Positions 1 through 64,000 of a DNA stretch of 64,000 nt are shown here, one piece after another. The stretch's first letter is position 1, and every line of letters begins with the position of its first letter. The translations under genes were made by a program, and so were the position numbers. The notes under the pieces were generated by a model that saw nothing but the letters and a program-made list of their open reading frames with translations, searched no databases and was not told where the DNA came from. The stretch comes from Candidatus Taylorbacteria bacterium RIFCSPLOWO2_12_FULL_43_20 (lineage in GTDB: Bacteria > Patescibacteriota > Minisyncoccia > Phycocordibacterales > HO2-43-120): positions 11,801 through 75,800 of the forward strand of contig MHSK01000006.1 of NCBI GenBank assembly GCA_001821295.1. Reading direction: 5' to 3'.

Positions 1-716
1 TGCTTGGTGCTTATCTGAGGATGGGGTGTCTTTCTTTTCCTCTTCTTTTTTGAATTTACAATTTTTTCGAATTTCTCCTTCAAATTCTTCAGGATGGTGA
101 GCTTGTCGAACCAGGATTTCGTACTTCGTGCTTATCTTATTAGTATTACTCTTAAGAAAACTCCGCCTATGCAAATCGCAAACACCAAATTTTTCAAGAA
201 GTTTGAAATGTTCTCTAGTGCCATATCCTTTATTTTTTTCAAAAGAGTATGAAGAGAACTTGCAGCCGGCTATTTCCATACGCCTATCCCTCGCGACTTT
301 TGCCACAATTGACGCGAGACCTATTACTTTTATCGTCCTATCCCCGCCTATAACGGTCTTTTGATTGGTAAACTTAAAAGGCGCTTCCAGAAGACCATCC
401 AGATAAATTTGACACTCGTTACTTTTCACCTCCATCCTTGCCAAGCTCCTGGCTATAGCGAGCTTAATAGATTTTGTGATGCCTATTTTGTCCAAAACGG
501 CTGGAGACACGAAACTCACTGAGTGTTCGCATCGGTTTTCCAAACGGAATTTATTTATAATTTCAAAAATCTCTTCCCTTTTCTCCGCCGATAATTGTTT
601 GGAATCCAAGGGAAGCTTGAAGTATCTCAGTATCTTTTTGTCTTTAAGTAAAAAAGCGCATACCGCGACAGGCCCCGCGATGGGACCTCTCCCCACCTCA
701 TCTATACCGATGATCA
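1..716 (-). CDS. rnhB: Ribonuclease HII, 3'-partial (C-terminus runs off window start). Missed by the ORF track.
   Basis: Manual minus-strand translation from ATG at 716-714 gives MIIGIDEVGRGPIAGPVAVCAF...DSKQLSAEKREEI...GYGTREHFKLLEKFGVCDLHRRSF, canonical RNase HII motifs. No stop before position 1. Confidence 0.85.
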
Positions 717-766
717 TTTTGCCTTGTGTTTTCAACTTATAGAACAGCCTTAATTGATAATGTTAG

Positions 767-1264
767 TCAGGGCCATATTAGTCGACAATATGTTGCATTG
801 GTATAGCTTCCAGAAATTTCTGTCCCACGTCCACAAGAAACCCCATCTCCCTCCAAAAACCATCTTATATCAACATTAGTACAATTGGAGCTACCCAAGT
901 AACACCTATATATATAACCTACCCACGAAGAAACTTTGTCGCCCGCGGGCAAACCCGGCAAATAAGTTGAAAGCGCAGTCTTTAACGCTTCGTTTTCAAA
1001 ATAAGTACCCGACCAGCATTTATCATCACTATAATCTCCCAAGCAAACCCATCCAGTGGTATTTGGATAAGGATATTTACCCGCCGAATCATAATACAAC
1101 TCCATGGCAAGCGAGTATTGTTTAATATCACTAATCCTTTTAACATTCCTCGCCTTAGACCTCGCATTATTCAAACTGGCTAAAACCACGGAGGACAAAA
1201 GCCCGATGATGGAGATCACGACTAGAAGCTCTATTAATGTGAATCCTTTTTTGGTGATGATCAT
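767..1264 (-). CDS. Type IV pilin / pseudopilin with class III (prepilin) signal peptide
   Basis: N-terminus MIITKKG|FTLIELLVVISIIGLL (G at -1, E at +5, hydrophobic alpha1 helix). C-terminal Cys pairs typical of the pilin D-region. Confidence 0.85.
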   Translation of the reverse strand: MIITKKGFTLIELLVVISIIGLLSSVVLASLNNARSKARNVKRISDIKQYSLAMELYYDSAGKYPYPNTTGWVCLGDYSDDKCWSGTYFENEALKTALSTYLPGLPAGDKVSSWVGYIYRCYLGSSNCTNVDIRWFLEGDGVSCGRGTEISGSYTNATYCRLIWP

Positions 1265-1282
1265 AAAATACTTTAAAACGCT

Positions 1283-1876
1283 TTATTTAAGAAATTCCAA
1301 ACAATAAATCTTGTCAGCCGCTCCTCCTGTTGCGTCCGAACAATGCCACCCTCTATATCCTGGACCGTAAGTAGCAGGAATCATGCGAGAAGAGACCAAA
1401 CCATAATAACTAGCATTATAATAATAATATGTGCCAGTATCTGGAGACTGGGGTAAACTTGAAAAATATTTTGGCACCAATTCATTCAAACAAACCTTAC
1501 CGGCATATATCGTCCCTACAACGCACCATGAGGTACCATTAACGTTCTCAGGCATACTACCTGTATCAAGATTGTACGATTGAACAGCGTTCAATAGCTG
1601 CTGCAACTCTACCTGTTTTTTTGCAAAACGAGATTTTTGCCTCGCATTATTCAAACTGGCGAAAACCACGGAGGACAAAAGCCCGATGATGGAGATTACA
1701 ACAAGTAGTTCAATTAGGGTAAACCCCGTTAGAAAATTACGGCGGTCACAGCTACCAGCTGACAAAGATTTACATTGCAAAAAACTAAAAAAGGAACTGG
1801 CTTTTGTTTTATGATTTTCTAACGGGGTAAATCCTCTTTTTTTTGAAATATTTTTATTTCCAAACATTAGTTTCAA
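1283..1876 (-). CDS. Type IV pilin paralog; true start likely downstream of the annotated TTG
   Basis: Internal LTG|FTLIELLVVISIIGLLSSVV is nearly identical to the neighbouring pilin. About 85 bp of DNA (1150-1235 vs 1640-1725) is duplicated between the two genes. C-terminal Cys pairs present. The N-terminal extension carries a degenerate second prepilin-like motif KKRG|FTPLE. Confidence 0.75.
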   Translation of the reverse strand: MKLMFGNKNISKKRGFTPLENHKTKASSFFSFLQCKSLSAGSCDRRNFLTGFTLIELLVVISIIGLLSSVVFASLNNARQKSRFAKKQVELQQLLNAVQSYNLDTGSMPENVNGTSWCVVGTIYAGKVCLNELVPKYFSSLPQSPDTGTYYYYNASYYGLVSSRMIPATYGPGYRGWHCSDATGGAADKIYCLEFLK

Positions 1877-1940
1877 TAAATTATATACTTAGAACGTGCG
1901 CAACGGGTTGGGATTCTCCTTTTTTAAAGTGAAAATTGTT

Positions 1941-2000
1941 GGGGGCACCCCATCACCTCGGAAACCTCGGCTCTTCCCCTCTTCTAAAGAGGGGAAGAGG
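1941..2000. repeat. Repeat family A copy 1: cctcggaaacctcgg plus hairpin cttcccctc-N-gaggggaag
   Basis: About 60 bp near-identical to 37104-37165. Contains a perfect inverted repeat ctcttcccctc/gaggggaagag. Confidence 0.8.
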
Positions 2001-2037
2001 AAATCCTCCAGCCATGCCGATTGCGTAAGTTCTAATA

Positions 2038-2295
2038 TTATATAGGAAATTCCGCGGGATCTATAATACCCGAAGGCAAATCTCCTCCGCCTCCTCCACC
2101 AAACTGGGTTGAAATGACTATAATTGTAATAATAACCACAACGATCGCCACGCCGAGCAAATATATTTGCGCCTGAGCATAGGATTTGGCTCCCATCTTC
2201 ATGGCAAGTTTAGTCAAGAAAGAACCCTTCTTTTCCCCGCTTGCAACCACAGGAGAAACATAAGTCCTATCACCTTCAAATTCAACGTTATCCAT
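2038..2295 (-). CDS. Small hypothetical membrane protein (85 aa, one TM helix, Gly-rich tail)
   Basis: ORF with hydrophobic stretch LLGVAIVVVIITIIVI. No recognisable family. Confidence 0.4.
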   Translation of the reverse strand: MDNVEFEGDRTYVSPVVASGEKKGSFLTKLAMKMGAKSYAQAQIYLLGVAIVVVIITIIVISTQFGGGGGGDLPSGIIDPAEFPI

Positions 2296-2319
2296 AAATT
2301 TTAGAAAGCTTATAAATTT

Positions 2320-2358
2320 TATTCGCGTGCACTATTCGTTAAGCGGTATCTACATTGA
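2320..2358 (+). repeat. Repeat family C copy 1 (attcgYgtgcactWttcgttaagcggtatctac)
   Basis: Shares about 30 bp with copies at 46905-46935, 50288-50318, 50350-50390, 50943-50976 and 52453-52490, all in the same orientation. Confidence 0.75.
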
Positions 2359-2366
2359 TATTCATA

Positions 2367-2486
2367 GGACTTACGCAGTTGGATGCAGTTCGAGGCGCAA
2401 GCGAGGATTGCGACCAAAATGTATACTTATACATTGCGGGAGCAAACGGAGTTTGCAACGAAGAAATGCGCCGACTGCGTAAGTCC
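2367..2486 (+). mobile_element. MITE-like 120-bp element, family B copy 1, with 13-bp terminal inverted repeats ggacttacgcagt/actgcgtaagtcc
   Basis: Near-identical copies at 17988-18107 (inverted) and 34042-34161, plus a partial 5' copy at 52405-52434. Non-coding and intergenic. The internal palindrome is atgtatacttatacat. Confidence 0.7.
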
Positions 2487-2586
2487 TAATTCATACTATA
2501 CCATACACTCCCACCACATCAAGAGAAATTCAGTGGAAATATTGTTGTTTGTGGTCTGGCTCAAATTCGCTATACTTTAAACAATT

Positions 2587-5500
2587 ATGCCGAAATTTAC
2601 TCATCTTCATACCCACTCCCACTATTCCCTTTTAAACGCCCTGCCACGACTGCCGGAGCTGGTAAAATCAGCGAAAAAAGACGGCATGGAAGCACTCGCC
2701 CTGACCGATAACGGCAATCTATATGGGGCGATTGAATTTTACAAAGAATGTGAACAGCAGGGCGTGAAGCCCATACTCGGCATAGACGCTTACAAAGCCC
2801 TGCGTACGAGATTTGACAAGCAAGCCGGTATAGACAACAAACGAACGAGATTGATATTGTTGGCAAAAGACAATGACGGCTACAGAAACCTAATCAAGCT
2901 CGTTACGTACTCCAACCTTGAGGGGTTCTATTACAAGCCGAGAATCGATGACGAACTCCTTCGTAAATACGGAAGTCATCTGATATGTATTTCTCCGGCC
3001 GGAAACGGAGAAATATCAAACATGCTTAGAGTTGGTGATTTTGACGGCGCCAAGAGCAAAACACGCGCTTACGGCGAAATTTTCGGCCGTGATAATTTTT
3101 ATTTGGAAGTGACTCGCCATCCTCAAGATGAAGAGCACGAAAAAATTTTGCCGGATATTAAAAAACTTTCAGAGCAAACGGGAGCAGAGCTCGTTGGCGC
3201 GCACGATATTTACTACATAGACCCTGAAGACAAAAAAGCCCGAGACACATTGCTTTCCGTCCAAACCTCCGGCGATTTCAGCGAAAGAAGGGCCTTTGGC
3301 CGAAGTGAGAACGATTACTCTTTTCAACTTAGCGCAAAAATGAAAGAGGTGTTGAGAGATTTCAACGGCGCGTATGAAAACGCGGGAAAGATCGCCGATA
3401 AATGCAATCTTTCGCTGGAACTCGGCAAGTGGCTTTTTCCGGAATACAAGGTTGAAAGCGGATTATCATATGATGAAGAACTCAGGAGAATAGTGGAGTC
3501 GGGAATGGATAGACGCGGAGTCAAGCCGACGGAAGAAGTCAAAAAACGGCTAGAATACGAGCTGGGGATTATTTTCCAGAAAGGATACGCGCCGTATTTT
3601 TTGGTCGTAGGAGACCTGCTTCGCTTCGCTCATGAACGCAAAATATTGACGACTATACGAGGATCGGTTGCCGGTTCGCTCGTCACCTACCTTGCAGGCA
3701 TTACCAATGTAAACCCCCTTGAATACAAAATTCCGTTTGAACGATTTCTCAATCCTGAAAGACCGTCCGCTCCCGATATAGACATGGATTATGCTGACGA
3801 CAGACGGGATGAAGTTATAGAATACACGAAAAATAAATATGGTGTGGACAAAGTAGCGCAAATAGGAACTTTCGGAACAATGATGGCGCGCGGCTCTGTC
3901 CGCGACGTCACCAGAGCGCTCGGACATCCCTACGGCGTAGGCGATGAACTTGCAAAAATGATACCGATGGGATCGCAGGGGTTTCCCATGACCATAGACC
4001 GCGCTCTTGAAATTGTCCCTGAACTTGCGAAAAAATATAAAGAAGATCAGACCTCAAAAGAAATAATGGACATCGCAAAAAAAATTGAGGGGTGCGCCCG
4101 GCATATCAGCGTGCACGCGGCAGGCGTGGTTATATCTCCTGTCCCGCTAACCGATATTGTCCCTTTGCAATACGACACCAAAGGAGAAAATAAAATCATC
4201 ACTCAGTATGACATGTATTCAATTGACGAGAACAATGCCGGACTTTTGAAATTTGATTTCCTGGGAATCAAGAATCTTTCAATTTTGGCAGAGTCGGTAG
4301 ATCATGCCAACAAGCGCTACGGCGCAAACATAGATATAGAAAAAATCCCGGTGGATGATGTCAAGACTTTTGATCTTTTGTCCCGAGGCGAAACAGCCGG
4401 ACTCTTCCAGATGAACGGCTCCGGCATGACCGCCTACCTGAAACAGCTGAAGCCGACAAGTATTTTTGATATCAACGCCATGGTCGCCCTTTATCGCCCT
4501 GGCCCCATGGAATCCATTCCACAGTACATAGAGCGAAAACATAACCAGCATCTGGTATCTTACCTGGATCCAAGAATGAAAAATATTTTGGATCAGTCAT
4601 ACGGGGTTATAACATACCAGGACGACGTTCTCCTCATCGCCATAAATCTTGCCGGATATACATGGCTTGAGGCAGATAAACTTCGTAAAGCCATGGGCAA
4701 AAAAATCCCCGAAGAAATGGAAGCTCAAAAAGAAAAACTTATTCAAGGCCTAGAGAAAAATGGCATGAATGGCAAGAAAGCCGGCGCCCTATGGAAGCTC
4801 ATAGAGCCTTTTGCCGCGTATGGATTCAATAAAGCCCATGCCGCTAGCTACGGCCGCGTGGCGTACCAGACCGCTTACATGAAAGCCAATTTCCCCGCCG
4901 TGTATATGTCATCCGTGCTCACGGCGGACTCCGGAGATGTGGAAAAAATCGGAGAAATAATCTCGGAGTGCAAGCGAATGAATATTCCGGTTTTACCCCC
5001 GGATATCAATGAGAGCTTTGCCGACTTTGCGGTCGTCGGCTCCGGCAAACCCGACGATGAAGAAAAAATTCGTTTTGGGCTGACAACTATAAAAAACTTT
5101 GGGGTCGGAATAGCGCAAATCATAATTGATGAGCGTGAAAAAAACGGAAAATACAAATCATTATCGGATTTTCTGGATAGAGTTAAAGATAGAAATCTGA
5201 ACAAAAAATCCCTGGAAGCTCTGGTCAAATGCGGTGCGTTGGATTCCTTCGGTGAAAGAGGTACCATGCTCGCCAATATAGAGGATCTTCTCGCTTATAA
5301 TAAAGAACAGTCTAAAAACAGCAATCATGATTCATTGTTCGGCGGGCTTTCCGAAGAAAACACGGGGATAAAAATGGCGCCGGCGGAAAAAGCAACCATG
5401 AATGATATGCTTGCGTGGGAAAAAGAGCTTCTCGGGCTATATATCTCCGGACATCCTTTGGACCGCGTAAAAGATCAATTGACGCGGCAAGGGAATAGTA

Positions 5501-5775
5501 TAAAAAAGATCAAAGAAGAACTGAAGGAAGGGATGACGACGGTGATAGCCGGAATTGTGGAAGAAGTAAAACCCTTACTGACTAAAAAAGGCGAGCAAAT
5601 GATGTTTATGAGAATAGCGGACTATACCGGATCAATAGAAACGGTCGTATTCCCCAGAGTGCTTACGGAATACAAAACCCTGCTGACTCCCGAATCCTGT
5701 ATCGCCATCAAGGGGAAATTCTCTTTGCGTAATGATACTCCCAGCATCCTCGTGGATAAAGTGAAAGGATTGTAG
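2587..5775 (+). CDS. dnaE: DNA polymerase III alpha subunit
   Basis: 1062 aa. N-terminal PHP domain (HLHTHSHYSLL), conserved polymerase core, OB-fold tail. Confidence 0.95.
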   Translation: MPKFTHLHTHSHYSLLNALPRLPELVKSAKKDGMEALALTDNGNLYGAIEFYKECEQQGVKPILGIDAYKALRTRFDKQAGIDNKRTRLILLAKDNDGYRNLIKLVTYSNLEGFYYKPRIDDELLRKYGSHLICISPAGNGEISNMLRVGDFDGAKSKTRAYGEIFGRDNFYLEVTRHPQDEEHEKILPDIKKLSEQTGAELVGAHDIYYIDPEDKKARDTLLSVQTSGDFSERRAFGRSENDYSFQLSAKMKEVLRDFNGAYENAGKIADKCNLSLELGKWLFPEYKVESGLSYDEELRRIVESGMDRRGVKPTEEVKKRLEYELGIIFQKGYAPYFLVVGDLLRFAHERKILTTIRGSVAGSLVTYLAGITNVNPLEYKIPFERFLNPERPSAPDIDMDYADDRRDEVIEYTKNKYGVDKVAQIGTFGTMMARGSVRDVTRALGHPYGVGDELAKMIPMGSQGFPMTIDRALEIVPELAKKYKEDQTSKEIMDIAKKIEGCARHISVHAAGVVISPVPLTDIVPLQYDTKGENKIITQYDMYSIDENNAGLLKFDFLGIKNLSILAESVDHANKRYGANIDIEKIPVDDVKTFDLLSRGETAGLFQMNGSGMTAYLKQLKPTSIFDINAMVALYRPGPMESIPQYIERKHNQHLVSYLDPRMKNILDQSYGVITYQDDVLLIAINLAGYTWLEADKLRKAMGKKIPEEMEAQKEKLIQGLEKNGMNGKKAGALWKLIEPFAAYGFNKAHAASYGRVAYQTAYMKANFPAVYMSSVLTADSGDVEKIGEIISECKRMNIPVLPPDINESFADFAVVGSGKPDDEEKIRFGLTTIKNFGVGIAQIIIDEREKNGKYKSLSDFLDRVKDRNLNKKSLEALVKCGALDSFGERGTMLANIEDLLAYNKEQSKNSNHDSLFGGLSEENTGIKMAPAEKATMNDMLAWEKELLGLYISGHPLDRVKDQLTRQGNSIKKIKEELKEGMTTVIAGIVEEVKPLLTKKGEQMMFMRIADYTGSIETVVFPRVLTEYKTLLTPESCIAIKGKFSLRNDTPSILVDKVKGL

Positions 5776-5858
5776 CTATTTCATTCAACATTGAAGATAA
5801 GGGCCCGTATCTGCTCACAGAGCCGAGTAATCCGCCAACTGTAACACTTTTTTCTTCT

Positions 5859-5935
5859 GTCATTCCCGCAAAGGCGGGAATCCAGATTCAAATGCTTGCT
5901 AGATTCCCGCCTTCGCGGGAATGACACCCCTCAGA
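5859..5935. repeat. Long palindrome: two 24-nt arms gtcattcccgcaaaggcgggaatc/gattcccgccttcgcgggaatgac, 1 mismatch, 29-nt spacer
   Basis: Seen directly. Lies 85 bp downstream of the dnaE stop. Each arm has its own sub-hairpin cccgcaaaggcggg. Confidence 0.8.
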
Positions 5936-6035
5936 GTTGTGAACAGTTACAGGGCCAGGGCCCTGAGTTGACTTTTTTACCTCATCATGCTTAAATGATA
6001 TTGAACAGCACAAAAATTCAACTCTACGGCAAAAA

Positions 6036-6440
6036 ATGACAAATGTACTTGTAGTGGAAGATGACGATCGCATGCGCCACATTATGTCTGAGCTCTTTGA
6101 AACTTACGATTTGCGTCTTATACCCGCGCAAAACACGGTTAAAGCGGAGCAAATTTTGGCATGGGACGAAACAATAAAGATCGTGGTGCTTGACGGCAAC
6201 TTAACACCTGAACGCAAAGCCAGCTCGACTCCTGATACGTTGCCGCTCGCCTGCAAGCTTCTGCAGGAAGACTACACGGTATACGCGGTGAGCAACAACC
6301 ACCATCATCAACACGCCCTTTCAAATGCTGGCTGTGTGATAAGCACGAAGCATGAGGTCGCCAAGCTCATAGCGGCATATTTGCATGTAAAAGGGTGCTC
6401 CGATAGTTGGGAGAGCAAATCCCTCCGCCAAAAAGCGTAA
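6036..6440 (+). CDS. Stand-alone response-regulator receiver (CheY-like REC) domain protein
   Basis: LVVEDDDRMR...IVVLDGNLTP pattern of REC domains. No output domain. No histidine kinase in the window. Confidence 0.65.
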   Translation: MTNVLVVEDDDRMRHIMSELFETYDLRLIPAQNTVKAEQILAWDETIKIVVLDGNLTPERKASSTPDTLPLACKLLQEDYTVYAVSNNHHHQHALSNAGCVISTKHEVAKLIAAYLHVKGCSDSWESKSLRQKA

Positions 6441-6454
6441 AATTCACACACAAT

Positions 6455-6487
6455 ACCAAACAGCACCGCATCTGTTTGGTTTTTTTA
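6455..6487 (+). terminator. Rho-independent terminator after the REC gene
   Basis: Hairpin accaaacag-caccgcat-ctgtttggt followed by TTTTTTT. Confidence 0.75.
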
Positions 6488-6530
6488 TTATTCCCTTCTA
6501 AACTTAACGTCTTTCTGCTATCATCTGCTC

Positions 6531-8279
6531 ATGAGTGGCAACGACGATCACATATCAAAAATCAGGCATTCTCTGGCTCACCTTCTGGCCGCCGCCGTAT
6601 TGGAGCTGTATCCTGAAGCCAAACCCACAATCGGCCCCGCTATAGACAACGGATTTTATTATGATTTTGATTGCGCCTCGGCAATATCCGACAAAGATCT
6701 CGCGAGGATAGAAGACAAGATGAAAGAAATAGTAAAATCATGGCAATTGTTTGAGGATAAAACTGTCACACCTGACGAAGCACAACAAATTTTTAAAGGC
6801 AATCCTTACAAACTGGAGCTCATTCGCGAAATATCGGCAAAAAACGAAGTTATCACGATATATACATCAGGAAATTTTACTGATCTGTGCCGAGGAGGCC
6901 ATGTAGATAACCCCTCCGCTCACATTCCGCGGAACTCGTGGCGGCTAGACAAAGTCGCGGGAGCATATTGGAAAGGCGATGAAAAAAATAAAATGCTCTT
7001 GAGAATTTACGGTCTTGCTTTCAGTACCAAAGACGAACTTGACGAATATTCCGAGCAAAGGGAGGAGGCAAAAAAAAGAGATCATAAAAAGCTGGGCAAA
7101 GAGCTTGATCTATTTACGTTTTCCGATTTAATCGGTGGAGGGCTACCTCTTTGGACCCCCAAAGGCACGTTGATGCGCGACCTTTTAGACAGCTATGTCT
7201 GGCAGCTTAGACAAAAACACGGGTATGTGAAAGTGGACATTCCTCATATAACAAAAAAAGATCTGTATGAAAAAAGCGGACATTGGGATAAATTTCAAGA
7301 GGAGCTTTTTAAAATAAAAACCAGAGAAAAACATGAGTTTGTGATGAAGCCCATGAGTTGCCCGCATCATACGCAGATTTTCGCCCGCAAACCTTGGAGT
7401 TATCGCGACCTGCCCCAGCGTTATGCCGAAACGACAAAAGTGTACCGAGATGAGCAGTCTGGAGAACTCGCGGGGCTGTCCAGAGTCAGAGCTATCACTC
7501 AGGATGACGCGCATGTCTTTTGCAGGAGTAATGACGTCAAGAATGAGATGTCTAAGATTTGGGATATCATAGCAAAATTCTATGGCGCGTTCGGCTTTGA
7601 ATTATCTGTCAGAATTTCTCTTCATGATCCGGACAATATGGACAAATATCTCGGTGACGAAGAGACATGGATAAAATCCGAAAACGAACTTAGGGAGCTG
7701 GTAAAAGAGAAAAAGAGCGATTATACAGAATGCGCTGGTGAAGCGGCTTTCTACGGGCCTAAGATTGATTTCATGGGAAAGGACGCATTGGGAAGAGAAC
7801 ATCAGGTAGCCACTATCCAGCTAGACATGAATTTACCGGAGCGGTTTGATCTATTCTGCATCAACGAAAAAGGCGACAAAGAAAGAATTGTTATGATACA
7901 CGCCGCGATAATGGGATCGATTGAAAGATTTCTTTCCATAATTATTGAACATTTCGCGGGAGCGTTTCCTCTTTGGCTTTCACCTGTACAGATAAGCATC
8001 CTGGCTGTAAGTGACAAGCATACTGAAGCGGCCGGAAGGGCATTGGAGGAATTAAACGGCGCGGGAATAAGAGCCGAATTGACAGATCCGAATATCAGTA
8101 TTGGCAAACGCGTCAGAGAAATAAAGATGCAAAAAATTCCTTACTGGATTGTTATCGGAGACAAAGAGGCTTCTAATAACTCGGCCGCTCTGGAGCACAG
8201 GGAAAGCAAGCTGGGAACTCTTTCTATTGAAGACGTAATCTCCAAACTGAGGAAGGAGATCGTAGACAAAACTCTTTAA
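6531..8279 (+). CDS. thrS: Threonine--tRNA ligase (short form without N-terminal TGS domain)
   Basis: Class II aaRS motifs, MSCPHHTQIF, C-terminal anticodon-binding domain. 582 aa. Confidence 0.92.
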   Translation: MSGNDDHISKIRHSLAHLLAAAVLELYPEAKPTIGPAIDNGFYYDFDCASAISDKDLARIEDKMKEIVKSWQLFEDKTVTPDEAQQIFKGNPYKLELIREISAKNEVITIYTSGNFTDLCRGGHVDNPSAHIPRNSWRLDKVAGAYWKGDEKNKMLLRIYGLAFSTKDELDEYSEQREEAKKRDHKKLGKELDLFTFSDLIGGGLPLWTPKGTLMRDLLDSYVWQLRQKHGYVKVDIPHITKKDLYEKSGHWDKFQEELFKIKTREKHEFVMKPMSCPHHTQIFARKPWSYRDLPQRYAETTKVYRDEQSGELAGLSRVRAITQDDAHVFCRSNDVKNEMSKIWDIIAKFYGAFGFELSVRISLHDPDNMDKYLGDEETWIKSENELRELVKEKKSDYTECAGEAAFYGPKIDFMGKDALGREHQVATIQLDMNLPERFDLFCINEKGDKERIVMIHAAIMGSIERFLSIIIEHFAGAFPLWLSPVQISILAVSDKHTEAAGRALEELNGAGIRAELTDPNISIGKRVREIKMQKIPYWIVIGDKEASNNSAALEHRESKLGTLSIEDVISKLRKEIVDKTL

Positions 8280-8314
8280 ACAAGAAACAATCGGTAATCG
8301 GCATATTTTCTCCC

Positions 8315-8345
8315 AAGAATGTCAACGCTTAGCGTTGACATTCTT
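8315..8345. promoter_or_regulatory. 31-bp palindrome, family F copy 1: aagaatgtcaacgc-tta-gcgttgacattctt
   Basis: Perfect 14-nt arms. Copies at 8604-8634 and 9942-9972. Confidence 0.7.
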
Positions 8346-8603
8346 CATTTACAAAAAAGCCAGATTGCATGAATCTGGCGTAACGAAAGAACAAGGTTGG
8401 GTGCAAGGTACTTCCTGGATAGTAGATGCTGAGCATTTCAGAAAAGCCCCCTGCCCCAACCAAAAATATTTGGTCGGCCAAGCGGAATGCTGCGATTTAG
8501 AGAATGGTTCCCCCTTTTCATTCCGCCCAGCCAAAAACAATGATAATTCATATTCCCCTGTTTGCAAAGTTGACAATCCGCATGATATATTTTCTACCTT
8601 ACC

Positions 8604-8634
8604 AAGAATGTCAACACTAAGTGTTGACATTCTT
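8604..8634. promoter_or_regulatory. Palindrome F copy 2, overlapping the uvrC stop codon
   Basis: aagaatgtcaacac-taa-gtgttgacattctt. Confidence 0.7.
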
Positions 8635-9905
8635 TACTTGATGATTTTTCTCATCTTTCGGTGATATTTGATGGCAAAACGATGCGCCTCACTGTTGACT
8701 ATTAAAATCTCTTTCTTAAAATTTCGAGCCAGATTTTCATTGCCAAGTATTTTTAACGGCTTATGCCTGTCATTTTTGACGACGGAAAACACCTCGGCGT
8801 TAATCCCTTTATTTTTTATAACGCGTAAAGCGGTATTTCTTTGCGCCACCCCTCCGTCCACCACGACAACATCCGGGAAAGGCCATTCGTTGTGGCCGAA
8901 TCGCCTCAGAAGCGTCTCCTCTAGCGCCGCGGTGTCATCGGGGCCTTTTTGACGGCGTATCTTGAACAGCCGGTAATCCGATTTTTTTACATGCTTATCC
9001 TCCATGACTACCATTACCCCTCCCATGTCGCGTCCGGCCATGTGAGCCACGTCATATCCTTCCATCCTAAATATCCGAGTATCCTTTCTTTCTTGCCTCT
9101 GGCCGGCGCCAGCTAGATCGTCATCATGCTTGATCAAAGAAATATCCTGAACGTGCTCCAGAGCAAAAATTGTCCTTTTGACACTCTCCGCTTTTTCAAA
9201 TTCCTGATTTTTTGCGTAATTTCGCATATCTTGGCAAAGTGAGCGTAACAATATGTTTTTTTTGCCTTCAAAAAATAATCTAATATTTCTGATAATTTTA
9301 GCATAGTCGCGCTTGTTTATTTCTCCCGTGCAAACTCCAGGGCACAGGCCGATCTGCCTGTTGAAACAAGGCCGGCTACTCTTGGAATACGTTCCCGACT
9401 TTTCGCTTACCGGCACGCATTTATCCCTGAAAGTAAATATTTTTCTTATAATTCTCATGCCTTCTCTGAGCACGGCGCCTTGCGTATAAGGTCCGAAAAT
9501 GTGTTTGATTTTATAACCGGGATTGCCGCTTTCAAGATCTTTGCCGCGTACGGTAAGAATCCTAGGGAAATCCTCGTCAGTAAACGCGACATACGAGAAG
9601 CTCTTATCGTCTTTGTCGGCTGTATTCGCATTTGGATAATATTTTTTTATCAGATTTGATTCCAGTATGACGGCCTCCAGAACAGAATCTGTCTGAATAT
9701 GTTCGACTCTGTCGGCCTCTTCAACCATACGCGCCACAATCGGCCCGCGAGTAATAGCGAGATCGTTTGAAAAATAACTGGAAACTCGGTCCATTAGAGA
9801 AGTTGCTCTGCCGATATAAAGAACATCGTCCCCTTTTTTGAAGAAGTAAATTCCCGGCGCGTCGGGAAGATCTTTTTTATTGAAATTTTTCATGATAGTC
9901 AGCAT
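8634..9905 (-). CDS. uvrC: Excinuclease ABC subunit C, short form (GIY-YIG plus RNase-H-like endonuclease domain; no C-terminal HhH)
   Basis: GIYFFKKGDDVLYIGRATSLMDRVSSYF (GIY-YIG) and MEGYDVAHMAG motifs. 423 aa versus about 600 for canonical UvrC. Confidence 0.8.
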   Translation of the reverse strand: MLTIMKNFNKKDLPDAPGIYFFKKGDDVLYIGRATSLMDRVSSYFSNDLAITRGPIVARMVEEADRVEHIQTDSVLEAVILESNLIKKYYPNANTADKDDKSFSYVAFTDEDFPRILTVRGKDLESGNPGYKIKHIFGPYTQGAVLREGMRIIRKIFTFRDKCVPVSEKSGTYSKSSRPCFNRQIGLCPGVCTGEINKRDYAKIIRNIRLFFEGKKNILLRSLCQDMRNYAKNQEFEKAESVKRTIFALEHVQDISLIKHDDDLAGAGQRQERKDTRIFRMEGYDVAHMAGRDMGGVMVVMEDKHVKKSDYRLFKIRRQKGPDDTAALEETLLRRFGHNEWPFPDVVVVDGGVAQRNTALRVIKNKGINAEVFSVVKNDRHKPLKILGNENLARNFKKEILIVNSEAHRFAIKYHRKMRKIIK

Positions 9906-9941
9906 ATATTAACTCATATCCTCCGTCTCATCAAAACATCC

Positions 9942-9972
9942 AAGAATGTCAACACTTAGTGTTGACATTCTT
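9942..9972. promoter_or_regulatory. Palindrome F copy 3 (arms extend to 18 nt) 37-67 bp upstream of the uvrC start
   Basis: atccaagaatgtcaacac-tta-gtgttgacattcttggat. A candidate -35/-10 pair TTGATG-17-TAATAT lies between it and the start codon on the minus strand. Confidence 0.6.
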
Positions 9973-10027
9973 GGATATAAAAAAACGGATGACCATGTAA
10001 TATGGCATCCGCTTCAATCAACTTAAA

Positions 10028-10360
10028 GAACAAAATTTGTTGCGGTGGAGTACCCGTCCAAGGAGGGGGGCTTATTTTGGACTGGTGGGATACTCCACCG
10101 CTTGGCCTGAATGTTCAGTACAGGCCATAAGCCGAGGGGGGGGGACTGGACCCCTCGGAAATTGACGGTGAAGCGCCTTGTCAGAATGGTCACCTAGACA
10201 GAGCCGAGGAGGCGCTTCACCGCTTTTGGAGGGGTTGCCTCCAAACCACGAAAAGGTGGGAATTTTCGTGGAAAGCGCGGCAGGAACGTCGGATGACTCA
10301 TCGCGAAACGTGTACCAACGCCCCGCCGGTTTGGCTTCCGTGAACTCTCAAAACACGGGA
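10028..10360. other. GC-rich, highly structured non-coding segment (candidate structured ncRNA of unknown class)
   Basis: Local GC is clearly above its surroundings. Multiple nested perfect stems are present: gcggtggagta...tactccaccgc, ggcctgaatgttcagtacaggcc, ccgagggg...cccctcgg, ggtgaagcgcc...ggcgcttcacc, ttggagg-ggttgc-cctccaa, ccacgaaaa...ttttcgtgg. Only a non-protein-like 124-aa ORF overlaps it. Confidence 0.45.
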
Positions 10361-10557
10361 ACCAAAATCAAAACCTTATATATATTATACGGGCATTTGG
10401 ATTTGTCAATAGATGGACTAGTAACATCTCACACCCTGGTGGCTGTCATTTCCGCGCTGTGCCTTGTCGTAGCCTTGTGCGAAGACAGGAAGGCGAGAGT
10501 CCGGCAAGTATTTTGTTTTCTAGCTAAATTCTGCTTCTCTATCAACTATTGACTATT

Positions 10558-13236
10558 TCATTTCAGTGCCCGTCTCAGATATTCGGCCGTATGACTCGTC
10601 TTTGTAGCAACCTCTTCCGGCAGTCCCTTAGCCACTATTTTCCCTCCGCTTTCTCCCCCGTCAGGGCCAATATCAATAATGTAGTCGGCATTTTTGACGA
10701 TATCTATATTATGCTCTATGACCAATACGGTATTTCCCCTGTCCACCAGCTTGTGTAAAATCTCTATGAGCTTTTTCACATCTTCATAGTGCAGTCCTAT
10801 TGACGGTTCATCCAACAGATATATTGTTTTCTCCACATGGGGCCTGTATAGCTCGGAAGAAATTTTCACCCTTTGGGCCTCACCTCCGGATAACGTAGTG
10901 GCAGACTGGCCGAGCTCCAGATATCCCAAGCCGACATCATTGAGAGTCTTCATCCGATCATATATAGCCGGTATGTCTTCAAAAAAATCTAACGCTTCTT
11001 CAACGGTCATTTTGAGCACGTCATAAATATTTTTTTTCTTATATTTTACTTCAAGAGTTTCCTTCATAAATCTTTTTCCTCCGCAAATATCACACGGCAC
11101 GTAAACGGTCGGGAGAAAATGCATTTCAACAGCGATTTCGCCATTACCCTGGCACGCCTCACATCTCCCGCCTTTGATGTTAAAAGAAAACCGATTGGCC
11201 CTCCATCCGCGAATTCTCGCTTCTTCACTGGACGCGAAAAGATCCCTTATATGGCCAAACGCGCCTGTGTATGTGGCCGGGTTGGATCTCGGCGTACGGC
11301 CTATCGGAGCTTGATCAATGAGCACTGCCCTTCCCAAATATTCCGTACCAGAAAAAGAGGAGCAATTGAAAATCTCATTGGATCTGTATTTCCGGAGTAG
11401 CCGCGCCTGAAGATTCTTATATACTATCTCGTACATGAATGACGACTTGCCTGAGCCAGAAACACCGGTAATGATTACCAGTTTGCCGAGAGGAATATCC
11501 ACGTCCATTTTTTTTATGTTAAATATGTTTGCGTTGCGTATCATTATCTTGCCCGCCTCAGACGTTCTTCTCAAGGTGGGAACGCCGACACTTTCCTCCC
11601 CTCTCAAATATTTAAGAGTCAAAGATTCCTTTTCGGATGACTTATTTTTTTCTTTACGCGAACCATTATTCTCAAGCAAATCCTCCAAATATCCACTCGC
11701 TACTATCTTTCCGCCATGAACTCCCGCTCCGGGCCCGATATCCACCAAATAATCGGAAGAAAAAATAGTGTCTTCATCGTGTTCCACAACAATAATGGTA
11801 TTACCCAAATCCCTGAGTCGGAGTAAGGTCTTTATAAGCCGATCATTATCTTTTGGATGTAATCCTATAGTCGGTTCATCCAAAACATAAAGCGCGCCTA
11901 CAAGTCCGGAGCCGAGCTGGGATGCCAAGCGTATTCTCTGAGACTCGCCTCCGGACAATGTGTGCGCTCTACGATCCAACGATAAGTATTCAATACCCAC
12001 ATTAATCATGAATGTCAAACGAGATTCAATTTCCTTTATTATCACTTTTGATATATTTCTTTCTTTTTCCGATATCTTGAGTGATCCGAAAAAATCGCGA
12101 CAATCAGCGATGGACATATTGGTGGTTTCAACGATGTTTTTGCCTTGTATAACAACACCAAGAGCTTCATCTCTAAGCCGCGCCCCATGGCATCGAGGAC
12201 ATTTCTCATTTCCAAAGAAATGACGCGTACCTAGCCCGTTGCATTCCGAGCAGGCGCCGTATGGCGAATTGAATGAAAATAGTCTAGGTTCAATCTCGGG
12301 ATAGGAAAAGCCGTCATAAGGACACATGAATTTTGACGATATTAAATGCTCATCATACTTACCCGCGTCGGAACCATCCGAATGACCCGGTAGTTCCAGT
12401 TTGAGCAACCCGCCCGTCTCCGCCAGGGCGCGCTCTATCGCCTCGCTCAAACGTTCACGCCAATCCTCTTTAACCTCAGAGTTCTTCCGCTTATCGGAAG
12501 CTGTCTCAAACTCGCTTATAAAAAACTCATCAACCAGTACATCAATATCATGCTTTTTATTTTTTGATAAAATTATCTGCTCCCTCAGTTTTTTTCTCGA
12601 CCCGTCCACCTTTACCTCCGAGTAACCCTTGCCCAAAAGATCATAAAGAAGCTGATAATATTCCCCTTTTCGTCCCACCACGACAGGGGCATATATTCTG
12701 ATTTTTTCCGACTTAACGGGAACGCTCATTACTTTTTCGGACGGCAAAGTTCGCGTAACATGCTGGACTGTACGAACAATGGTATCCATGATTTCTTCGT
12801 GAGATAAACGCTTGATCTCCCTGCCGCATATCAAACAATGAGGATGTCCGACGCGCGCGAACAATATACGCAGATAATCATATATTTCGGTAATAGTCGC
12901 CACAGTTGATCGAGGATTGTTTGATCTTGACTTCTGATCAATAGAAATTGCCGGTGATAAACCCTCTATCTCATCCACGTCCGGCTTTTGCATGGTATTC
13001 AAAAACTGCCTCGCATATGCTGAAAGCGACTCCACGTAACGTCTCTGTCCTTCCGCGAATATCGTATCAAAAGCCAGGGAAGATTTTCCCGATCCGGACA
13101 AACCGGTAAAAACAATCATTTTATTTCTCGGCATCTCAACTGTAATATTTTTCAAATTATGGGTCCTGGCGCCACGCACAATAATCTTTTCCCCACTTTT
13201 GACTCCGCTATTTTTAATTTTTTCCTCCTTTTTCAT
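10558..13236 (-). CDS. uvrA: Excinuclease ABC subunit A
   Basis: 892 aa, tandem ABC ATPase domains (GLSGSGKSS Walker A twice), zinc-finger Cys clusters. Confidence 0.95.
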   Translation of the reverse strand: MKKEEKIKNSGVKSGEKIIVRGARTHNLKNITVEMPRNKMIVFTGLSGSGKSSLAFDTIFAEGQRRYVESLSAYARQFLNTMQKPDVDEIEGLSPAISIDQKSRSNNPRSTVATITEIYDYLRILFARVGHPHCLICGREIKRLSHEEIMDTIVRTVQHVTRTLPSEKVMSVPVKSEKIRIYAPVVVGRKGEYYQLLYDLLGKGYSEVKVDGSRKKLREQIILSKNKKHDIDVLVDEFFISEFETASDKRKNSEVKEDWRERLSEAIERALAETGGLLKLELPGHSDGSDAGKYDEHLISSKFMCPYDGFSYPEIEPRLFSFNSPYGACSECNGLGTRHFFGNEKCPRCHGARLRDEALGVVIQGKNIVETTNMSIADCRDFFGSLKISEKERNISKVIIKEIESRLTFMINVGIEYLSLDRRAHTLSGGESQRIRLASQLGSGLVGALYVLDEPTIGLHPKDNDRLIKTLLRLRDLGNTIIVVEHDEDTIFSSDYLVDIGPGAGVHGGKIVASGYLEDLLENNGSRKEKNKSSEKESLTLKYLRGEESVGVPTLRRTSEAGKIMIRNANIFNIKKMDVDIPLGKLVIITGVSGSGKSSFMYEIVYKNLQARLLRKYRSNEIFNCSSFSGTEYLGRAVLIDQAPIGRTPRSNPATYTGAFGHIRDLFASSEEARIRGWRANRFSFNIKGGRCEACQGNGEIAVEMHFLPTVYVPCDICGGKRFMKETLEVKYKKKNIYDVLKMTVEEALDFFEDIPAIYDRMKTLNDVGLGYLELGQSATTLSGGEAQRVKISSELYRPHVEKTIYLLDEPSIGLHYEDVKKLIEILHKLVDRGNTVLVIEHNIDIVKNADYIIDIGPDGGESGGKIVAKGLPEEVATKTSHTAEYLRRALK

Positions 13237-13691
13237 GTAAAAACAAAATTAGCCCCATGTATATTCATAGGGTGTGTATGGAATGATAGCAGACCTTCGG
13301 CCAGGCGTCCACAAGATTTCTAAATATCTTTTTTATGTGTCTTGCTGTATTTGGGGCCCTTTTTTTAATATATGGCATTATCCAGCTAGTGACATAGATG
13401 CCCCCAGCAATATATCTCAATAATTAAAATATCAGAGTCAGCTACTGTTCTAAAAATTATTTGTCCACAATATCAACGGTTGTGGCTATATTAATATTAA
13501 CTATTCTTGTTATCCCAATAGAAGAAATGATCACGCTCGCGGTAAAGGAAGAGAGGTCGAATGTTACAGCTTGGATTTCCTACCTATCAAACTTCACTTA
13601 GGATACAGCGGGCACGGCACGGACGGAATGACACCATGCAGAATTGTGAGCAGTTGCAAATCTTAGTCTTTTACACTTTGCTAAAAAGGAT

Positions 13692-15368
13692 CTAAACTTG
13701 CGTTTCTGGCTGAATGATTTCACTTTTCCAGACGCGCTTGCGCACAGTCTTCCAAATATCCATAATTTCCTGATTTTTCAGCATTTTAAGAACAATAATA
13801 CCCGACGCTATGCCCATCATGCCCGCCATAAATCCCTGAGCAAAAATTCCCAACAAAGTATTGACGTTAAATAGATTGTCAAAAACCTTCAAAGATAGGT
13901 AGGATATTCCGCCGATCGCTACGGATGCCGACAAACTGTCAAAAAAAGTCTTGCTAACCGCGTATCTCATGGACCGGAAATCTGTCTCAAAATATATCCA
14001 TAAGATGACAGCATTGATGATGGTGCCGACGGCAAAACCCAAAGGTAGCATAAGCACAATACTTCCTTGCAACCCACCCACCCTCATAACGGCATCAAAC
14101 GTCTCCTGAAAAGCGCCCGAAGCCGCATGGGCTTTGATCAAAAATATAGTGACCCCTACCGTAATTGCTGAGGAAACAAGATTAATAAATAGAGGCCTGA
14201 CAGTCTTCGAAGCGGAATAATATCCTCTGACCAAAATTAACGACACACTCTGAGCAATGGCGGACAAAGCGAATAACGCGAAAGCGGCAGCTGTCAATTT
14301 TGTATCAGACCAGCCAAATTCGCCAGAACCTAATATCGTGCGGACAATTTGAGCGCGCAACGTTATAAAAAGAGCGGTAACGGGCAAAGACCAAAAAATT
14401 ATATGCCGAACAGCGGAAATTATATGGCTCATGAATTTGTCTATTTCTCCGCTTCCGAAAAGCCGGCTTAGGGTAGGAAAAGCGGCCATTGAATAACTCA
14501 CGCCAATGATAGCCAGAGGAACAGACTGGAGGTTAAAGGCCAAATTGAAAATGGCAATGGACCCATCCTTCATTAGCGACGCAAAACCGAACAAAAAAAG
14601 CAAAGACAAATGAGTTGAAGAAAGCGCCACAGTTCTGGGAAATGAGAGCAAAACGACTCTCTTTATATCTCTGTAATTTATTGAAAAAGTAAATCTTGGG
14701 AACATGCCGTCTTTAAAAATAGCGGCAAACTGAAGAGCAAAGTGCAACGCCGCGCCGAGAATCACGCCGAATACCACCCCGCGAATGCCGTAAGTGGGAG
14801 CAAAAAAGACAATACCCGCTATAATTCCGAGATTATAAAGGAGCGGGCTTACGGCATAGACCAAAAATCTTTTGTACACTTGAATGATGCTGGCGAAAAA
14901 ATTGGACAGCCCCAAAAATATGGGCGATAAAAGTAAAATTCTGCTTAAAGACACAAGCTCGGCCACAAGTTCAGGCCGAGTAATACCCGGAAAAACCAAC
15001 TTAACGAGATAAGGCATGAGAAGAAACGCCAAAACACTGGACAAAACAATAAACCCGAAAAAAACGGTAAATATGCTATTGGTGAATCTTGCGCCTTTAT
15101 CATCCGTCTTGTCTATTTTCTCAATAAGAAAAGGTACAAGAACACTTACGGAAACAAGCGAACCAATAGTTATAAAGATGAAATCAGGAATACGGAATGC
15201 CGCGTAATATATATCCAAGCTCACTCCCGCGCCAAACTCATGAGCCAAAAGCCGATCCCTGACCAAAGCCAAGAGCTGTGAAGAAAAGGCGAAAAAAGCC
15301 AGAAGAAAAGCCGCTTCATGCAACCCATGAATTTCCCGATTTAGGAGTTTTAGTATCCGTCCAACCAT
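13692..15368 (-). CDS. murJ: Lipid II flippase MurJ/MviN family
   Basis: 558 aa polytopic membrane protein. N-terminal LALVRDRLLAHEFGAGVSLDIYYAAFRIPDFIF matches the MurJ signature region. Confidence 0.8.
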   Translation of the reverse strand: MVGRILKLLNREIHGLHEAAFLLAFFAFSSQLLALVRDRLLAHEFGAGVSLDIYYAAFRIPDFIFITIGSLVSVSVLVPFLIEKIDKTDDKGARFTNSIFTVFFGFIVLSSVLAFLLMPYLVKLVFPGITRPELVAELVSLSRILLLSPIFLGLSNFFASIIQVYKRFLVYAVSPLLYNLGIIAGIVFFAPTYGIRGVVFGVILGAALHFALQFAAIFKDGMFPRFTFSINYRDIKRVVLLSFPRTVALSSTHLSLLFLFGFASLMKDGSIAIFNLAFNLQSVPLAIIGVSYSMAAFPTLSRLFGSGEIDKFMSHIISAVRHIIFWSLPVTALFITLRAQIVRTILGSGEFGWSDTKLTAAAFALFALSAIAQSVSLILVRGYYSASKTVRPLFINLVSSAITVGVTIFLIKAHAASGAFQETFDAVMRVGGLQGSIVLMLPLGFAVGTIINAVILWIYFETDFRSMRYAVSKTFFDSLSASVAIGGISYLSLKVFDNLFNVNTLLGIFAQGFMAGMMGIASGIIVLKMLKNQEIMDIWKTVRKRVWKSEIIQPETQV

Positions 15369-15377
15369 TGTTATATC

Positions 15378-15525
15378 GTGAATTACGAAACTCTTTTCTC
15401 AGCAGGGCTTTTGCGGAACACGGGTATTTTTTTGGTAAAAAATCCCTATGCAGAGCCCGTCGGCTTGCGCAATGTTCCGCAAAAGCCCTGCCTTCGACGA
15501 GTTTCGTAATACAAGGTGTTATACG
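15378..15525. repeat. Repeat family D: inverted pair (15378-15423 and 15473-15525), gtgttccgcaaaagccctgc-N-gagtttcgtaatac
   Basis: Two arms of about 40 bp in opposite orientation separated by about 50 bp. More copies at 37187-37235 and 56288-56328. Confidence 0.75.
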
Positions 15526-15541
15526 GTCATACCGATAATAT

Positions 15542-17944
15542 TTAATTGTCTTTTACCGGAAGCTCATCCCTTTCCTCCGGCTTATCATCCACAGGCGGCT
15601 TCGCGTTTTCAAAAGGCGGATTACCCGATCGCAAATTGGAAAGAATGAGAGCGACCTCTTCATTATCCTGGTTATATTTCTCAATTTCTTCAAACTCATT
15701 TATGGCGGCGGCATTGTCTCCGAGGTTGTAATAGCTTAAGCCGAGGAAATAGCGAGCGTTGGAATACTGTTCATTTATCGCGACAGCTCTCTGCATTGCC
15801 TCCTTTGATCCTTCATAGTCTTTATCGGCATATTTCAAAAAGCCGATTTGGAAATAGACAACCGGATCAGTAGGGTTGTAAAAAGCCACCGCTTCCACCG
15901 CTTGGATGGCGCCCTTTATATTCTCCTGGCTTATTTCAATCTGTGAAAGCAAGTATATCGCCTCTGTATAATTATTTTTTAACGCAAGTGATTGATTGAT
16001 ATACTCCCTTGCTTTAGGAATGTTTTCGTTAGCCGCTTCCAATCTGGCCAACTGAAGCACTATTGCCGGACTATGCGGGTTTAATTTTTGAGCTTCAAAA
16101 TAAGCGGACTGGGCATGCGGATAAGCATCCTTATACCCCAGTGAAAGAAGGGAACCGTAGATAGATCCCAAAGCCAAATGGTTTTGATAATTTTTTTTAC
16201 CCATGGAAACCGCCATTTTCGCGCTTTCTATCGTATTGGGAAGAAGCGCTTCAAACCGCGCGCGTGAAGCTTCAGGAGTGGATTCGGGATTGTTGATCGC
16301 GGCATTCATGTTGTAGATATATAACTGAGTCAAAACGCGATAGTATTCGTCGCTTTCATGAATTTTTAGCGCCCTTAAAATATAACTCAGAGCGACAACC
16401 GCGTCATTGTTATCAGTGACAGACCTTATTCCTTTTTCCACATAATAGGCGCTGATAATTCTTTTCCCCGAAATATATCCCAACGTCACACATCCGGTAA
16501 TAAGCACAACAAGAAGTAAAACGGTTACGAAACTTCTCTTGGGGTCCGCGCTGTACACTATATTTTTTCGTTCAATCAAACCGGCCTCCAAAAGAGAAGC
16601 TATAAACACTCCCGTAAAAATGAAAGCCAGAGAATACAATACCGTTGAAGGAACATATATGACAAAATAAACCCACAGATACAAGGCGGAGAAAAAAGAA
16701 GTTAAAATCATGTATCTCAACAGTTTATCTTTGGAAGAAAGGTTAAAAATTGATTTGAATCCTAGCCAAAGAAATGTGGCAATAAAGAAAATCCACGCAA
16801 TAGCTCCGACAAGACCCGTATTGATGATAAATGTGGGAATAAGACCGTAGCCGAAATTAAAATCCGTATTCCAAAAAATAGTATTGTTGACCCCCTCCGG
16901 CTTATGTGCAAGCCATTGTTTAACATATCCGTTGGGACCCACACCGAATACAGGGTCTGATTTAACGGTATGGTTGGCAATTTCAAAAGTACTCGTCCAT
17001 GAAGGACGCACCTCAATTTGCGATATGTTGAATTTCCGAGCGATGGAGTCGTTGATCTTCGCGCCGGCAAATATGAAAATCAGCGAAATTATTAGTACAG
17101 CGATTGAAAAAACAGGAATAATTCTAGCAGGTAAGGCCGGCTCTCCAGTCGTATTTACTTCCGTGACAGGGTCTCCAAAAGGGCTTTTTCTAAACGCAAA
17201 GATATAAATGCTTAAAAGTAAAGAGAATAACCCCACAATAATCCAAACGGAGTAAAAGTTTACAACTGTCAAAAACATCAAAGACACGGCCAGCATAACA
17301 ATGCCGAGCCATTTGAATATTCTGTTCTGCTTGAATGCTTCAATAGTTAACAAGGAAACAATGGCGATTAATCCGAAAAATATGCCAAGTTCGTTCCATT
17401 TGCCCACCAGATTAGCTGTGGCGCTGTTAAAAATTCCAAACGAAAGAAACTCCGGACCGATTATCAAGCGTAATATATGAAACAGAGCAAGGACGAAAAA
17501 TGACGCGAATAAGGATAAATAAAACCAAAATAATCTTTTTTTACCTTTGAGCAGATAAGAAGCTATGACAAGCACTATAGTCATAATCAATATGGAAGTG
17601 AAAGTCCCTATCTCGGCTCCTCTTCCGATTATAGAGTTAGTTACCGATCCTGAAAAAAGAGAGCTTACGATAAATACCAATGGCAATATCACGACAGACA
17701 AAGAGATCAAATGCTTCGGATAAGAAATAGTGCCGCTTTTTAATATAGCCAAAATGAGAAATATAAAACCAAGTAACACCAAAGCCGTCAATATAACGCT
17801 CTTGCCATAGACTAGAGACATACCCGGAATGAAAAAAATCGGTAGAAAAAAAACAGTTCCTAAAAAAAACACCAGGGATATTTTTTCCAAAATTAATTCG
17901 CTTGCTTTTGGCTGTTCTACGGTTGCAAATTCTTCATTTATCAT
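15542..17944 (-). CDS. Large polytopic membrane protein with O-antigen-ligase-like (Wzy_C-like) core and C-terminal TPR repeats
   Basis: 800 aa, more than 10 predicted TM helices, C-terminal TPR-like repeats (…AIYLLSQIEISQEN…YFQIGFLKYADKDYEGSKEAMQRA…YFLGLSYYNLGDN…). Confidence 0.5.
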   Translation of the reverse strand: MINEEFATVEQPKASELILEKISLVFFLGTVFFLPIFFIPGMSLVYGKSVILTALVLLGFIFLILAILKSGTISYPKHLISLSVVILPLVFIVSSLFSGSVTNSIIGRGAEIGTFTSILIMTIVLVIASYLLKGKKRLFWFYLSLFASFFVLALFHILRLIIGPEFLSFGIFNSATANLVGKWNELGIFFGLIAIVSLLTIEAFKQNRIFKWLGIVMLAVSLMFLTVVNFYSVWIIVGLFSLLLSIYIFAFRKSPFGDPVTEVNTTGEPALPARIIPVFSIAVLIISLIFIFAGAKINDSIARKFNISQIEVRPSWTSTFEIANHTVKSDPVFGVGPNGYVKQWLAHKPEGVNNTIFWNTDFNFGYGLIPTFIINTGLVGAIAWIFFIATFLWLGFKSIFNLSSKDKLLRYMILTSFFSALYLWVYFVIYVPSTVLYSLAFIFTGVFIASLLEAGLIERKNIVYSADPKRSFVTVLLLVVLITGCVTLGYISGKRIISAYYVEKGIRSVTDNNDAVVALSYILRALKIHESDEYYRVLTQLYIYNMNAAINNPESTPEASRARFEALLPNTIESAKMAVSMGKKNYQNHLALGSIYGSLLSLGYKDAYPHAQSAYFEAQKLNPHSPAIVLQLARLEAANENIPKAREYINQSLALKNNYTEAIYLLSQIEISQENIKGAIQAVEAVAFYNPTDPVVYFQIGFLKYADKDYEGSKEAMQRAVAINEQYSNARYFLGLSYYNLGDNAAAINEFEEIEKYNQDNEEVALILSNLRSGNPPFENAKPPVDDKPEERDELPVKDN

Positions 17945-17987
17945 ATTGTGAGTGGCTTATTCTTATAATTACTAATTGCCATCCTTT

Positions 17988-18107
17988 ATGACTTACGCAG
18001 TCGGCGCATTTCTTCGTTGCAAGCTCCGTTTGCTCCCGCAATGTATGAGCATACATTCTGGTCGCAATCCTCGCTTGCGCCTCGAACTGCATCAAAATTC
18101 GTAAGTC
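17988..18107 (-). mobile_element. MITE-like element family B copy 2 (inverted orientation)
   Basis: Reverse complement of 2367-2486 with a few substitutions. One terminal repeat is degenerate (aaattcgtaagtcc). Confidence 0.7.
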
Positions 18108-18175
18108 CTATCGTTAATAAATACATTATATATAATTCACGGTTCTCGGTACAGCTATTTCATCTACATATACCA

Positions 18176-18255
18176 TGGGTTTTCATCAATCTGCAAGCCA
18201 TAAATTCACAACATGCTATAGTACATTTCAACTTGTAACGGCACTAGCCATTAGA
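18176..18255 (-). repeat. Inverted repeat G, left copy, immediately downstream of ackA
   Basis: Reverse complement matches 21800-21872 over about 68 bp with 3 mismatches (agtgccgttacaagttRaaatgtactatagcatgttgtgaatttatggcttgcagattKatgaaaa). Confidence 0.85.
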
Positions 18256-18268
18256 TAGTGGACGGGCT

Positions 18269-19447
18269 CTAAAACAAACGTTCGCACTTTTTGGCAATCT
18301 CATCCATTTCATCCGAATAGACAACAGCGATCTTTACTTTACTGCGAGATGTATTTATAAACCGGCTGTAATCCGACTGTTTGACATTCTTTTCTTTATC
18401 AAGCTCGGCTCCCAACCACTGGAAATCCGAGGCGATTCGTTCCCTTATTATATCTGATCGCTCTCCCACTGTGCCTGAAAATATTATGGCGTCCAACCCT
18501 CCCAAAACCGCGGCGTAAGCGCCAACATACTTGCGTATTGAATAAACAAAAATATCAAGCGCTTTTTCCGCTTGTTTGTCACCTTCGCCTTGAAGACGGA
18601 TAAGATCCCGTATATCGGGGCTCGTGCCGCTTACGCCGAGAAGACCGCATTTACTGTTGAGATATGCTTCGCATTCATCAATACCCATTTCACGAGCGAG
18701 AACAAGTACCGCGCCAGCATCTATGTTACCGACTCGTGTAGCCATCGGTACTCCTTCAAGAGGAGTATATCCCATGGATGTATCTACACTCCGTGATTTT
18801 CTTACAGCTGTGACACTTGAGCCGCCTCCCAGATGACAAACCACCACCTTGTCCAAAGCGGAGCCGTTGAGTTCTGACGTTATTGAAACAGCGGAAGATA
18901 CAGACAAGCCATGAAAGCCGAATCTGCGCAAATCCAAATTATTCGTTTCTTCGGCGTTTATGGCATATACTTGGGCGACCTCATTCATATCCTGATGAAA
19001 CTCGCTGTCAGATACCGCCACGATAGGAACCGTCGGATAATCCCGTCTTAACATTTCAAGCTCTTTGAGTAGAGGGCTCAAATGCAATGGGACGAGCTTC
19101 GCGGCTTTATTCAGCTTATGGATATAATCTGAGTCAATTTTCACGCTTTTGGAAAAGAAAGTTCCCGGCGCAACCACCCGGACGCCAAAAGCGTCTATGT
19201 CTAGAGCCTCCTTGACGTGCCCCCGCATCTTAATTTCATGTAAAAATAAAGACAGGACGTTATCAAACCCGACATTGTTAAGCGTCCTTTGCTCTTTTCC
19301 TTTGTCACTTTGCAGTTCCAATAAAATTTTTTCTCCCTCATGTTCAAAATGAGCAAACAGCATTCTCCTGCCGTCTTCGTAAAAAGCGTATTTTTTGGAG
19401 GCACTGCCGATATTTACAATTAAAAATTTTTTCTTTTCCATTGCCAT
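18269..19447 (-). CDS. ackA: Acetate kinase
   Basis: VNIGSASKKYAFY, CHLGGGSSV, VDTSMGYTPLEGVPMATRVGNID motifs of the ASKHA acetate kinase family. 392 aa. Confidence 0.9.
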   Translation of the reverse strand: MAMEKKKFLIVNIGSASKKYAFYEDGRRMLFAHFEHEGEKILLELQSDKGKEQRTLNNVGFDNVLSLFLHEIKMRGHVKEALDIDAFGVRVVAPGTFFSKSVKIDSDYIHKLNKAAKLVPLHLSPLLKELEMLRRDYPTVPIVAVSDSEFHQDMNEVAQVYAINAEETNNLDLRRFGFHGLSVSSAVSITSELNGSALDKVVVCHLGGGSSVTAVRKSRSVDTSMGYTPLEGVPMATRVGNIDAGAVLVLAREMGIDECEAYLNSKCGLLGVSGTSPDIRDLIRLQGEGDKQAEKALDIFVYSIRKYVGAYAAVLGGLDAIIFSGTVGERSDIIRERIASDFQWLGAELDKEKNVKQSDYSRFINTSRSKVKIAVVYSDEMDEIAKKCERLF

Positions 19448-21771
19448 TGTTGAATTTCCGCCGGATCAACCCCATATTGTCTGATGTACGCGCCATGTTC
19501 GGAAATTTTATTCTTGTATACGTTAATAGCTTTATTGGCTCTCTCTCTGTCTAAAACTTTTTTTTCCACCATAGTTTCAAAAACCTCTATAGCCAAGTCA
19601 TATCTGCTTGTGCCATTCCTGATATGCATGTCAAACGGCGTCGTGGTAGATCCATTTTCCTCATAACCGTGCACAGAGAAACGATTCTGATCCCCTTCGT
19701 AGTCAAATAAAATCTGCTTCAGCGTCTGCGGATAGCCGTGAAAGTTGAAAATAACCGGCTTGTCATTAGTGAAATAGTTTTCAAAATCAGGGAGAGGAAC
19801 TCTGCAGGAATCATGGCCGAAGCCTAGCGCGGAAAGAGACAAAATATTGACAAATCTTGCTTTAACCTCGGGGGTTTCCGACTTCACGATATCAATCGCG
19901 GCCAAACATTCTTTTGTAAGATAATCACCGACGCCGCATAAAACAATGTCGGGGTCTTTTTCGCTCGCGAAATCCCAAACCATAAGTCCAATTTTCAATT
20001 CTTTGGCGGCAAGCTCCATATTAAGCCACCTCGGCTCCAGTGTTTTACCCGCCACTATTATATTTATTGAATTTTTTGAAGACAAACATTTTTCAAGCGT
20101 CAAGAGCGCGCTGTTGCCGCAAGCGGGAAAATAGACATTTACTAAACATCCCTGTTTCTGGAGCATATCGTCCACGAACCCCGGATTCTGATGGGAAAAA
20201 CCGTTATGTTCCTGTCTCCAGCCGGAGGATGTTAAAATATAGTTCAACGAGGGTATATCTCCTCTCCACTTAACCTCATGGGACTGTTTCAAAAACTTGG
20301 CATATTGATCGGCCATACTCGCTACGATCTGAATGAAGGCCTCATATGAAGCGAAAACCGCATGGCGTCCGGTAAGAACATAGCCCTGCATTATTCCCTG
20401 AAGATTATGCTCGGAAAGCATTTCCATAACTCTTCCGTTTACGCTTAAATCTCTATCCTCTTTCACGATAGGCATGGAGAAAGCTCTGGCGGTTGCCTTA
20501 AAAACCTCATCCAATTTATTGGAATAAGTTTCGTCCGGAGACATCATTCTAAAATTTCTATTCGGTTTGTTTAACTCAAAAACGTCTTTAAGATAAGCCC
20601 CGGCCCTTCTCATGCTGCTTGAACCAATAACGCCGGGAAAATCAACATCCTCAGCATAAATATTGACCTCAGGTAATTTAAGCGGTTGGTACGCTTTAGG
20701 ACCCCCCATACTGTAACACGAGTCACCAATCCTATATTCGGCGGAAGGCAGACAACTCTTTATACTCTCCTCAAAACCACCTTTATTATCAAACAGCTCA
20801 GAAAATCCATATGACCTCAGCCATGATTCAACTTCCCTAAGTTCCTCTGGATCTGACTTCGCGTTGGGAGCAACAACTTGATGAGATAAGAAATTACCCT
20901 CTATTTTATTGCCATGCAATTTTTTTATTCCGGTCCAACCTTTCGGAGTCTTAAGGATTATCATGGGAAACACCGCGGGAAGCGTGATCCGTCCTCTTCT
21001 CGCCTTATCTTGTATATCTCTTATTGCTTTGTAACTTTTCTCCACCGCCTTATTCATTCGCTTGTAAACATCTTCCCCCTCCACAATTATAGGATCGTAA
21101 CCATATCCTTGAAACAAAGAAATCAGGCTTTTGTTTGACATCCTGCCGAATATCGTAGGGCCGGATATCTTATATCCATTTAAATGAAGTATAGGCAAAA
21201 CCGCGCCGTCTTCCGCGGGATTTATAAGTTTATTTATGTGCCATGAAGCGGCCAAAGGCCCCGTCTCCGCCTCCCCGTCGCCAATGAGACAAGCGACGAC
21301 CAGCTCCGGACGGTCGAGCGCCGCGCCGTAAGCCGTGGAAAGAGAATACCCGAGCTCGCCGCCCTCCAAAATGACTCCGGGGGCTCCCGGACTCGCGTGG
21401 CTCGGAAATCCATAAGGCCAGCTAAAATTACGCGCCAGATATGCAATACCTTTCTCATCAAGCGTAGCTTCGGGATAATATTTTGATAATGTTCCCTCCA
21501 AAAAAAGATTGGCTTGGAGAGCGGGGAAACCGTGCCCCGGTCCCAGCACGAACATCATCCTTGCGTTGTGTTTTTTTGACAGTGCGTTAAGGTGCGCGTA
21601 TACAAAATTTATACCCGGACAAGTGCCCCAATGACCCAGTAGTCTGGGCTTAATGTGAGAGGACGCAAGGGGTTTATTCAGGAGATAATTATCCTGAAGG
21701 TAGATTTGTACAGCCGAAATATAGTTAGCGGCACGAACGTATTTTTTTATATTTTCTATGTTGCCAATCAT
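19420..21771 (-). CDS. xfp: Xylulose-5-phosphate/fructose-6-phosphate phosphoketolase
   Basis: 783 aa. GHWGTCPG signature, TPP-binding GDGE motif. Overlaps ackA by 28 nt (operon). Confidence 0.92.
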   Translation of the reverse strand: MIGNIENIKKYVRAANYISAVQIYLQDNYLLNKPLASSHIKPRLLGHWGTCPGINFVYAHLNALSKKHNARMMFVLGPGHGFPALQANLFLEGTLSKYYPEATLDEKGIAYLARNFSWPYGFPSHASPGAPGVILEGGELGYSLSTAYGAALDRPELVVACLIGDGEAETGPLAASWHINKLINPAEDGAVLPILHLNGYKISGPTIFGRMSNKSLISLFQGYGYDPIIVEGEDVYKRMNKAVEKSYKAIRDIQDKARRGRITLPAVFPMIILKTPKGWTGIKKLHGNKIEGNFLSHQVVAPNAKSDPEELREVESWLRSYGFSELFDNKGGFEESIKSCLPSAEYRIGDSCYSMGGPKAYQPLKLPEVNIYAEDVDFPGVIGSSSMRRAGAYLKDVFELNKPNRNFRMMSPDETYSNKLDEVFKATARAFSMPIVKEDRDLSVNGRVMEMLSEHNLQGIMQGYVLTGRHAVFASYEAFIQIVASMADQYAKFLKQSHEVKWRGDIPSLNYILTSSGWRQEHNGFSHQNPGFVDDMLQKQGCLVNVYFPACGNSALLTLEKCLSSKNSINIIVAGKTLEPRWLNMELAAKELKIGLMVWDFASEKDPDIVLCGVGDYLTKECLAAIDIVKSETPEVKARFVNILSLSALGFGHDSCRVPLPDFENYFTNDKPVIFNFHGYPQTLKQILFDYEGDQNRFSVHGYEENGSTTTPFDMHIRNGTSRYDLAIEVFETMVEKKVLDRERANKAINVYKNKISEHGAYIRQYGVDPAEIQQWQWKRKNF

Positions 21772-21799
21772 CTGGATGAATAGAGTTCATCCATTATAC

Positions 21800-21872
21800 A
21801 CCAGTGCCGTTACAAGTTAAAATGTACTATAGCATGTTGTGAATTTATGGCTTGCAGATTTATGAAAATCCA
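21800..21872 (+). repeat. Inverted repeat G, right copy, immediately upstream of xfp. A partial inverted partner aacttgtaacggtactag lies at 21893-21910.
   Basis: See 18176-18255. Confidence 0.85.
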
Positions 21873-21948
21873 TGGTGCATGCAGAGAAAATTAACTTGTA
21901 ACGGTACTAGTAACCACGAAATTCGAAGCGAAACTCAAAAAACAGTAT

Positions 21949-22740
21949 CTACGCTTTTATCGTGGCAGAGGCCAAATAATACGTCTCCATTATTTTCCTA
22001 GCTTCTTTGGAAATCGGCTTGACTATTTTCACATCCGCATTCTCCATAATTTTCTTTACCAAATCTATTGGATGAAATTTGAAAAAATTGCCCGAAATGC
22101 AATCTACAACTCTATCCTTAAGCGGTTTCGGCATGGTTTCCATAAAATGCCTTCTCAGGTGATCTGGTGAAAAGAAATATACTTTTTTGAAATTCGCGTC
22201 AACTTTCAAACTCTCCAGCCGTGCTTTAAGCATGCGGGTGAAATTACCCACCATTATTTCATCGTTCAACTCTCTAGCCGACCCTGATCTTACCACACCG
22301 CCACCGACTCTCGTCTTGAAATGTCCCTCATTATCTGAATAGCGCGGAGTTGGGAACTTAAAAGAGTCCTTAAGCGAGACACTGCCGTTTGAGGCATGGT
22401 ATATGACTGCTTCCTGCCTGCCGACAACTATTATCATGCTCGGATTTCTGGTAAACTGCTTCAATTTATTGGATATTTTTACCTGATCTGGAACTTTGGT
22501 ATAATTCTTGGAAAACCCTTTTGCCTTAAGATAATTTATAACCTCTGCTTCATTTTTGTACACTTTATTCGGCAGATTTTCGCTCATTAGGAGTGCCCAC
22601 GAATCAGCCGACTTACTTCTCACATAATCCACGATTTTTTCTTTGGCCGCGGGATAAATAATACCGCTTATTGACTTGTGAATTTTACTTGAATAATTTT
22701 TATTGATACTCAAATTGTCTCTTTTATTTTTTTTCCTCAT
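21949..22740 (-). CDS. Hypothetical protein, possibly baeRF1 / host-attachment-protein-like (eRF1-like fold)
   Basis: MIIVVGRQEAVIYHASNGS and FTRMLKARLESLKVDANFKKVYFFSPDHLRRHF resemble the conserved blocks of the bacterial Host_attach/baeRF1 family. Weak, from memory only. Confidence 0.3.
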   Translation of the reverse strand: MRKKNKRDNLSINKNYSSKIHKSISGIIYPAAKEKIVDYVRSKSADSWALLMSENLPNKVYKNEAEVINYLKAKGFSKNYTKVPDQVKISNKLKQFTRNPSMIIVVGRQEAVIYHASNGSVSLKDSFKFPTPRYSDNEGHFKTRVGGGVVRSGSARELNDEIMVGNFTRMLKARLESLKVDANFKKVYFFSPDHLRRHFMETMPKPLKDRVVDCISGNFFKFHPIDLVKKIMENADVKIVKPISKEARKIMETYYLASATIKA

Positions 22741-22850
22741 ACATTTTTACGCACCTATAATTATTTTTTATAAATCTTTATCTTTTTTATAATCATCAAT
22801 CTCACACTTTTCATAACAATACCGTGCTCACATTAAGAAAGAGTGAAGAC

Positions 22851-22884
22851 AAAAAAACACCGAGCATCGGCTTGGTGTTTTTTC
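22851..22884 (-). terminator. Bidirectional rho-independent terminator downstream of mscS
   Basis: A-run, hairpin acaccgagc-atcg-gcttggtgt, T-run. Confidence 0.7.
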
Positions 22885-22901
22885 AATAAAATTTTTCCCA
22901 A

Positions 22902-23765
22902 TCAACCGTTCTTTGCCTGATGAAAAACTCTTTGAGGAAACGGGATAACGATCCCCTCCTTGTCAAAAGCGATTTTTAATCTTTTGCGCAATTCTCCCAT
23001 GACACCCCACTGCTGAATGGGCTTGGTATCGCCCAAAATCTTAATAATGATGGCCGAGTCCCCAAAATCATCAACTCTCAAAAACTCCGGGGCTTTCAAT
23101 ATATGTTCTTTCCATTTAGGATCTTCCGCCAACTCCTTCCCAACCTTATTGACAACCTCTATCACTTTTTCCAGATCTGAGTCATACGCCACGCCTATAT
23201 TCAAATTTACTCTGGAATAGTTTTTTGTCAGGTTTGATGCCACATGTATCTCCCCATTCGGAATATTGTGAACAGTTCCGTCCAAATCCCTAAGAACGGT
23301 GAGACGTAGATTGATATCTTCCACTAATCCGCATTTTCCCGCGGCACACAAGACGTCTCCAACGCGATATTGATTTTCAAAAATGATAAAAAGTCCGGAA
23401 ATAACGTCCCTGATGAGATATTGTCCTCCGAAACCGAATGCCAATCCCGCAACGCCCGCGGCGGCAAGTAAGGGACCTATGTTTATACCAAGTTCAGACA
23501 ATATCATCATCCCCGCGACTACCCACAGCGCTACCCCAAGCGTAGTGTTAAAGACTTTTATCAATGTGTCTTCTCTCTGTTTTTCGGCCTCAAGTGAAAG
23601 CAATAGGCCGCTTTTTCCCGCTATTTTTCTAACTAACCTGCCGATAAACGCGAAACCGAATTTTTTTAGAATATACGCGGCCGCGAGAATACCGACAATT
23701 TTCAAACCGTGGCTGATAAGCCAAGCGTATGCGGAATCAATAATCTCAAAATTTAAAATATCCAT
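22902..23765 (-). CDS. mscS: Small-conductance mechanosensitive channel (MscS family)
   Basis: TM3 pore helix GVAGLAFGFGGQYLIRDVISGLFIIFENQYRVGD and beta-domain typical of MscS. Confidence 0.88.
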   Translation of the reverse strand: MDILNFEIIDSAYAWLISHGLKIVGILAAAYILKKFGFAFIGRLVRKIAGKSGLLLSLEAEKQREDTLIKVFNTTLGVALWVVAGMMILSELGINIGPLLAAAGVAGLAFGFGGQYLIRDVISGLFIIFENQYRVGDVLCAAGKCGLVEDINLRLTVLRDLDGTVHNIPNGEIHVASNLTKNYSRVNLNIGVAYDSDLEKVIEVVNKVGKELAEDPKWKEHILKAPEFLRVDDFGDSAIIIKILGDTKPIQQWGVMGELRKRLKIAFDKEGIVIPFPQRVFHQAKNG

Positions 23766-23969
23766 TGTATTAAAATAATTATACCTTTCGCGTTTCTGCT
23801 AATTCAAACGATTTCACAATCTGCCATCACCTGCGGTAAATGACGGAAATGACATAAACGATAAACGCGTAAGCTCTGTTAATATAGACACTACATTTAG
23901 AATAAACCATATTACGGAAAAGAAAAGCCCGCTTTTGTAAAAGCGAGCGATTGAGTACGGCAAGATGGG

Positions 23970-24197
23970 TTAGTCAGTGATACAAGAATCTTGTCTCGTA
24001 AGCACGGGCTCTGATGACCATACTGCAGACTCATCGGCAAAACCCACGGTTTCGCCGGTGTCCACATTCATAGCATTGAATGCAAGTCCAGTAGAATATA
24101 ATCTTCTGAACCTTACAGGTGGACCATCCGAAGTATATCGAGCCCAGAAAAAACCGCCCTCATTTATGTCGCCGAACGTGAGTGTTTGTTGTACCAT
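23970..24197 (-). CDS. Hypothetical protein (75 aa) inside a GC-rich island
   Basis: ORF only. GC-rich like the neighbouring DHS-like gene. Confidence 0.25.
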   Translation of the reverse strand: MVQQTLTFGDINEGGFFWARYTSDGPPVRFRRLYSTGLAFNAMNVDTGETVGFADESAVWSSEPVLTRQDSCITD

Positions 24198-24326
24198 TAT
24201 GACGCCTTTCGTTTTTGGTGTCCGTTCAACATCATGTCACATAACTCAATTAATAGCAATATTACTGAAAAGATAACTAATGCTTAGTTCTCTCCGACGC
24301 CATTACCTTAAAAAACATTACTCTAA

Positions 24327-24364
24327 CCAAACACCTCAACGGATGCTACCGTTGAGGTGTTTGG
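24327..24364. other. Perfect 16-bp-stem hairpin (ccaaacacctcaacgg-atgcta-ccgttgaggtgtttgg)
   Basis: Seen directly. Not flanked by an obvious T-tract on the plus strand. Confidence 0.6.
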
Positions 24365-24525
24365 AAGTTTTGGTTAAATAACATAGCTTAACTCAAGCGT
24401 TTTTCATTGACAACGTGCGTATTTACCAGGAGACAATTTAAACGTATATTTTTATTTCAAACTTAAACATCCTCGGCCTACTTTTTTTTCGGCAAATCAG
24501 CTATAAACAAAACAATTGACCATTT

Positions 24526-24553
24526 TTGACATACTGCCGGTTTAAGGTAGTAT
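24526..24553 (+). promoter_or_regulatory. Sigma70-like promoter TTGACA-16-TAGTAT upstream of the DHS-like gene
   Basis: Consensus -35 and near-consensus -10 with 16-nt spacer, about 55 nt upstream of the start codon. Confidence 0.55.
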
Positions 24554-24609
24554 TGCTTCAAATTTGACAATATCAACCAAAAAACAACCAAAGAAAGGCC
24601 GGATACGAA

Positions 24610-25821
24610 ATGAATACCAACGTGAACAGTCAAGACGCCGGAAGTTTAGTGGGCAAAGCCGTGGATGTGAGACCGGTCTCCGAAGTAGAGAATCCGGAAG
24701 AGTTAATCATGAACTGCATGCCGGCATTCGGCGGCGCGTTCGTAAGAAAGATATTCTGCATTCTGGACCGAGTGATCACCGAGAATGTGCCTCTTGTGGT
24801 CGCCATTTCCGGGCCCATCACCGCCTCCAATCAGCATCGGGCCTGGCTCCTCCCTCTGATAGAGGAGGGCTACATCTCGTACATTACAACAACAGATGCG
24901 GCTTGTTATCATGACGGGCACTTCGGCCTTCAGGAAGAAAATCCCGTGCGTGAAGTGGACATTGAAGGCCGAGACCTTGAGTACGGCAAAGCCGGAGTCA
25001 TTCGCATTGGCAATGTCGGGTTTGACGAAAACGTTCTCTACAAGCAGGACAAATTCATATCTAATCTTTTGCAGAAACCCGAGTTCCAGCGCAAGATGAG
25101 CGGAACCGAATTCCGCAACCTGTTGGGCCAACATTATGACCGGCAAGAAGGTAGGCTCGGCATCAAGCCCGGCCTCCTCTCAACATGTTACAAGTATGGA
25201 GTGCCGGTATTCGTCGGGGCGCCGTGCGACGGCTCTGTCTACTTAAACCACGTAAAGCTTTGGGCTATGCGAGAAAATGGCGTGCTTCGGCACGACTTTG
25301 AGCTAGACATTGAGCGCGAAGTTTTTGAAAGCGCCGCTATTCATTACTGGGGATTGACGAGATCGCCAGCAAAGAAGCTTGCGATCCTCATACTCGGAGG
25401 AGGAGTGCCGAAGAACTTCTCACTTCAGCCGGAGCCGTTTCTATCTCAAATACTTTTGCTTAACGACATCGACGGTTACAGCTTTGATGTCCAGATCGTG
25501 AGCACTAACGTTACTTACGGATGTCTCACAAGCTGTAAGCCAGCCGAGGCCCACACGTGGGGAAAGGTCAGCGCTGAGGCCCTGGGTGGTACAACCGAGA
25601 GTCTCGAAGCAGACTACTCAACAATCATGCCCCTCATTTCTTGGGCCATAATTGATAAAAAACACCGACTCTTTAACCGTGACGCGAGTGAGCCGGGGGT
25701 CCGAGGATATTGTCTGCGAAATCACCTCCGACTGTACGACAAGTTGCCGGAGTTGACCAAGCACCTTCTGGATCGGATCACTGAATTAGATCACGTTGTC
25801 AAGCTCAAATCCGCTTTTTGA
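24610..25821 (+). CDS. Deoxyhypusine synthase family protein (DHS-like / homospermidine-synthase-like)
   Basis: Colinear with eukaryotic/archaeal DHS: VPVFVGAPCDGS (cf. IPVFSPALTDGS), ILILGGGVPKN (cf. IILGGGVVKH), and a C-terminal block ending in WGK (cf. human EAVSWGK). GC is clearly higher than in flanking genes. Confidence 0.75.
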   Translation: MNTNVNSQDAGSLVGKAVDVRPVSEVENPEELIMNCMPAFGGAFVRKIFCILDRVITENVPLVVAISGPITASNQHRAWLLPLIEEGYISYITTTDAACYHDGHFGLQEENPVREVDIEGRDLEYGKAGVIRIGNVGFDENVLYKQDKFISNLLQKPEFQRKMSGTEFRNLLGQHYDRQEGRLGIKPGLLSTCYKYGVPVFVGAPCDGSVYLNHVKLWAMRENGVLRHDFELDIEREVFESAAIHYWGLTRSPAKKLAILILGGGVPKNFSLQPEPFLSQILLLNDIDGYSFDVQIVSTNVTYGCLTSCKPAEAHTWGKVSAEALGGTTESLEADYSTIMPLISWAIIDKKHRLFNRDASEPGVRGYCLRNHLRLYDKLPELTKHLLDRITELDHVVKLKSAF

Positions 25822-25853
25822 AATCATTGGGCTTTGTTGTTTGGCTATCACTG

Positions 25854-25878
25854 CCCCGCCTCCAGCGGGGTTTTTTTT
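25854..25878 (+). terminator. Rho-independent terminator after the DHS-like gene
   Basis: ccccgc-tccag-cgggg followed by TTTTTTTT. Confidence 0.8.
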
Positions 25879-25901
25879 ATTCATTATTGCCCAGGGAATA
25901 T

Positions 25902-26510
25902 TTATCTTCCGCGTACCTTTTCCGGTCCGCGATTGTCATACCTTCTGATAAAATCTCGGATGCGCCCTTCATCTACAATTTCGTTATTAATATCAAACGT
26001 GTCAACTCTGCCCCATGCAACAAGCGATATATCTCCTTCGTTTTCCAATCGCGGAGAAACAACGACATATCTTCCGGCAAATGATTTGAGCTTTTCTTTG
26101 GCCTTATCACTTATGTGAGGATGGTACGCTATCCATATGTCGCCATGTTCAAGATTGTGAATTACCTGTTCATCTGGTAATGGTTCGTCGTAAAATCCCC
26201 CACGAACCGTCGAGCCATAATGCGGGCCGGATGAAGGCGGGTTTGAGTTATAGACAGAACGCTTCTCGCCATCTGCGATATGATCTCGTCCTTGAATATC
26301 ATACGCGACACTAAAATCTTCCCCCTCAGGAACTGCGGTTTGAGCGAGGAGAAATATTCCATACCCAATGATGGCGACAATGATAAGCCAGAGCGCGTAG
26401 CGTAGGAGCGATTTCTTGGCTTTCGCCATTCGGACTCGCTTACTCTCTTCTTCACGCGCATATTCACGCTCTCGCTTCTTTGATTCGTAATCGTTTTTTG
26501 TTTCTTCCAT
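25902..26510 (-). CDS. DUF3105-family membrane-anchored protein
   Basis: N-terminal TM helix. Conserved SGPHY and HNLEHG motifs, as I recall them for DUF3105. Confidence 0.55.
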   Translation of the reverse strand: MEETKNDYESKKREREYAREEESKRVRMAKAKKSLLRYALWLIIVAIIGYGIFLLAQTAVPEGEDFSVAYDIQGRDHIADGEKRSVYNSNPPSSGPHYGSTVRGGFYDEPLPDEQVIHNLEHGDIWIAYHPHISDKAKEKLKSFAGRYVVVSPRLENEGDISLVAWGRVDTFDINNEIVDEGRIRDFIRRYDNRGPEKVRGR

Positions 26511-26767
26511 ATATTTTGGTTATTTACTGATATCTATAGCGTCCTCATAGTATATCGCAATAGCAGCCATTCATCACTATTATATATCTCGAAACATTTT
26601 TTAATCAACTACCCCGCCCCAAGGGGTTCCCTCACTCGCTCCGTTCGTATCGGCGGGGTATCTAGGAGCTTTGCTCTGGATTATCTTGAAAACCAAGGTT
26701 TTCAAACTTTCCTTAGCGGAAACTCCGCAGCAAGCTGACGGAGAATATTTTTATTTAACCTGAATAA

Positions 26768-27364
26768 TTAATTTGCTTTCACATAGCGTACCGAACGAAT
26801 ACTCCCTTCCCTGCTGTCCAGAAAGAAAATTTCTTTTTTCAGTGACGGCAAAACATCAATCTTTTCTTCAATATTAATAGGTTCGATTGGTAGCGCGTAG
26901 GAACTTTTCTTATTTAAGGAATTGATATAAACACCTCTGTAATTATAAAGCAAAAGAATACTTTCAATGTTTTTAATAGGAAATGTATCCTTCTTTCCAT
27001 TTTTTAAAACGACAGTTATTCCGCGTTCTGTTGTCTCAATACTCATTGCCACTATATCCGGAAATATAAAATGAGAGATTAGAGCGATCGTACGAACCGC
27101 AAAAAGAAAAATTATAACAGCTACAATTGGAAACAGTAAAACAGCAAACATCGGTTGAATAACAAGTAAAATTGGAGATACCGTTATCCCAAACGGCTCT
27201 AAAAAATACAAACTAAAAGATCCAGTAAAAAGTCCTATCAGAATCAAGGGGGTCTTTCTGGCTCGTATGAGTGAAGTAAACCATTCTGAAACCCAATCCT
27301 TTGTTGTTTTATCTATTTTAGGTTTTTCTGTTAAACCCGAAATATTTTTTTCAAGATAATTCAT
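26768..27364 (-). CDS. Hypothetical membrane protein (2-3 TM helices plus a small C-terminal globular, possibly bacterial PH-like, domain)
   Basis: ORF, hydrophobic segments, no recognised motif. Confidence 0.4.
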   Translation of the reverse strand: MNYLEKNISGLTEKPKIDKTTKDWVSEWFTSLIRARKTPLILIGLFTGSFSLYFLEPFGITVSPILLVIQPMFAVLLFPIVAVIIFLFAVRTIALISHFIFPDIVAMSIETTERGITVVLKNGKKDTFPIKNIESILLLYNYRGVYINSLNKKSSYALPIEPINIEEKIDVLPSLKKEIFFLDSREGSIRSVRYVKAN

Positions 27365-27742
27365 TTTTATCTTTTAGCAGTAAAAATAATGAAATAATTA
27401 TACATGACTTTTTAGGTAATAATAATATAGGGATGGTGAAATTCATAAACCCGCCACTCGCCTGGCGTGTTTTCCAGCCCTAATATTAGCCCTGTAAAAG
27501 CAACGTACCGGTAGATTACACTTCGGCCGGAACACCGGCGGGTTTAGGTGTGTTTTGCTATCCAGGCGTGCATGATTTTGTACACTTCGCGAAGGTGAGC
27601 TTCTTTTCGATTTTTTATAAAAATTTTTCCATCGCGTCCAGGATTTTTTAATAAGAGGCAGTGACAATGTGGATAGGATAAAGTAACTTCTCTCACGGAA
27701 GTTTTCTCATTGTGTGTAACTGTTTCATAATTCCTCACATAC

Positions 27743-27778
27743 CAACATCCTTACAAACTGGAGTTTGTAAGGATGTTG
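27743..27778. other. Perfect 17-bp-stem hairpin (caacatccttacaaact-gg-agtttgtaaggatgttg) immediately 3' of the 214-aa gene
   Basis: Seen directly. Possible terminator or processing site on the minus strand. Confidence 0.55.
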
Positions 27779-27790
27779 ATCGAATTGGCA

Positions 27791-28435
27791 TTATTTCCGA
27801 TCACTGTTATTCCAACCTGTGGACGTATCATTTTTTTCAGGGTATTTTTTCAACTTGTCGTCAGTGGCAAGTTTTGCCGCTTTCTTTCGCTTCTCTTTTG
27901 CCGCAGCTTCATGAAAATCACCCACGCTATGAGCTCCATTTTTTATAAGTTTGCAAAGTTCACAGTCATCGTCCAAGTCCCAGTCATCTTCCATAAAGAT
28001 CCTCGGAGACAAATCTTCTACCCACTCATGCATCTCATCACCCGGTCCACCGTCTATCGACCACTGGTTCCATCCGTCAATTTCGTATTTATCCACGAAT
28101 TCTACAATCTTCAAACATTCCGCAAAATCAGTACGTCTCTTTATGGCACGTTCCAGCTTTTTCCCCGCATCCGGGTGTTCGTACATAAACATGGTTTTAT
28201 TGAAAGAATCCAGTTCTTTATATTTCGTATCCAACCTTACTCTCGGTATCGGCAGATATCTTGCTGATTTCTGAATAATCTTTAATTTTGTAGGGGCTTC
28301 AGATCCATTCTTTTCCAATTCACAAACTTCACCTTTTTCTAGATCAATGTAAAAACAAGATGACACCTTATCGCTCATCATGGCTCGAAACAAATCCCAC
28401 TCATCAATTCTATTACCGTTGGATAAAACAAACAT
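27791..28435 (-). CDS. Hypothetical acidic protein (214 aa)
   Basis: ORF. No recognised family. Confidence 0.4.
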   Translation of the reverse strand: MFVLSNGNRIDEWDLFRAMMSDKVSSCFYIDLEKGEVCELEKNGSEAPTKLKIIQKSARYLPIPRVRLDTKYKELDSFNKTMFMYEHPDAGKKLERAIKRRTDFAECLKIVEFVDKYEIDGWNQWSIDGGPGDEMHEWVEDLSPRIFMEDDWDLDDDCELCKLIKNGAHSVGDFHEAAAKEKRKKAAKLATDDKLKKYPEKNDTSTGWNNSDRK

Positions 28436-28526
28436 GCCTCTGAATTAAAACTTTTTATTTACGGTCAACTCTACTATTCTTTCAAATTTGTCGTATTTCA
28501 TCTTTGTGTAAAAAGCTTTATAACAA

Positions 28527-28784
28527 TTATTTATACGACATTCCGCCGCGGTGGCCTATTTCTAAGATTTTTACGATTTTTTCTTTCTTTTCTATTTGGT
28601 AGATAATCCGGTACGGCCAGACTCTGACTTTCCTTTTTCCTTTAAGCTTTCCTTCCATGGGACTGCCGACGAGCGGATTTTCGGCAATGATTCCCAGTGT
28701 CTCAATGATCCGACCTTGCCACGGTTGTGGAATTTTTTTCAACTCCTTCTTTGCGCTATTAGCAATATAGACACTGTATGGCAT
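28527..28784 (-). CDS. Type II toxin, RelE/ParE family (start taken at the internal MPYSVYI)
   Basis: …WQGRIIETLGIIAENPLVG…VWPYRIIYQIEKKEKIVKILEIGHRG matches the RelE/ParE C-terminal signature. Confidence 0.75.
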   Translation of the reverse strand: MPYSVYIANSAKKELKKIPQPWQGRIIETLGIIAENPLVGSPMEGKLKGKRKVRVWPYRIIYQIEKKEKIVKILEIGHRGGMSYK

Positions 28785-28785
28785 A

Positions 28786-29148
28786 TTATTTCTTCTTCTT
28801 ATGCCTGGTGTTCTTCGTCTCCTTATTTTTTTTATCACTTTTCTCCGCAACCACTGAATAACCCTTTCCGGACTCGTATCTCAACTCTTTTTTCAATTTT
28901 TCCAATGTTACATATTCTCCCCTCTTAAACTCATCCTCCGCTTTCTTGATCTTATCCATAAACTCAGGGTCGCCTAGTATTTCCATATCTTCCATAATAT
29001 CCTCAAAGTCGCTCGCGGACATAAGCACGGCTTTTGGCCTTCCTTTTTCTGTGAAGGTGTAATAATTATTCGGTTTTTGCACTTCCTCGGCTATATCAAA
29101 TATTTTTTTTCTCGCCTCGGAAATTGAAATGGTTGTTTTGGCTTTCAT
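28786..29148 (-). CDS. Type II antitoxin, Phd/YefM family
   Basis: TISISEARKKIFDIAEEVQKPNNYYTFTEKGRPKAVLMSASDFEDIMEDMEIL is a typical YefM fold sequence. Lies directly upstream of the toxin. Confidence 0.75.
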   Translation of the reverse strand: MKAKTTISISEARKKIFDIAEEVQKPNNYYTFTEKGRPKAVLMSASDFEDIMEDMEILGDPEFMDKIKKAEDEFKRGEYVTLEKLKKELRYESGKGYSVVAEKSDKKNKETKNTRHKKKK

Positions 29149-29310
29149 AGTAGATATCGCTTAACGAAAAGCGCACACAAATAAAGTCCCGCGGTGACAC
29201 TCTTCAATTTATATGTACATAATAGCGTACATCGTGCAACGATGCAAGTTTACGGCTGTAAAAAACCCGCCAAGTGTGGCGGGTTTGTGAGGATAGCAAC
29301 TGGATACGAC

Positions 29311-30609
29311 TTAAAACGATGCTGCTCCTATGTCTTTCCGATAATGTGCCCCTTTGAAATGGATGCACTCTACCCCTTGGTAAGCGCGGTCAATAGCTTC
29401 CCGAAGCGTATCGCCGATCGCGGAAACACCGAGCACGCGACCGCCGGATGTGATAAGGTTTCCGTCCACTTCCTTTGTCCCCGCATGAAAGACGACAACT
29501 CCTGGCAGAGATTCAGCTTTATCAATGCCTGTGATAGTCAAACCTCTTTTGTGGTCTGGATCCGGATAACCTTCCGATGCCATGACGACGCAAGCCGCGT
29601 AGCCACGATGCCACTCGATGTCCAACTCCTTTAGCCGACCCTCAACGCACGCCTCTAAAATATCCAAGAGATCAGTTTCCAGAAGCCGCATGTAAACTTG
29701 CGCCTCCGGATCGCCAAAACGGGCGTTAAACTCAAGAACAGTTAGTCCGGCTTTAGGCATTTTGAGCCCAGGATAAAGAACGCCTGTAAACGGCGCGCCC
29801 TCCTCCTTGAGACCGAAAAGAGCTGGGGCAATCACGTCTTTGTGGACAGTGTAATATAGACTAAATTTCGGAACCGGAGCAATCGTTCCCATCCCACCTG
29901 TGTTTGGACCTTTATCTCCGTCCAGTAACCGCTTGTGGTCTCGCGCCGAGGGAAACAGCTTGTGCGTCTTACCATCCGAGATGGCGTGCATAGAAACCTC
30001 AGGTCCGTCCACGAAGTTTTCGATGACAACCTCATCGCCGGCAATGCCGTGCGTTCGCAACAACATAATCTTTCTAAGAGATGAAGCGGCTTCATCAAAA
30101 TCTCCACACGGGTAAACTCCTTTGCCAAGAGCAAGCCCCGATGCTTTGATTACTTTTCCGAGATTGCTTGACCCGAAGTGCCGGCGTACATGTTCTAACG
30201 CCCTTTCGTGTTTAGTGAACACCTCAAACCTTGAAGTCGGTATTCCATACTTCGCCATGAACCGCTTTGAAAAAGCTTTTGACGACTCGATCCGTGCCGC
30301 ATCCCTTGTGGGGCCGAAGATTTTCAGACGGTTCGCCTGAAAAACGTCAACGATAGCCAGTGCCAGCGGATCATCTTGCCCGACGATTGTAAGGTCAATC
30401 CCTTTCCTGAGCGCAAACTTGAGAAGTCCCTCAATATCCGTGGCGCTAATCGGAACATTTTCCGCGATCTGCGCTGTACCGGCATTACCTGGCGCAACGT
30501 AGAGTTTTCCAAGACGCGGTGACTGACGGAGCTTCCAGGCAATCGCGCATTCGCGTCCACCTCCTCCGACGAGTAGTGTTTCGAGTAGTGTTTTTTTATG
30601 CATGTGCAT
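29311..30609 (-). CDS. purD: Phosphoribosylamine--glycine ligase (GAR synthetase). Start set at the ATG giving MHMHKK…; the track's TTG start is 48 nt upstream.
   Basis: LVGGGGRECAIAWKL N-terminal motif and ATP-grasp core. Gene GC is clearly higher than in flanking genes. Confidence 0.85.
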   Translation of the reverse strand: MHMHKKTLLETLLVGGGGRECAIAWKLRQSPRLGKLYVAPGNAGTAQIAENVPISATDIEGLLKFALRKGIDLTIVGQDDPLALAIVDVFQANRLKIFGPTRDAARIESSKAFSKRFMAKYGIPTSRFEVFTKHERALEHVRRHFGSSNLGKVIKASGLALGKGVYPCGDFDEAASSLRKIMLLRTHGIAGDEVVIENFVDGPEVSMHAISDGKTHKLFPSARDHKRLLDGDKGPNTGGMGTIAPVPKFSLYYTVHKDVIAPALFGLKEEGAPFTGVLYPGLKMPKAGLTVLEFNARFGDPEAQVYMRLLETDLLDILEACVEGRLKELDIEWHRGYAACVVMASEGYPDPDHKRGLTITGIDKAESLPGVVVFHAGTKEVDGNLITSGGRVLGVSAIGDTLREAIDRAYQGVECIHFKGAHYRKDIGAASF

Positions 30610-30756
30610 GACTGTAGCCCTTCCTTCTTTCGTTAGATTTATTTGTCTATTTGCCAATTGCCAAACAACTGAACTCTACCGTCATACTACCAAATGTTTA
30701 AAAGAAAACCAAATGGCTTTCTCTTAACACAATTTGACTGCTGTAGTACTGTAAAT

Positions 30757-31302
30757 TCAAGTAGATGCATACTCCCAGCCGGGTTGCCAAGATTTAGTTT
30801 TTCTCCAGTCTCCCGCAAATGCCTCTTCCCATGTTTTGCCCTTTAGCAACACATCCAACGATAACTGGGGGGCTTTGTGAGCCACGACAGCGACATGTTT
30901 TCCGTCATAATCTTTTTTTAAATCTTCAAGAAAAGAGGCAATGCGATTCTTTACATCCTCGTAACTTTCTCCGTTTGGCATAGAAGTATTTATAGATTTT
31001 TCTTGCAGCGGCTCAACCACATCTGATGGCTTTCCATTGAGGTCTCCATAGTTGAATTCCCGAAGACGCTCGTCCTTGATGATTTTATATTTATTTCCCC
31101 ACGTTAACTCGGCAGATTTAAATGCCCTTTGGAGATCTGACGTAAAAACCACATCAAAAAATTTATCGGCAGTTTTGTCTGCCAATTCTTTTGACTGCCG
31201 TATTCCTAATTCCGACAACTCCGCATCCTTCCATCCGGACGAAATCCCTTGTTCATTATCCTTAGTCGTCCCGTGCACAAAGTATGTCAATCTTACGCTC
31301 AT
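30757..31302 (-). CDS. Histidine phosphatase superfamily protein (phosphoglycerate-mutase-like), variant catalytic motif
   Basis: N-terminal LTYFVHGTT (RHG-like), and the …VVAHKA… His region of the branch-1 fold. Confidence 0.6.
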   Translation of the reverse strand: MSVRLTYFVHGTTKDNEQGISSGWKDAELSELGIRQSKELADKTADKFFDVVFTSDLQRAFKSAELTWGNKYKIIKDERLREFNYGDLNGKPSDVVEPLQEKSINTSMPNGESYEDVKNRIASFLEDLKKDYDGKHVAVVAHKAPQLSLDVLLKGKTWEEAFAGDWRKTKSWQPGWEYAST

Positions 31303-31618
31303 AGTAATTTTTATTAAATTTATACATCTTAGTTCAAAACATTCAAAATATAGCCTAAAAAAACTAGAGGCATGCCAACAACACCCAACCTCTGTTCAAT
31401 ACGCATAACACGAAACACGCGCGAAGAAATTTTGTGCTCGTTTAAAACTCGGTGATGGACCCGAAGCGCTGCCCAGGCAATAAGAAGCGTTCCTATTGCC
31501 TCCAGTGTAATAATTGTAAATTCCATATTTAACCATTATACCCCTATTCTAAATCTCAGGTAAACAGCGTCCTGTACGGTAAAATGGTGTTAATTTCTCT
31601 TTATTGTAAGATTATGAA

Positions 31619-32701
31619 ATGACACTAGAGGATCTGGGGTACAACAACGCCTTTGAAGAAAATAGGAAAAAGCTTGAGCTTTGCGAATTTTCAGTTGCCC
31701 GCATCATTTCCGAGTTTAAAGGTGAATACAAAGTAATAAACGCAAATGGCGAACACCGAGCAAGAGTCACCGGCAAGCAAATGTTTACGGCCTCATCCAG
31801 AGAAGATTATCCCGCTGTCGGAGACTGGGTTGCGATTTCCGAACTAGATAACGGGCAAGCTATCATCCGAGGCATATTACCAAGGCAATCAATACTAAAA
31901 AGAACTTTCGGTGATAAAAATAGATCTGGAGAAAAAGACGAGATACAGGTTATCGCCGCAAACATTGACGAGGCATTTGTTATTGAATCAATTGACAGAG
32001 ATTATAATTTAAACCGTTTTGAACGGTATTTCGCCATTTCGGAAAGTAACGGCGTACAGCCGGCAATAATTTTGAATAAGATCGATCTTATTTCCAAAGG
32101 AGAGTTGAATGATAAATTGATTCAGCTAAAAAAGAGATTCCCTGACATCAATATTATTTTCACAAGCACCGTGAATGATCACGGTCTTGATGATCTGAAT
32201 AAATACATCAGCAAAGGAAAAACATATTGTTTTCTAGGTTCATCCGGAGTCGGAAAATCCACATTGATAAACCGGCTTCTCGGTGAAGATTCTATAAAGA
32301 CCGGCACTATCAGCCGCTTATCGGGACGAGGCAAACATACCACTACCAGCCGGCAAATGTACTTTCTCGAGAATGGCGGAATAGTGATAGATAACCCGGG
32401 TATACGAGAAGTGGGTGTCGCTCGCGTGTCTGAAGGAATCGGCACTTTGTTTGATGAAATTACAGCGATTGCCGAGCAATGCAAATACGCTGATTGCACA
32501 CACACTCATGAACCCGGATGCGAAGTTATTGGAGCGGTAAAATCCAACAAATTAGACAAAGAAAAATATACTAACTACCTCAATCTCAAGAAAGAAACCG
32601 AGTATCATGATATGAACGAATTGGACAAAAGAGAAAAAGATCGCAAATTTGGCAAGTTCATGAAAAAAGCAAAAAGAGATCTCAAGGATTTTGATTTGTA
32701 G
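31619..32701 (+). CDS. rsgA: Ribosome small-subunit-dependent GTPase A
   Basis: Circularly permuted GTPase: GSSGVGKSTLINRL, DNPG, C-terminal zinc knuckle CTHTHEPGC. Confidence 0.9.
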   Translation: MTLEDLGYNNAFEENRKKLELCEFSVARIISEFKGEYKVINANGEHRARVTGKQMFTASSREDYPAVGDWVAISELDNGQAIIRGILPRQSILKRTFGDKNRSGEKDEIQVIAANIDEAFVIESIDRDYNLNRFERYFAISESNGVQPAIILNKIDLISKGELNDKLIQLKKRFPDINIIFTSTVNDHGLDDLNKYISKGKTYCFLGSSGVGKSTLINRLLGEDSIKTGTISRLSGRGKHTTTSRQMYFLENGGIVIDNPGIREVGVARVSEGIGTLFDEITAIAEQCKYADCTHTHEPGCEVIGAVKSNKLDKEKYTNYLNLKKETEYHDMNELDKREKDRKFGKFMKKAKRDLKDFDL

Positions 32702-32730
32702 TGGTTGTATGACTACTGTTCCCTGCCTTT

Positions 32731-33231
32731 TTAAGAACTGTTAACTAATGAATTGAGATCGGCTTCATTAAGTTTTGCTAGTACTGCATTAATTTTTTCT
32801 AATGCAACTACTTTTTCATCAGCATTCTCCGCTTTAGCTTGTTCTATCATTTGCTCAACCTTTATAATTTGGGGTGTTTTGTATTTATCTTTATTCTTTC
32901 CATCAATTCTTATTATTACCTCACCCAAAAAGGGCTTGTCTGTAAATGTTGAAACAAGCTTGTACGTACAGCTCCCATCTGGATTATTTTCGGTTCCATC
33001 CATCCTAAAACCTGACCCACTAAACGCTTTGGCAACCTGTTCAGTTTGAGCTCCTATGTCTATTTGCACAGACTCAACGGTTCTATAAATTTCTTCAACT
33101 TCAGATGAGCTTAACACTCCATCCAAAACCGCGTCATTAAACGCCTTATAAGCTTCTTGCCTCGGGCCGTTAATTAACATCTCATATCCTCCTTTTTGTG
33201 CTTGTTCCCCTATATTTTCTCGCATGTTCAT
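32731..33231 (-). CDS. Hypothetical protein (166 aa)
   Basis: ORF only. Confidence 0.35.
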   Translation of the reverse strand: MNMRENIGEQAQKGGYEMLINGPRQEAYKAFNDAVLDGVLSSSEVEEIYRTVESVQIDIGAQTEQVAKAFSGSGFRMDGTENNPDGSCTYKLVSTFTDKPFLGEVIIRIDGKNKDKYKTPQIIKVEQMIEQAKAENADEKVVALEKINAVLAKLNEADLNSLVNSS

Positions 33232-33464
33232 TTTTTAATGTGTAATAAAATTATTATATCATCATTTTCGTTACTGCCGGCCAGGGACCATGAATACATT
33301 TCTCTCCCTCGACTCTCGTCGTGCCGTCGCACTCCTCGGTCTGGGCACCAGCTCGTCTGTTTTTTCTACTGAAAAAACATGACTCCGCTGTTCTCGTCCC
33401 TACGCGAGTGAAGCAGTTCACTCGCTGGCCGGCAGCAAAGCCTTTCGCTTCGCTCATTGCTTTA

Positions 33465-33535
33465 CTGCCGGCCAGGGACTCGAACCCCAATACCCGCCTC
33501 CAAAGGGCGGTGTCCTACCATTAGACGAGCCGGCA
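33465..33535 (-). tRNA. tRNA-Gln (anticodon UUG)
   Basis: Minus-strand sequence TGCCGGCTCGTCTAATGGTAGGACACCGCCCTTTGGAGGCGGGTATTGGGGTTCGAGTCCCTGGCCGGCA(G). Perfect 7-bp acceptor stem with U1:A72 and G73 as in bacterial tRNA-Gln. Anticodon stem CCGCC/GGCGG, loop CTTTGGA. Confidence 0.85.
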
Positions 33536-33610
33536 ATATTTTTATCCATATTAAGATTTTTGTATTATGCCTTTTATATCAGACTTTTTCAATGATTGAT
33601 CTTCTTTCCA

Positions 33611-33660
33611 TTGGCTAATTCGTGAGAATATGCCTCTAGGGACAATGTCTTATTCATGAG
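33611..33660 (+). repeat. Repeat family J copy 1 (ttggctaattcgtgagaatatgcctctagggacaatgtcttatt)
   Basis: A 20-bp core, atattctcacgaattagccaa, is shared with 33947-33974 (inverted) and 50761-50800. It contains the imperfect palindrome TATTC-N4-GAATA. Confidence 0.7.
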
Positions 33661-33662
33661 TT

Positions 33663-33923
33663 TTACAAAATAGATATGATTTCTTTCGCTCCAGGTTTTT
33701 GGATTTTGTGAAGATAATAATGCATTTCCAGCCCCTTCTGATCCCTGCCTATGATTTCCGCCGCATATAGAACAGACAGGTGCCTGGAGGTTGATTTAAA
33801 GGATAATTTTATATTTTCCGCCAACTCCCCAACAGTTAAATCACTACTTTTCTTCAACAGTCTGGCAATGGCCAATCTGCGTCTGTTTGCCAGCGCTTTT
33901 ATGCTTTTTTCTAAATCATTCAT
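33663..33923 (-). CDS. ArsR/SmtB-family HTH transcriptional regulator
   Basis: 86 aa. LANRRRLAIARLL…LTVGELAENIKLSFKSTSRHLSVL is the winged-HTH pattern of the ArsR family. Confidence 0.7.
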   Translation of the reverse strand: MNDLEKSIKALANRRRLAIARLLKKSSDLTVGELAENIKLSFKSTSRHLSVLYAAEIIGRDQKGLEMHYYLHKIQKPGAKEIISIL

Positions 33924-33946
33924 ATTTTTTCACGCCTCTATTCTCT

Positions 33947-33974
33947 TATTCTCACGAATTAGCCAATAGAGAAT
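33947..33974 (-). promoter_or_regulatory. Repeat J copy 2 (inverted) in the arsR-like promoter region; candidate auto-operator
   Basis: tattctcacgaattagccaatagagaat. Lies 25-50 bp upstream of the regulator start. Confidence 0.5.
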
Positions 33975-34041
33975 CTGAGGGGTATTATTGTTAATTTTAT
34001 TATATTTTTATAATTTTCAGCACCTCCCTCTATTCACTATA

Positions 34042-34161
34042 GGACTTAGGCAGTAAGATGCAGTTCGAGGCGCGAGCGAGGATTGCGACCAAAATGTATG
34101 CTTATACATAGCGGGAGTAAACGGAGCTTGCAGAGAAGAAATGCGCCGGATGCGTAAGTCC
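34042..34161 (+). mobile_element. MITE-like element family B copy 3
   Basis: ggacttaggcagt…gatgcgtaagtcc, about 90% identical to 2367-2486. Confidence 0.7.
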
Positions 34162-34177
34162 TATACTATCCACTTTT

Positions 34178-35215
34178 TCAATCGCTGTGTTTGGATATTA
34201 ATGAAATAAGAGCAAGTTCCAAGGGAAGTTCGGGAAGATGGGCGTAGCCCGCGACATCATACGCATTGAGAAGCTCAAGGAGAGTTTTGGATGAAATTTT
34301 GGATTCAGGATTCTCCGCGATTTTTTGTAGAAAAGAATAGTCGCTTTCCGTCACCTCATCTTTTATCAGCTGTTCCATATCTTTTGCATATTTCAAAAGC
34401 AAAATTAATCTGATCTTATGCATAACCAGTTTAATGAATACCCTCATATCTACATTGGCGTCATTAGCCCTTCGCACAGCCATTAGACCCCGCTCCAAAT
34501 CCGACACCTCTATAGCCTCAATAAAATCATTGACCAGTTCGCCTTTGGGAGCGCCGGAAACCAGCTCCACCTCGTCAGCGCTGATTTTTTTATCTTTGGA
34601 AAAACTCAATACTTTCTGTAAAATATTCTGCGCGTCCCTGAATGACCGATCGCCAAGCACGGCAATGAGCTCCGCCGATGACGGCTCCAAAGTATAGCCC
34701 TCTTTCTTGGCGATGGAAATAACCACATTTTTCAAAACCTCCTGGCTTGGTTTTTTAAACTGAAATACCTGACAGCGAGACACTACCGTTTCCGGCAACT
34801 TCTCCATTTCCGTCGTGGCGAGAATAAACACAACATGCCGCGGCGGCTCTTCCAGAGTTTTCAACAAAGCATTAAACGCTTCTTTCGTAAGCATATGAAC
34901 TTCGTCTATTATGTAAACCTTGTATTTTGATCTGAACGGCAAAGTGCTGACACCTTCCTTGAGCTCTCTTACGTCATCAATGCCTCTATTGGAAGCGGCA
35001 TCTATTTCGTATAGGTCATCCGAAGCAGTGCCTATCTGACTAGCGAATATCCTGGCAATAGATGTCTTGCCGATTCCTCTCGTGCCAAAAAACAAATAAG
35101 CATGAGATATCTTGCCCGAGTCTATGGAGCCCTTGAGTACATTGACAATATGATCTTGACCAATAATTTCCTTAAACGACGAGGGTCTGTATTTTCTATA
35201 TAAAGCCAATTCCAT
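34178..35215 (-). CDS. dnaX: DNA polymerase III subunit gamma/tau (short form)
   Basis: YRKYRPSSFKEIIGQDHIV…FFGTRGIGKTSIARIFA (Walker A), DEVHML, SRC sensor motif. Start set at MELALYRKY. Confidence 0.9.
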   Translation of the reverse strand: MELALYRKYRPSSFKEIIGQDHIVNVLKGSIDSGKISHAYLFFGTRGIGKTSIARIFASQIGTASDDLYEIDAASNRGIDDVRELKEGVSTLPFRSKYKVYIIDEVHMLTKEAFNALLKTLEEPPRHVVFILATTEMEKLPETVVSRCQVFQFKKPSQEVLKNVVISIAKKEGYTLEPSSAELIAVLGDRSFRDAQNILQKVLSFSKDKKISADEVELVSGAPKGELVNDFIEAIEVSDLERGLMAVRRANDANVDMRVFIKLVMHKIRLILLLKYAKDMEQLIKDEVTESDYSFLQKIAENPESKISSKTLLELLNAYDVAGYAHLPELPLELALISLISKHSD

Positions 35216-35269
35216 GCACCTAGTATACAACATTTGAAATAAAAAAAACGGCATGCGTAACACAGCCGT

Positions 35270-35563
35270 TCACGTCAGAAATCCTCTCGGCAAATCGGAA
35301 CAATCAATGCCCCCGTAGCAAGCGCCAACCCTCATCAAGGATTCGACGCCAAGCGCCCTTTCTTCCTCTGATACACAAGTAGAAAACATTCCCCAAAATC
35401 TTCGATCCGCATTGTTCAGAATCTCATCAATCAGACATGCCGGCACCTCCGCGTCATGACAAGCCTTCACAAATCTGCCTCTGACTCTCCTGTTTTTTGG
35501 AATTCCGATATTGAGTATAGTATTTCTCATAATCACTCTTTCTACATAAATTATACACGGCAA
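35270..35563 (-). CDS. Hypothetical Cys-rich small protein
   Basis: ORF. 7 Cys in about 85 aa. Possible metal-binding. Confidence 0.3.
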   Translation of the reverse strand: MPCIIYVERVIMRNTILNIGIPKNRRVRGRFVKACHDAEVPACLIDEILNNADRRFWGMFSTCVSEEERALGVESLMRVGACYGGIDCSDLPRGFLT

Positions 35564-35624
35564 ATAATGAAGTCAACAGTTCATGAAAAAAACCGCGCAA
35601 GGCGCGGTTGGAAAGAGCGTCGGA

Positions 35625-35909
35625 TCAAGCGGCTTGCGTTTCTTTGGTGTGAAAAGCTTCCGCGACAAAGGGAAGACTTCGCAAGTAATCCTTGGCAGAT
35701 TCTTCTCCTTGAAGGTAAATCTCGCCAAAGTCTTTAACCTGCTCATCTGTCATTTGTCTGCATATGTGATGCACATGATCTTCAAGATCCATTTCCAAAA
35801 GGATTCTGTGGATCTCGTAGGCAATCTCTCTAAATTCAATAAGAGATCTTTTTTGAACCAACGCAGTGTAATAAGCCCTTGCTAAAATCTGTAAACATGG
35901 AGTTTGCAT
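35625..35909 (-). CDS. Hypothetical small helical protein
   Basis: ORF only. Confidence 0.3.
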   Translation of the reverse strand: MQTPCLQILARAYYTALVQKRSLIEFREIAYEIHRILLEMDLEDHVHHICRQMTDEQVKDFGEIYLQGEESAKDYLRSLPFVAEAFHTKETQAA

Positions 35910-35997
35910 AACAGGCGGTGAAAGAAGTTAATCTAATGCAAATTATATGCCAGAGTCGGGCGAACACAAGGCACAGCAGATACCGTGTACAGTTAGT

Positions 35998-36984
35998 TTA
36001 TAGCTTGAGATAATCTTGAACTACTTTCTCTACTTCGGCCGAATTGTTTGTTTCGAAAAGTTGGACCCTCAATTCTTTGGCGCCATCCCATCCTGTCACA
36101 TAGCATTTGTAATGCTTTTTCATTATGGCGAAACTCTTCGTGTCGCCTAAAAGTTCTTCAAATAATCTCGTGTGCTCAACCATAATCCCCAGCCTCTTTT
36201 GGATATCCAAATCTGCCATCGTCTGTTTATCATTGAACAGATAAGGGTTCCCAAATATGGCCCTTCCGAGCATTGCGCCATCCGCCCCGCTCTCGCGAGA
36301 TTTCGCGCGCGCGGCCGCAATGTCAGCCACATCTCCATTTCCAAAAATGAGCGTCCCGCTTCCCACTTCATCTCTTATCTCCACCGCCCTTCTAACTCTT
36401 TCCCATTTCGCGGGAACTTTTGACATTTCCTTCCTCGTGCGAGCGTGAACAGTAATCGCCGCCGGATCCTCGGCCAGCAATTCCGAAAGCCAAGTTTCCA
36501 ACTCATCTTTATTGTATCCGAGCCGAGTTTTAACAGACACTGGAATATTTTTCGCACCGCGTTTTGCCGCTCTTATTATTTCACGCGCGAGTTTAGGATT
36601 CTTTATAAGCGCGGCCCCGGCCCCCTGTTTCTCCACGCTTCTGTCAGGACAACCCATGTTAATATCCAAACCATCAAAGCCAAGATCGTTCACCAATGCC
36701 GCGGCTTCCTCCATAGTTTCCGGATTTGCTCCGAAAAGCTGGGCGATAATGGGACGCTCCTCTTTGTCATACGCGAGATCTTTCAATAATTTCTCTTTGC
36801 CCTTTTTATCCGCGAGCATAAGACCGTCCGCCGATACGAACTCAGTCCACATGGCATCCGGCTTGCCATATTTTGCTATTATCTTTCTAAAAGCCGCGTC
36901 CGTGACATCAGCCATGGGCGCTAATAGCAAAATCGGCCTCTTTTCCTTTTCCGCGTTATTCTTTATTTTTCTCCAAATATCCAT
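35998..36984 (-). CDS. dus: tRNA-dihydrouridine synthase
   Basis: LLAPMADVTDAAFR…GFDGLDINMGCP…TVHART TIM-barrel Dus motifs. Confidence 0.88.
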   Translation of the reverse strand: MDIWRKIKNNAEKEKRPILLLAPMADVTDAAFRKIIAKYGKPDAMWTEFVSADGLMLADKKGKEKLLKDLAYDKEERPIIAQLFGANPETMEEAAALVNDLGFDGLDINMGCPDRSVEKQGAGAALIKNPKLAREIIRAAKRGAKNIPVSVKTRLGYNKDELETWLSELLAEDPAAITVHARTRKEMSKVPAKWERVRRAVEIRDEVGSGTLIFGNGDVADIAAARAKSRESGADGAMLGRAIFGNPYLFNDKQTMADLDIQKRLGIMVEHTRLFEELLGDTKSFAIMKKHYKCYVTGWDGAKELRVQLFETNNSAEVEKVVQDYLKL

Positions 36985-37103
36985 CCAGCCAGCATACCAA
37001 AGATTTGCAAATATTTCCTATTGAATTTTGAATTGCGAAACTCGTCGCAGGCAGGGCTTTAATGGAAATTTCCAATATCTAATTACTAATTCCCAATGGA
37101 AGA

Positions 37104-37165
37104 TGGGACACCCCTTCGCCTCGGAAACCTCGGCACTTCCCCTCTAAAGAGGGGAAGATGGGGAG
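37104..37165. repeat. Repeat family A copy 2
   Basis: ccccttcgcctcggaaacctcggcacttcccctctaaagaggggaag. Confidence 0.8.
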
Positions 37166-37186
37166 GGTCTCTCCCGTCGACTAACA

Positions 37187-37235
37187 CAATGTTCCGCAAA
37201 AGCCCTGCCGAGAAAAGAGTTTCGTAATACACCGT
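37187..37235 (+). repeat. Repeat family D copy 3
   Basis: tgttccgcaaaagccctgccgagaaaagagtttcgtaatac. Confidence 0.75.
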
Positions 37236-37262
37236 ATTGAATTTTCTTTCGTCACGAGATTT

Positions 37263-39356
<2,094 letters not shown>

Positions 39357-39443
39357 TTATACCAAAAATCGGCAAAAATGAAAGCGGTCAGTGGTGGACA
39401 GCAGGACCCCGGGCAGCGTTCAAAGGGTTTTATTTCACATTTT

Positions 39444-41393
39444 TTACCTCACTTCCCAGCCGCGGCTAGCCACCTCTTTATATATTTTTTCCATAATGTT
39501 GTTTACTTCGTTGTCCGTCAAGGTTTTATCCTTTGACTGGAATACGATTCTTAAGGCGAATGAAGTCCTGCCGTCTTTGACGAAGCTGTCAAACATCCTC
39601 ACGGACACAGCATAATGTCCGGCCTCTTTTCTCAGCAGCTCCTCTATGTCCTTCTCACTGTCGGCCGGAGCCCAAAGCGCTATATCTCGCACCACAAATG
39701 GATAAACCGAGTACGGCTTGAAATGTGTAATATTTTTTTGATCTATGATAATACCATTGTATGAATTCGGAGCGGAAATAGGCAAGATCAATTCATCAAG
39801 GTCAATCTCCATAATACCGTCCAGATTATTTATCTTGCCGATCATTTTATTCTCATTCAATATTTGCCCGCCGCTATCATCAACCGTGCAAACAACTTTT
39901 ACCGAAACGCCGAGCGCCGCAATAAGATCGTCCCTGATTGCTTTTATTTTATCATTGGACCGGATATTTTTTTTGTTTATATTTCTTATACCAACGCAAA
40001 AAGAGGTATGTTCTCCTTCTTCAGGAAAAACATTTCCTATCTCAAAAATCTTAACTTCATCTAATCCCAAAAGAGCGGCGTTTGAGCAATTATTGTCCAG
40101 ACACTTTTCCAAACGCTCCGACAATTCCTCTCTCAAAAATGCCTTGTCTTTTGCCAGCGGCTTGACTATTTCCCGCTTGCCCTTCGCCCGAAAAGTTGAG
40201 TTCATCACTTCGGAAAAACCCCTCTCTACCATGAACTGCCTTATAAAATTTTCGTAATAAAATTTTTTATTGACCGCCGGCTTGACTCCCAAGCCACTTC
40301 TCGGCTCTCTGGCTCCTACATTAGAGTAGCCGTAAATCCGACCTATTTCCTCAACTATGTCCTCCTCCACGCGCAAATCAAGCCGAAAATAAGGGGGAAA
40401 AATTGTGAATTTACCTCCCTCTTCTTCCGCCTCTATGCTCAAGCGCGTCAAAATGTCTTTAATGTCATCATTGGCTATATTCGCCCCGAGTTTGTCGTTT
40501 ATAAACTTGCCGGTAGTTTCTATTACCGTTTTATCTTTTTTAGCGCTGTACACATCCGCCACTTCTCCCACTTTAATATTTTTGTCCATCTCAAAAATAT
40601 AGGCGGTAAAGTCTTCCATTCCTCTAGCCGCTGACTCGGGCGATAATCCATTCTCAAATCTTTTGGAAGCGTCTGTTTTAATGCCAAGTTTCTCCGAGGT
40701 TCTCCTTACGCTCTCTGCGTTAAAATTTGCCGATTCTAAAATTAAATTTTTAGTCCTTGATGTCACTTCCGCTTTCTTGCCGCCCTTTACGCCTGCCACA
40801 GCCAAAACCGACTTGTCGTCAGAAATAACCAGCATAGTCTCATCCAGCAAAACCTCTTTATTATCAAGAGTTGTTATCTTTTCCGACGGCCGAGCAAGCC
40901 GGACGGTAATTTCACCATCCACCATGTCTCTGTCAAAGGCGTGCAATGGCTGGCCCATATCCAGCATCACAACATTCGCGCCGTCTACCACCGGGTGTAT
41001 TGATCTCTGTCCGACAGCTTCCAGATGTTCAGTTACCCAAGCTTGTTCCTTTGTATTAATATTTTCAATGACTCGAGCCATATAGCGCGGGCAGAGATCC
41101 GGCGCTTCAACCCTGACGGATAACTCCGCGACTTGGGAGACGACCGGCAGAGGCCATCTCATCTCCTTTTTTTTAATATTTAAAACAGCCGCCGCTTCGT
41201 ACGCTACCCCTCTGTGCGACAAAGCGTAACATGCCCTGTCCGGCAAAACTTTTACATCCAAGATTATATCTTCCCCTCTCTTCTCTATCCCCTCAACTTC
41301 CGCAAAAGAAAAAGTAATAAGCTCCGCTAGCTTTTCCGGCACGGGCAATTTATCGTCAAAATAATTTTGTAACCAGTTATAAGATATTTTCAT
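39444..41393 (-). CDS. pheT: Phenylalanine--tRNA ligase beta subunit (start set at the ATG of MKISYNWLQ; the track's GTG start is 33 nt upstream)
   Basis: B3/4, B5 and catalytic-like domains. Canonical N-terminus MKISYNWL. Confidence 0.9.
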   Translation of the reverse strand: MKISYNWLQNYFDDKLPVPEKLAELITFSFAEVEGIEKRGEDIILDVKVLPDRACYALSHRGVAYEAAAVLNIKKKEMRWPLPVVSQVAELSVRVEAPDLCPRYMARVIENINTKEQAWVTEHLEAVGQRSIHPVVDGANVVMLDMGQPLHAFDRDMVDGEITVRLARPSEKITTLDNKEVLLDETMLVISDDKSVLAVAGVKGGKKAEVTSRTKNLILESANFNAESVRRTSEKLGIKTDASKRFENGLSPESAARGMEDFTAYIFEMDKNIKVGEVADVYSAKKDKTVIETTGKFINDKLGANIANDDIKDILTRLSIEAEEEGGKFTIFPPYFRLDLRVEEDIVEEIGRIYGYSNVGAREPRSGLGVKPAVNKKFYYENFIRQFMVERGFSEVMNSTFRAKGKREIVKPLAKDKAFLREELSERLEKCLDNNCSNAALLGLDEVKIFEIGNVFPEEGEHTSFCVGIRNINKKNIRSNDKIKAIRDDLIAALGVSVKVVCTVDDSGGQILNENKMIGKINNLDGIMEIDLDELILPISAPNSYNGIIIDQKNITHFKPYSVYPFVVRDIALWAPADSEKDIEELLRKEAGHYAVSVRMFDSFVKDGRTSFALRIVFQSKDKTLTDNEVNNIMEKIYKEVASRGWEVR

Positions 41394-41411
41394 AGGATTC
41401 TGTTTAATCGC

Positions 41412-41440
41412 TTGACAGTGTGACACTGTCGCGATATACT
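41412..41440 (+). promoter_or_regulatory. Consensus-like promoter TTGACA-17-TATACT overlapping the perfect palindrome gacagtgt-g-acactgtc, oriented antisense to the NYN/pheS genes
   Basis: Seen directly. Orientation is odd because both flanking genes are on the minus strand. Confidence 0.4.
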
Positions 41441-41474
41441 TTGTACATCACGACGAAAAGGGTTCTCTAAGGGG

Positions 41475-41996
41475 TCAGTCCCGACGAGAGCCCTTTTCAT
41501 TTCTATATTCTAATTTCCCCTTAAGGGAACTAACAAAATCAAAAATATTTCGTAAGGGGGAACTTAGTCGTTTCAAAAGTGCCGAATATTTTTTCTGATT
41601 TGGAACCAATACCTTTTCAAGTTTATCTACCTTCAACAGATGCTCTATCAAACAGTAGAAGTCGCCATCGCCAGAGACGATCACTGCACGGTTGTAATTG
41701 TCAATTTCAAGAATTTCATGCAGCACCAGCTCCGCGTCTACGTTTCCCTTGACTCGTCCACCTGACAACTCCAACGTTGGTTTAAAGATGCATAAATAAT
41801 CTGCCTTTTGCAGAAAGGTATAAAGTGCCTCATTTCCCGGTTTGTAGCCGATAAAAAGATAGGCCTTTGAGATACCGTACTTGTCGCGCAAATATATTCT
41901 GAACTTTTGCCAGTCCAAACGCCACCCCTGCTCCCGAATCGCAAGGTTTAGATTCTGACTATCTATGAAGGCAAAATTATTTTGGGAATCTTTCAT
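41475..41996 (-). CDS. NYN-domain (LabA-like, PIN-fold) putative RNase
   Basis: AFIDSQNL…GNVDAELVLH…VIVSGDGDFYCLIEHL matches the NYN/LabA acidic-residue pattern. Confidence 0.65.
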   Translation of the reverse strand: MKDSQNNFAFIDSQNLNLAIREQGWRLDWQKFRIYLRDKYGISKAYLFIGYKPGNEALYTFLQKADYLCIFKPTLELSGGRVKGNVDAELVLHEILEIDNYNRAVIVSGDGDFYCLIEHLLKVDKLEKVLVPNQKKYSALLKRLSSPLRNIFDFVSSLKGKLEYRNEKGSRRD

Positions 41997-42005
41997 AATT
42001 AAAAA

Positions 42006-42785
42006 TCAAAACTGATTAACAAACCTAAGATCGCCGCTGTAGAACATTCTAATGTCCGGAATGCCATATTTCACCATAAGCAAACGGTCTATACCAACGC
42101 CAAATGCAAACCCTGTAAATTCTTTTAGGTTAACCGCCTTTAATACGTTGGGATGGACAAGCCCTGCCCCTCCCATCTCGAGCCACTTGCCGCCAAATTT
42201 CATGTCTACCTCCACCGACGGTTCAGTAAAAGGAAAGTAACTTGGGCGGAAACGAATCTCAACATCGTCGCCAAAAAATTTCCTGAAAAAAAATGAGAGT
42301 GTTCCTTTCAAATCTGCCAGTGAAACGTGCGTGTCAACATACAGCCCCTCAACCTGATAAAATTGCGCTTCATGTGTCGCGTCCGTAGCCTCGTTTCGAA
42401 AAACTTTTCCCGGGACAATGACTTTGTACGGCGGTTTAATACTCTCCCTTAGTTTCTCCTCCATGTAACGAATTTGCACCGGCGAAGTATGTGTTCTGAG
42501 AAGCTTTTTTTTGTTTTCTGTTTCGGATTTCGTGTTTCGGATTTCGTGCTTACTTTCTGGATGTTTAATCCAGAAGGTATCTTGCATATCCCTTGCCGGA
42601 TGATCCTTGGGAAAGTTAAGAGATTCAAAATTGTGCCATTCATCTTCCAGCTCAGGACCTAACGCGACTTCATAACCCACGTCAAAAAAAATCTTGTGTA
42701 TGTTCCAAATAGCTGTGCTTAAAGGATGAATGTGGCCTGTTAATCTGTTTTGTCCTTCAGAATTATTTAATCTGTGTTCAGTCAT
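42006..42785 (-). CDS. pheS: Phenylalanine--tRNA ligase alpha subunit (short form)
   Basis: Class II motifs: FRPSYFPFTEPSVEVD, GAGLVHPNVL, FAFGVGIDRL. Contains a 14-bp direct tandem repeat (tttcggatttcgtg x2) at 42519-42546 inside the CDS. Confidence 0.9.
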   Translation of the reverse strand: MTEHRLNNSEGQNRLTGHIHPLSTAIWNIHKIFFDVGYEVALGPELEDEWHNFESLNFPKDHPARDMQDTFWIKHPESKHEIRNTKSETENKKKLLRTHTSPVQIRYMEEKLRESIKPPYKVIVPGKVFRNEATDATHEAQFYQVEGLYVDTHVSLADLKGTLSFFFRKFFGDDVEIRFRPSYFPFTEPSVEVDMKFGGKWLEMGGAGLVHPNVLKAVNLKEFTGFAFGVGIDRLLMVKYGIPDIRMFYSGDLRFVNQF

Positions 42786-42889
42786 AATGTATTATGAATT
42801 ATAATGAAAAAAACTCTTTTTTGGAAGCATTTGGGCAAAAGTTTATCATTGCAATAAAAGATCAAATCAACTAAACTGTTATTAATCCT

Positions 42890-44128
42890 ATGGACATTCT
42901 TAACGGCCTTCCTATTCATCTGTTTATTTTCATATCCTTGTATTTCGAGGTTTTTTTGATGATTACGTACATGGAGAGAAGGAAGCTGATCAAAAGCGAG
43001 GAGAACCAACTATCCGTCGGTAATCTGCCCTCATGCACGATCATCGTGCCCTGTTTCAATGAAGAATCAACAATAGCCAACACTCTGCAGTCCCTCTTGG
43101 AGCTTGATTATCCAAAGAACAAACTATGTATTGTCGCGGTAAACGACGGAAGTACTGACGAAACCCCTCTGATTCTAAAATCCTATGAAAAGTTCGAGAA
43201 CATAACAATCTATCACAAAGAAAACGGCGGCAAGCACACAGCGTTAAATCTAGGACTAGACAAGACTCAAACGGAGCTTGTCGGCTGTCTGGATGCGGAC
43301 TCCTACGTACACAAAGACGCTCTTAAGAAAATCGCCGTCTATTTTGACGACTCCGACACAATGGCCGTAACACCATCCATAAGAGTGCACAATCCGAAAA
43401 ATATATTTGAAAAAATACAAAATATTGAATACAACTACGGCAGTTTCGTTAGAAAAATATTCAGTCACATGAATTGTTTATACGTGACTCCAGGACCTTT
43501 CTCAATATTCAGAAGATCCGTATTCACCGACATAGGATTCTACAAACCCGCGCACAATACGGAGGACATAGAAATTGCCCTGCGCATGCAAAGCCATAAA
43601 TTTAAAATAAAAAATTGCCATAAAGCCTTTGTAGACACCACAACACCGAGGACTTTTGTCACTCTTTACAAACAGCGCCTGAGATGGACTTATGGATTCA
43701 TTCGCAACGCCTTGGATTATAAGCATATGTTCTTCAGACGAGAGCACGGCAACCTTGGTTTGTTCGCTCTGCCGCTTGCTCCGATATACATAATATCTGC
43801 TTTGTACATAATGTTTACCCTTCTATTTAATGTTCTAGAGTACGCTCTGGAATACATAGCCAGAGTCAGGGTTACTGGAATTCAGGCGGGGTGGCCGCAA
43901 TTCAATTTGGATTGGTATTTTGTTAATACAGACACGAAAACTTTCTTGTGGGGAGTTTCACTTCTATTGCTCGTCACCATAATCATTCTCGGTCACAGAT
44001 TCGCGGACAAAAAAGTAAAACTCATGGATTTTGTCTACACCTTCATACTTTACGGCATTATCTCGCCGAGCTGGCTTTTTATATCTATATATAAAACGCT
44101 TTTCCGCAAAAAGACTACATGGAGGTGA
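42890..44128 (+). CDS. Family 2 glycosyltransferase, processive type (membrane-embedded, QxxRW motif)
   Basis: IIVPCFNEE…VNDGSTDET…GCLDADSYV…QRLRWTYG, C-terminal TM helices. Confidence 0.8.
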   Translation: MDILNGLPIHLFIFISLYFEVFLMITYMERRKLIKSEENQLSVGNLPSCTIIVPCFNEESTIANTLQSLLELDYPKNKLCIVAVNDGSTDETPLILKSYEKFENITIYHKENGGKHTALNLGLDKTQTELVGCLDADSYVHKDALKKIAVYFDDSDTMAVTPSIRVHNPKNIFEKIQNIEYNYGSFVRKIFSHMNCLYVTPGPFSIFRRSVFTDIGFYKPAHNTEDIEIALRMQSHKFKIKNCHKAFVDTTTPRTFVTLYKQRLRWTYGFIRNALDYKHMFFRREHGNLGLFALPLAPIYIISALYIMFTLLFNVLEYALEYIARVRVTGIQAGWPQFNLDWYFVNTDTKTFLWGVSLLLLVTIIILGHRFADKKVKLMDFVYTFILYGIISPSWLFISIYKTLFRKKTTWR

Positions 44129-44195
44129 GTGGTCCGCGGTGTAATGTTCAGCACGCTGGCGGATTGATATACCTGTATGTTAATATGTTCCCATT

Positions 44196-44900
44196 ATGCC
44201 TTACAAAGCGGATTGGAATAAATACGTCATCTCATTTGTTATCACCTCGTTTATATTCTTTACGGCCATAGTTTTGAGCTGGCATTTCAACAATAGAAGA
44301 CTGGTGAATGTACGCGCCATTGAGGATAAAATTTCCATTGATATTTTGTCTTCAGAAACCCAGTTTTCACTGTTGGCTGAATCTTCATGCAAAGATGTCA
44401 ACACTACTTTTTTATTCCAGGAGCTTAATTCTCTGGCAGAAAAAATAGAGTACAGTGAACAAAATTTAAGAGGCAGCGAAGAGATAATCAGCTTGAAAAA
44501 ATACTACTCACTGCTTCAGATCAAGGACTATCTCCTCATGAAGAAGGTCAGTGAGAGATGCCAGCTTGACCCTATATTCATAATTTATTTTTATTCCAAC
44601 AAGGACAATTGTCCGGACTGCGCTAGACAAGGATACGTTCTCACATCACTTAGAGATAAGCATCCGGAACTCAGAGTGTACTCATTTGATTACTTATTGG
44701 ACTTATCCGCGCTCAGAGCTCTCATATCCATTTACAAAGTGCCTGATACTCTGCCGGCTTTGGTCCTTGATGAAAAAACTTACACCGGATTCAAATCAAT
44801 TGAGGAGATAGAGAAAATAATCCCTGAATTGGCCGAGAAGGCCACATCGACGCCCGCCGTATCCGAGAATGAAAAACCAGCCACCAAAGGAAGAAGATGA
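44196..44900 (+). CDS. Hypothetical membrane-anchored protein with CPDC motif
   Basis: One N-terminal TM helix. CxxC could indicate a thioredoxin-like fold. Weak. Confidence 0.35.
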   Translation: MPYKADWNKYVISFVITSFIFFTAIVLSWHFNNRRLVNVRAIEDKISIDILSSETQFSLLAESSCKDVNTTFLFQELNSLAEKIEYSEQNLRGSEEIISLKKYYSLLQIKDYLLMKKVSERCQLDPIFIIYFYSNKDNCPDCARQGYVLTSLRDKHPELRVYSFDYLLDLSALRALISIYKVPDTLPALVLDEKTYTGFKSIEEIEKIIPELAEKATSTPAVSENEKPATKGRR

Positions 44901-45337
44901 TGCCGAACTATTTTACGAACAAACAAAATATCCGCGAAATTGGCGTCTTTGTGATTATTGGCGTCCTCAACACAGCCATAGATTTCACAGTGCTCAATCT
45001 TCTAATAATTTTCTTTGGCATAAGCAGTCCCGTTATATACTTTCTGTTTAAGACATTTTCTTTTCTGGCGGCGGTGATGAACAGTTACGTTATGAATAAG
45101 CGGTACACTTTCTCCCACAGAGGGGAGAATTTAAAGACCTTTCCCAAGTTCATTTCCGTCACAGCGTTGAATTTTTTTATAAACGTAGGAATATCTTCGC
45201 TCGTCTTCGCAACGTTATCCGCGTCCTTTACCTTTAATCCTTTCTTGGTGGCAAACGCTAGCGCCGTCCTCGGTATATCGTTTGGAATGATATTGAATTT
45301 CTTGAGCTATAAATTCATAGTTTTTAAAAAAGACTAA
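44897..45337 (+). CDS. GtrA-family polysaccharide-synthesis membrane protein
   Basis: 146 aa, 4 TM helices, GtrA-like pattern (…IGVLNTAIDF…FKFISVTALNFFIN…). Confidence 0.75.
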   Translation: MMPNYFTNKQNIREIGVFVIIGVLNTAIDFTVLNLLIIFFGISSPVIYFLFKTFSFLAAVMNSYVMNKRYTFSHRGENLKTFPKFISVTALNFFINVGISSLVFATLSASFTFNPFLVANASAVLGISFGMILNFLSYKFIVFKKD

Positions 45338-45354
45338 CTCTCGGCAATACTACA

Positions 45355-46749
45355 ATGCGATTGATTCAATTGAGACGATACGATACAAAAAAAATATTCA
45401 TTGCCGTCTTGGCGGTTTCTTTTATCCTTCGCGTGGCGTACATCTTCCTACCCTCGCCGATTTGGTGGGATGAATCAATATACATTGGCATGGCTAAATG
45501 GATTTTTTCCGGCCATGAATTCGGCTATTTTGAGCCATTTAGGCCCCTGGTTTGGCCACTGGTAAACGGTATTATCTGGCTCTTGGGTCTGAATAACTTA
45601 TTTTGGGGCAAGGTGCTACAAGTTGTTTTCAGTATGGCTTGCATCGGCCTCATTTATCTAATTGGCGAAAGAATGAGAAAGGGCGCCGGGCTGTTGTCGA
45701 CAACGTTACTGGCGTTTACACCTGTCTTTTTTCTCTTCACCAATGTATCTTTGACGGGAATTCCGTCAATGTTTTTTATTTTACTATCCGTGTATTTACT
45801 AATGCGCGGGCGGCCCTTCTTTGCCGGTCTAGCCGGCGGTGTTTCATTCTTGACTCGTTATCCTCACGCCCTTTATCTCGTTTCAGTAATGATTTTTTTC
45901 GCAGTAATGACGGCTATCGGACGACAACACAGAGAGCAGATAAAAGAGGCGGCAGTCTTTGGAGCCGGCGCCGGAATTTTGATTTTACCTTTTTTTATTT
46001 TGAATTTTTATTTATACGGAAATATATTCTACCCTCTTACTGCAGGCGCCTCTTTGGTTTCATCTGATCCTGTTTTGGCCAGCCAATATTTTTATTATAT
46101 CCGTCATCTGGTCTTTCAAAATCCCTTCATCCTGTTCGCGGTGACAACTGTAGCGACTTTGTTTTTTAGGCCAGTAAGAAAAAATCTGGTTGAAAAAAGA
46201 TATCACCTGCTTGCCATTTTTGCCGCGCTCGTTTATATATCTTATTTTACATGGACGGCTCACAAGGAAGTGAGGTACATTATCGCGTTTCTGCCTTTTT
46301 TTATACTGATCTCTTCCACTGGGATTTTGGAATTGAATTTCAAAAATAAATTTCTAGTCCCATTTCTTACAGTCGGCATCTTTATTCTTTTAGCGGCGAA
46401 CATTTTTATTATTGCCGGCACGAGACCCCTTGAGCGAGAACGAGAACAATTCTATGGATACTTTTCTGACAAGAAAGGCGCGAGGGTCATTACCTCAACC
46501 CCGATGATAATGTCAGTCTCGGACGTCAAATTAATCGGAGTCTTTGACACTTGGAGCAATACACTCAGTTTCTATTCCAGAGAAAAAGAAAATTTGGACT
46601 ACGCCGCTCTTGACACATGTGGCCTTGCTTGCGAGAACGGCAACTGCGAAGCCAAAACCAATCTGCTTTCAGAGCTGAACAAAGAAACTCTCCTCGTGCA
46701 CAAAGGCGAGGTTGGTAACTGCGAGCTGTTTATCTACAAAATACCTTAA
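45355..46749 (+). CDS. GT-C fold glycosyltransferase (ArnT/PMT-like, family 39/83-like)
   Basis: Polytopic membrane protein. N-terminal …WWDESIYIGMA… loop with DE motif typical of PMT_2/ArnT-like enzymes. Confidence 0.6.
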   Translation: MRLIQLRRYDTKKIFIAVLAVSFILRVAYIFLPSPIWWDESIYIGMAKWIFSGHEFGYFEPFRPLVWPLVNGIIWLLGLNNLFWGKVLQVVFSMACIGLIYLIGERMRKGAGLLSTTLLAFTPVFFLFTNVSLTGIPSMFFILLSVYLLMRGRPFFAGLAGGVSFLTRYPHALYLVSVMIFFAVMTAIGRQHREQIKEAAVFGAGAGILILPFFILNFYLYGNIFYPLTAGASLVSSDPVLASQYFYYIRHLVFQNPFILFAVTTVATLFFRPVRKNLVEKRYHLLAIFAALVYISYFTWTAHKEVRYIIAFLPFFILISSTGILELNFKNKFLVPFLTVGIFILLAANIFIIAGTRPLEREREQFYGYFSDKKGARVITSTPMIMSVSDVKLIGVFDTWSNTLSFYSREKENLDYAALDTCGLACENGNCEAKTNLLSELNKETLLVHKGEVGNCELFIYKIP

Positions 46750-46868
46750 CCGCAATTTACGATATTTAGCCATAGTAAATTTTAAGTGCGGCACCGCAGG
46801 GCATTAAACCCTGCGGGCCATCCGACTCTACCCTGCCAAAGCCCAGGATGTTCCCCATTCGTATCTAT

Positions 46869-46908
46869 CCCCGACGCTTCGGTCGGGGCTCCGACCGAAG
46901 CGTCGGAG
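46869..46908. repeat. Repeat family I copy 1: hairpin cgacgcttcggtcgg-ggctc-ccgaccgaagcgtcg
   Basis: Related copy at 50854-50895 (acgcttcggttgg-ggctcc-aaccaaagcgt). Followed directly by a family C copy (46905-46935) and the perfect palindrome ggctcacacacgtgtgtgagcc (46935-46956). Confidence 0.75.
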
Positions 46909-46982
46909 TCGTTAAGCGGTATCTACTATAAACGGCTCACACACGTGTGTGAGCCATTCAGTTTAATTTATCTACTCGTCAA

Positions 46983-47043
46983 CCCTCCCACGGTTCAAGT
47001 CCTTGAGGAGTTCACTCATCCGATTCGTGAGCCACCTCTCGGA
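46983..47043. repeat. 61-bp perfect direct repeat, distal copy (proximal copy 47134-47194 overlaps the tRNA-Thr 3' end)
   Basis: ccctcccacggttcaagtccttgaggagttcactcatccgattcgtgagccacctctcgga appears twice, separated by 90 bp carrying two small hairpins (ttgaaaacccaaggttttcaa and cggggaactcccgttccccg). Confidence 0.9.
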
Positions 47044-47180
47044 ATTTCACGTCGCTTTGCTCCTTGAAAACCCAAGGTTTTCAACGCTCGAAGACTCGCT
47101 CTTTCCTACACGGGGAACTCCCGTTCCCCGACCCCCTCCCACGGTTCAAGTCCTTGAGGAGTTCACTCATCCGATTCGTG

Positions 47181-47253
47181 AGCCACCTCTCGGACTTGAA
47201 CCGAGGACCCACGCTTTACAAAAGCGTTGCTCTACCAACTGAGCTAAGGTGGC
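47181..47253 (-). tRNA. tRNA-Thr (anticodon UGU)
   Basis: Minus-strand GCCACCTTAGCTCAGTTGGTAGAGCAACGCTTTTGTAAAGCGTGGGTCCTCGGTTCAAGTCCGAGAGGTGGCT. 7-bp acceptor stem, anticodon stem ACGCT/AGCGT, loop TTTGTAA, T-arm CTCGG-TTCAAGT-CCGAG. Confidence 0.88.
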
Positions 47254-47271
47254 GTAATTAACGTCAAGAAT

Positions 47272-47691
47272 TTATTTTTTGGATATATCACTGTGAACAT
47301 CATCCCATGCTTCCGTTTTTGCTTCCTTATTTTTATACTCTTCCATTCTTTTTAGAAAAAATGAAACTTCGTTTTTTTTGTAAGACATCCCTTTTCCTTT
47401 TATTTTTATAATGACTCCACTTAGTCGATCGTGAAGATAATGCGCGACTGTCAGTATGATGCGCCTTGTCCCATCTTTCAACATTATGAGCAAGATTTTG
47501 AACCCCCTTTTTCCCCCTTTAAAAAACAAGCGGGAATGAAATTCCATTTGTTTCTTTATGACAATATCGCTGCTATTTAGAACGTCTCGAGAAATTAGCG
47601 ACCTACCTCTTTTGATCTCCCATATTTTATGCAATATCAGAAGTGAAAATATGAGACATGAAGTGACAAGCGCCACAAAAGCGAAAAACAT
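47272..47691 (-). CDS. Hypothetical membrane-anchored protein (139 aa)
   Basis: N-terminal TM helix. ORF only. Confidence 0.35.
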   Translation of the reverse strand: MFFAFVALVTSCLIFSLLILHKIWEIKRGRSLISRDVLNSSDIVIKKQMEFHSRLFFKGGKRGFKILLIMLKDGTRRIILTVAHYLHDRLSGVIIKIKGKGMSYKKNEVSFFLKRMEEYKNKEAKTEAWDDVHSDISKK

Positions 47692-47693
47692 AT

Positions 47694-48281
47694 TTATTTA
47701 TTAAGAATTGAGAATCTAACAAATCTTGTTATTTCCATCTTTTCTCCGAATTTCTGTATGGCACTCTCCACCAATGAACCGATGGTCGCGTCAGGATTTT
47801 TTATAAATGGCTGGTTGATCAAGACCCGCTCGCTGAAGTACGACTTCAGTTTTCCTTCCATTATTTTTTCTCGCATGGACTCCGGCTTACCAGCCAGCTC
47901 TTTCTCAAAAACTTCCTTGGCTTTTTCCATGGCATTCGCGCCGATATCATCATACTTAAGAAACTCCGGATTTGTCGCCGCTACGTGCATCGCTATATCG
48001 TAAGCCAGAGCTTTAAACTCATCGTTATTAGCCACAAAATCAGTTTCGCAAGACAGCTCCACCATAGCGCCGATGGTTCCCTTACCATGAATATATGATG
48101 ATATAACGCCGGCTCCGAGAGCGCGATCAGACTTCTTCATGGCCGCTTCTCCGCTTTTCTTACGCAAGATTATTAGAGCCTTTTCTTTATCACCTCCAGC
48201 TTCTTCCAATGCCTTCTTGCATTGCATCACAGAAATGCCGGTTTCATCCCTTAATTCTTTTATTTGTAGAGTAGTGATCAT
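47694..48281 (-). CDS. tsf: Elongation factor Ts
   Basis: MITTLQIKELRDETGISVMQCKKALEEAGGD…LSCETDFVA, classic EF-Ts N-terminus and core. Confidence 0.92.
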   Translation of the reverse strand: MITTLQIKELRDETGISVMQCKKALEEAGGDKEKALIILRKKSGEAAMKKSDRALGAGVISSYIHGKGTIGAMVELSCETDFVANNDEFKALAYDIAMHVAATNPEFLKYDDIGANAMEKAKEVFEKELAGKPESMREKIMEGKLKSYFSERVLINQPFIKNPDATIGSLVESAIQKFGEKMEITRFVRFSILNK

Positions 48282-48364
48282 GTATTTGATGTGTCCCTGT
48301 GCCCGTTTAAGAGTAAAAGCGGCTGAATACGCTACGTTACCATCAACCGACTCTTGGTTGATTA

Positions 48365-49120
48365 TTAAACAGTTTTAACTTCCTCTTTATCTTTTTTCAT
48401 TCTTTTTTCTGCACCTCTCCTGTAAGCTTCAGCAATTTCATTTACAAAAAAATTAATGCTAGACATTGAGCTGTCATTGCCGGGAATAGCGTAATCCACA
48501 TCCTTATAATTTGAATCCGAGCCGGAAAGCCCTATTATGGGTATCTTCAGACGTCTGGCTTCCTCAACCGCGCCTTTTTCTCTCTTCTGATCTATGACGA
48601 AAATAGCCGCGGGCTTATCTTTCATGTTTCTTATGCCATAAAAAAATTTCTGAAGTTTATCAATGTCTCTATCGATAAGCAGTCTTTCTTTCTTCGTATA
48701 TTTAGCGAGCTCGCCTTTTTCTTTTTCAACCATCAGGCGTTCCATTTTTTCTATTCTTTTTTTAATCTCAACAAAGTTGGTAAAGGTTCCCCCTATCCAA
48801 CGTCCGGCAACATAAGGCATTCCCAAAGAAATGGCCGCATTCTTGACCGCCTCCTGCGATTCTTGTTTGCCGCCGATAAACAAAAGTTGCTTGCCTTCTT
48901 CCGCGATTTTCTCCACAAAGTTAAGCGCGGACAAAAGATTCTCGCTTGTCTTTTCCAGATCAAATATCTCAACATTATTCTTTGAGCCGTAGATGAAAGG
49001 CGCCGCTTGAGGATGTCTTTTCGATCGGCGAAAAGCAAAATGCGCCCCTGCTTTGAACATTGAATCTATAAGCTGTTTATTAACATTCGCACCTGTTTCC
49101 ATAGTAGGCAAGTTTAACAA
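48365..49120 (-). CDS. rpsB: 30S ribosomal protein S2
   Basis: …AGAHFAFRRSKRHPQAAPFIYG… and conserved S2 core. 251 aa. Confidence 0.92.
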   Translation of the reverse strand: MLNLPTMETGANVNKQLIDSMFKAGAHFAFRRSKRHPQAAPFIYGSKNNVEIFDLEKTSENLLSALNFVEKIAEEGKQLLFIGGKQESQEAVKNAAISLGMPYVAGRWIGGTFTNFVEIKKRIEKMERLMVEKEKGELAKYTKKERLLIDRDIDKLQKFFYGIRNMKDKPAAIFVIDQKREKGAVEEARRLKIPIIGLSGSDSNYKDVDYAIPGNDSSMSSINFFVNEIAEAYRRGAEKRMKKDKEEVKTV

Positions 49121-49266
49121 AACGGGACTTAAAATGCAAATTTGTGGGATAACTTATAGCTAATAGCTATTAGCTACTAGCTCTTAGCTTTCAGATTAAA
49201 GATTGAAGTAGAAGAAGCTTATATCTATTAACTGCCAGCTTTAGCATATAACTCCAGCTATCCTGT

Positions 49267-50232
49267 TTAGGAAGAGACTTCTTGGAGTTTTTCTATAATC
49301 GGATCAATCTCTCCTCTGAATATAGCTTCAATATTGTGCCAGGATTCCTTGATGCGATGATCAGTAACCCTGTCTTGTAAAATATTATACGTGCGAATTT
49401 TTTCCGAACGATCACCGGTACCAACTTGACTTTTTCTGTTATCCGCGTATTTTTTTCTTTCCTCCTCTTCTTTAAGAGCCGACAGCTTCGCTGACAATAT
49501 ACTCATGGCTTTTTCGCGGTTTTTGAGCTGGCTACGCTCTGACGTACAGCGCACATCAATGCCTGTCGGTTTGTGTATAAGCCGTACGGCGGTTTCAACC
49601 TTATTTACATTTTGCCCCCCCGCTCCTCCGGATCTGGAAAATTCTATCTCAATGTCCGCCGGATTTATTTCGGCATTAATTTTTTTACGTAAAGGCAAGA
49701 TAGCCACTGAAGCGGTAGACGTATGAACTCTTCCCATCTTCTCCGTAGCCGGAACGCGCTGTATCCTGTGGACACCTGTTTCAAAACGCAATGAACGGTA
49801 AATATCTTTGCCGTGAATCTCATACACGACTTCCTTATAACCGCCCAAATCACTTTCAGATTCATGGACTTTGGAAACATCAAAGCCCTTTGCTTCTGCG
49901 TAACTCGTATACATAGCGGCAAGATTGGCAGCAAAGATCGCCGCTTCTTCTCCCCCCGCACCAGCGCGTATTTCCAAAACTATTTCATTCGGAAACCGCT
50001 CTTCTTCTTTTTCTTTATTTAATATATCGTCTATTTGCTTCAGGACCGCATCCTTTTGCATTTTTAAATTTGACATCTCTTCACTCGCCAAATTCGCCAT
50101 ACTCGGATCACTCTCAAGCATATCGTTGAGTTCTTTCTCTTGCCTCTCTATATCCTCAAGATTTGCGGCTAAAAAACTCGTTTTATGGTTCTCTTTTAAA
50201 CTCTTGATGTCTATCATAATTGTAGCTTTCAA
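49267..50232 (-). CDS. prfA: Peptide chain release factor 1
   Basis: GGQ motif ([18 protein letters not shown]) and the RF1-type tripeptide in [14 protein letters not shown] (P-x-T, not SPF). Confidence 0.85.
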
Positions 50233-50287
50233 CTGTCACCCTGACGCATAAATTTTAAAGCGGCCCCACATAAAGTTCTCTACTCTC

Positions 50288-50390
50288 ATGCGCTATCCGT
50301 TAAGCATATCTACATAAAGAACGCTGTCGTAGAGCTATGGAGCATTCCTTATTCGTGTGCACTTTTCGTCATGTGGTATCTACTATAAAC
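50288..50390 (+). repeat. Two tandem family C copies (50288-50318 and 50350-50390) between rpmE and prfA
   Basis: gcgctatccgttaagcatatctac and attcgtgtgcacttttcgtcatgtggtatctactataaac. Confidence 0.7.
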
Positions 50391-50411
50391 AAAACCGGCC
50401 GCTTTGAGCGG
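50386..50411 (-). terminator. Rho-independent terminator after rpmE (minus strand)
   Basis: Minus-strand ccgctcaaagcgg followed by a GGTTTTGTTT T-tract. Confidence 0.6.
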
Positions 50412-50429
50412 ACGATCTTTCACTGAAAG

Positions 50430-50687
50430 TTATTTTTCCTCTGAAGCCGCTTCTTTGGGTTTTTTTACAGTCTTCTTAACTGGAGATTTTTTCGCCTGTC
50501 TGACTTTGAATTTCTCCACTCTTCCGGCGCTATCTATCACTTTCTCATTTCCAGTATAAAACGGATGGCATTGACTGCAGATTTCAACTTCAATTTTTTC
50601 TTTAGTGGAACCAATATTAAAAACCGCGCCGCAGGCGCATTTTGCCGTCGCATTGGGAAAATATTTTGGGTGTATATCAGTTTTCAT
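50430..50687 (-). CDS. rpmE: 50S ribosomal protein L31, zinc-ribbon (C+) form; start set at MKTDIHPKY
   Basis: MKTDIHPKY…CACG…CSQCHPFYTG with four Cys. Confidence 0.88.
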   Translation of the reverse strand: MKTDIHPKYFPNATAKCACGAVFNIGSTKEKIEVEICSQCHPFYTGNEKVIDSAGRVEKFKVRQAKKSPVKKTVKKPKEAASEEK

Positions 50688-50760
50688 AAATATTAATACG
50701 AAATTAAAACCCGTATTTAAAAGCCAGTGTACCAGTAAACACAATAAATAGCAACTGGTA

Positions 50761-50800
50761 TTGTCTAATTCGTGAGAATATGCCGCTAGAGGACAGTGTC
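50761..50800 (+). repeat. Repeat family J copy 3, 75-115 bp upstream of the rpmE start
   Basis: ttgtctaattcgtgagaatatgccgctagaggacagtgtctaatt, about 85% identical to 33611-33655. Confidence 0.7.
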
Positions 50801-50853
50801 TAATTGCTAGTCCTTGTCAATTTTCAGAGCAACACCGCAGAACATTATTCATC

Positions 50854-50976
50854 CTTAACGCTTCGGTTGGGGCTCCAACCAAAGCGTCAAAGTCGCACAT
50901 TTGTATCTTTTATTACTAACAACTATTGACTATCAACTCCCCCATGTGCGCTACTCGTTAAGCAGTATTTACAATG
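50854..50976. repeat. Composite: family I copy 2 (50854-50895) plus family C copy 5 (50943-50976)
   Basis: Same I-then-C arrangement as at 46869-46935. Confidence 0.7.
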
Positions 50977-51003
50977 AAAAGGACTTGAAAAATTCCATGA
51001 AAT

Positions 51004-52353
51004 TTAAAATCCTTGCAAAGGATCAATCATGTTTTCCTGAATATTTCTCGCTTTTGCCATAACCTGATCACCGTAAAAAGCGTTCTTTGGCAAGCTCCAA
51101 TTCCCACCCGCGTAGTATCGGAGAGCCGCTTCCCTTTCAGCGCTATAACCTCCGCGAGATGCTCCCAGATCGGAAACAAACAAAGCGGTGGCCGTTATTG
51201 CATCTTTCGGTTCCCACGGATTAGGAATTTTCTTACCTACCACATTACCTATCCTTGTCTTATAGGACTCCCACGTGGAGGGTATGAACTGCGATGGGCC
51301 CATCGCGCCTCCCCAACCTCCCGCCATCGGGCAGGATAACGGCATCGTGTCAGGGTTCAAGCCGAGCTCGGATGTAATCCTTAAGTACGGTTCCTGGTCG
51401 CGCTCTGGCTTCATTATGACCTTCCATCCTTTTTCCGGAGGGTCACCTGGCCTGTTGCAAGTGCCCACATTTTTTCCAAGATTGGATTCCTGAGTCAATA
51501 TCGCGAGAATGAATGCCGGCCTAACGCCTGTCTTTGCCGCCGCGGCATTGGCAAATTCCAAAGCTTGTCCAAAAGGAATGGCGGCCGTGTCACGTAGGGC
51601 GAACAAAGCGCTTCTTATCTCGGCCGCTTTTTTTTGTCTGTCGGCAATAACCAGCTCATAGCTTCTTTGTTCTTGTTGGCTCAAGTTTAAGAGCCGTTTC
51701 TTCTCCGCTTCCGCTTTTTCTATTTTTCTCTTTTCAGCTTCCACCGACACCTTGGCGTCTATTTCTTGTAAGCGTTTTTTGTTCAAAGATTCCTTTTCAA
51801 TTTCCGTATTGCTTTTGTTTTGCCTTATCTCATGAACAGAGACTTGTAGAGATTGCTGGATTGAATTGAACGAATCAATATCTTCAAAAAATTCGGATAA
51901 ATCTGAATTGGCCAGAACAACCTCCACCAGTGAATATGAATCCAGTTCATTGGTTTTCCTTACAAGCTCAGACAACGAGTCTTTATTGCGGGTTATTCTC
52001 GCGTTTAGCTCTTCTATGGTTTCATTTTTCTTGACTATGTCTTTCCCCAGCGCCTCTATGGCAATGTTTCTTGCTTTAATGTTCAATTGCGCCTTGGCTA
52101 TCTCCGCATTCAAAATCGCGACATCCCTTTGAAGAGAAGCTCCTTTTTGCCTTTCAGTGTTTAAAATTTTTGACTGAACGTCGATTTCCAACAAAATTTT
52201 ATCCAGCTCCGCCTCCAACTGTTGTTGCCTGCGAGATATTGACTCCTCGTCACTTTGCGCGTTTATTACACCGTAGCCGAAAAAAACAGTAAATAAGAAA
52301 ATCGAAACGATCGCCACAGGCGCCTTTATAACATTTTGGTTGAAATTACCCAT
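51004..52353 (-). CDS. Secreted/anchored protein: N-terminal TM, long coiled coil, C-terminal lytic-transglycosylase-like (SLT/lysozyme-like) domain
   Basis: FILAILTQESNLG (catalytic Glu-Ser motif of SLT domains). Heptad-rich middle section. 449 aa. Confidence 0.55.
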   Translation of the reverse strand: MGNFNQNVIKAPVAIVSIFLFTVFFGYGVINAQSDEESISRRQQQLEAELDKILLEIDVQSKILNTERQKGASLQRDVAILNAEIAKAQLNIKARNIAIEALGKDIVKKNETIEELNARITRNKDSLSELVRKTNELDSYSLVEVVLANSDLSEFFEDIDSFNSIQQSLQVSVHEIRQNKSNTEIEKESLNKKRLQEIDAKVSVEAEKRKIEKAEAEKKRLLNLSQQEQRSYELVIADRQKKAAEIRSALFALRDTAAIPFGQALEFANAAAAKTGVRPAFILAILTQESNLGKNVGTCNRPGDPPEKGWKVIMKPERDQEPYLRITSELGLNPDTMPLSCPMAGGWGGAMGPSQFIPSTWESYKTRIGNVVGKKIPNPWEPKDAITATALFVSDLGASRGGYSAEREAALRYYAGGNWSLPKNAFYGDQVMAKARNIQENMIDPLQGF

Positions 52354-52404
52354 ACATACATATTAAACCAGCCTCCGCTTGATTGCCAGAGGCATAGTAT
52401 TATA

Positions 52405-52490
52405 GAACTTACACAGTTGGATGCAGTTCGAGGCATGCCCGCAGGTCTCTCTAGTTCGTGTACTCTATTCGTTAAGCGGTATCTGCTTAT
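52405..52490 (+). repeat. Partial family B 5' end (52405-52434) followed by family C copy 6 (52453-52490)
   Basis: gaacttacacagttggatgcagttcgaggc then ctctattcgttaagcggtatctgc. Confidence 0.65.
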
Positions 52491-53152
52491 TTTTTGTCGG
52501 AGGATACTTGTTCAGCGTCTGATCCCGGTTCTCCCTCTTTCTCTTCTTTACCTTTCTTTTCAGATATCTCTATTTGGGACAAATCTACGGGAGCTTCTTC
52601 AACCTTCTCTTCAACGGGTTTAGAAATAAGCGCGACAACTTCATCCGGACCGGTGACCAGCTCGACACCTTGAGGCAACTTCACATCTTTGGCCAAAATT
52701 TGATCGTCAAAATTCGTAAGAACAGATATATCCAAATCTATATTGTGCGGCAAATCTTTCGGCTCCGCCTCTATTTTGAGCTCGTGCATAACCTTTATCA
52801 ATATACCTCCCAAATCCTTAACCGCCGGAGATATACCAAGATAATTTATAGGTATGTCAACTTCCAATTTTTTGCCTTTTTCAATGACATAGAAATCCGC
52901 GTGCCGAGCGACACCGGTCACCGGATCCACATCCACGTCCTTGATAAGCGAATCATGCGTTTCCGGCCCGTCACTTAACGACACAATGGAACTTTCGCCG
53001 GCTTTTTTCCAGATCTTAATAAACTCGGTTCTGGATACCGAAATAGGTGTGGTTTTCTCTTTTCGACCGTAATAAACAGCCGGGATCTCCCCTCGATCTC
53101 TCAGTGCCGAAGAACTCTCCACTCCTCTTTTTTTTATATCAAGTTTAAACAT
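52487..53152 (-). CDS. rplY: 50S ribosomal protein L25 / general stress protein Ctc form
   Basis: MFKLDIKKRG…IPAVYYG…beta-barrel plus acidic C-terminal tail. 221 aa. Confidence 0.8.
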   Translation of the reverse strand: MFKLDIKKRGVESSSALRDRGEIPAVYYGRKEKTTPISVSRTEFIKIWKKAGESSIVSLSDGPETHDSLIKDVDVDPVTGVARHADFYVIEKGKKLEVDIPINYLGISPAVKDLGGILIKVMHELKIEAEPKDLPHNIDLDISVLTNFDDQILAKDVKLPQGVELVTGPDEVVALISKPVEEKVEEAPVDLSQIEISEKKGKEEKEGEPGSDAEQVSSDKK

Positions 53153-53194
53153 GTCTCGGTATTATACAAAAAAAGCGCCATTGTGCAACTTTTT

Positions 53195-54163
53195 TTACTG
53201 AACAGGATTAATGGGGGGATTGCCGTTCAGAACCTCTATGATGTTATTAGATGCTGTTTCCGCCATCTCTCTGCGTGATTTTTCTGTTGCTGACGCTATG
53301 TGAGGAGTCATGACAACATTGGAAAGCCCCGCAAGACCTTTCGCGAGTTTCGGTTCAAACTCAAACACGTCCAAACCCGCGCCCTTTATTGTTCCGTTTC
53401 TTAAAGCGTCCGCTAGGGCAGTTTCATCAACAACAGGACCCCGCGACGTATTCACGAGATACGCTGTCTTTTTCATCAAGGCCATTTTTTCTTTGTTGAT
53501 GAGATGCCTGGTTTTTTCATTAAGAGGAACGTGCAAAGAAACAATGTCTGAGACTTTGAGCACCTCATCCGCATTGGAGTAATAAACAGCTCCCAATTCT
53601 TCTTCCAAAGGCGTATTCTTGACAATATCGTAATACACTATATTCATACCGAATCCTTTTTTACCTTTCCTTGCTACATCCGCGCCAATCTTACCTGTCC
53701 CTATTATTCCAAGCGTTTTACCCACAAGCTCGGTGCCTGGGAGCAAGTTAGGATCCCAACCCTTGTATTTTCCACTCCTCATTAACTCATCCCCTTCCAC
53801 CACTCTGCATGTCAAAGCCAAAATAAGCGCCCACGTATGTTCAGATACTCTCCACGCTCCGCCACCAGGTGTATTTGTCATAAATATTCCTCTCTTTTTT
53901 GCTTCACCAATATCAAAATTGTTAAACCCGATCGCAAAATTGGCGAAGATTTTAACTGTTGGACAAGCATTCATAACCTCGGCGTCAATTTGATCGGTAA
54001 GCAGTGTAAGTACCGCGTCATAAGGTTTCTTTTTTAAAAATTTTATCAGCTCTTTTTTTAAGAGAGGCCTGTCTTTAGGACTCACATCGACTTCAAATTT
54101 TTGGTCCCGTAAAGCTTGTATTCCTACTTCTGGTATTTTTCTTGTAATGAATATTTTCTTCAT
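53195..54163 (-). CDS. D-isomer-specific 2-hydroxyacid dehydrogenase (glycerate/hydroxypyruvate reductase-like)
   Basis: NAD Rossmann motif GIIGTGKIG and the catalytic His region (…TPHIAS…). Confidence 0.8.
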   Translation of the reverse strand: MKKIFITRKIPEVGIQALRDQKFEVDVSPKDRPLLKKELIKFLKKKPYDAVLTLLTDQIDAEVMNACPTVKIFANFAIGFNNFDIGEAKKRGIFMTNTPGGGAWRVSEHTWALILALTCRVVEGDELMRSGKYKGWDPNLLPGTELVGKTLGIIGTGKIGADVARKGKKGFGMNIVYYDIVKNTPLEEELGAVYYSNADEVLKVSDIVSLHVPLNEKTRHLINKEKMALMKKTAYLVNTSRGPVVDETALADALRNGTIKGAGLDVFEFEPKLAKGLAGLSNVVMTPHIASATEKSRREMAETASNNIIEVLNGNPPINPVQ

Positions 54164-54177
54164 AAGAATTGTGTAAA

Positions 54178-55032
54178 CTAAAATAATCTTATTTTTTCTT
54201 CTACCAATTTTTCAACAGCCATAACTGATCCTTTTAGATATTTATAAGGCGCGACCTCATCGGGGTTTTCCTGCAAAGACAAGGCTAGCGCTTTACGATA
54301 AGCGACGCGTATTTCCGTACTCACGTGAACTATGCTTATGCCCTCTTTTATAGCGTTTTGAATGTCAGCATCGCTATTGCCAGACGCGCCATGCAAGACC
54401 AGGGGCGCGTTGATTGTTTGCTTTATCTCGCTGATTCTTTCAGTGTTTAAATTCGGATCCCTGCCACCTCTCAACATTCCGTGGAAATTCCCCACTGCCG
54501 GAGCAAAGAGGTCCACCCCGGTCTCTTCTACAAACTGTTTGGCAACAAGAGGTAAGGTCAACCCACTGTCCAGATCCACGCCATCCGGAATAGAATCCAA
54601 TACTTTTGAAGATTGGCCGATGAATCCTAACTCCCCCTCCACCAACACATCCCTTCCGCTTTTCTTTGCATAATCAACGCACTGCTTGGTCACCTCAACA
54701 TTCTCTTCAAAGGAAAGTTTGGCACCATCAAATATAACCGAGTCAAAGCCGGCATCTATCGCCTCACAGACTCTGTCCAGTGAATAGGTATGGTCAGCAT
54801 TAATAAAGACGGGAAAATCAAACTTATCCCGCAAGCTTCGGACCAACGCCACAGATTGATGAACTCCCACAAAATCCCTCTCACCCTCGGAAAGTCCGAT
54901 TATCACAGCAGTGTTTAATTTTTTCGCAGCATTAAACACTCCCGAAATCATCTCTGTGTTAGAAACATTAAAATGGCCTATCGCCCTCTTCGCTTCGCGA
55001 GCTTCCAGAATATATTGCCTTAACGACTTCAT
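54178..55032 (-). CDS. fba: Class II fructose/tagatose-bisphosphate aldolase family protein (start set at MKSLRQY)
   Basis: IGHFNVSN…INADHT…LHGASG zinc-aldolase motifs. Confidence 0.8.
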   Translation of the reverse strand: MKSLRQYILEAREAKRAIGHFNVSNTEMISGVFNAAKKLNTAVIIGLSEGERDFVGVHQSVALVRSLRDKFDFPVFINADHTYSLDRVCEAIDAGFDSVIFDGAKLSFEENVEVTKQCVDYAKKSGRDVLVEGELGFIGQSSKVLDSIPDGVDLDSGLTLPLVAKQFVEETGVDLFAPAVGNFHGMLRGGRDPNLNTERISEIKQTINAPLVLHGASGNSDADIQNAIKEGISIVHVSTEIRVAYRKALALSLQENPDEVAPYKYLKGSVMAVEKLVEEKIRLF

Positions 55033-55075
55033 GGGAATATTGTAGCACAACCGAGAATTAGTATATAATGTAAAA

Positions 55076-56065
55076 ATGTCATTTGATTTCATAGCAATTG
55101 GCGATGTTACTGCCGACGCATTCATAAGATTAAAAGAGGCAAGCGTAAACACGGACATAAGGCGCCACGAAAAAAAACTTTGCGTTAATTTCGCCGATAA
55201 AATTCCATATGAATCCGTCTATGAATTGTACGGCGTAGGCAACAGTCCGAATGCCTCGGTATGCGCTTCTAGACTGGGAATAGGTTCGGCGCTAGTCTCC
55301 AACATAGGCAAAGACGAGAACGGCAAAAAATGCGTCGCTTCTTTGGAAAAGAACGGTGTAAACTGCAAGTATGTCTCAGAAGAAAAGGGCAAAAAGACCA
55401 ACTATCATTACGCGCTTTGGTTTGAAGATGAGAGAACAATTCTTGTAAATCATGAAATTTTCAACTATAAGCTTCCTAATATAAAAACTCCGAAATGGGC
55501 ATATATAAGTTCTTTGGCTTCCAATTCATACGACTACCACTTACAAATTATCTCATATTTACGGGATCATCCCGAAATCAAGACAGTTTTCCAGCCGGGC
55601 ACGTTTCAAATAATGCTGGGAGTTGAAAAATTAAAAGATTTATACGCTCGGACTGACATTTTTTTCTGCAATGTTGAAGAATCTCAAAGAATCCTTGATA
55701 TGCCAAATGGAGAAATCAAGACATTGCTCCAAAAAATGCATGGGCTTGGCCCGAAAATAGTATGCATAACCAACGGGCCGAAAGGGGCTTACTGTCATGA
55801 CGGGACGACTTCATGGTTTATGCCGATCTACCCCGATCCAAAACCGCCTCTGGAGAGAACAGGGTGCGGCGACTCTTTTGCCGCTACGTTCACAGCCGCT
55901 ATCGCCCTCGGCAAAAGCGTGGAGGAGGCGCTCATGTGGGCGCCTGTAAATCCTATGTCGGTCGTCCAATATGTGGGAGCGCAACAAGGATTATTAACGA
56001 AAGAAAAACTTGAACAATTGCTCAAAGAAGCTCCCGCCGACTACAAACCTGTAATTATTCACTAA
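55076..56065 (+). CDS. PfkB-family carbohydrate kinase (ribokinase/fructokinase-like)
   Basis: N-terminal GDVTADAF and C-terminal TGCGDSFAATF (the GAGD-type anion hole). Confidence 0.78.
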   Translation: MSFDFIAIGDVTADAFIRLKEASVNTDIRRHEKKLCVNFADKIPYESVYELYGVGNSPNASVCASRLGIGSALVSNIGKDENGKKCVASLEKNGVNCKYVSEEKGKKTNYHYALWFEDERTILVNHEIFNYKLPNIKTPKWAYISSLASNSYDYHLQIISYLRDHPEIKTVFQPGTFQIMLGVEKLKDLYARTDIFFCNVEESQRILDMPNGEIKTLLQKMHGLGPKIVCITNGPKGAYCHDGTTSWFMPIYPDPKPPLERTGCGDSFAATFTAAIALGKSVEEALMWAPVNPMSVVQYVGAQQGLLTKEKLEQLLKEAPADYKPVIIH

Positions 56066-56280
56066 CTCTCTACCAGTTGGAATCTCTTCTGTCTTTTACC
56101 ATCAAATTCAACTTCCTCATCAAACATAAGCGCCGGCCTTACCCATATTTTGTTTTCCGATTCATACTGCGGCTCGTACACCACCATATCTTCCATCGTC
56201 TCGGAGTGTTTGGCAAGACAAATGATTTTGTACAATTTATGATTTTTGAAATGTTTATATATCCCCCCTATTTTTATCAT
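56062..56280 (-). CDS. DUF1653-family small protein
   Basis: YKHFKNHKLYKIICLAKHSETMEDMVVYEP…WVRPALMF pattern. Confidence 0.55.
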   Translation of the reverse strand: MIKIGGIYKHFKNHKLYKIICLAKHSETMEDMVVYEPQYESENKIWVRPALMFDEEVEFDGKRQKRFQLVES

Positions 56281-56287
56281 GATTTAT

Positions 56288-56328
56288 CGTGTATTACGAA
56301 ACTCTTTTCTCGGCGAGTTTCGTAATTC
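56288..56328. repeat. Repeat family D copy 4 (forms a hairpin attacgaaactc-N10-gagtttcgtaat)
   Basis: cgtgtattacgaaactcttttctcggcgagtttcgtaattc. Confidence 0.7.
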
Positions 56329-56689
56329 AAATTGATTTAAAAACATCAAGTTTACTAATGAGATCTTCTCTGATTTCCTCGGGAGGAAGATCATTGGGAT
56401 ATTGTTTCTTTATCTCTTCAAACTTATCTCGCAAAATCTGAAGTCGATCAAATACTTCTGAGTATTGCTCCACCACTTCAGAATCTTTCATTTTGGCTAC
56501 TTCCAAGCCCAAAATAACAGCCGCCAAAACGTTCCCGTATTTAGCTGTCCATGGCTCTTTAGCGGCATCCAATACCTCTTGAGAGAATTTTGGAGGCGCT
56601 TCGCTTATAACTCTTTTCACTCGGAGTATAGACTCCGGCTCATGTTCCCTCTCTTCACTGTTTTGTTCGGCGACCATATTTTCAGACAT
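56327..56689 (-). CDS. Hypothetical acidic helical protein (120 aa)
   Basis: ORF only. Overlaps the tktB start by 8 nt. Confidence 0.35.
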   Translation of the reverse strand: MSENMVAEQNSEEREHEPESILRVKRVISEAPPKFSQEVLDAAKEPWTAKYGNVLAAVILGLEVAKMKDSEVVEQYSEVFDRLQILRDKFEEIKKQYPNDLPPEEIREDLISKLDVFKSI

Positions 56690-57701
56690 AATGTTTGGAT
56701 TTATTATTTCGTCTGTTTATAATTTTCCTTACCGCTCCCGTTATGTCCTTTTCACCCAGACCATAATGTTCAATGAGCTCTTCAGGGGTTCCCGACTGGC
56801 CGAATCGATCACGCACGCCCACGTATTCAATCGGCGTCGGTAAATTTTCCGATAAAAATTCAGCGATCGCTGAACCCATTCCTCCGAATATCTGATGCTC
56901 CTCCACCGTCACTATTCCACCCGCCTCCAGAGCGAGCCGTAAAACAGCCTTGCCATCCAAGGGTTTGATAGTTGAGAGATTCATGACTGTGACAGCTATC
57001 TTCTCCTTCTCCAGCTCTCTCGCAACGCTTAGCGCTTTGTGAATCAGGGCTCCCGTAGCAATAATTCCCACGTCGGGCTTTCCAACAATCGGCGCAAAAA
57101 GAATTTGCGCCTTTCCTATCTGAAAAGATGTGTTTTCTGAAGTAATGATAGGCGTTTTTTCCCTCGCGAGACGAATATATGTTGGATCGTGCGTCTTCGC
57201 CGCCTCCACCGTGGCCTTCTTGGCTTCTATGGCGTCGCATGGGGAAATAACAACCATTCTCGGAATAATTCTTGTTAATGCCAAATCTTCAATCGCTTGA
57301 TGCGTACCCCCGTCAGGCCCAACTGAAATTCCAGCGTGGGATCCGGCGATTTTTACCGGCTGGTCATTATAACAAATAGTTGTCCTGATTTGCTCCCAAT
57401 TTCGTCCTGGGCTGAACATCGCATATGATGTTATAAACGGAATTTTGCCCATTGCCGCCATGCCGGACGCCACCGACGCCAGATTTTGTTCCGCCACGCC
57501 CAACTCCACGAATCTATCCGGAAATTTTTTTTTGAAAAGATGCATCTGCGTGGACTCGGTAAGATCGGCACAGAGCCCGACGACATTCTCATCATTCTCG
57601 CCCGCGAAGAGCAGACCTTCGCCAAATCCTTTTCGTATCGGAATTTCCTCCACATCACGATCAAATATCTTTGGATTTAATTTTTGACTTGAAATTATCA
57701 T
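56682..57701 (-). CDS. Transketolase, C-terminal section (pyrimidine-binding plus C-terminal domains)
   Basis: FVELGVAEQNLASVASGMA…, typical TktB half. 339 aa. Confidence 0.85.
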   Translation of the reverse strand: MIISSQKLNPKIFDRDVEEIPIRKGFGEGLLFAGENDENVVGLCADLTESTQMHLFKKKFPDRFVELGVAEQNLASVASGMAAMGKIPFITSYAMFSPGRNWEQIRTTICYNDQPVKIAGSHAGISVGPDGGTHQAIEDLALTRIIPRMVVISPCDAIEAKKATVEAAKTHDPTYIRLAREKTPIITSENTSFQIGKAQILFAPIVGKPDVGIIATGALIHKALSVARELEKEKIAVTVMNLSTIKPLDGKAVLRLALEAGGIVTVEEHQIFGGMGSAIAEFLSENLPTPIEYVGVRDRFGQSGTPEELIEHYGLGEKDITGAVRKIINRRNNKSKHYV

Positions 57702-57744
57702 TCGATTTTAACTAAAAACTAATGACTAATGACTGTTGACTAAT

Positions 57745-58614
57745 CTACTGATGTTCACTTTTTATCTTTCCTCCCAGTGTTCTTAAAGAATTCAGGGCGA
57801 TTTTTTGCTCCGCCGGCGTCGTCGGCGGTTTACCATGCCACTCAAACTTCCTTTCAAAGTCTGGAATGCCTTTGGAAGGTATAGTGTACGCGATTATTAC
57901 GGACGATTTGTCAAAAACCGCCTGCGCCTGCCCAATAGCATCATCAATATCTGTGAAGCTGTGACCGTCGATTTCCTGCACATGCCAACCGAATGCCTGC
58001 CATTTTTCTTTCAGCGGAGACAAGGGCATTATATCTTCCGTAAATCCGTCAATCTGAATATTGTTTCTGTCTACAATCGCAGTCAAATTTTGAATTTTTT
58101 CCTTTCCCGCGAGCTGTATCGCTTCCCAATTCTGTCCTTCGTCAAGTTCGCCGTCTCCGGTTAAGCAATAAAACTGAATCTTGGACGTCCGCCCCTTATC
58201 AATTCTGTTCGCGAGAGCCATGCCGACCGCCTGCGATAAACCGGAGCCCAGAGGACCGGAGCTGGTCTCTAAAGCGGGAAGCCATTCCCTATGAGGATGA
58301 CCCTGCAAATGCGATCCAAACTTTCTTAATGTTTTAAGTTCCGATAATGGGAAATATCCGGCGTGCGCCATGGTAGCGTAAAGAACGGGACAAATGTGTC
58401 CGTTGGAAAGCACGACACGGTCTCTTTCTTCCCATGCGGGATTTTTCGGATCATGATTGAGTCCGAAAAAATACAAATAAGTAAAAATGTCTGCCATACC
58501 GAGAGGTCCGGCGGTATGCCCTGACCCAGCTTCAATAAGCATCTTAATGACATCAGAACGAATATCATTGGCTTTTTTCTCCAGTTCGTGAATCTTTGAT
58601 TCTGTAAGAGACAT
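57745..58614 (-). CDS. Transketolase, N-terminal section (TPP-binding)
   Basis: GSGHTAGPLGMADIF…GDGELDEGQNWEA (GDG-X-E TPP motif). 289 aa. Confidence 0.85.
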   Translation of the reverse strand: MSLTESKIHELEKKANDIRSDVIKMLIEAGSGHTAGPLGMADIFTYLYFFGLNHDPKNPAWEERDRVVLSNGHICPVLYATMAHAGYFPLSELKTLRKFGSHLQGHPHREWLPALETSSGPLGSGLSQAVGMALANRIDKGRTSKIQFYCLTGDGELDEGQNWEAIQLAGKEKIQNLTAIVDRNNIQIDGFTEDIMPLSPLKEKWQAFGWHVQEIDGHSFTDIDDAIGQAQAVFDKSSVIIAYTIPSKGIPDFERKFEWHGKPPTTPAEQKIALNSLRTLGGKIKSEHQ

Positions 58615-58657
58615 ATATATATTTTATGGAAAATGTTGATACGCGACCTGCGTTTTT

Positions 58658-59347
58658 TTAAACACCCTCGAAATGCCTCACGGTCTCAATAATGTTGGCG
58701 CTTTTGAGTATGGCGGAACCGGACACTAAACGATCCGCGCCTTCTTCCTTTAACCGCTTGGCGTTATCCAAGGTTACTCCTCCGTCAATACTAATTGTAA
58801 CTTCTGGATGGTTATTACGCAATTGACGCACTTTGCCAAAAACCCTTTCATCTAGCTCCTCGCCCTGATGGCCAACGTTCGCGATACCCATAAACTGAAC
58901 GAAGTCCGCGTCCTCAAGATATGGCAATATGGCATCGTTGTCCGTGCTTAAATTCAAAGATATTCCCAACTCCGGAGAAAGGATCTCATCTTTAGAAAAT
59001 TCGGCTCGGAAATTTTTAAAAATTTCCAGTACGTTTTCACTTTCAGCGTGAAAAATTATTCTTTTTGCTCCGGCAATTATAAAATCTCGGGCAATTTGCT
59101 CCGGTTGGCTTACAAAAAGATCAGCTTCATAATCAAAATCCTTCCAAAACGGCATCCCTTCCTCCTCTTTAATGATTCTGGCAAAATCGTCGCTATATCG
59201 TCCTCTGTAATAAGGCCAGCTCTGTACCATTACAAATTTTCCATCACAAACATCAAGCTGAATAACCTTGGCCAGACCAGCCATAAGCTCTAGCTTTTCT
59301 TTTATTTCAGGAAGAGTCTTCTCTAAAATTGCGGGAATGATTTGCAT
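58658..59347 (-). CDS. rpe: Ribulose-phosphate 3-epimerase family protein
   Basis: TIM-barrel pattern IIPAILEKTL…LDVCDGKFV…HAES…DGGV. Divergent. Confidence 0.55.
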   Translation of the reverse strand: MQIIPAILEKTLPEIKEKLELMAGLAKVIQLDVCDGKFVMVQSWPYYRGRYSDDFARIIKEEEGMPFWKDFDYEADLFVSQPEQIARDFIIAGAKRIIFHAESENVLEIFKNFRAEFSKDEILSPELGISLNLSTDNDAILPYLEDADFVQFMGIANVGHQGEELDERVFGKVRQLRNNHPEVTISIDGGVTLDNAKRLKEEGADRLVSGSAILKSANIIETVRHFEGV

Positions 59348-59372
59348 GGTGAAATTTTAAATTCTAAAATTA

Positions 59373-59822
59373 TCAACCGATATCGTCCAGCATTTTGTTT
59401 CTTCTTTTATGTCTCTCATCGCCGGAAAATGGCGTTTCTAGCCACGTGTCTACTGCTTGTTTTGCTTCTTCTATCGTCATGAAATGAGCACCGAGAGAAA
59501 GCACATTGGCATCATTGTGTTCCCTACCTAGTTTAACCACTTCCAAATTTTCTCCGTCATAAACTATGGCCCGGACACCCGGAAAACGATTACAAACAAT
59601 AGCTTCTCCTTGCCCGGATTTTCCGAGCACTATTCCTTTGTATTCAGTCGGGTTCTCAGAAATTTTAAAAGCAAGGGGAGTCAGAATCTCCGGATAATTA
59701 TCATTGTCATCAAATTTTTTTGCCCCAAAATCTTCCACCTCAAAGCCTTTCGTCTCGAGATAATTTCTCAGCTGATTCTTATATTCAAACCCCGCGTGAT
59801 CCGAGCCAATAAGTATTTTCAT
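59373..59822 (-). CDS. rpiB: Ribose-5-phosphate isomerase B (RpiB/LacAB family)
   Basis: MKILIGSDHAGFEYK…GIVLGKSGQGEAIVCNR. Confidence 0.85.
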   Translation of the reverse strand: MKILIGSDHAGFEYKNQLRNYLETKGFEVEDFGAKKFDDNDNYPEILTPLAFKISENPTEYKGIVLGKSGQGEAIVCNRFPGVRAIVYDGENLEVVKLGREHNDANVLSLGAHFMTIEEAKQAVDTWLETPFSGDERHKRRNKMLDDIG

Positions 59823-59914
59823 CTTTTAATTTTAGCATAATAACTCAAATTTTAGCATCATCATTGACAAACAAGTGATTTTCCAGATAATAGAAATCAG
59901 AAACAATTGACATT

Positions 59915-60244
59915 ATGAAAACAGCAACTGATCAACCGTTTACCTTAAGGATAATGGGCAATAATAGGCGCAAGACTATAAAAGTCATGGTGCGTCCGGT
60001 GAGCATGAAAGAAGCGAGGACAATCTTCCCTTATCGGCCTCTCAATAAATACGCCGAATCTCGCTTCGGCGGAGATAACCTCCACGACGACATATGTCTT
60101 CTCCTAAACAAACGCGCGACAAGATGCCGCATGTGTCAAGCACCGACAAAAAATGAATACTTGCAACAAGGAGTGTGCCCTGACTGTGACGGTCGATCTG
60201 AATATAACGGAATCGATCCTCATTCCACTTCCACGCGCGTATAA
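59915..60244 (+). CDS. Hypothetical protein with C-terminal CxxC…CxxC zinc ribbon
   Basis: CRMCQAP…CPDCDG. Confidence 0.3.
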   Translation: MKTATDQPFTLRIMGNNRRKTIKVMVRPVSMKEARTIFPYRPLNKYAESRFGGDNLHDDICLLLNKRATRCRMCQAPTKNEYLQQGVCPDCDGRSEYNGIDPHSTSTRV

Positions 60245-60345
60245 AATACGCGCTTTTTTTCATCCAACCCCATTTATGCTTGTAGATCGCTTGAAAGATG
60301 AGTCCATTTTAGATTGTTTTGCTTTCCAACCGAACAAACAAAGCT

Positions 60346-60693
60346 CTATCTGTTATTTTTTTCCTCTATAATCTTTTCAACCTCTCTCACAGCTTCCTTA
60401 ATAGCGCTTCGTCGCGCTAAAATTTCAGTCTCTTCAGCTGCCCTAGGATCAAAAGCGGGGCTATTTAGCATGTTCTTTTTTTCTTCGGCAGTAAGAGTGA
60501 AAAAACTTCTATCTTTAACCAACTCCCTTACATATCCCTCAATAGTCTGCTCTACAATATGCGGCTCAAGAGGCGCATCGCTTCTGCTGTAATCTTTAAC
60601 CATTTGCGCCACGACTTCATTCTTCTCCCGAGCAAAACGCGCTTGATAATCTTCATGTCTTTGCTCATTTTCTTTTGCTGATTCAAATGCCAT
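60346..60693 (-). CDS. Hypothetical helical protein (115 aa) immediately upstream of fic
   Basis: ORF. Separated from fic by 62 bp. Confidence 0.35.
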   Translation of the reverse strand: MAFESAKENEQRHEDYQARFAREKNEVVAQMVKDYSRSDAPLEPHIVEQTIEGYVRELVKDRSFFTLTAEEKKNMLNSPAFDPRAAEETEILARRSAIKEAVREVEKIIEEKNNR

Positions 60694-60755
60694 ATGATTT
60701 ATAAGTTTTAGTTAATAATTGACAATAATATCTCGGGGCTTGTCCCGAGAAACCT

Positions 60756-61304
60756 TTATTTATAGAAATCTTCTTCCTCATAATAGTAGGACTGCTCTAC
60801 GCCCTTCATGAAGATTTCGCGGTCACTAATTTTGTCGGTCAACGCAGCACGCAAAAGTTCGCGAATTTCTAGGTCATTCACCGGACTTCTTTGCATAGCA
60901 TTTAAATAATCTGCCTTGTCAATCTTCGCCCAATTAACGCATTGCTTGAGGTTCTTTTTCAAAACTAAGTCTAGCCAGATCCTCATACTGCGCCCATTTC
61001 CTTCCATAAACGGATGAGCTATATTCATTTCCACATATTTCGCGACAATTTGCTCAAAAGTACTTTCCGGCATTTCATCTATTTTTTCCAGACTTTCCTT
61101 CAAGTACAAGTGAGCGGCAAATCGAAAACCGCCCTTGCTTAAATCTTTTTTTCGTATCTGGCCGGAAAAGTCATAAAGTCCTCCAAATAAATATTCGTGG
61201 ATCTGTTGCAAACCTCTGGTTGTACCAACTTCAAAACCTGTAATTTCTGAGCTACCAAACAATTTTTTGGCGCGTTCTTTGCTAGTTTGGTCAACATTAG
61301 ACAT
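60756..61304 (-). CDS. fic: Fic/Doc-family (Fido) protein
   Basis: Canonical Fic motif [12 protein letters not shown] (HxFx[DE]GNGRxxR). 182 aa. Confidence 0.85.
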
Positions 61305-61408
61305 AACCTCATTATACCATTTTTAGGGTATTTTCCTAGTTTTTGAATAACCCCACCAATTTTGCTCATCACATATGTTTTTAGTTCGAATATGTTAGAA
61401 TTTAGAAT

Positions 61409-62221
61409 ATGAGAACGGGATATATTATATTGATTATTGTTGCTCTTTTTTTGTTCGTTGGCGGGTATATATTATTAGTAAGACCAAGCAGATACATGTC
61501 TAAAGAAAAAGCTTTTGAGATCATTCAACATAATCTAAATGCAAGCTCTATTTTTGACAATGGATCAAGAACATTTGACTTGTCGTTCTTGCGCGATTTA
61601 CATAATTGGGATGACACAGCGGGCGATATGTTCCAAACTAATCGACCGCAATTGATTAGAGGAACAGACGTAGTGGCCTCATTTTCCGTAGTTGGTTTTG
61701 AAGAAGTTTATAGTTCACAAAAAGATATTTCTGCTGATGAAAAATATTGGAGCTTTTCTTGGATTAGGACCAGTGTTCTCGATGAAAGCTATTCTTTTTA
61801 TGTAGATGCAACAAGTGGTGTTTTGTCTTTGGTTGGACACTATCAAATGAAATATATAAGCAAAGAAAATGCTTTTGAACATCTGCAGTCTTTTATACGT
61901 GAAAAGAGTACGGGCAAAGACCTTGGGTATTATAATTGGATCACGAAACTTAAGTCATATGATGATCAGGATGCAAAGATACAGATGTTTAATCTTGTGT
62001 ATGCCGATATGTCTGATGGTAGGCATATCCTTTTCAATTCTGAGACCCCTAGTGTAGGTAATCGTATCGTTTACGGAAGTACTTCCAACATCGTGAGCGC
62101 GAATAAATACTGGATCTTTAGTTGGCATAGTCCGGGGGTAATCGATAAGACCATTTCCTTTTATCTCGATGCTTTGGATGGTCGTGTAGTAGAGGTTACA
62201 GAATATTCAAGTCCAGAATAA
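61409..62221 (+). CDS. Membrane-anchored protein with two PepSY-like repeats
   Basis: Internal duplication KYWSFSW…SFYVDATSGVL / KYWIFSW…SFYLDALDGRVV. The …VDAxTG… ending is the PepSY hallmark. Confidence 0.5.
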   Translation: MRTGYIILIIVALFLFVGGYILLVRPSRYMSKEKAFEIIQHNLNASSIFDNGSRTFDLSFLRDLHNWDDTAGDMFQTNRPQLIRGTDVVASFSVVGFEEVYSSQKDISADEKYWSFSWIRTSVLDESYSFYVDATSGVLSLVGHYQMKYISKENAFEHLQSFIREKSTGKDLGYYNWITKLKSYDDQDAKIQMFNLVYADMSDGRHILFNSETPSVGNRIVYGSTSNIVSANKYWIFSWHSPGVIDKTISFYLDALDGRVVEVTEYSSPE

Positions 62222-62379
62222 AATCTTGTATATAGATCGTTATATTATCCCTTTTGTCAAACACAGAATAACTTAGAGTGTAGCAAGGACTGTCCTTGCT
62301 ACAGCTTTGCTACAGCTCAATCCGCTATACCTACTATAGCCGATTATAGCTAATTGTAGTTGATAATTTCAGAATTAGA

Positions 62380-63045
62380 TCACCACCATCCGAGTTTGGA
62401 GACAACTGGATACTTTTTAATAATGTCTTTGTTATTATAATTCTGACATGAGGTACCTCGGATAAGATTAGCTGTTTTAGGGAAGTTATCATTCTTGAAA
62501 AAGTCATCAATATTTGTCTTCCATTTTGCCTTGAGGTCATCGGTTAATATAATAGAATATCTGAGTCCTCTCATGGAAAACCACTGGGGTGAATAATTGC
62601 TTTCTTTAAGAGGAAGTGGTGTGTCAATACCATCTAAACAAATAAGTAAAGGTTTATTGAAAAATAATTTCTTTACTGTCCAAAATGGAGAACTTGATAA
62701 CGAGATAAATCCGATACCTGTTCCATTTTTCCAAGCTCTAATATAATCAAAACCGAATGGAATACTATCCTGTTGTCGAACCGCGCAATCTATTTTTACA
62801 TGACCGTAGTCGTTTGGTGTGATTTGAATCTTCTCATACGCCTCTTCCCACGGATAAACATCTAATATCTGCTTACATGATCCAGCCTTGTATGAATTAT
62901 CCGTCTTAGAAATCTTAATTCCAAAGGTTTTATTTGGTGCCTCATAACTTTCCACCAATGTTAAATTAAGCCAAAAACCATAGGAAAAATAACCGATAAT
63001 TAAAATCAAGATAACAAATCCAATTATTCGTAAGAATTTTTTCAT
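62380..63045 (-). CDS. Hypothetical membrane-anchored protein (221 aa)
   Basis: N-terminal TM helix. ORF only. Confidence 0.35.
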   Translation of the reverse strand: MKKFLRIIGFVILILIIGYFSYGFWLNLTLVESYEAPNKTFGIKISKTDNSYKAGSCKQILDVYPWEEAYEKIQITPNDYGHVKIDCAVRQQDSIPFGFDYIRAWKNGTGIGFISLSSSPFWTVKKLFFNKPLLICLDGIDTPLPLKESNYSPQWFSMRGLRYSIILTDDLKAKWKTNIDDFFKNDNFPKTANLIRGTSCQNYNNKDIIKKYPVVSKLGWW

Positions 63046-63047
63046 AA

Positions 63048-63130
63048 GTTTATATCAAACTCCCCGCCTCAATCACATGCCCCACCAACGTATGCGTATA
63101 CCCCATTTCGTTGTCGTACCAGGCCATCAT
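63048..63130 (-). pseudogene. Remnant copy 1 of the gap 3' end (26 codons: MMAWYDNEMGYTHTLVGHVIEAGSLI*)
   Basis: Compare the authentic gap C-terminus MGWYDNEMGYTHTLIQHVIKVGEKI* at 63457-63534. Confidence 0.8.
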
Positions 63131-63339
63131 AGATCACCTGATATGTTTATCCAGAAATATATCACCCATCCAAGCCAATATAGTACTGCAAGGATTAGTG
63201 GTGCGAATCCGATCCAGAAACTTTTTCGAATCATTTTCTGTTTAAGAATTGGATCTGGTTCATTTGCGTACTTTTTTTTACGACTGGAGTAGAAGATTAT
63301 TCCGAACGCTAGCAATATAATTACAATTAATATTGTCAT
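63127..63339 (-). CDS. Small two-TM membrane protein (70 aa) lying between the two gap 3'-end remnants
   Basis: ORF with two hydrophobic helices. Confidence 0.4.
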   Translation of the reverse strand: MTILIVIILLAFGIIFYSSRKKKYANEPDPILKQKMIRKSFWIGFAPLILAVLYWLGWVIYFWINISGDL

Positions 63340-63345
63340 GGTTTT

Positions 63346-63405
63346 GATTTAGATTAATCTACCGCCTTAATAACATGTTCAACCAGCGTATACGTATACC
63401 CGCCA
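63346..63405 (-). pseudogene. Remnant copy 2 of the gap 3' end (…CGGYTYTLVEHVIKAVD*)
   Basis: Degenerate match to the last about 17 codons of gap. Confidence 0.7.
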
Positions 63406-63456
63406 CACTTATTTAAATAATTAGATTTTATTATTTTTACATTTTTCATGTGATTA

Positions 63457-64000
63457 TTAGATTTTCTCACCAACTTTAATTACATGTTGAATAAGTGTGT
63501 GGGTATACCCCATCTCGTTATCATACCATCCCATGACTTTCACGAGATTTCCGCCCACGACGCGGGTCATTTTAAGATCGGCGATAGAACCATACGGACT
63601 GCCTAGAATATCTGAAGAGACGAGATCTTCTTCGGTTACGCTAAAAATACCTTCCCATCTTTTTTCTTGCGCCGCTTTTTTGAGAATTTCATTCACTTCT
63701 TCTTTTGTGGTTTCTTTTTTGGAAATAAAAGTCACGTCAACGATCGATCCGGCCGACACGGGAACTCTGGTAGAAATCCCATCAAAAAGACCTGAAAGTT
63801 TGGGGAAAGCTTTTGTCACAGCTATCGCCGCGCCGGTAGAGGAAGGCACAATGTTTTGCGCCGCCGCCCGGCCTTCGCGAAAATCTTTCTTGTTCGGCCC
63901 GTCGACAATGCTCTGGCTCGCCGTATACCCGTGCACAGTATTCAAAAGCGCTTTTTCAATTCCTAAAGCTTCATCCAAAATCGCGATCAAAGGAGAAGCA
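63457..64000 (-). CDS. gap: Glyceraldehyde-3-phosphate dehydrogenase, 5'-partial (C-terminal domain only in window)
   Basis: …HGYTASQSIVDGP…AAAQNIVPSSTGAAIAV…VMGWYDNEMGYT, GAPDH catalytic/C-terminal domain. Confidence 0.9.
   Translation of the reverse strand, partial: ASPLIAILDEALGIEKALLNTVHGYTASQSIVDGPNKKDFREGRAAAQNIVPSSTGAAIAVTKAFPKLSGLFDGISTRVPVSAGSIVDVTFISKKETTKEEVNEILKKAAQEKRWEGIFSVTEEDLVSSDILGSPYGSIADLKMTRVVGGNLVKVMGWYDNEMGYTHTLIQHVIKVGEKI

Follow-up and report, generated by a model that had tools for sequence, protein, structure and literature searches.

The 61-bp perfect direct repeat behind the tRNA-Thr(UGU) gene of the window (the whole stretch of 64,000 nucleotides that was analysed) is interpreted here, with confidence evenly balanced, as the duplicated junction module of a miniature, non-coding element specific for tRNA 3' ends. 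The 151-bp unit that it marks belongs to a family of inserts of about 115-190 nt in Patescibacteria, whose cores are of either type S1 or type S2; on the best reading, each insert is a miniature element that is not autonomous, has a core of structured RNA and is specific to tRNA 3' ends. They lie immediately behind tRNA genes and on the same strand. Each begins with an inverted copy of the 3' part of its host tRNA, and at its far end the 3' end of the tRNA recurs as a direct copy of 13-20 nt that starts in or next to the T-loop. These direct copies are host-specific, scoring 17-18 on their host versus at most 7 across isoacceptors.

The tRNA-Thr locus comprises the following features:
47181-47253, minus strand: complete tRNA-Thr(UGU) gene (ARAGORN; Rfam RF00005, 69.5 bits).
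47134-47194, minus strand: repeat copy A1, 61 bp (repeat search, sequence).
47044-47133, minus strand: spacer B, 90 bp, S2-type core (homology to locus L039, model R2).
46983-47043, minus strand: repeat copy A2, 61 bp, identical to A1 (repeat search, sequence).
46983-47133 (equivalent to 47044-47194), minus strand: 151-bp unit, present or absent (alignment to L002 and L003).
46754-46982, minus strand: region C, downstream of A2, present in both alleles.

The positions given in the initial annotation for the tRNA-Thr gene and both 61-bp copies were all reproduced by ARAGORN, Rfam and the repeat search, as was its 90-bp spacer with two hairpins between the copies. ARAGORN and Rfam place the 3' end of the tRNA-Thr gene at 47180/47181 and its 5' end at 47253, and CCA is not encoded, the gene end reading ...GGCT followed by CACGAA. 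The direct repeat extends over 64 nt with one mismatch (46983-47046 and 47134-47197), of which 61 nt are perfect, and its two copies are spaced 151 bp from start to start; with up to three mismatches allowed, the 61-bp sequence has exactly two copies in the 64 kb, where none were expected from 100 dinucleotide-preserving shuffles. Read in the sense of the tRNA, the first base of the repeat is the last T of the T-loop, and the repeat consists of the last 14 nt of tRNA-Thr (X, 47181-47194, copied at 47030-47043) and 47 nt of trailer. In A1, X is followed by an 11-nt loop, CACGAATCGGA (47170-47180), and by a 35-nt imperfect inverted copy of the tRNA T-arm and acceptor 3' strand (47135-47169) with one additional G, such that most of the trailer (35 of its 47 nt) repeats the tRNA's own T-arm and acceptor strand in inverted form; a 21-nt inverted repeat, I2, is 86% complementary to the T-arm. 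A2 holds the displaced copy of X (47030-47043) and then the same loop and inverted segment (46984-47029). The complete order is therefore tRNA-Thr ending in X, loop, inverted copy, B, direct copy of X, loop and inverted segment again, and region C, i.e. head-to-tail repeats that include the tRNA 3' end, as in the tyrT/rtT type, with 1.4 copies of a 151-bp unit. Two plus-strand open reading frames overlapping the repeat (46786-47067 and 47003-47242) are spurious and are called in no public annotation.

The spacer was initially suggested to be a decayed remnant, which the comparison with other genomes does not bear out: judged from its sequence, B is a conserved core of predicted structure, common to another genome. 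B is unique within the window and homologous to positions 6185-6268 of L039 (85% mean column identity in the trimmed alignment), an insert behind the tRNA-Thr gene of a different genome. The L039 insert is flanked by copies of the 3' end of its tRNA-Thr, one inverted (14 nt, perfect; ATGAGCCACCCGTC) and one direct (13 nt). B contains hairpin 1 (47111-47130), hairpin 2 (47064-47084) and a conserved GAGTCTTCGAGCG segment, and direct reading of the two sequences showed that each hairpin has compensatory changes: two pairs of hairpin 1 go from G:C to A:U, and hairpin 2 has A:U to G:C. The two sequences from which model R2 was trained score 96.8 and 104.6 bits with it, and no further S2 copy emerged over 762 kb. 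S2 is known from only these two loci, whose sequences align in different registers, and the isolated S2 unit folds no better than shuffled sequences (z=-1.25).

The 151-bp unit (X, loop, inverted copy and B, in any circular permutation) is a discrete element. At least four assemblies of the same near-clonal population of Taylorbacteria-like groundwater Patescibacteria (L002, L003/L007, L005 and L006) are without exactly one such unit, demonstrating that an empty site exists, as for an integrative element at a tRNA gene; L002 and L003 are exactly 151 bp shorter by alignment, and L005, L006 and L007 have a single copy of the 61-bp repeat. The flanks of the filled and empty sites are 99.8-100% identical between assemblies, most other loci of the population match the window at 100% identity over 6-20 kb, and the indel is unlinked to three flanking SNPs. 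The true boundary of the unit cannot be placed inside the 61-bp identity. Since the population is nearly clonal, the gain or loss of the unit is recent, in agreement with the initial annotation, and the direction of the event is inferred. The unit was seen in the window and in the NCBI metagenome-assembled genome record L001 only, while the empty alleles come from MEGAHIT, JGI and other scaffolds; the filled alleles may all derive from the assemblies of one laboratory and the empty ones from other pipelines. A larger insert, which the initial annotation suggested looking for in related strains, was not present among the places shown by two flanking-gene look-ups of 23 contigs each.

A second tRNA gene of the window carries the same type of insert, with an S1 core; the features of this insert, and those of region C, are as follows:
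33465-33535, minus strand: tRNA-Gln(UUG) gene (ARAGORN, Rfam).
33288-33464, minus strand: insert behind tRNA-Gln (sequence, alignment, RNAalifold).
33303-33428, minus strand: S1 core of this insert (model R1, 144 bits).
33271-33287, minus strand: 17-nt direct copy of the tRNA-Gln 3' end (TCCCTGGCCGGCAGTAA), original at 33462-33478.
46934-46955: 22-bp perfect palindrome in region C.
46909-46929: promoter-like repeated motif in region C.
46869-46908: 40-nt hairpin in region C.
46790-46819: further hairpin in region C.

The tRNA-Gln insert forms a 17-bp hairpin with the tRNA 3' end, the right arm of which (33425-33441) contains the tRNA 5' acceptor strand, and an inverted T-arm-like AGGGACGAGAAC lies at 33390-33401 inside the S1 core. 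Folded in isolation, the insert reaches -88.1 kcal/mol (z=-7.5) with its ends paired, and the end helix reproduces the acceptor stem of tRNA-Gln. The S1 core is about 126 nt long and, like S2, lies between two copies of the 3' end of the tRNA, one of them inverted and the other direct; its hosts are tRNA-Gln in the window, tRNA-Ser in the same population (L107-L115) and tRNA-Thr in L011, L013 and L063. About six S1 loci are known. Model R1, built from three sequences including the window tRNA-Gln insert, scores 144 bits on that insert, 82 bits on the tRNA-Ser loci and 44 bits on L063. The S1 alignment, itself fitted to the model, has 94% of its cells paired, versus 35-43% when the partners are slid; 27 of the 39 pairs changed on both sides (reached by 0 of 500 shuffles), and the tRNA-sense strand has nine G-U or U-G cells versus no A-C. 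S1 elements have three covarying helices, directly downstream of a tRNA on the same strand, with the tRNA 3'-end copy last. On region C, R1 gives a weak match at 46866-46958 (16.6 bits, E=0.27), and the region might possibly be a degenerate S1 element.

Within one genome, near-identical S1 cores stand behind three different tRNAs, with ends that match each host tRNA, and the tRNA-Ser and tRNA-Gln copies share 45 identical nucleotides. Hybrid S1 elements occur at synteny breaks among contigs of the same population, with crossovers in a conserved GAGCTGGTGCCCAGACCGAGG block. Their junctions are of the kinds tRNA-Ser-S1-X(Gln) and tRNA-Gln-S1-X(third tRNA) and may reflect either rearrangement or chimeric assembly; in contig ERZ4903055:k141_2509988, two hybrid elements stand about 74 kb apart. 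The tRNA-Ser contigs that were fetched are all 5.3 kb or shorter. Contig k141_2509988 was considered as a swap of two arcs between three elements, an interpretation that was rejected since the 10 kb beyond each end of the window contain neither a tRNA nor an S1 match. The inserts are distributed sporadically: in a 12-mer scan, 10 of 82 ARAGORN calls had a direct or inverted 3'-end copy downstream, and the same scan upstream of the tRNAs returned three direct and no inverted copies, with a tandem array in L045 supplying all three upstream and four of the downstream matches. There is no minus-strand terminator between either window tRNA and the end of its insert, and a promoter-like site precedes each of the two genes; the inserts are probably co-transcribed with their tRNAs.

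Searches for a source of mobility were largely negative. Gene calls show no integrase or other recombinase in the roughly 10 kb to each side of the tRNA-Thr site, and the called genes between window positions of about -9 and 11 kb and between 22.7 and 73 kb gave no Pfam match to Phage_integrase, Resolvase or rve, the integrase check of the section from about 11.3 to 22.7 kb having been by eye only. The exception among recombinase matches is a RAYT-like Y1 transposase just beyond the window, whose own repeats are unrelated to the inserts; a REPIN/RAYT origin was rejected, with the REP sequence GAGGAGGCTNANCCTCCTC flanking the Y1_Tnp gene and having no match in the window at up to two mismatches. 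No annotation places a gene between the genes flanking the tRNA-Thr repeat, the interior of which is 90 bp. Beside eight insert loci the neighbours are housekeeping genes, with no cognate recombinase or nuclease of the IS110 bridge RNA or IS605 omega/reRNA type, and no circular or extrachromosomal form of the element was seen. Neither the 61-bp repeat nor the spacer had a copy in viral, phage or plasmid collections, and scans of viral contigs with the 47-nt trailer, a 31-mer of B, the S1 core motif and the S2 motif returned no matches. A looser S1 pattern returned 16 viral matches, which were attributed to chance because none fitted model R1 or lay near a tRNA. BLAST of the tRNA-Thr and tRNA-Gln regions against phages and plasmids found nothing relevant (one 28-nt chance match in Cupriavidus), and two scans of metagenome contigs gave no matches and are uninformative, a control 30-mer known to be in a JGI contig having also been missed. 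Exact-protein look-ups with the window EF-Ts and the open reading frame at 1283-1876 returned nothing on record.

Rfam recognised only tRNAs in the window at the gathering threshold, in the tRNA-Gln region at E<=10 and in L011, L013 and L045 at E<=1. A known self-cleaving ribozyme was rejected on the lack of an Rfam match, and a group I intron on the same ground together with the published position of such introns in Patescibacteria tRNAs, namely the anticodon loop at position 35/36 (PMC13011429). The S1/S2 family is absent from the databases searched.

The favoured explanation is that conservative, att-like recombination at the T-loop and 3' end would insert the element and regenerate the tRNA, leaving a direct repeat and permitting tandem accretion, with a putative enzyme supplied in trans. 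Insertion would thus be site-specific, and the 151-bp unit would be gained or lost by recombination within the 61-bp identity. The core may be maintained as an RNA structure with a function at the RNA level, its ends closing into an acceptor/T-stem-like helix as the inverted tRNA copy pairs with the direct one. Several observations sit uneasily with this explanation: no recombinase is linked to any copy, a double-stranded circle of 151 bp is physically awkward as an integration substrate, the identical 47 trailer nucleotides require either a donor with the same trailer or homogenisation by gene conversion, and the inverted copies are not explained by a plain att model. The small number of loci, the fitting of the S1 alignment to the model, the z-score of the isolated S2 fold, the lack of matches in viral, phage and plasmid collections and the possible origin of all filled alleles in one laboratory also count against it. 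A more speculative form, which is rather improbable, has S1 and S2 as a novel class of miniature mobile elements homing to the tRNA T-loop and 3' end, in which the inverted copy would serve as a guide or folded attachment site, partners would be exchanged at the conserved core block of about 21 nt, shuffling the tRNA flanks, and the processed RNA would carry a cap mimicking the acceptor/T-stem. If true, such homing elements would drive structural variation in the clonal, tiny genomes of Patescibacteria.

The alternative that survives best, although it commands only a minor share of the probability, is that the inserts are immobile, host-encoded tRNA-trailer RNAs, small and co-transcribed with the tRNA, that evolve through local duplication. 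Both tRNA 3'-end copies would arise in this way, by local inverted or tandem duplication, and be kept as an acceptor/T-stem-like closing helix, possibly a handle for RNase P, RNase Z or the CCA-adding enzyme, and the 61-bp repeat would be a 1.4-copy tandem duplication of the E. coli tyrT kind, lost by slippage or unequal exchange. The covariation and sense-strand G-U bias, which indicate an RNA under selection, agree with this alternative, as do the paired ends of the isolated tRNA-Gln insert and the failure to find a recombinase. It is further favoured by individual loci: in L063 a single palindrome of about 30 bp is made up of the tRNA 3' end, its terminator and the inverted copy; L076 has a bare hairpin, closed by a GTAA loop, whose arms are the inverted and the direct copy, and the direct copy differs from the tRNA by C-to-T changes that still allow G-U pairing to the inverted copy; and in L045 four tandem 89-bp tRNA-like units follow tRNA-Thr. 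However, the near-identical S1 cores with host-matched ends behind three tRNAs of one genome require spread between loci, beyond local duplication. Most relatives have no insert at the syntenic tRNA-Thr, and the sister genomes L011 and L039 have different cores at the same site. Further, the empty allele has no B after A, so that the arrangement A-B-A cannot be derived from A-C by simple tandem duplication of resident sequence.

It is unlikely, and less probable than the trailer alternative, that the inserts are remnants of classical, integrase-mediated islands resembling CIMEs, in which phages or integrative elements with tyrosine integrases entered these tRNA genes and internal deletion left only sequence adjacent to attL and attR. 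The 61-bp repeat would then be the attL/attR pair, as the initial annotation supposed, and the empty allele the product of excision by an integrase acting in trans. A direct repeat running from the T-loop to or past the tRNA 3' end is the textbook signature of integration into tRNA genes (PMC9897764; Williams 2002 cited there), and ICE/IME systems include elements that keep attL and attR without an integrase, as well as tandem accretion (PMC5704250). The attL/attR idea is partly supported: the repeat contains the tRNA 3' end and begins in the T-loop, where crossover classically takes place, and both filled and empty alleles exist. Against it, no integrase was found in or near the window, no larger occupied site appeared in the flanking-gene look-ups, there is no similarity to phage, plasmid or viral contigs, the inverted tRNA copy is not predicted, and the same bracket recurs at tRNA-Gln and tRNA-Ser. 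Independent remnants would moreover not share a complete, size-conserved and covarying structure across tRNAs and genomes.

That the extra unit, or its absence, is an assembler artefact at the 61-bp repeat is very improbable: the division of filled and empty alleles by assembly source and the otherwise identical sequences would fit, but B cannot be invented, its L039 homologue sits likewise between inverted and direct tRNA copies, and k141 MEGAHIT contigs (final k of 141, from the naming convention) span tRNA-A-C, which by the nature of the method need k-mers over the 61-bp repeat and both flanks, so the empty junction should exist in the reads.

Few mobile elements are recognised in the tiny genomes of Patescibacteria, and a family of structured inserts trailing tRNA genes would give genomes of this phylum a new way to vary: the inserts are present in some genomes and absent from others, and form hybrid recombinants, within a population whose sequences otherwise agree completely across tens of kilobases. 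The inserts provide a defined test case for a non-coding element that targets tRNA genes. Because they copy part of a tRNA, they can also mislead tRNA annotation and interrupt metagenome assemblies, the short tRNA-Ser contigs being the case in point here.

Read as miniature tRNA-specific elements, the inserts resemble tyrosine-integrase attL/attR elements and CIMEs in having a repeat with the tRNA 3' end from the T-loop, an intact tRNA, filled and empty alleles, and tandem accretion (the window, and the tandem or partial second copies in L011). They differ in being only 90-175 nt long, in having no integrase and no similarity to known elements, in carrying covarying RNA structure and an inverted tRNA 3' copy, and, at tRNA-Thr, in a repeat that runs 47 nt past the tRNA. 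Formally they fit a CIME, with repeats present and no genes; however, they show no homology indicating ICE/IME decay, and the conserved size and covariation speak against random decay. The tyrT locus of E. coli reportedly carries 178-bp tandem repeats and yields rtT RNA (Egan & Landy 1978; Bosl & Kersten 1991, cited in PMC2965389). It shares with the present loci direct repeat units that contain the last tRNA nucleotides behind a tRNA gene, and also co-transcription with a small RNA by-product, where co-transcription in the present case is an inference. Unlike tyrT/rtT, the inserts have no Rfam RtT match and occur behind several tRNAs, with host-matched ends, inverted tRNA copies and strain variation. 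REPINs are non-autonomous elements moved by RAYT transposases; as with MITEs and REPINs, the inserts are small, non-coding, hairpin-rich, multi-copy and recombinogenic, but all insertions seen are at tRNA 3' ends and the 'terminal repeats' copy the host tRNA rather than the element. Folded-site and guide-bearing elements differ in that no Xer, integron-integrase, IS110 or reverse-transcriptase gene lies nearby and no Rfam intron match was obtained. Nevertheless, the order of target copy, inverted copy, element and target copy is reminiscent, as a resemblance only, of CTX phage attP, integron attC, group I and II intron guides and IS110 bridge RNA, and the insert includes a segment complementary to the target sequence flanking the insertion point on each side, as in guide-bearing elements. 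The presence of tRNA copies in both orientations suggests one of two roles for them, as an attachment site that is folded or guided, or as a tRNA-like processing handle.

The 61-bp repeat behind tRNA-Thr(UGU) is genuine, and its interest goes beyond that of a relic att pair. It points to structured inserts that sit behind tRNA genes and form a family absent from the databases searched. The positions given in the initial annotation for the tRNA, the perfect repeat and the two-hairpin spacer were reproduced exactly by ARAGORN, Rfam and a repeat search:

Features of the tRNA-Thr locus (window coordinates)
47181-47253, minus strand: tRNA-Thr(UGU), ARAGORN call, 69.5 bits in Rfam
47134-47194 and 46983-47043: the 61-bp perfect direct repeat, copies 151 bp apart (64 bp if one mismatch is allowed)
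47044-47133: spacer of 90 bp with two hairpins

The repeat occurs only twice in the window at up to three mismatches, against an expectation of zero from 100 dinucleotide-preserving shuffles. Read in tRNA sense, it starts at the last T of the T-loop and comprises the final 14 nt of the tRNA and 47 nt of trailer, in which 11 nt of loop are followed by 35 nt that copy, imperfectly and in inverted orientation, the T-arm and 3' acceptor strand of tRNA-Thr; complementarity to the T-arm reaches 86% in the best 21-nt stretch. The order of the locus is therefore tRNA with its 3' end, loop, inverted copy, spacer, second copy of the 3' end, loop, inverted copy and downstream region C (46754-46982, minus strand).

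The genes flanking tRNA-Thr are housekeeping genes (tsf, rpsB and a peptide-chain release factor on one side, glycosyltransferases on the other), and exact-protein look-ups recovered the locus from a Patescibacteria MAG of the Rifle aquifer (GCA_001820825.1, contig MHRB01000010.1) and from numerous further assemblies of that population, which appears from its nearest named relatives to be Taylorbacteria-like. Identity between the window and most fetched loci of this population was 100% over 6-20 kb, and the population is thus nearly clonal. The 151-bp unit (3' end, loop, inverted copy and spacer) was present in the window and in the NCBI MAG record (L001), whereas alignment, coordinates and BLAST identified an empty site, consisting of tRNA, one repeat copy and region C, in several other assemblies, each lacking exactly one unit between otherwise identical flanks: an ENA scaffold (L002), two JGI contigs (L003, which is also L007, and L006) and a MEGAHIT k141 contig (L005). 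This exact absence between identical flanks in a nearly clonal population indicates that the gain or loss of the unit was real and recent, recency being one of two readings that the initial annotation offered for the perfect identity of the repeats. The initial annotation also proposed looking for an occupied site in related strains; among the places displayed by two flanking-gene look-ups (23 contigs read in each), none carries a larger insert between these genes. The unit is unlinked to the three flanking SNPs, as the filled L001 has the same alleles as the empty L002, L005 and L006. Over 12.4 kb, the NCBI record differs from the window by substitution at these three positions alone (44882, 44890 and 48140), the window reaching past the record's end, and the other allele is common to every fetched assembly with a called base there. 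Two of the substitutions, separated by 8 nt, fall where two genes overlap, and one is a Leu to Met change in EF-Ts; no record of the window's EF-Ts sequence was found by exact-protein look-up.

Among 80 loci from related species, fetched by EF-Ts (63-70% identity), the order tsf, small ORF, tRNA-Thr(UGU) was kept in about 70, and most tRNA-Thr trailers were plain or ordinary terminators. In L039, however, the tRNA-Thr of a related species is followed by a 12-nt loop and then by 14 nt that invert the tRNA 3' end perfectly; next come a core homologous to the window's spacer and a 13-nt direct copy of that 3' end. The two cores share 85% mean column identity in the trimmed alignment, a covariance model (R2) built from them matched just these two in 762 kb, and the stem differences read from the sequences are compensatory both in hairpin 1 (CGGGGAAC/GTTCCCCG versus CAGGAAAAC/GTTTTCCTG) and in hairpin 2 (TTGAAAACC/GGTTTTCAA versus TTGGAAAACC/GGTTTCCAA). 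Judged by this homology and these compensatory changes, the spacer is the conserved core of a putative element (type S2), and not the decayed remnant that had been raised as one possibility. Folded alone, the S2 unit was no better than shuffles (z=-1.25).

Trailers in two further loci of related species, L011 and L013, gave BLAST matches to the window immediately behind its second tRNA, tRNA-Gln:

Features of the tRNA-Gln locus (window coordinates)
33465-33535: tRNA-Gln
33425-41: inverted copy, forming a 17-bp hairpin with the tRNA 3' end
33303-33428: core of a second type (S1), ~126 nt
33271-87: direct copy of the tRNA-Gln 3' end, 17 nt

The cores behind tRNA-Gln in the window and tRNA-Thr in L011 and L013 align with three helices and covarying stems. 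The corresponding covariance model, R1, scored 82 bits in nine contigs of the window's population, in each case behind tRNA-Ser(GGA), where the copies end with a 17-nt copy of the tRNA-Ser 3' end. It also matched a partial second copy in tandem in L011, a divergent one in L063, again behind tRNA-Thr (44 bits, E=8e-8), and, weakly and non-significantly (E=0.27), region C behind the second repeat copy. In the six-sequence S1 alignment, which was fitted to the model, 94% of cells pair, compared with 35-43% when partners are slid, and both sides have changed in 27 of 39 pairs, a count reached by 0 of 500 shuffles. Nine cells are G-U or U-G and none is A-C, which assigns the structure to the tRNA-sense strand; on this sequence evidence it is most simply an RNA. 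No Rfam family matched S1 in searches of the window, the Gln region and related loci. When folded alone, the Gln insert (-88.1 kcal/mol, z=-7.5) pairs its ends so as to duplicate the acceptor stem of tRNA-Gln. Each of the two tRNAs, tRNA-Thr and tRNA-Gln, has a promoter-like site upstream and no minus-strand terminator between itself and its insert, so that co-transcription of the inserts with their tRNAs is likely.

The direct copies are host-specific, scoring 17-18 on the host as opposed to at most 7 across isoacceptors, as are the inverted copies at least for Gln, L039, L076 and the window's Thr; L076 carries bare inverted and direct copies with a GTAA loop between them. A scan of 82 ARAGORN calls by their terminal 12 nt found, for 10 of them, a direct or inverted copy of the call's 3' end downstream; on the upstream side it found three direct copies but none inverted, with one tandem array (L045) the source of all three upstream and four of the downstream matches. 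This array, at L045 2214-2643 in a Patescibacteria MAG (JAGYLJ010000001.1), consists of four head-to-tail 89-bp units behind tRNA-Thr, each of them a degenerate version of tRNA-Thr in which T-arm and acceptor 3' strand are complete; ARAGORN labels them 'tRNA-Ser(act)'. At L063 1395-1460 (minus strand), a near-perfect ~30-bp palindrome connects the 3' end of tRNA-Thr, together with 6 trailer nt and the hairpin of an intrinsic terminator, to the inverted copy of this stretch, and looks as if the sequence had been extended by snap-back synthesis from the terminator. Element-bearing genomes are scattered on a rough EF-Ts tree, and the sisters L011 (S1) and L039 (S2) have different cores at the same site. 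This patchiness, together with the tandem copies and the filled and empty alleles, points to turnover rather than stable vertical inheritance.

Hybrid S1 elements were seen in MEGAHIT contig k141_2509988 (ENA ERZ4903055) of the same population. One end starts with tRNA-Ser and an S1 element that is the Ser copy on its left and the Gln copy on its right, the terminal tRNA copy belonging to the Gln part; next comes the gene found after tRNA-Gln in the window. The crossover lies inside a 45-nt block identical in both elements. At the other end, the S1 element behind tRNA-Gln changes after GAGCTGGTGCCCAGACCGAGG into a copy that closes with a third tRNA's 3' end. Hybrid arrangements occurred in 4 of 11 and 8 of 24 contigs read (the places shown and those grouped with them). 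Chimeric assembly at the 45-nt repeat could conceivably account for them, although the final k of 141 exceeds that repeat. The contig ends correspond to L090 1-1400 and L120 3380-3680, with ~74 kb between the hybrids that includes most of the window; in the matched arrangement tRNA-Gln adjoins a 166-aa gene, and the 10-kb extensions present in other contigs are inconsistent with a simple segment swap. None of the ten fetched HtpX-tRNA-Ser contigs (L107-L116; 19 read) exceeded 5.3 kb, which suggests that assembly breaks off near the S1 element or near the strain variation at this site.

No integrase, resolvase or DDE transposase was found among called genes in most of the window and ~10 kb past each end (~11.3-22.7 kb read by eye), and searches of viral, phage and plasmid collections for the elements were negative. 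The metagenome_contigs scan missed a 30-mer of JGI contig 3300002105|C687J26635_10000809 (L003), and its negatives do not cover these samples. The sole transposase-like gene encodes a 226-aa Y1_Tnp protein (IS200-like, PF01797, E=1e-9; L126 3352-4032), ~0.6-1.3 kb beyond the window's high end and between gatB and gap in all assemblies. The hairpin GAGGAGGCT(C/G)A(A/G)CCTCCTC has copies on both sides of this gene and one inside it, a RAYT-like layout of gene with its own REP sequences that is unusual for a Patescibacteria genome; no REP copy occurs in the window. Elsewhere, a Phd/YefM antitoxin and ParE toxin gene pair lies at 28527-29148 (minus strand; Pfam families from public gene calls), and the motif ATAGTAGATACCGCTTAACGA recurs with 0-3 mismatches at six intergenic sites, mostly with a similar A-rich stretch (..GCACACGAATAA..) after it:

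Sites of the motif ATAGTAGATACCGCTTAACGA (window coordinates)
2336-2356, minus strand
29147-29167, plus strand
46909-46929, minus strand
50366-50386, minus strand
50955-50975, minus strand
52469-52489, minus strand

Four of the six sites lie 40-210 nt upstream of minus-strand genes, and one, with no gene downstream, lies inside region C; the motif overlaps a sigma-70-like match at 46925-46953 (-10 hexamer TATAGT) and is probably a shared promoter or leader.

The favoured interpretation, given about an even chance, is that the inserts are non-autonomous miniature elements that are specific for tRNA 3' ends and contain a structured RNA core; the evidence comes from about eight loci, and the mechanism is inferred. 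The 61-bp repeat would then be the duplicated junction module of such an element, and the 151-bp unit would be gained or lost through recombination inside the repeat. It is possible, if rather unlikely, that the inserts are instead host trailer RNAs produced by local duplication, as occurs behind the tRNA gene tyrT of E. coli, a comparison that goes back to Bosl and Kersten (1991) as cited in PMC2965389. Decayed integrase islands are less probable still: the direct repeat, its start in the T-loop and the empty site agree with the att-like reading of the initial annotation, but the inverted tRNA copies, the covarying conserved cores and the recurrence of host-matched ends at three tRNAs are not predicted by it, and for this reason miniature elements are preferred. 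An assembly artefact is very improbable, because the spacer has an independent homologue in L039 and k141 contigs (final k of 141, read from the naming) span the empty junction. Among known systems, integration into tRNA genes is an established source of partial tRNA copies like these (PMC9897764), and both integrase-less derivatives and tandem accretion have already been described (PMC5704250).

Follow-up and report, generated by a model that had tools for sequence, protein, structure and literature searches.

The window analyzed here, a stretch of 64 kb, contains the 3′ part of an intact gap (GAPDH) gene that is followed on the same strand by two further copies of its 3′ end, each covering some 50-75 nt. 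We consider it probable (roughly 0.7) that these three gap ends are att scars, left when elements integrated site-specifically, at least twice, at the 3′ end of gap. The locus matches contig MHRL01000048 of GCA_001822555.1, a metagenome-assembled genome of Candidatus Nomurabacteria (Patescibacteria/CPR), and the gap locus recurs with 100% identity in many metagenome contigs. The features of the locus, in order from gap to rpiB, are as follows.

63457..64000, minus strand: 3′ part of gap (GAPDH), an intact gene that exceeds the right edge of the window (ORF list)
63457..63528, minus strand: resident gap end, from the W codon (63526-63528) to the stop; an attL-like copy (alignments)
63402..63456, minus strand: 55-nt spacer from the gap stop to fragment 1; a putative gene-less micro-element (sequence, ORF list)
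63354..63401, minus strand: fragment 1, a putative displaced gap end, GYTYTLVEHVIKAVD followed by a stop; similarity to gap begins at the GY codons
63127..63339, minus strand: 70-aa ORF with two hydrophobic segments; putative cargo between the two displaced ends (ORF list)
63050..63123, minus strand: fragment 2, a putative displaced gap end, WYDNEMGYTHTLVGHVIEAGSLI followed by a stop; similarity begins exactly at the W codon (tblastn, identity to contig L006)
62380..63045, minus strand: 221-aa ORF, native downstream neighbour of the fragment 2-type gap end
59823..62379, mixed strands: rest of the variable island between gap and rpiB, with a 270-aa ORF (plus), a Fic-domain gene at 60756-61304 (minus), a 115-aa ORF (minus) and a 109-aa ORF (plus) (Pfam scan, translation upstream of rpiB)
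59373..59822, minus strand: rpiB, the conserved right flank (Pfam LacAB_rpiB, E = 4e-40)

The gap gene, which encodes 340 aa when read at full length from the source contig (L002), has its stop at 63457-63459 and a protein terminus reading ...MGWYDNEMGYTHTLIQHVIKVGEKI; on every contig examined, gap was called by the presence of Gp_dh_N and Gp_dh_C. The initial annotation had placed two further gap C-terminal segments on the same strand, about 55 and 330 bp downstream, with a 70-aa membrane-protein ORF between the copies, and all of these features were found. Fragment 1, reading GGYTYTLVEHVIKAVD to its stop, lies 55 nt past the gap stop, and the gap-like part of fragment 2 lies 334 nt past it; the ORF and its two hydrophobic segments occupy the stretch between them given above. 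All three ends are co-oriented on the minus strand, while gap itself stays intact. We searched the 64-kb window with the last 37 residues of gap using tblastn, and recovered fragment 2 with E = 8e-11 and fragment 1 with E = 1e-3; the next best match in the whole window had E = 1.9, and the segments accordingly align beyond chance. In a repeat search, the three gap ends were the top direct-repeat family of the window. A 37-nt degenerate pattern, built from the copies themselves, matched these three sites and no others, and had 0 matches in 100 shuffles.

The units are tightly packed. The spacer unit comprises 55 nt, or 109 nt from start to start, and a short ORF (MKNVKIIKSNYLNKC...) opens within the spacer and reads into fragment 1. 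The short ORF of fragment 2 (MMAWYDNEMGYTHTLVGHVIEAGSLI) spans 63050-63130, with its gap-like part beginning at the TGG codon at 63121-63123, and its ATG overlaps the stop of the 70-aa ORF (ATGA). The 221-aa ORF begins 4 nt past the fragment 2 stop. The 70-aa ORF is an annotated gene in the NCBI and JGI records; neither its product nor that of the 221-aa ORF had a Pfam or PHROG match.

The copies had been described as degenerate, and a check of whether divergence rises with distance from gap had been suggested. Our alignments correct the first point and answer the second in the negative. Fragments 1 and 2 are 83% identical to each other over 40 nt, whereas the resident end is 63% identical to fragment 2 over the same 40 nt and 72% identical over 57 nt. 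In each fragment the frame is open to a stop at the expected position, and divergence does not rise with distance from gap. Fragment 1 carries the tail GYTYTLVEHVIKA, which equals the gap tail of the relative L035 at all 13 residues, and GYTYTLVEHVIK is a tail common among gap homologues. Fragment 2 is 100% identical to the end of an intact gap on another contig, L006. The DNA between the copies is unrelated from unit to unit. Judged by these similarities, the fragments are alternative gap ends, that is, different and non-paralogous alleles, and not decayed copies of the resident end.

Contig L006 (the same as L110; ERZ4903072 k141_1449102) begins within gap and is the single contig of its type. 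Its gap body is 67% identical to the window gap at the nucleotide level (33% different), yet from the W codon (63121-63123) onward no difference from the window occurs over 3.8 kb downstream (100% identity), and the gene order is the same beyond. The intact gap of L006 ends in the fragment 2 sequence and directly abuts the same 221-aa ORF, which begins 4 nt past this allele-2 gap. Because the L006 gap end is identical to fragment 2 and abuts the same gene, fragment 2 looks like a displaced original gap end that is still joined to its native neighbour. L006 is an apparent empty site, and appears as an unoccupied attachment site should look.

The divergence of the L006 gap body is a feature of which 3′-end integration alone gives no account. 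It is possible that the gap body was swapped later by recombination, that the whole array including gap was imported from a donor with the right-hand crossover in the att-like repeat, or that L006 is an assembly chimera. Both events need not have taken place in this lineage, and the array could be a block import. Within the WYDNEMGY-coding stretch, the longest exact match of the two alleles is only ~11 nt. A homologue search with the 129-aa allele-2 fragment returned no full-length allele 2 (best match, 79% identical), the exact 39-mer of allele 2 had 0 matches in JGI metagenomes, and we found no second L006-type contig. A 1.5-kb contig (P0001/L014), in which a window-type gap is followed after GY by an unrelated GC-rich tail, was set aside as a probable chimeric or low-quality contig.

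We then surveyed 80 gap loci, each from a different species of Patescibacteria, and tabulated the spacing of gap and rpiB for the 72 loci showing both genes. In 29 of these 72 loci, the two genes are direct neighbours separated by 5-55 nt. Because the remaining loci hold inserts of 0.07-4 kb, the gap-rpiB junction is an insertion hotspot; the insert in the window measures 3.6 kb. Using six-frame translation and tblastn, we identified additional gap ends, downstream of gap and on its strand, in 6 of the 80 species, namely L035 (three fragments), L037, L041, L050, L058 and L032, and a seventh case (L025) was weak. There are 1-3 extra ends per locus, situated 0.3-2.3 kb past gap.

The similarity of these fragments to gap always begins within the WYDNEMGY codons, and the edges fall within ~27 nt of one another in seven genomes. 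For window fragment 2, L035, L037, L041 and L058, the edge coincides with the TGG (W) codon or falls close to it; for window fragment 1, L050 and L032, it coincides with GGG, the G codon of GY. Upstream of the edge, agreement is at chance level, with mostly 1-5 and at most 9 of 19 positions matching. In L050, the two copies constitute a direct repeat of 60 nt without any mismatch, and the 1.35 kb that they enclose is unrelated DNA. The intervals in the relatives contain small ORFs of unknown function, including several small membrane proteins, and one family of the latter (YWLRGG...GWxYGKIK) follows gap ends in L035, L041 and L058. A Y1 transposase gene found upstream of gap was also considered as a cause and was rejected, as no link to the fragments emerged: its homologues occur upstream of gap in divergent orientation in six loci (seven with one co-oriented) and elsewhere in three, and none of these loci has fragments.

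An alignment scan for gap further identified a 40.5-kb IMG/VR contig, 3300014208_001117 (L097 and L103), in which the order is gap, a phage of ~38 kb, a tyrosine integrase, a gap 3′-end fragment, a 23S-rRNA-IVP gene and rpiB. The phage genes include those for an AAA_24 ATPase, a PD-(D/E)XK nuclease, and an IstB-like ATPase, as well as one for a product of 2069 aa and one for a protein that bears a peptidoglycan-binding domain. The integrase comprises 390 aa (PF00589, E = 4e-21), and the gap-end fragment, a putative attR, lies 370 nt further. The two flanking gap ends share 59 of 60 nt from the W codon and diverge 12-15 nt before the stop. This element is a complete, intact prophage that occupies the junction of gap and rpiB. 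Its att repeat has the same left edge as the resident gap end in the window, window fragment 2, and the fragments in L035, L037, L041 and L058.

In the species-representative genome L024 (CAYOTK010000002.1) and in the viral contigs L095/L112, L096 and L102, the gap stop is immediately followed by a second, unrelated phage family. Among its genes are those for an AAA_24-like ATPase (~380 aa), Rep_O and DNA methylases, along with one for a probable large terminase; the members share 26-98% protein identity among themselves. For this family the near, gap-side ends were examined. A search of IMG/VR with two degenerate gap-end patterns for the attP of a free phage returned only the contigs already found.

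The insert of the window differs from these phages in content. A recombinase search had been proposed in the initial annotation. A tyrosine integrase is encoded at the same site in the prophage described above, but tblastn detected no homologue of this L103 integrase in the 64-kb window, nor was a related integrase found in the fragment-bearing genomes. Pfam and PHROG searches revealed no integrase or phage-like gene in the gap-rpiB island and no transfer gene in the intervals bounded by gap-end copies; among the island cargo, the Fic gene alone had a PHROG match. When the island was compared with the gap-site phages by tblastx, the gap end alone matched, and translation of the stretch upstream of rpiB revealed no gap fragment at the rpiB end of the island. 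The 70-aa and 221-aa ORFs were found only in the same arrangement, the L006/L110 variant aside, with no donor context, and exact copies of the 70-aa ORF product occur in this one arrangement only. Because there is no integrase in the inserted DNA, the window locus is a decayed remnant, a fossil without active parts, and not an intact element. Elsewhere in the window, a scan of ten ORFs around the tRNA-Gln and tRNA-Thr genes, both of which have partial repeats, revealed no integrase.

The initial annotation had proposed that integrating elements supply gap with a new 3′ end and push the previous one aside, and L006, the scars in the relatives and the prophages all support this proposal. The mechanism that we envisage is as follows. 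The attP of a circular phage or island would reproduce the final 50-80 nt of gap, beginning in the WYDNEMGY codons and including the stop, and a tyrosine integrase would recombine it with the chromosomal gap end. As a result, gap would be rebuilt with the version of its last 15-25 codons supplied by the element, and the original end of the host would be shifted to the far side of the element, with its native downstream DNA still attached. If another element then integrated into the rebuilt end, the process would be repeated and the displaced ends would be stacked. Applied to the window, fragment 2 would be the original end, still on the 221-aa ORF. The first element would have supplied fragment 1, and all that survives of this element would be ~0.3 kb with the 70-aa membrane ORF. 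The resident end would derive from the second, most recently integrated element, of which 55 nt would survive. The integrase and the rest of both elements would have been deleted, and in that case nothing at the locus can move on its own. The repeats, their allelic relation, the common left edges and the prophages with an integrase at this site are observations; the descent of the window fragments by this route, the sequence of events and the subsequent deletions are inferred from them. Several points speak against integration: the island lacks an integrase and phage-like genes and matches the gap-site phages at the gap end alone, the gap body of the single contig L006 diverges from that of the window, and the intervals are very small (55 nt and ~0.3 kb), so that large deletions must be assumed.

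We weighed other explanations for the same arrangement. The copies lie near one another, in the same orientation and in frame, as they might if the gap end had been copied in place by slippage or unequal crossing-over and had subsequently drifted. Such a local duplication is hardly credible, because the fragments are nearer to each other and to the gap ends of other species than to the resident end, because another gap allele genuinely ends in the fragment 2 sequence, because no tandem unit has been duplicated, the intervening DNA being unrelated, and because divergence does not climb with distance. We rejected local duplication followed by drift on the basis of allele similarity. Recombination without any element is a different matter. 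Under that explanation, an incoming foreign gap, with or without downstream genes, would have replaced most of the resident gap, with the left crossover upstream of or within gap and the right junction in the WYDNEMGY stretch, leaving the old 50-75 nt behind; two replacements, or one import of a donor-built array, would give the present order. Such allelic replacement predicts the relation to L006 that we observed, namely a gap body 33% different with 100% identity from the W codon on. It also agrees with the lack of a recombinase in the island, and the ORF that opens in the 55-nt spacer looks as if a donor gene had been truncated after its start and joined to fragment 1. However, illegitimate right junctions should scatter along gap, whereas the observed edges all fall within ~27 nt and coincide with the att repeat of an integrase-bearing prophage. 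Furthermore, a longest exact match of ~11 nt is a poor substrate for homologous crossover, and the perfect 60-nt repeat around unrelated DNA in L050 is typical of att sites. Replacement without integrases is thus a weaker account of the whole pattern than integration, because it leaves the edges within the same 27 nt and the match to the prophage att repeat unexplained, and we regard it as unlikely. It may nevertheless have acted in addition to integration, accounting for a single step in which the gene body was swapped.

The remaining explanation invokes an active platform, in which small units flanked by gap ends, with one small membrane-protein gene apiece, are captured at the gap end by a recombinase encoded elsewhere, in the manner of an integron. 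The units are indeed short (0.1-1.4 kb) and usually contain one or two small ORFs, the arrays extend to three fragments after gap in L035, and the YWLRGG...GWxYGKIK membrane proteins recur after gap ends in L035, L041 and L058. However, the island contains no integron integrase. We also computed single-stranded DNA folds of the repeat units (six folds, both strands) and found no shared hairpin; z values ranged from -0.35 to +0.58 except for one of -2.9, the single fold that departed from shuffles. As exact copies of the 70-aa ORF product occur in one arrangement only, and as prophage decay accounts for the same anatomy more simply, we judge a platform of this kind to be very unlikely. Site-specific integration into the gap 3′ end, followed by deletion, is the reading that we retain.

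A wider extension of the integration model can be formulated, although we regard it as speculative and rather improbable. The gap end might be a phylum-wide landing pad in Paceibacteria (CPR) that is used by at least two phage lineages, and the mini-units (0.1-1.4 kb, often with one small membrane-protein gene) might be hitchhiking cassettes that phage integrases excise and re-insert, thereby reshuffling GAPDH C-termini, and even whole gap alleles, between species. If this were true, the hitchhiking mini-units would form a system of cassette exchange based on a glycolytic gene, and this in bacteria with few described prophages. To our knowledge, few temperate phages have been described for Patescibacteria (CPR). 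If the narrower reading of successive integrations holds, an extra WYDNEMGY... fragment between gap and rpiB would serve as a signature for prophages or past lysogeny in uncultured bacteria. Under the same reading, the gap-rpiB junction would be a hotspot of accessory gene build-up, and integration would rewrite the last 15-25 residues of an essential glycolytic enzyme.

Phages and islands that integrate at the 3′ ends of tRNA and tmRNA genes follow the same general logic. Their attP copies the end of the gene, a tyrosine integrase restores the gene upon insertion, and a displaced partial copy is left at the far end. As at the gap site, the integrase of such elements lies by one att site, and reuse of the site leads to tandem arrays. 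Unlike tRNA and tmRNA targets, gap is protein-coding, so that replacement would alter the last 15-25 residues of GAPDH (...LIQHVIKVGEKI versus ...LVGHVIEAGSLI).

Protein-coding targets have a precedent in the dusA-specific integrase family, for which a conserved stretch of a housekeeping gene is reported to serve as attB across many species, with the reading frame restored (PMC4482086). The dusA integrases resemble the gap site in that a dedicated lineage acts at a highly conserved stretch of a protein gene; the dusA elements enter at the 5′ end of their target, whereas the gap elements enter at the 3′ end (PMC4482086).

Among known systems, the nearest match to the remnants is documented in streptococci. 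In S. salivarius and S. thermophilus, tandem arrays at the 3′ ends of fda, rpsI, rpmG and rplL combine ICEs/IMEs with CIMEs (1.2-13 kb) and with microCIMEs, which measure 130-220 bp and lack genes (PMC7563491; Bellanger et al. 2011 cited there). Like the locus in the window, these are integrase-less remnants flanked by att repeats that derive from the 3′ end of a housekeeping gene. They likewise form tandem stacks beside an intact target, with units ranging from gene-less ones up to kilobase units with cargo, and fda, like gap, is a glycolytic gene. In its anatomy, the window locus fits the structural definition of a CIME/microCIME, in which the att sites are kept and the recombination and transfer genes are gone, and in size class the 55-nt spacer is comparable to the gene-less microCIMEs. 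The streptococcal remnants are, however, decayed ICEs/IMEs by definition, many of them in tandem with an ICE or IME, whereas the intact elements at the gap site are tailed-phage-like, and no conjugation genes were seen in the gap-site elements. Unlike CIMEs, the window remnants have no sequence in common with the gap-site phages, the gap end aside, and tblastx against those phages together with the PHROG searches revealed no residual similarity to a known ICE, IME or prophage in the island. Further differences lie in the phylum (Patescibacteria), the target gene (gap) and the smaller size of the units (a 55-nt spacer, 109 nt from start to start). A limited search of the literature returned no report of gap as an attB, or of att sites or this hotspot in CPR. 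The mechanism itself is a familiar, textbook one, and it is the target gene, gap, and the phylum, Patescibacteria, that appear to be new.

The order of gap, rpiB and rpe was widely conserved in the related Patescibacteria whose gap loci were compared with the window (L015 to L094); in the window, as in those loci that were inspected, split transketolase genes extended this order. The gap-rpiB junction was the only variable point, with spacing that ranged from 5 nt to 4 kb. The region and the genes found at this junction in the window are as follows:

56682-59822: conserved-order region, on the rpiB side of the junction
60346-61304, minus strand: Fic-domain gene and a 115-aa ORF, inside the gap-rpiB island

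The Fic-domain gene encodes 182 aa (Fic match 02661, Pfam; E = 1e-13); a 62-nt spacer separates it from the 115-aa ORF, which has no known function and follows it downstream in the same orientation. The two could constitute a toxin-antitoxin-like pair. At the equivalent position of the related locus L035, we found two ORF pairs that by eye resemble nucleotidyltransferase toxin modules. Small membrane proteins of one family, with N-terminal ...K(R/N)YWLRG... and C-terminal ...GWxY(G/R)(K/E)IK(N/S/R)R(K/N)..., were encoded directly 3' of a resident or displaced gap end in three different species:

L035, 11613-11825: small membrane protein
L041, 11036-11314: small membrane protein
L058, 6886-7212: small membrane protein

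This gene may be an ancestral neighbor of gap in some lineages, or it may be common cargo.

The upstream side of gap carries a transposase-domain gene, just past the right end of the window on the source contig, L002:

L002, 4496-5176, divergent from gap and upstream: 226-aa Y1 (IS200-like, HUH) transposase-domain gene

A tblastn search found homologues in nine other Patescibacteria loci. In six of these (L018, L029, L045, L051, L063 and L082) the homologue is divergent from gap and immediately upstream of it, and in L073 it is upstream and co-oriented; the homologues of L015 and L086, together with a second copy in L063, are located elsewhere. The placement looks like conserved synteny rather than a recent insertion, and the gene is possibly domesticated. 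Among the loci compared, it did not co-occur with the gap-end fragments, that is, the displaced 3' ends of gap.

Two tRNA genes in the window adjoin direct repeats:

33464-33536, minus strand: tRNA-Gln, adjoining a short exact repeat (33271-33288 and 33462-33479)
47180-47253, minus strand: tRNA-Thr, adjoining a perfect 61-nt direct repeat (46983-47043 and 47134-47194)

Both repeats are on the minus strand. The tRNA-Thr repeat, with a period of 151 nt, comprises the last 15 nt of the tRNA and 46 nt downstream, and resembles one more att scar or micro-insertion at the 3' end of a tRNA gene. Three flanking ORFs were scanned, and none encoded an integrase. The tRNA-Gln repeat comprises the last 16 nt of the tRNA and 2 nt downstream, and its second copy begins 191 nt downstream. 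It lies at the place expected of an att scar, and the match itself is marginal (E = 8e-4 for a search within the window). The neighboring ORFs scanned contained no integrase.

A change of gap tail was observed in a 1.5-kb metagenome contig:

L014 (ERZ27254809 k141_681483), about 1417-1537: switch of gap tail

Here a window-type gap continues through ...WYDNEMGY and then passes into a tail that is unrelated and visibly richer in GC (VHRMMELCGKVALSLP and a stop). After this tail comes the apparent start of another GC-rich gene. The point of the switch, at the GY codons, coincides with one class of att edge. The contig is probably chimeric or of low coverage.

In the intact prophage (L097 and L103, two parts of one contig), a perfect inverted repeat flanks the att region:

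L097, about 1309-1324, and L103, about 10026-10041: 16-nt inverted repeat, arms TTTTTAGAGACTCCGC and GCGGAGTCTCTAAAAA

The arm at attL, the gap-side end, lies directly past the gap stop and overlaps a terminator-like hairpin, and the arm at attR, the integrase-side end, lies 5 nt ahead of the gap-end repeat. Possible readings of the arms are integrase arm sites and remnants of terminators.
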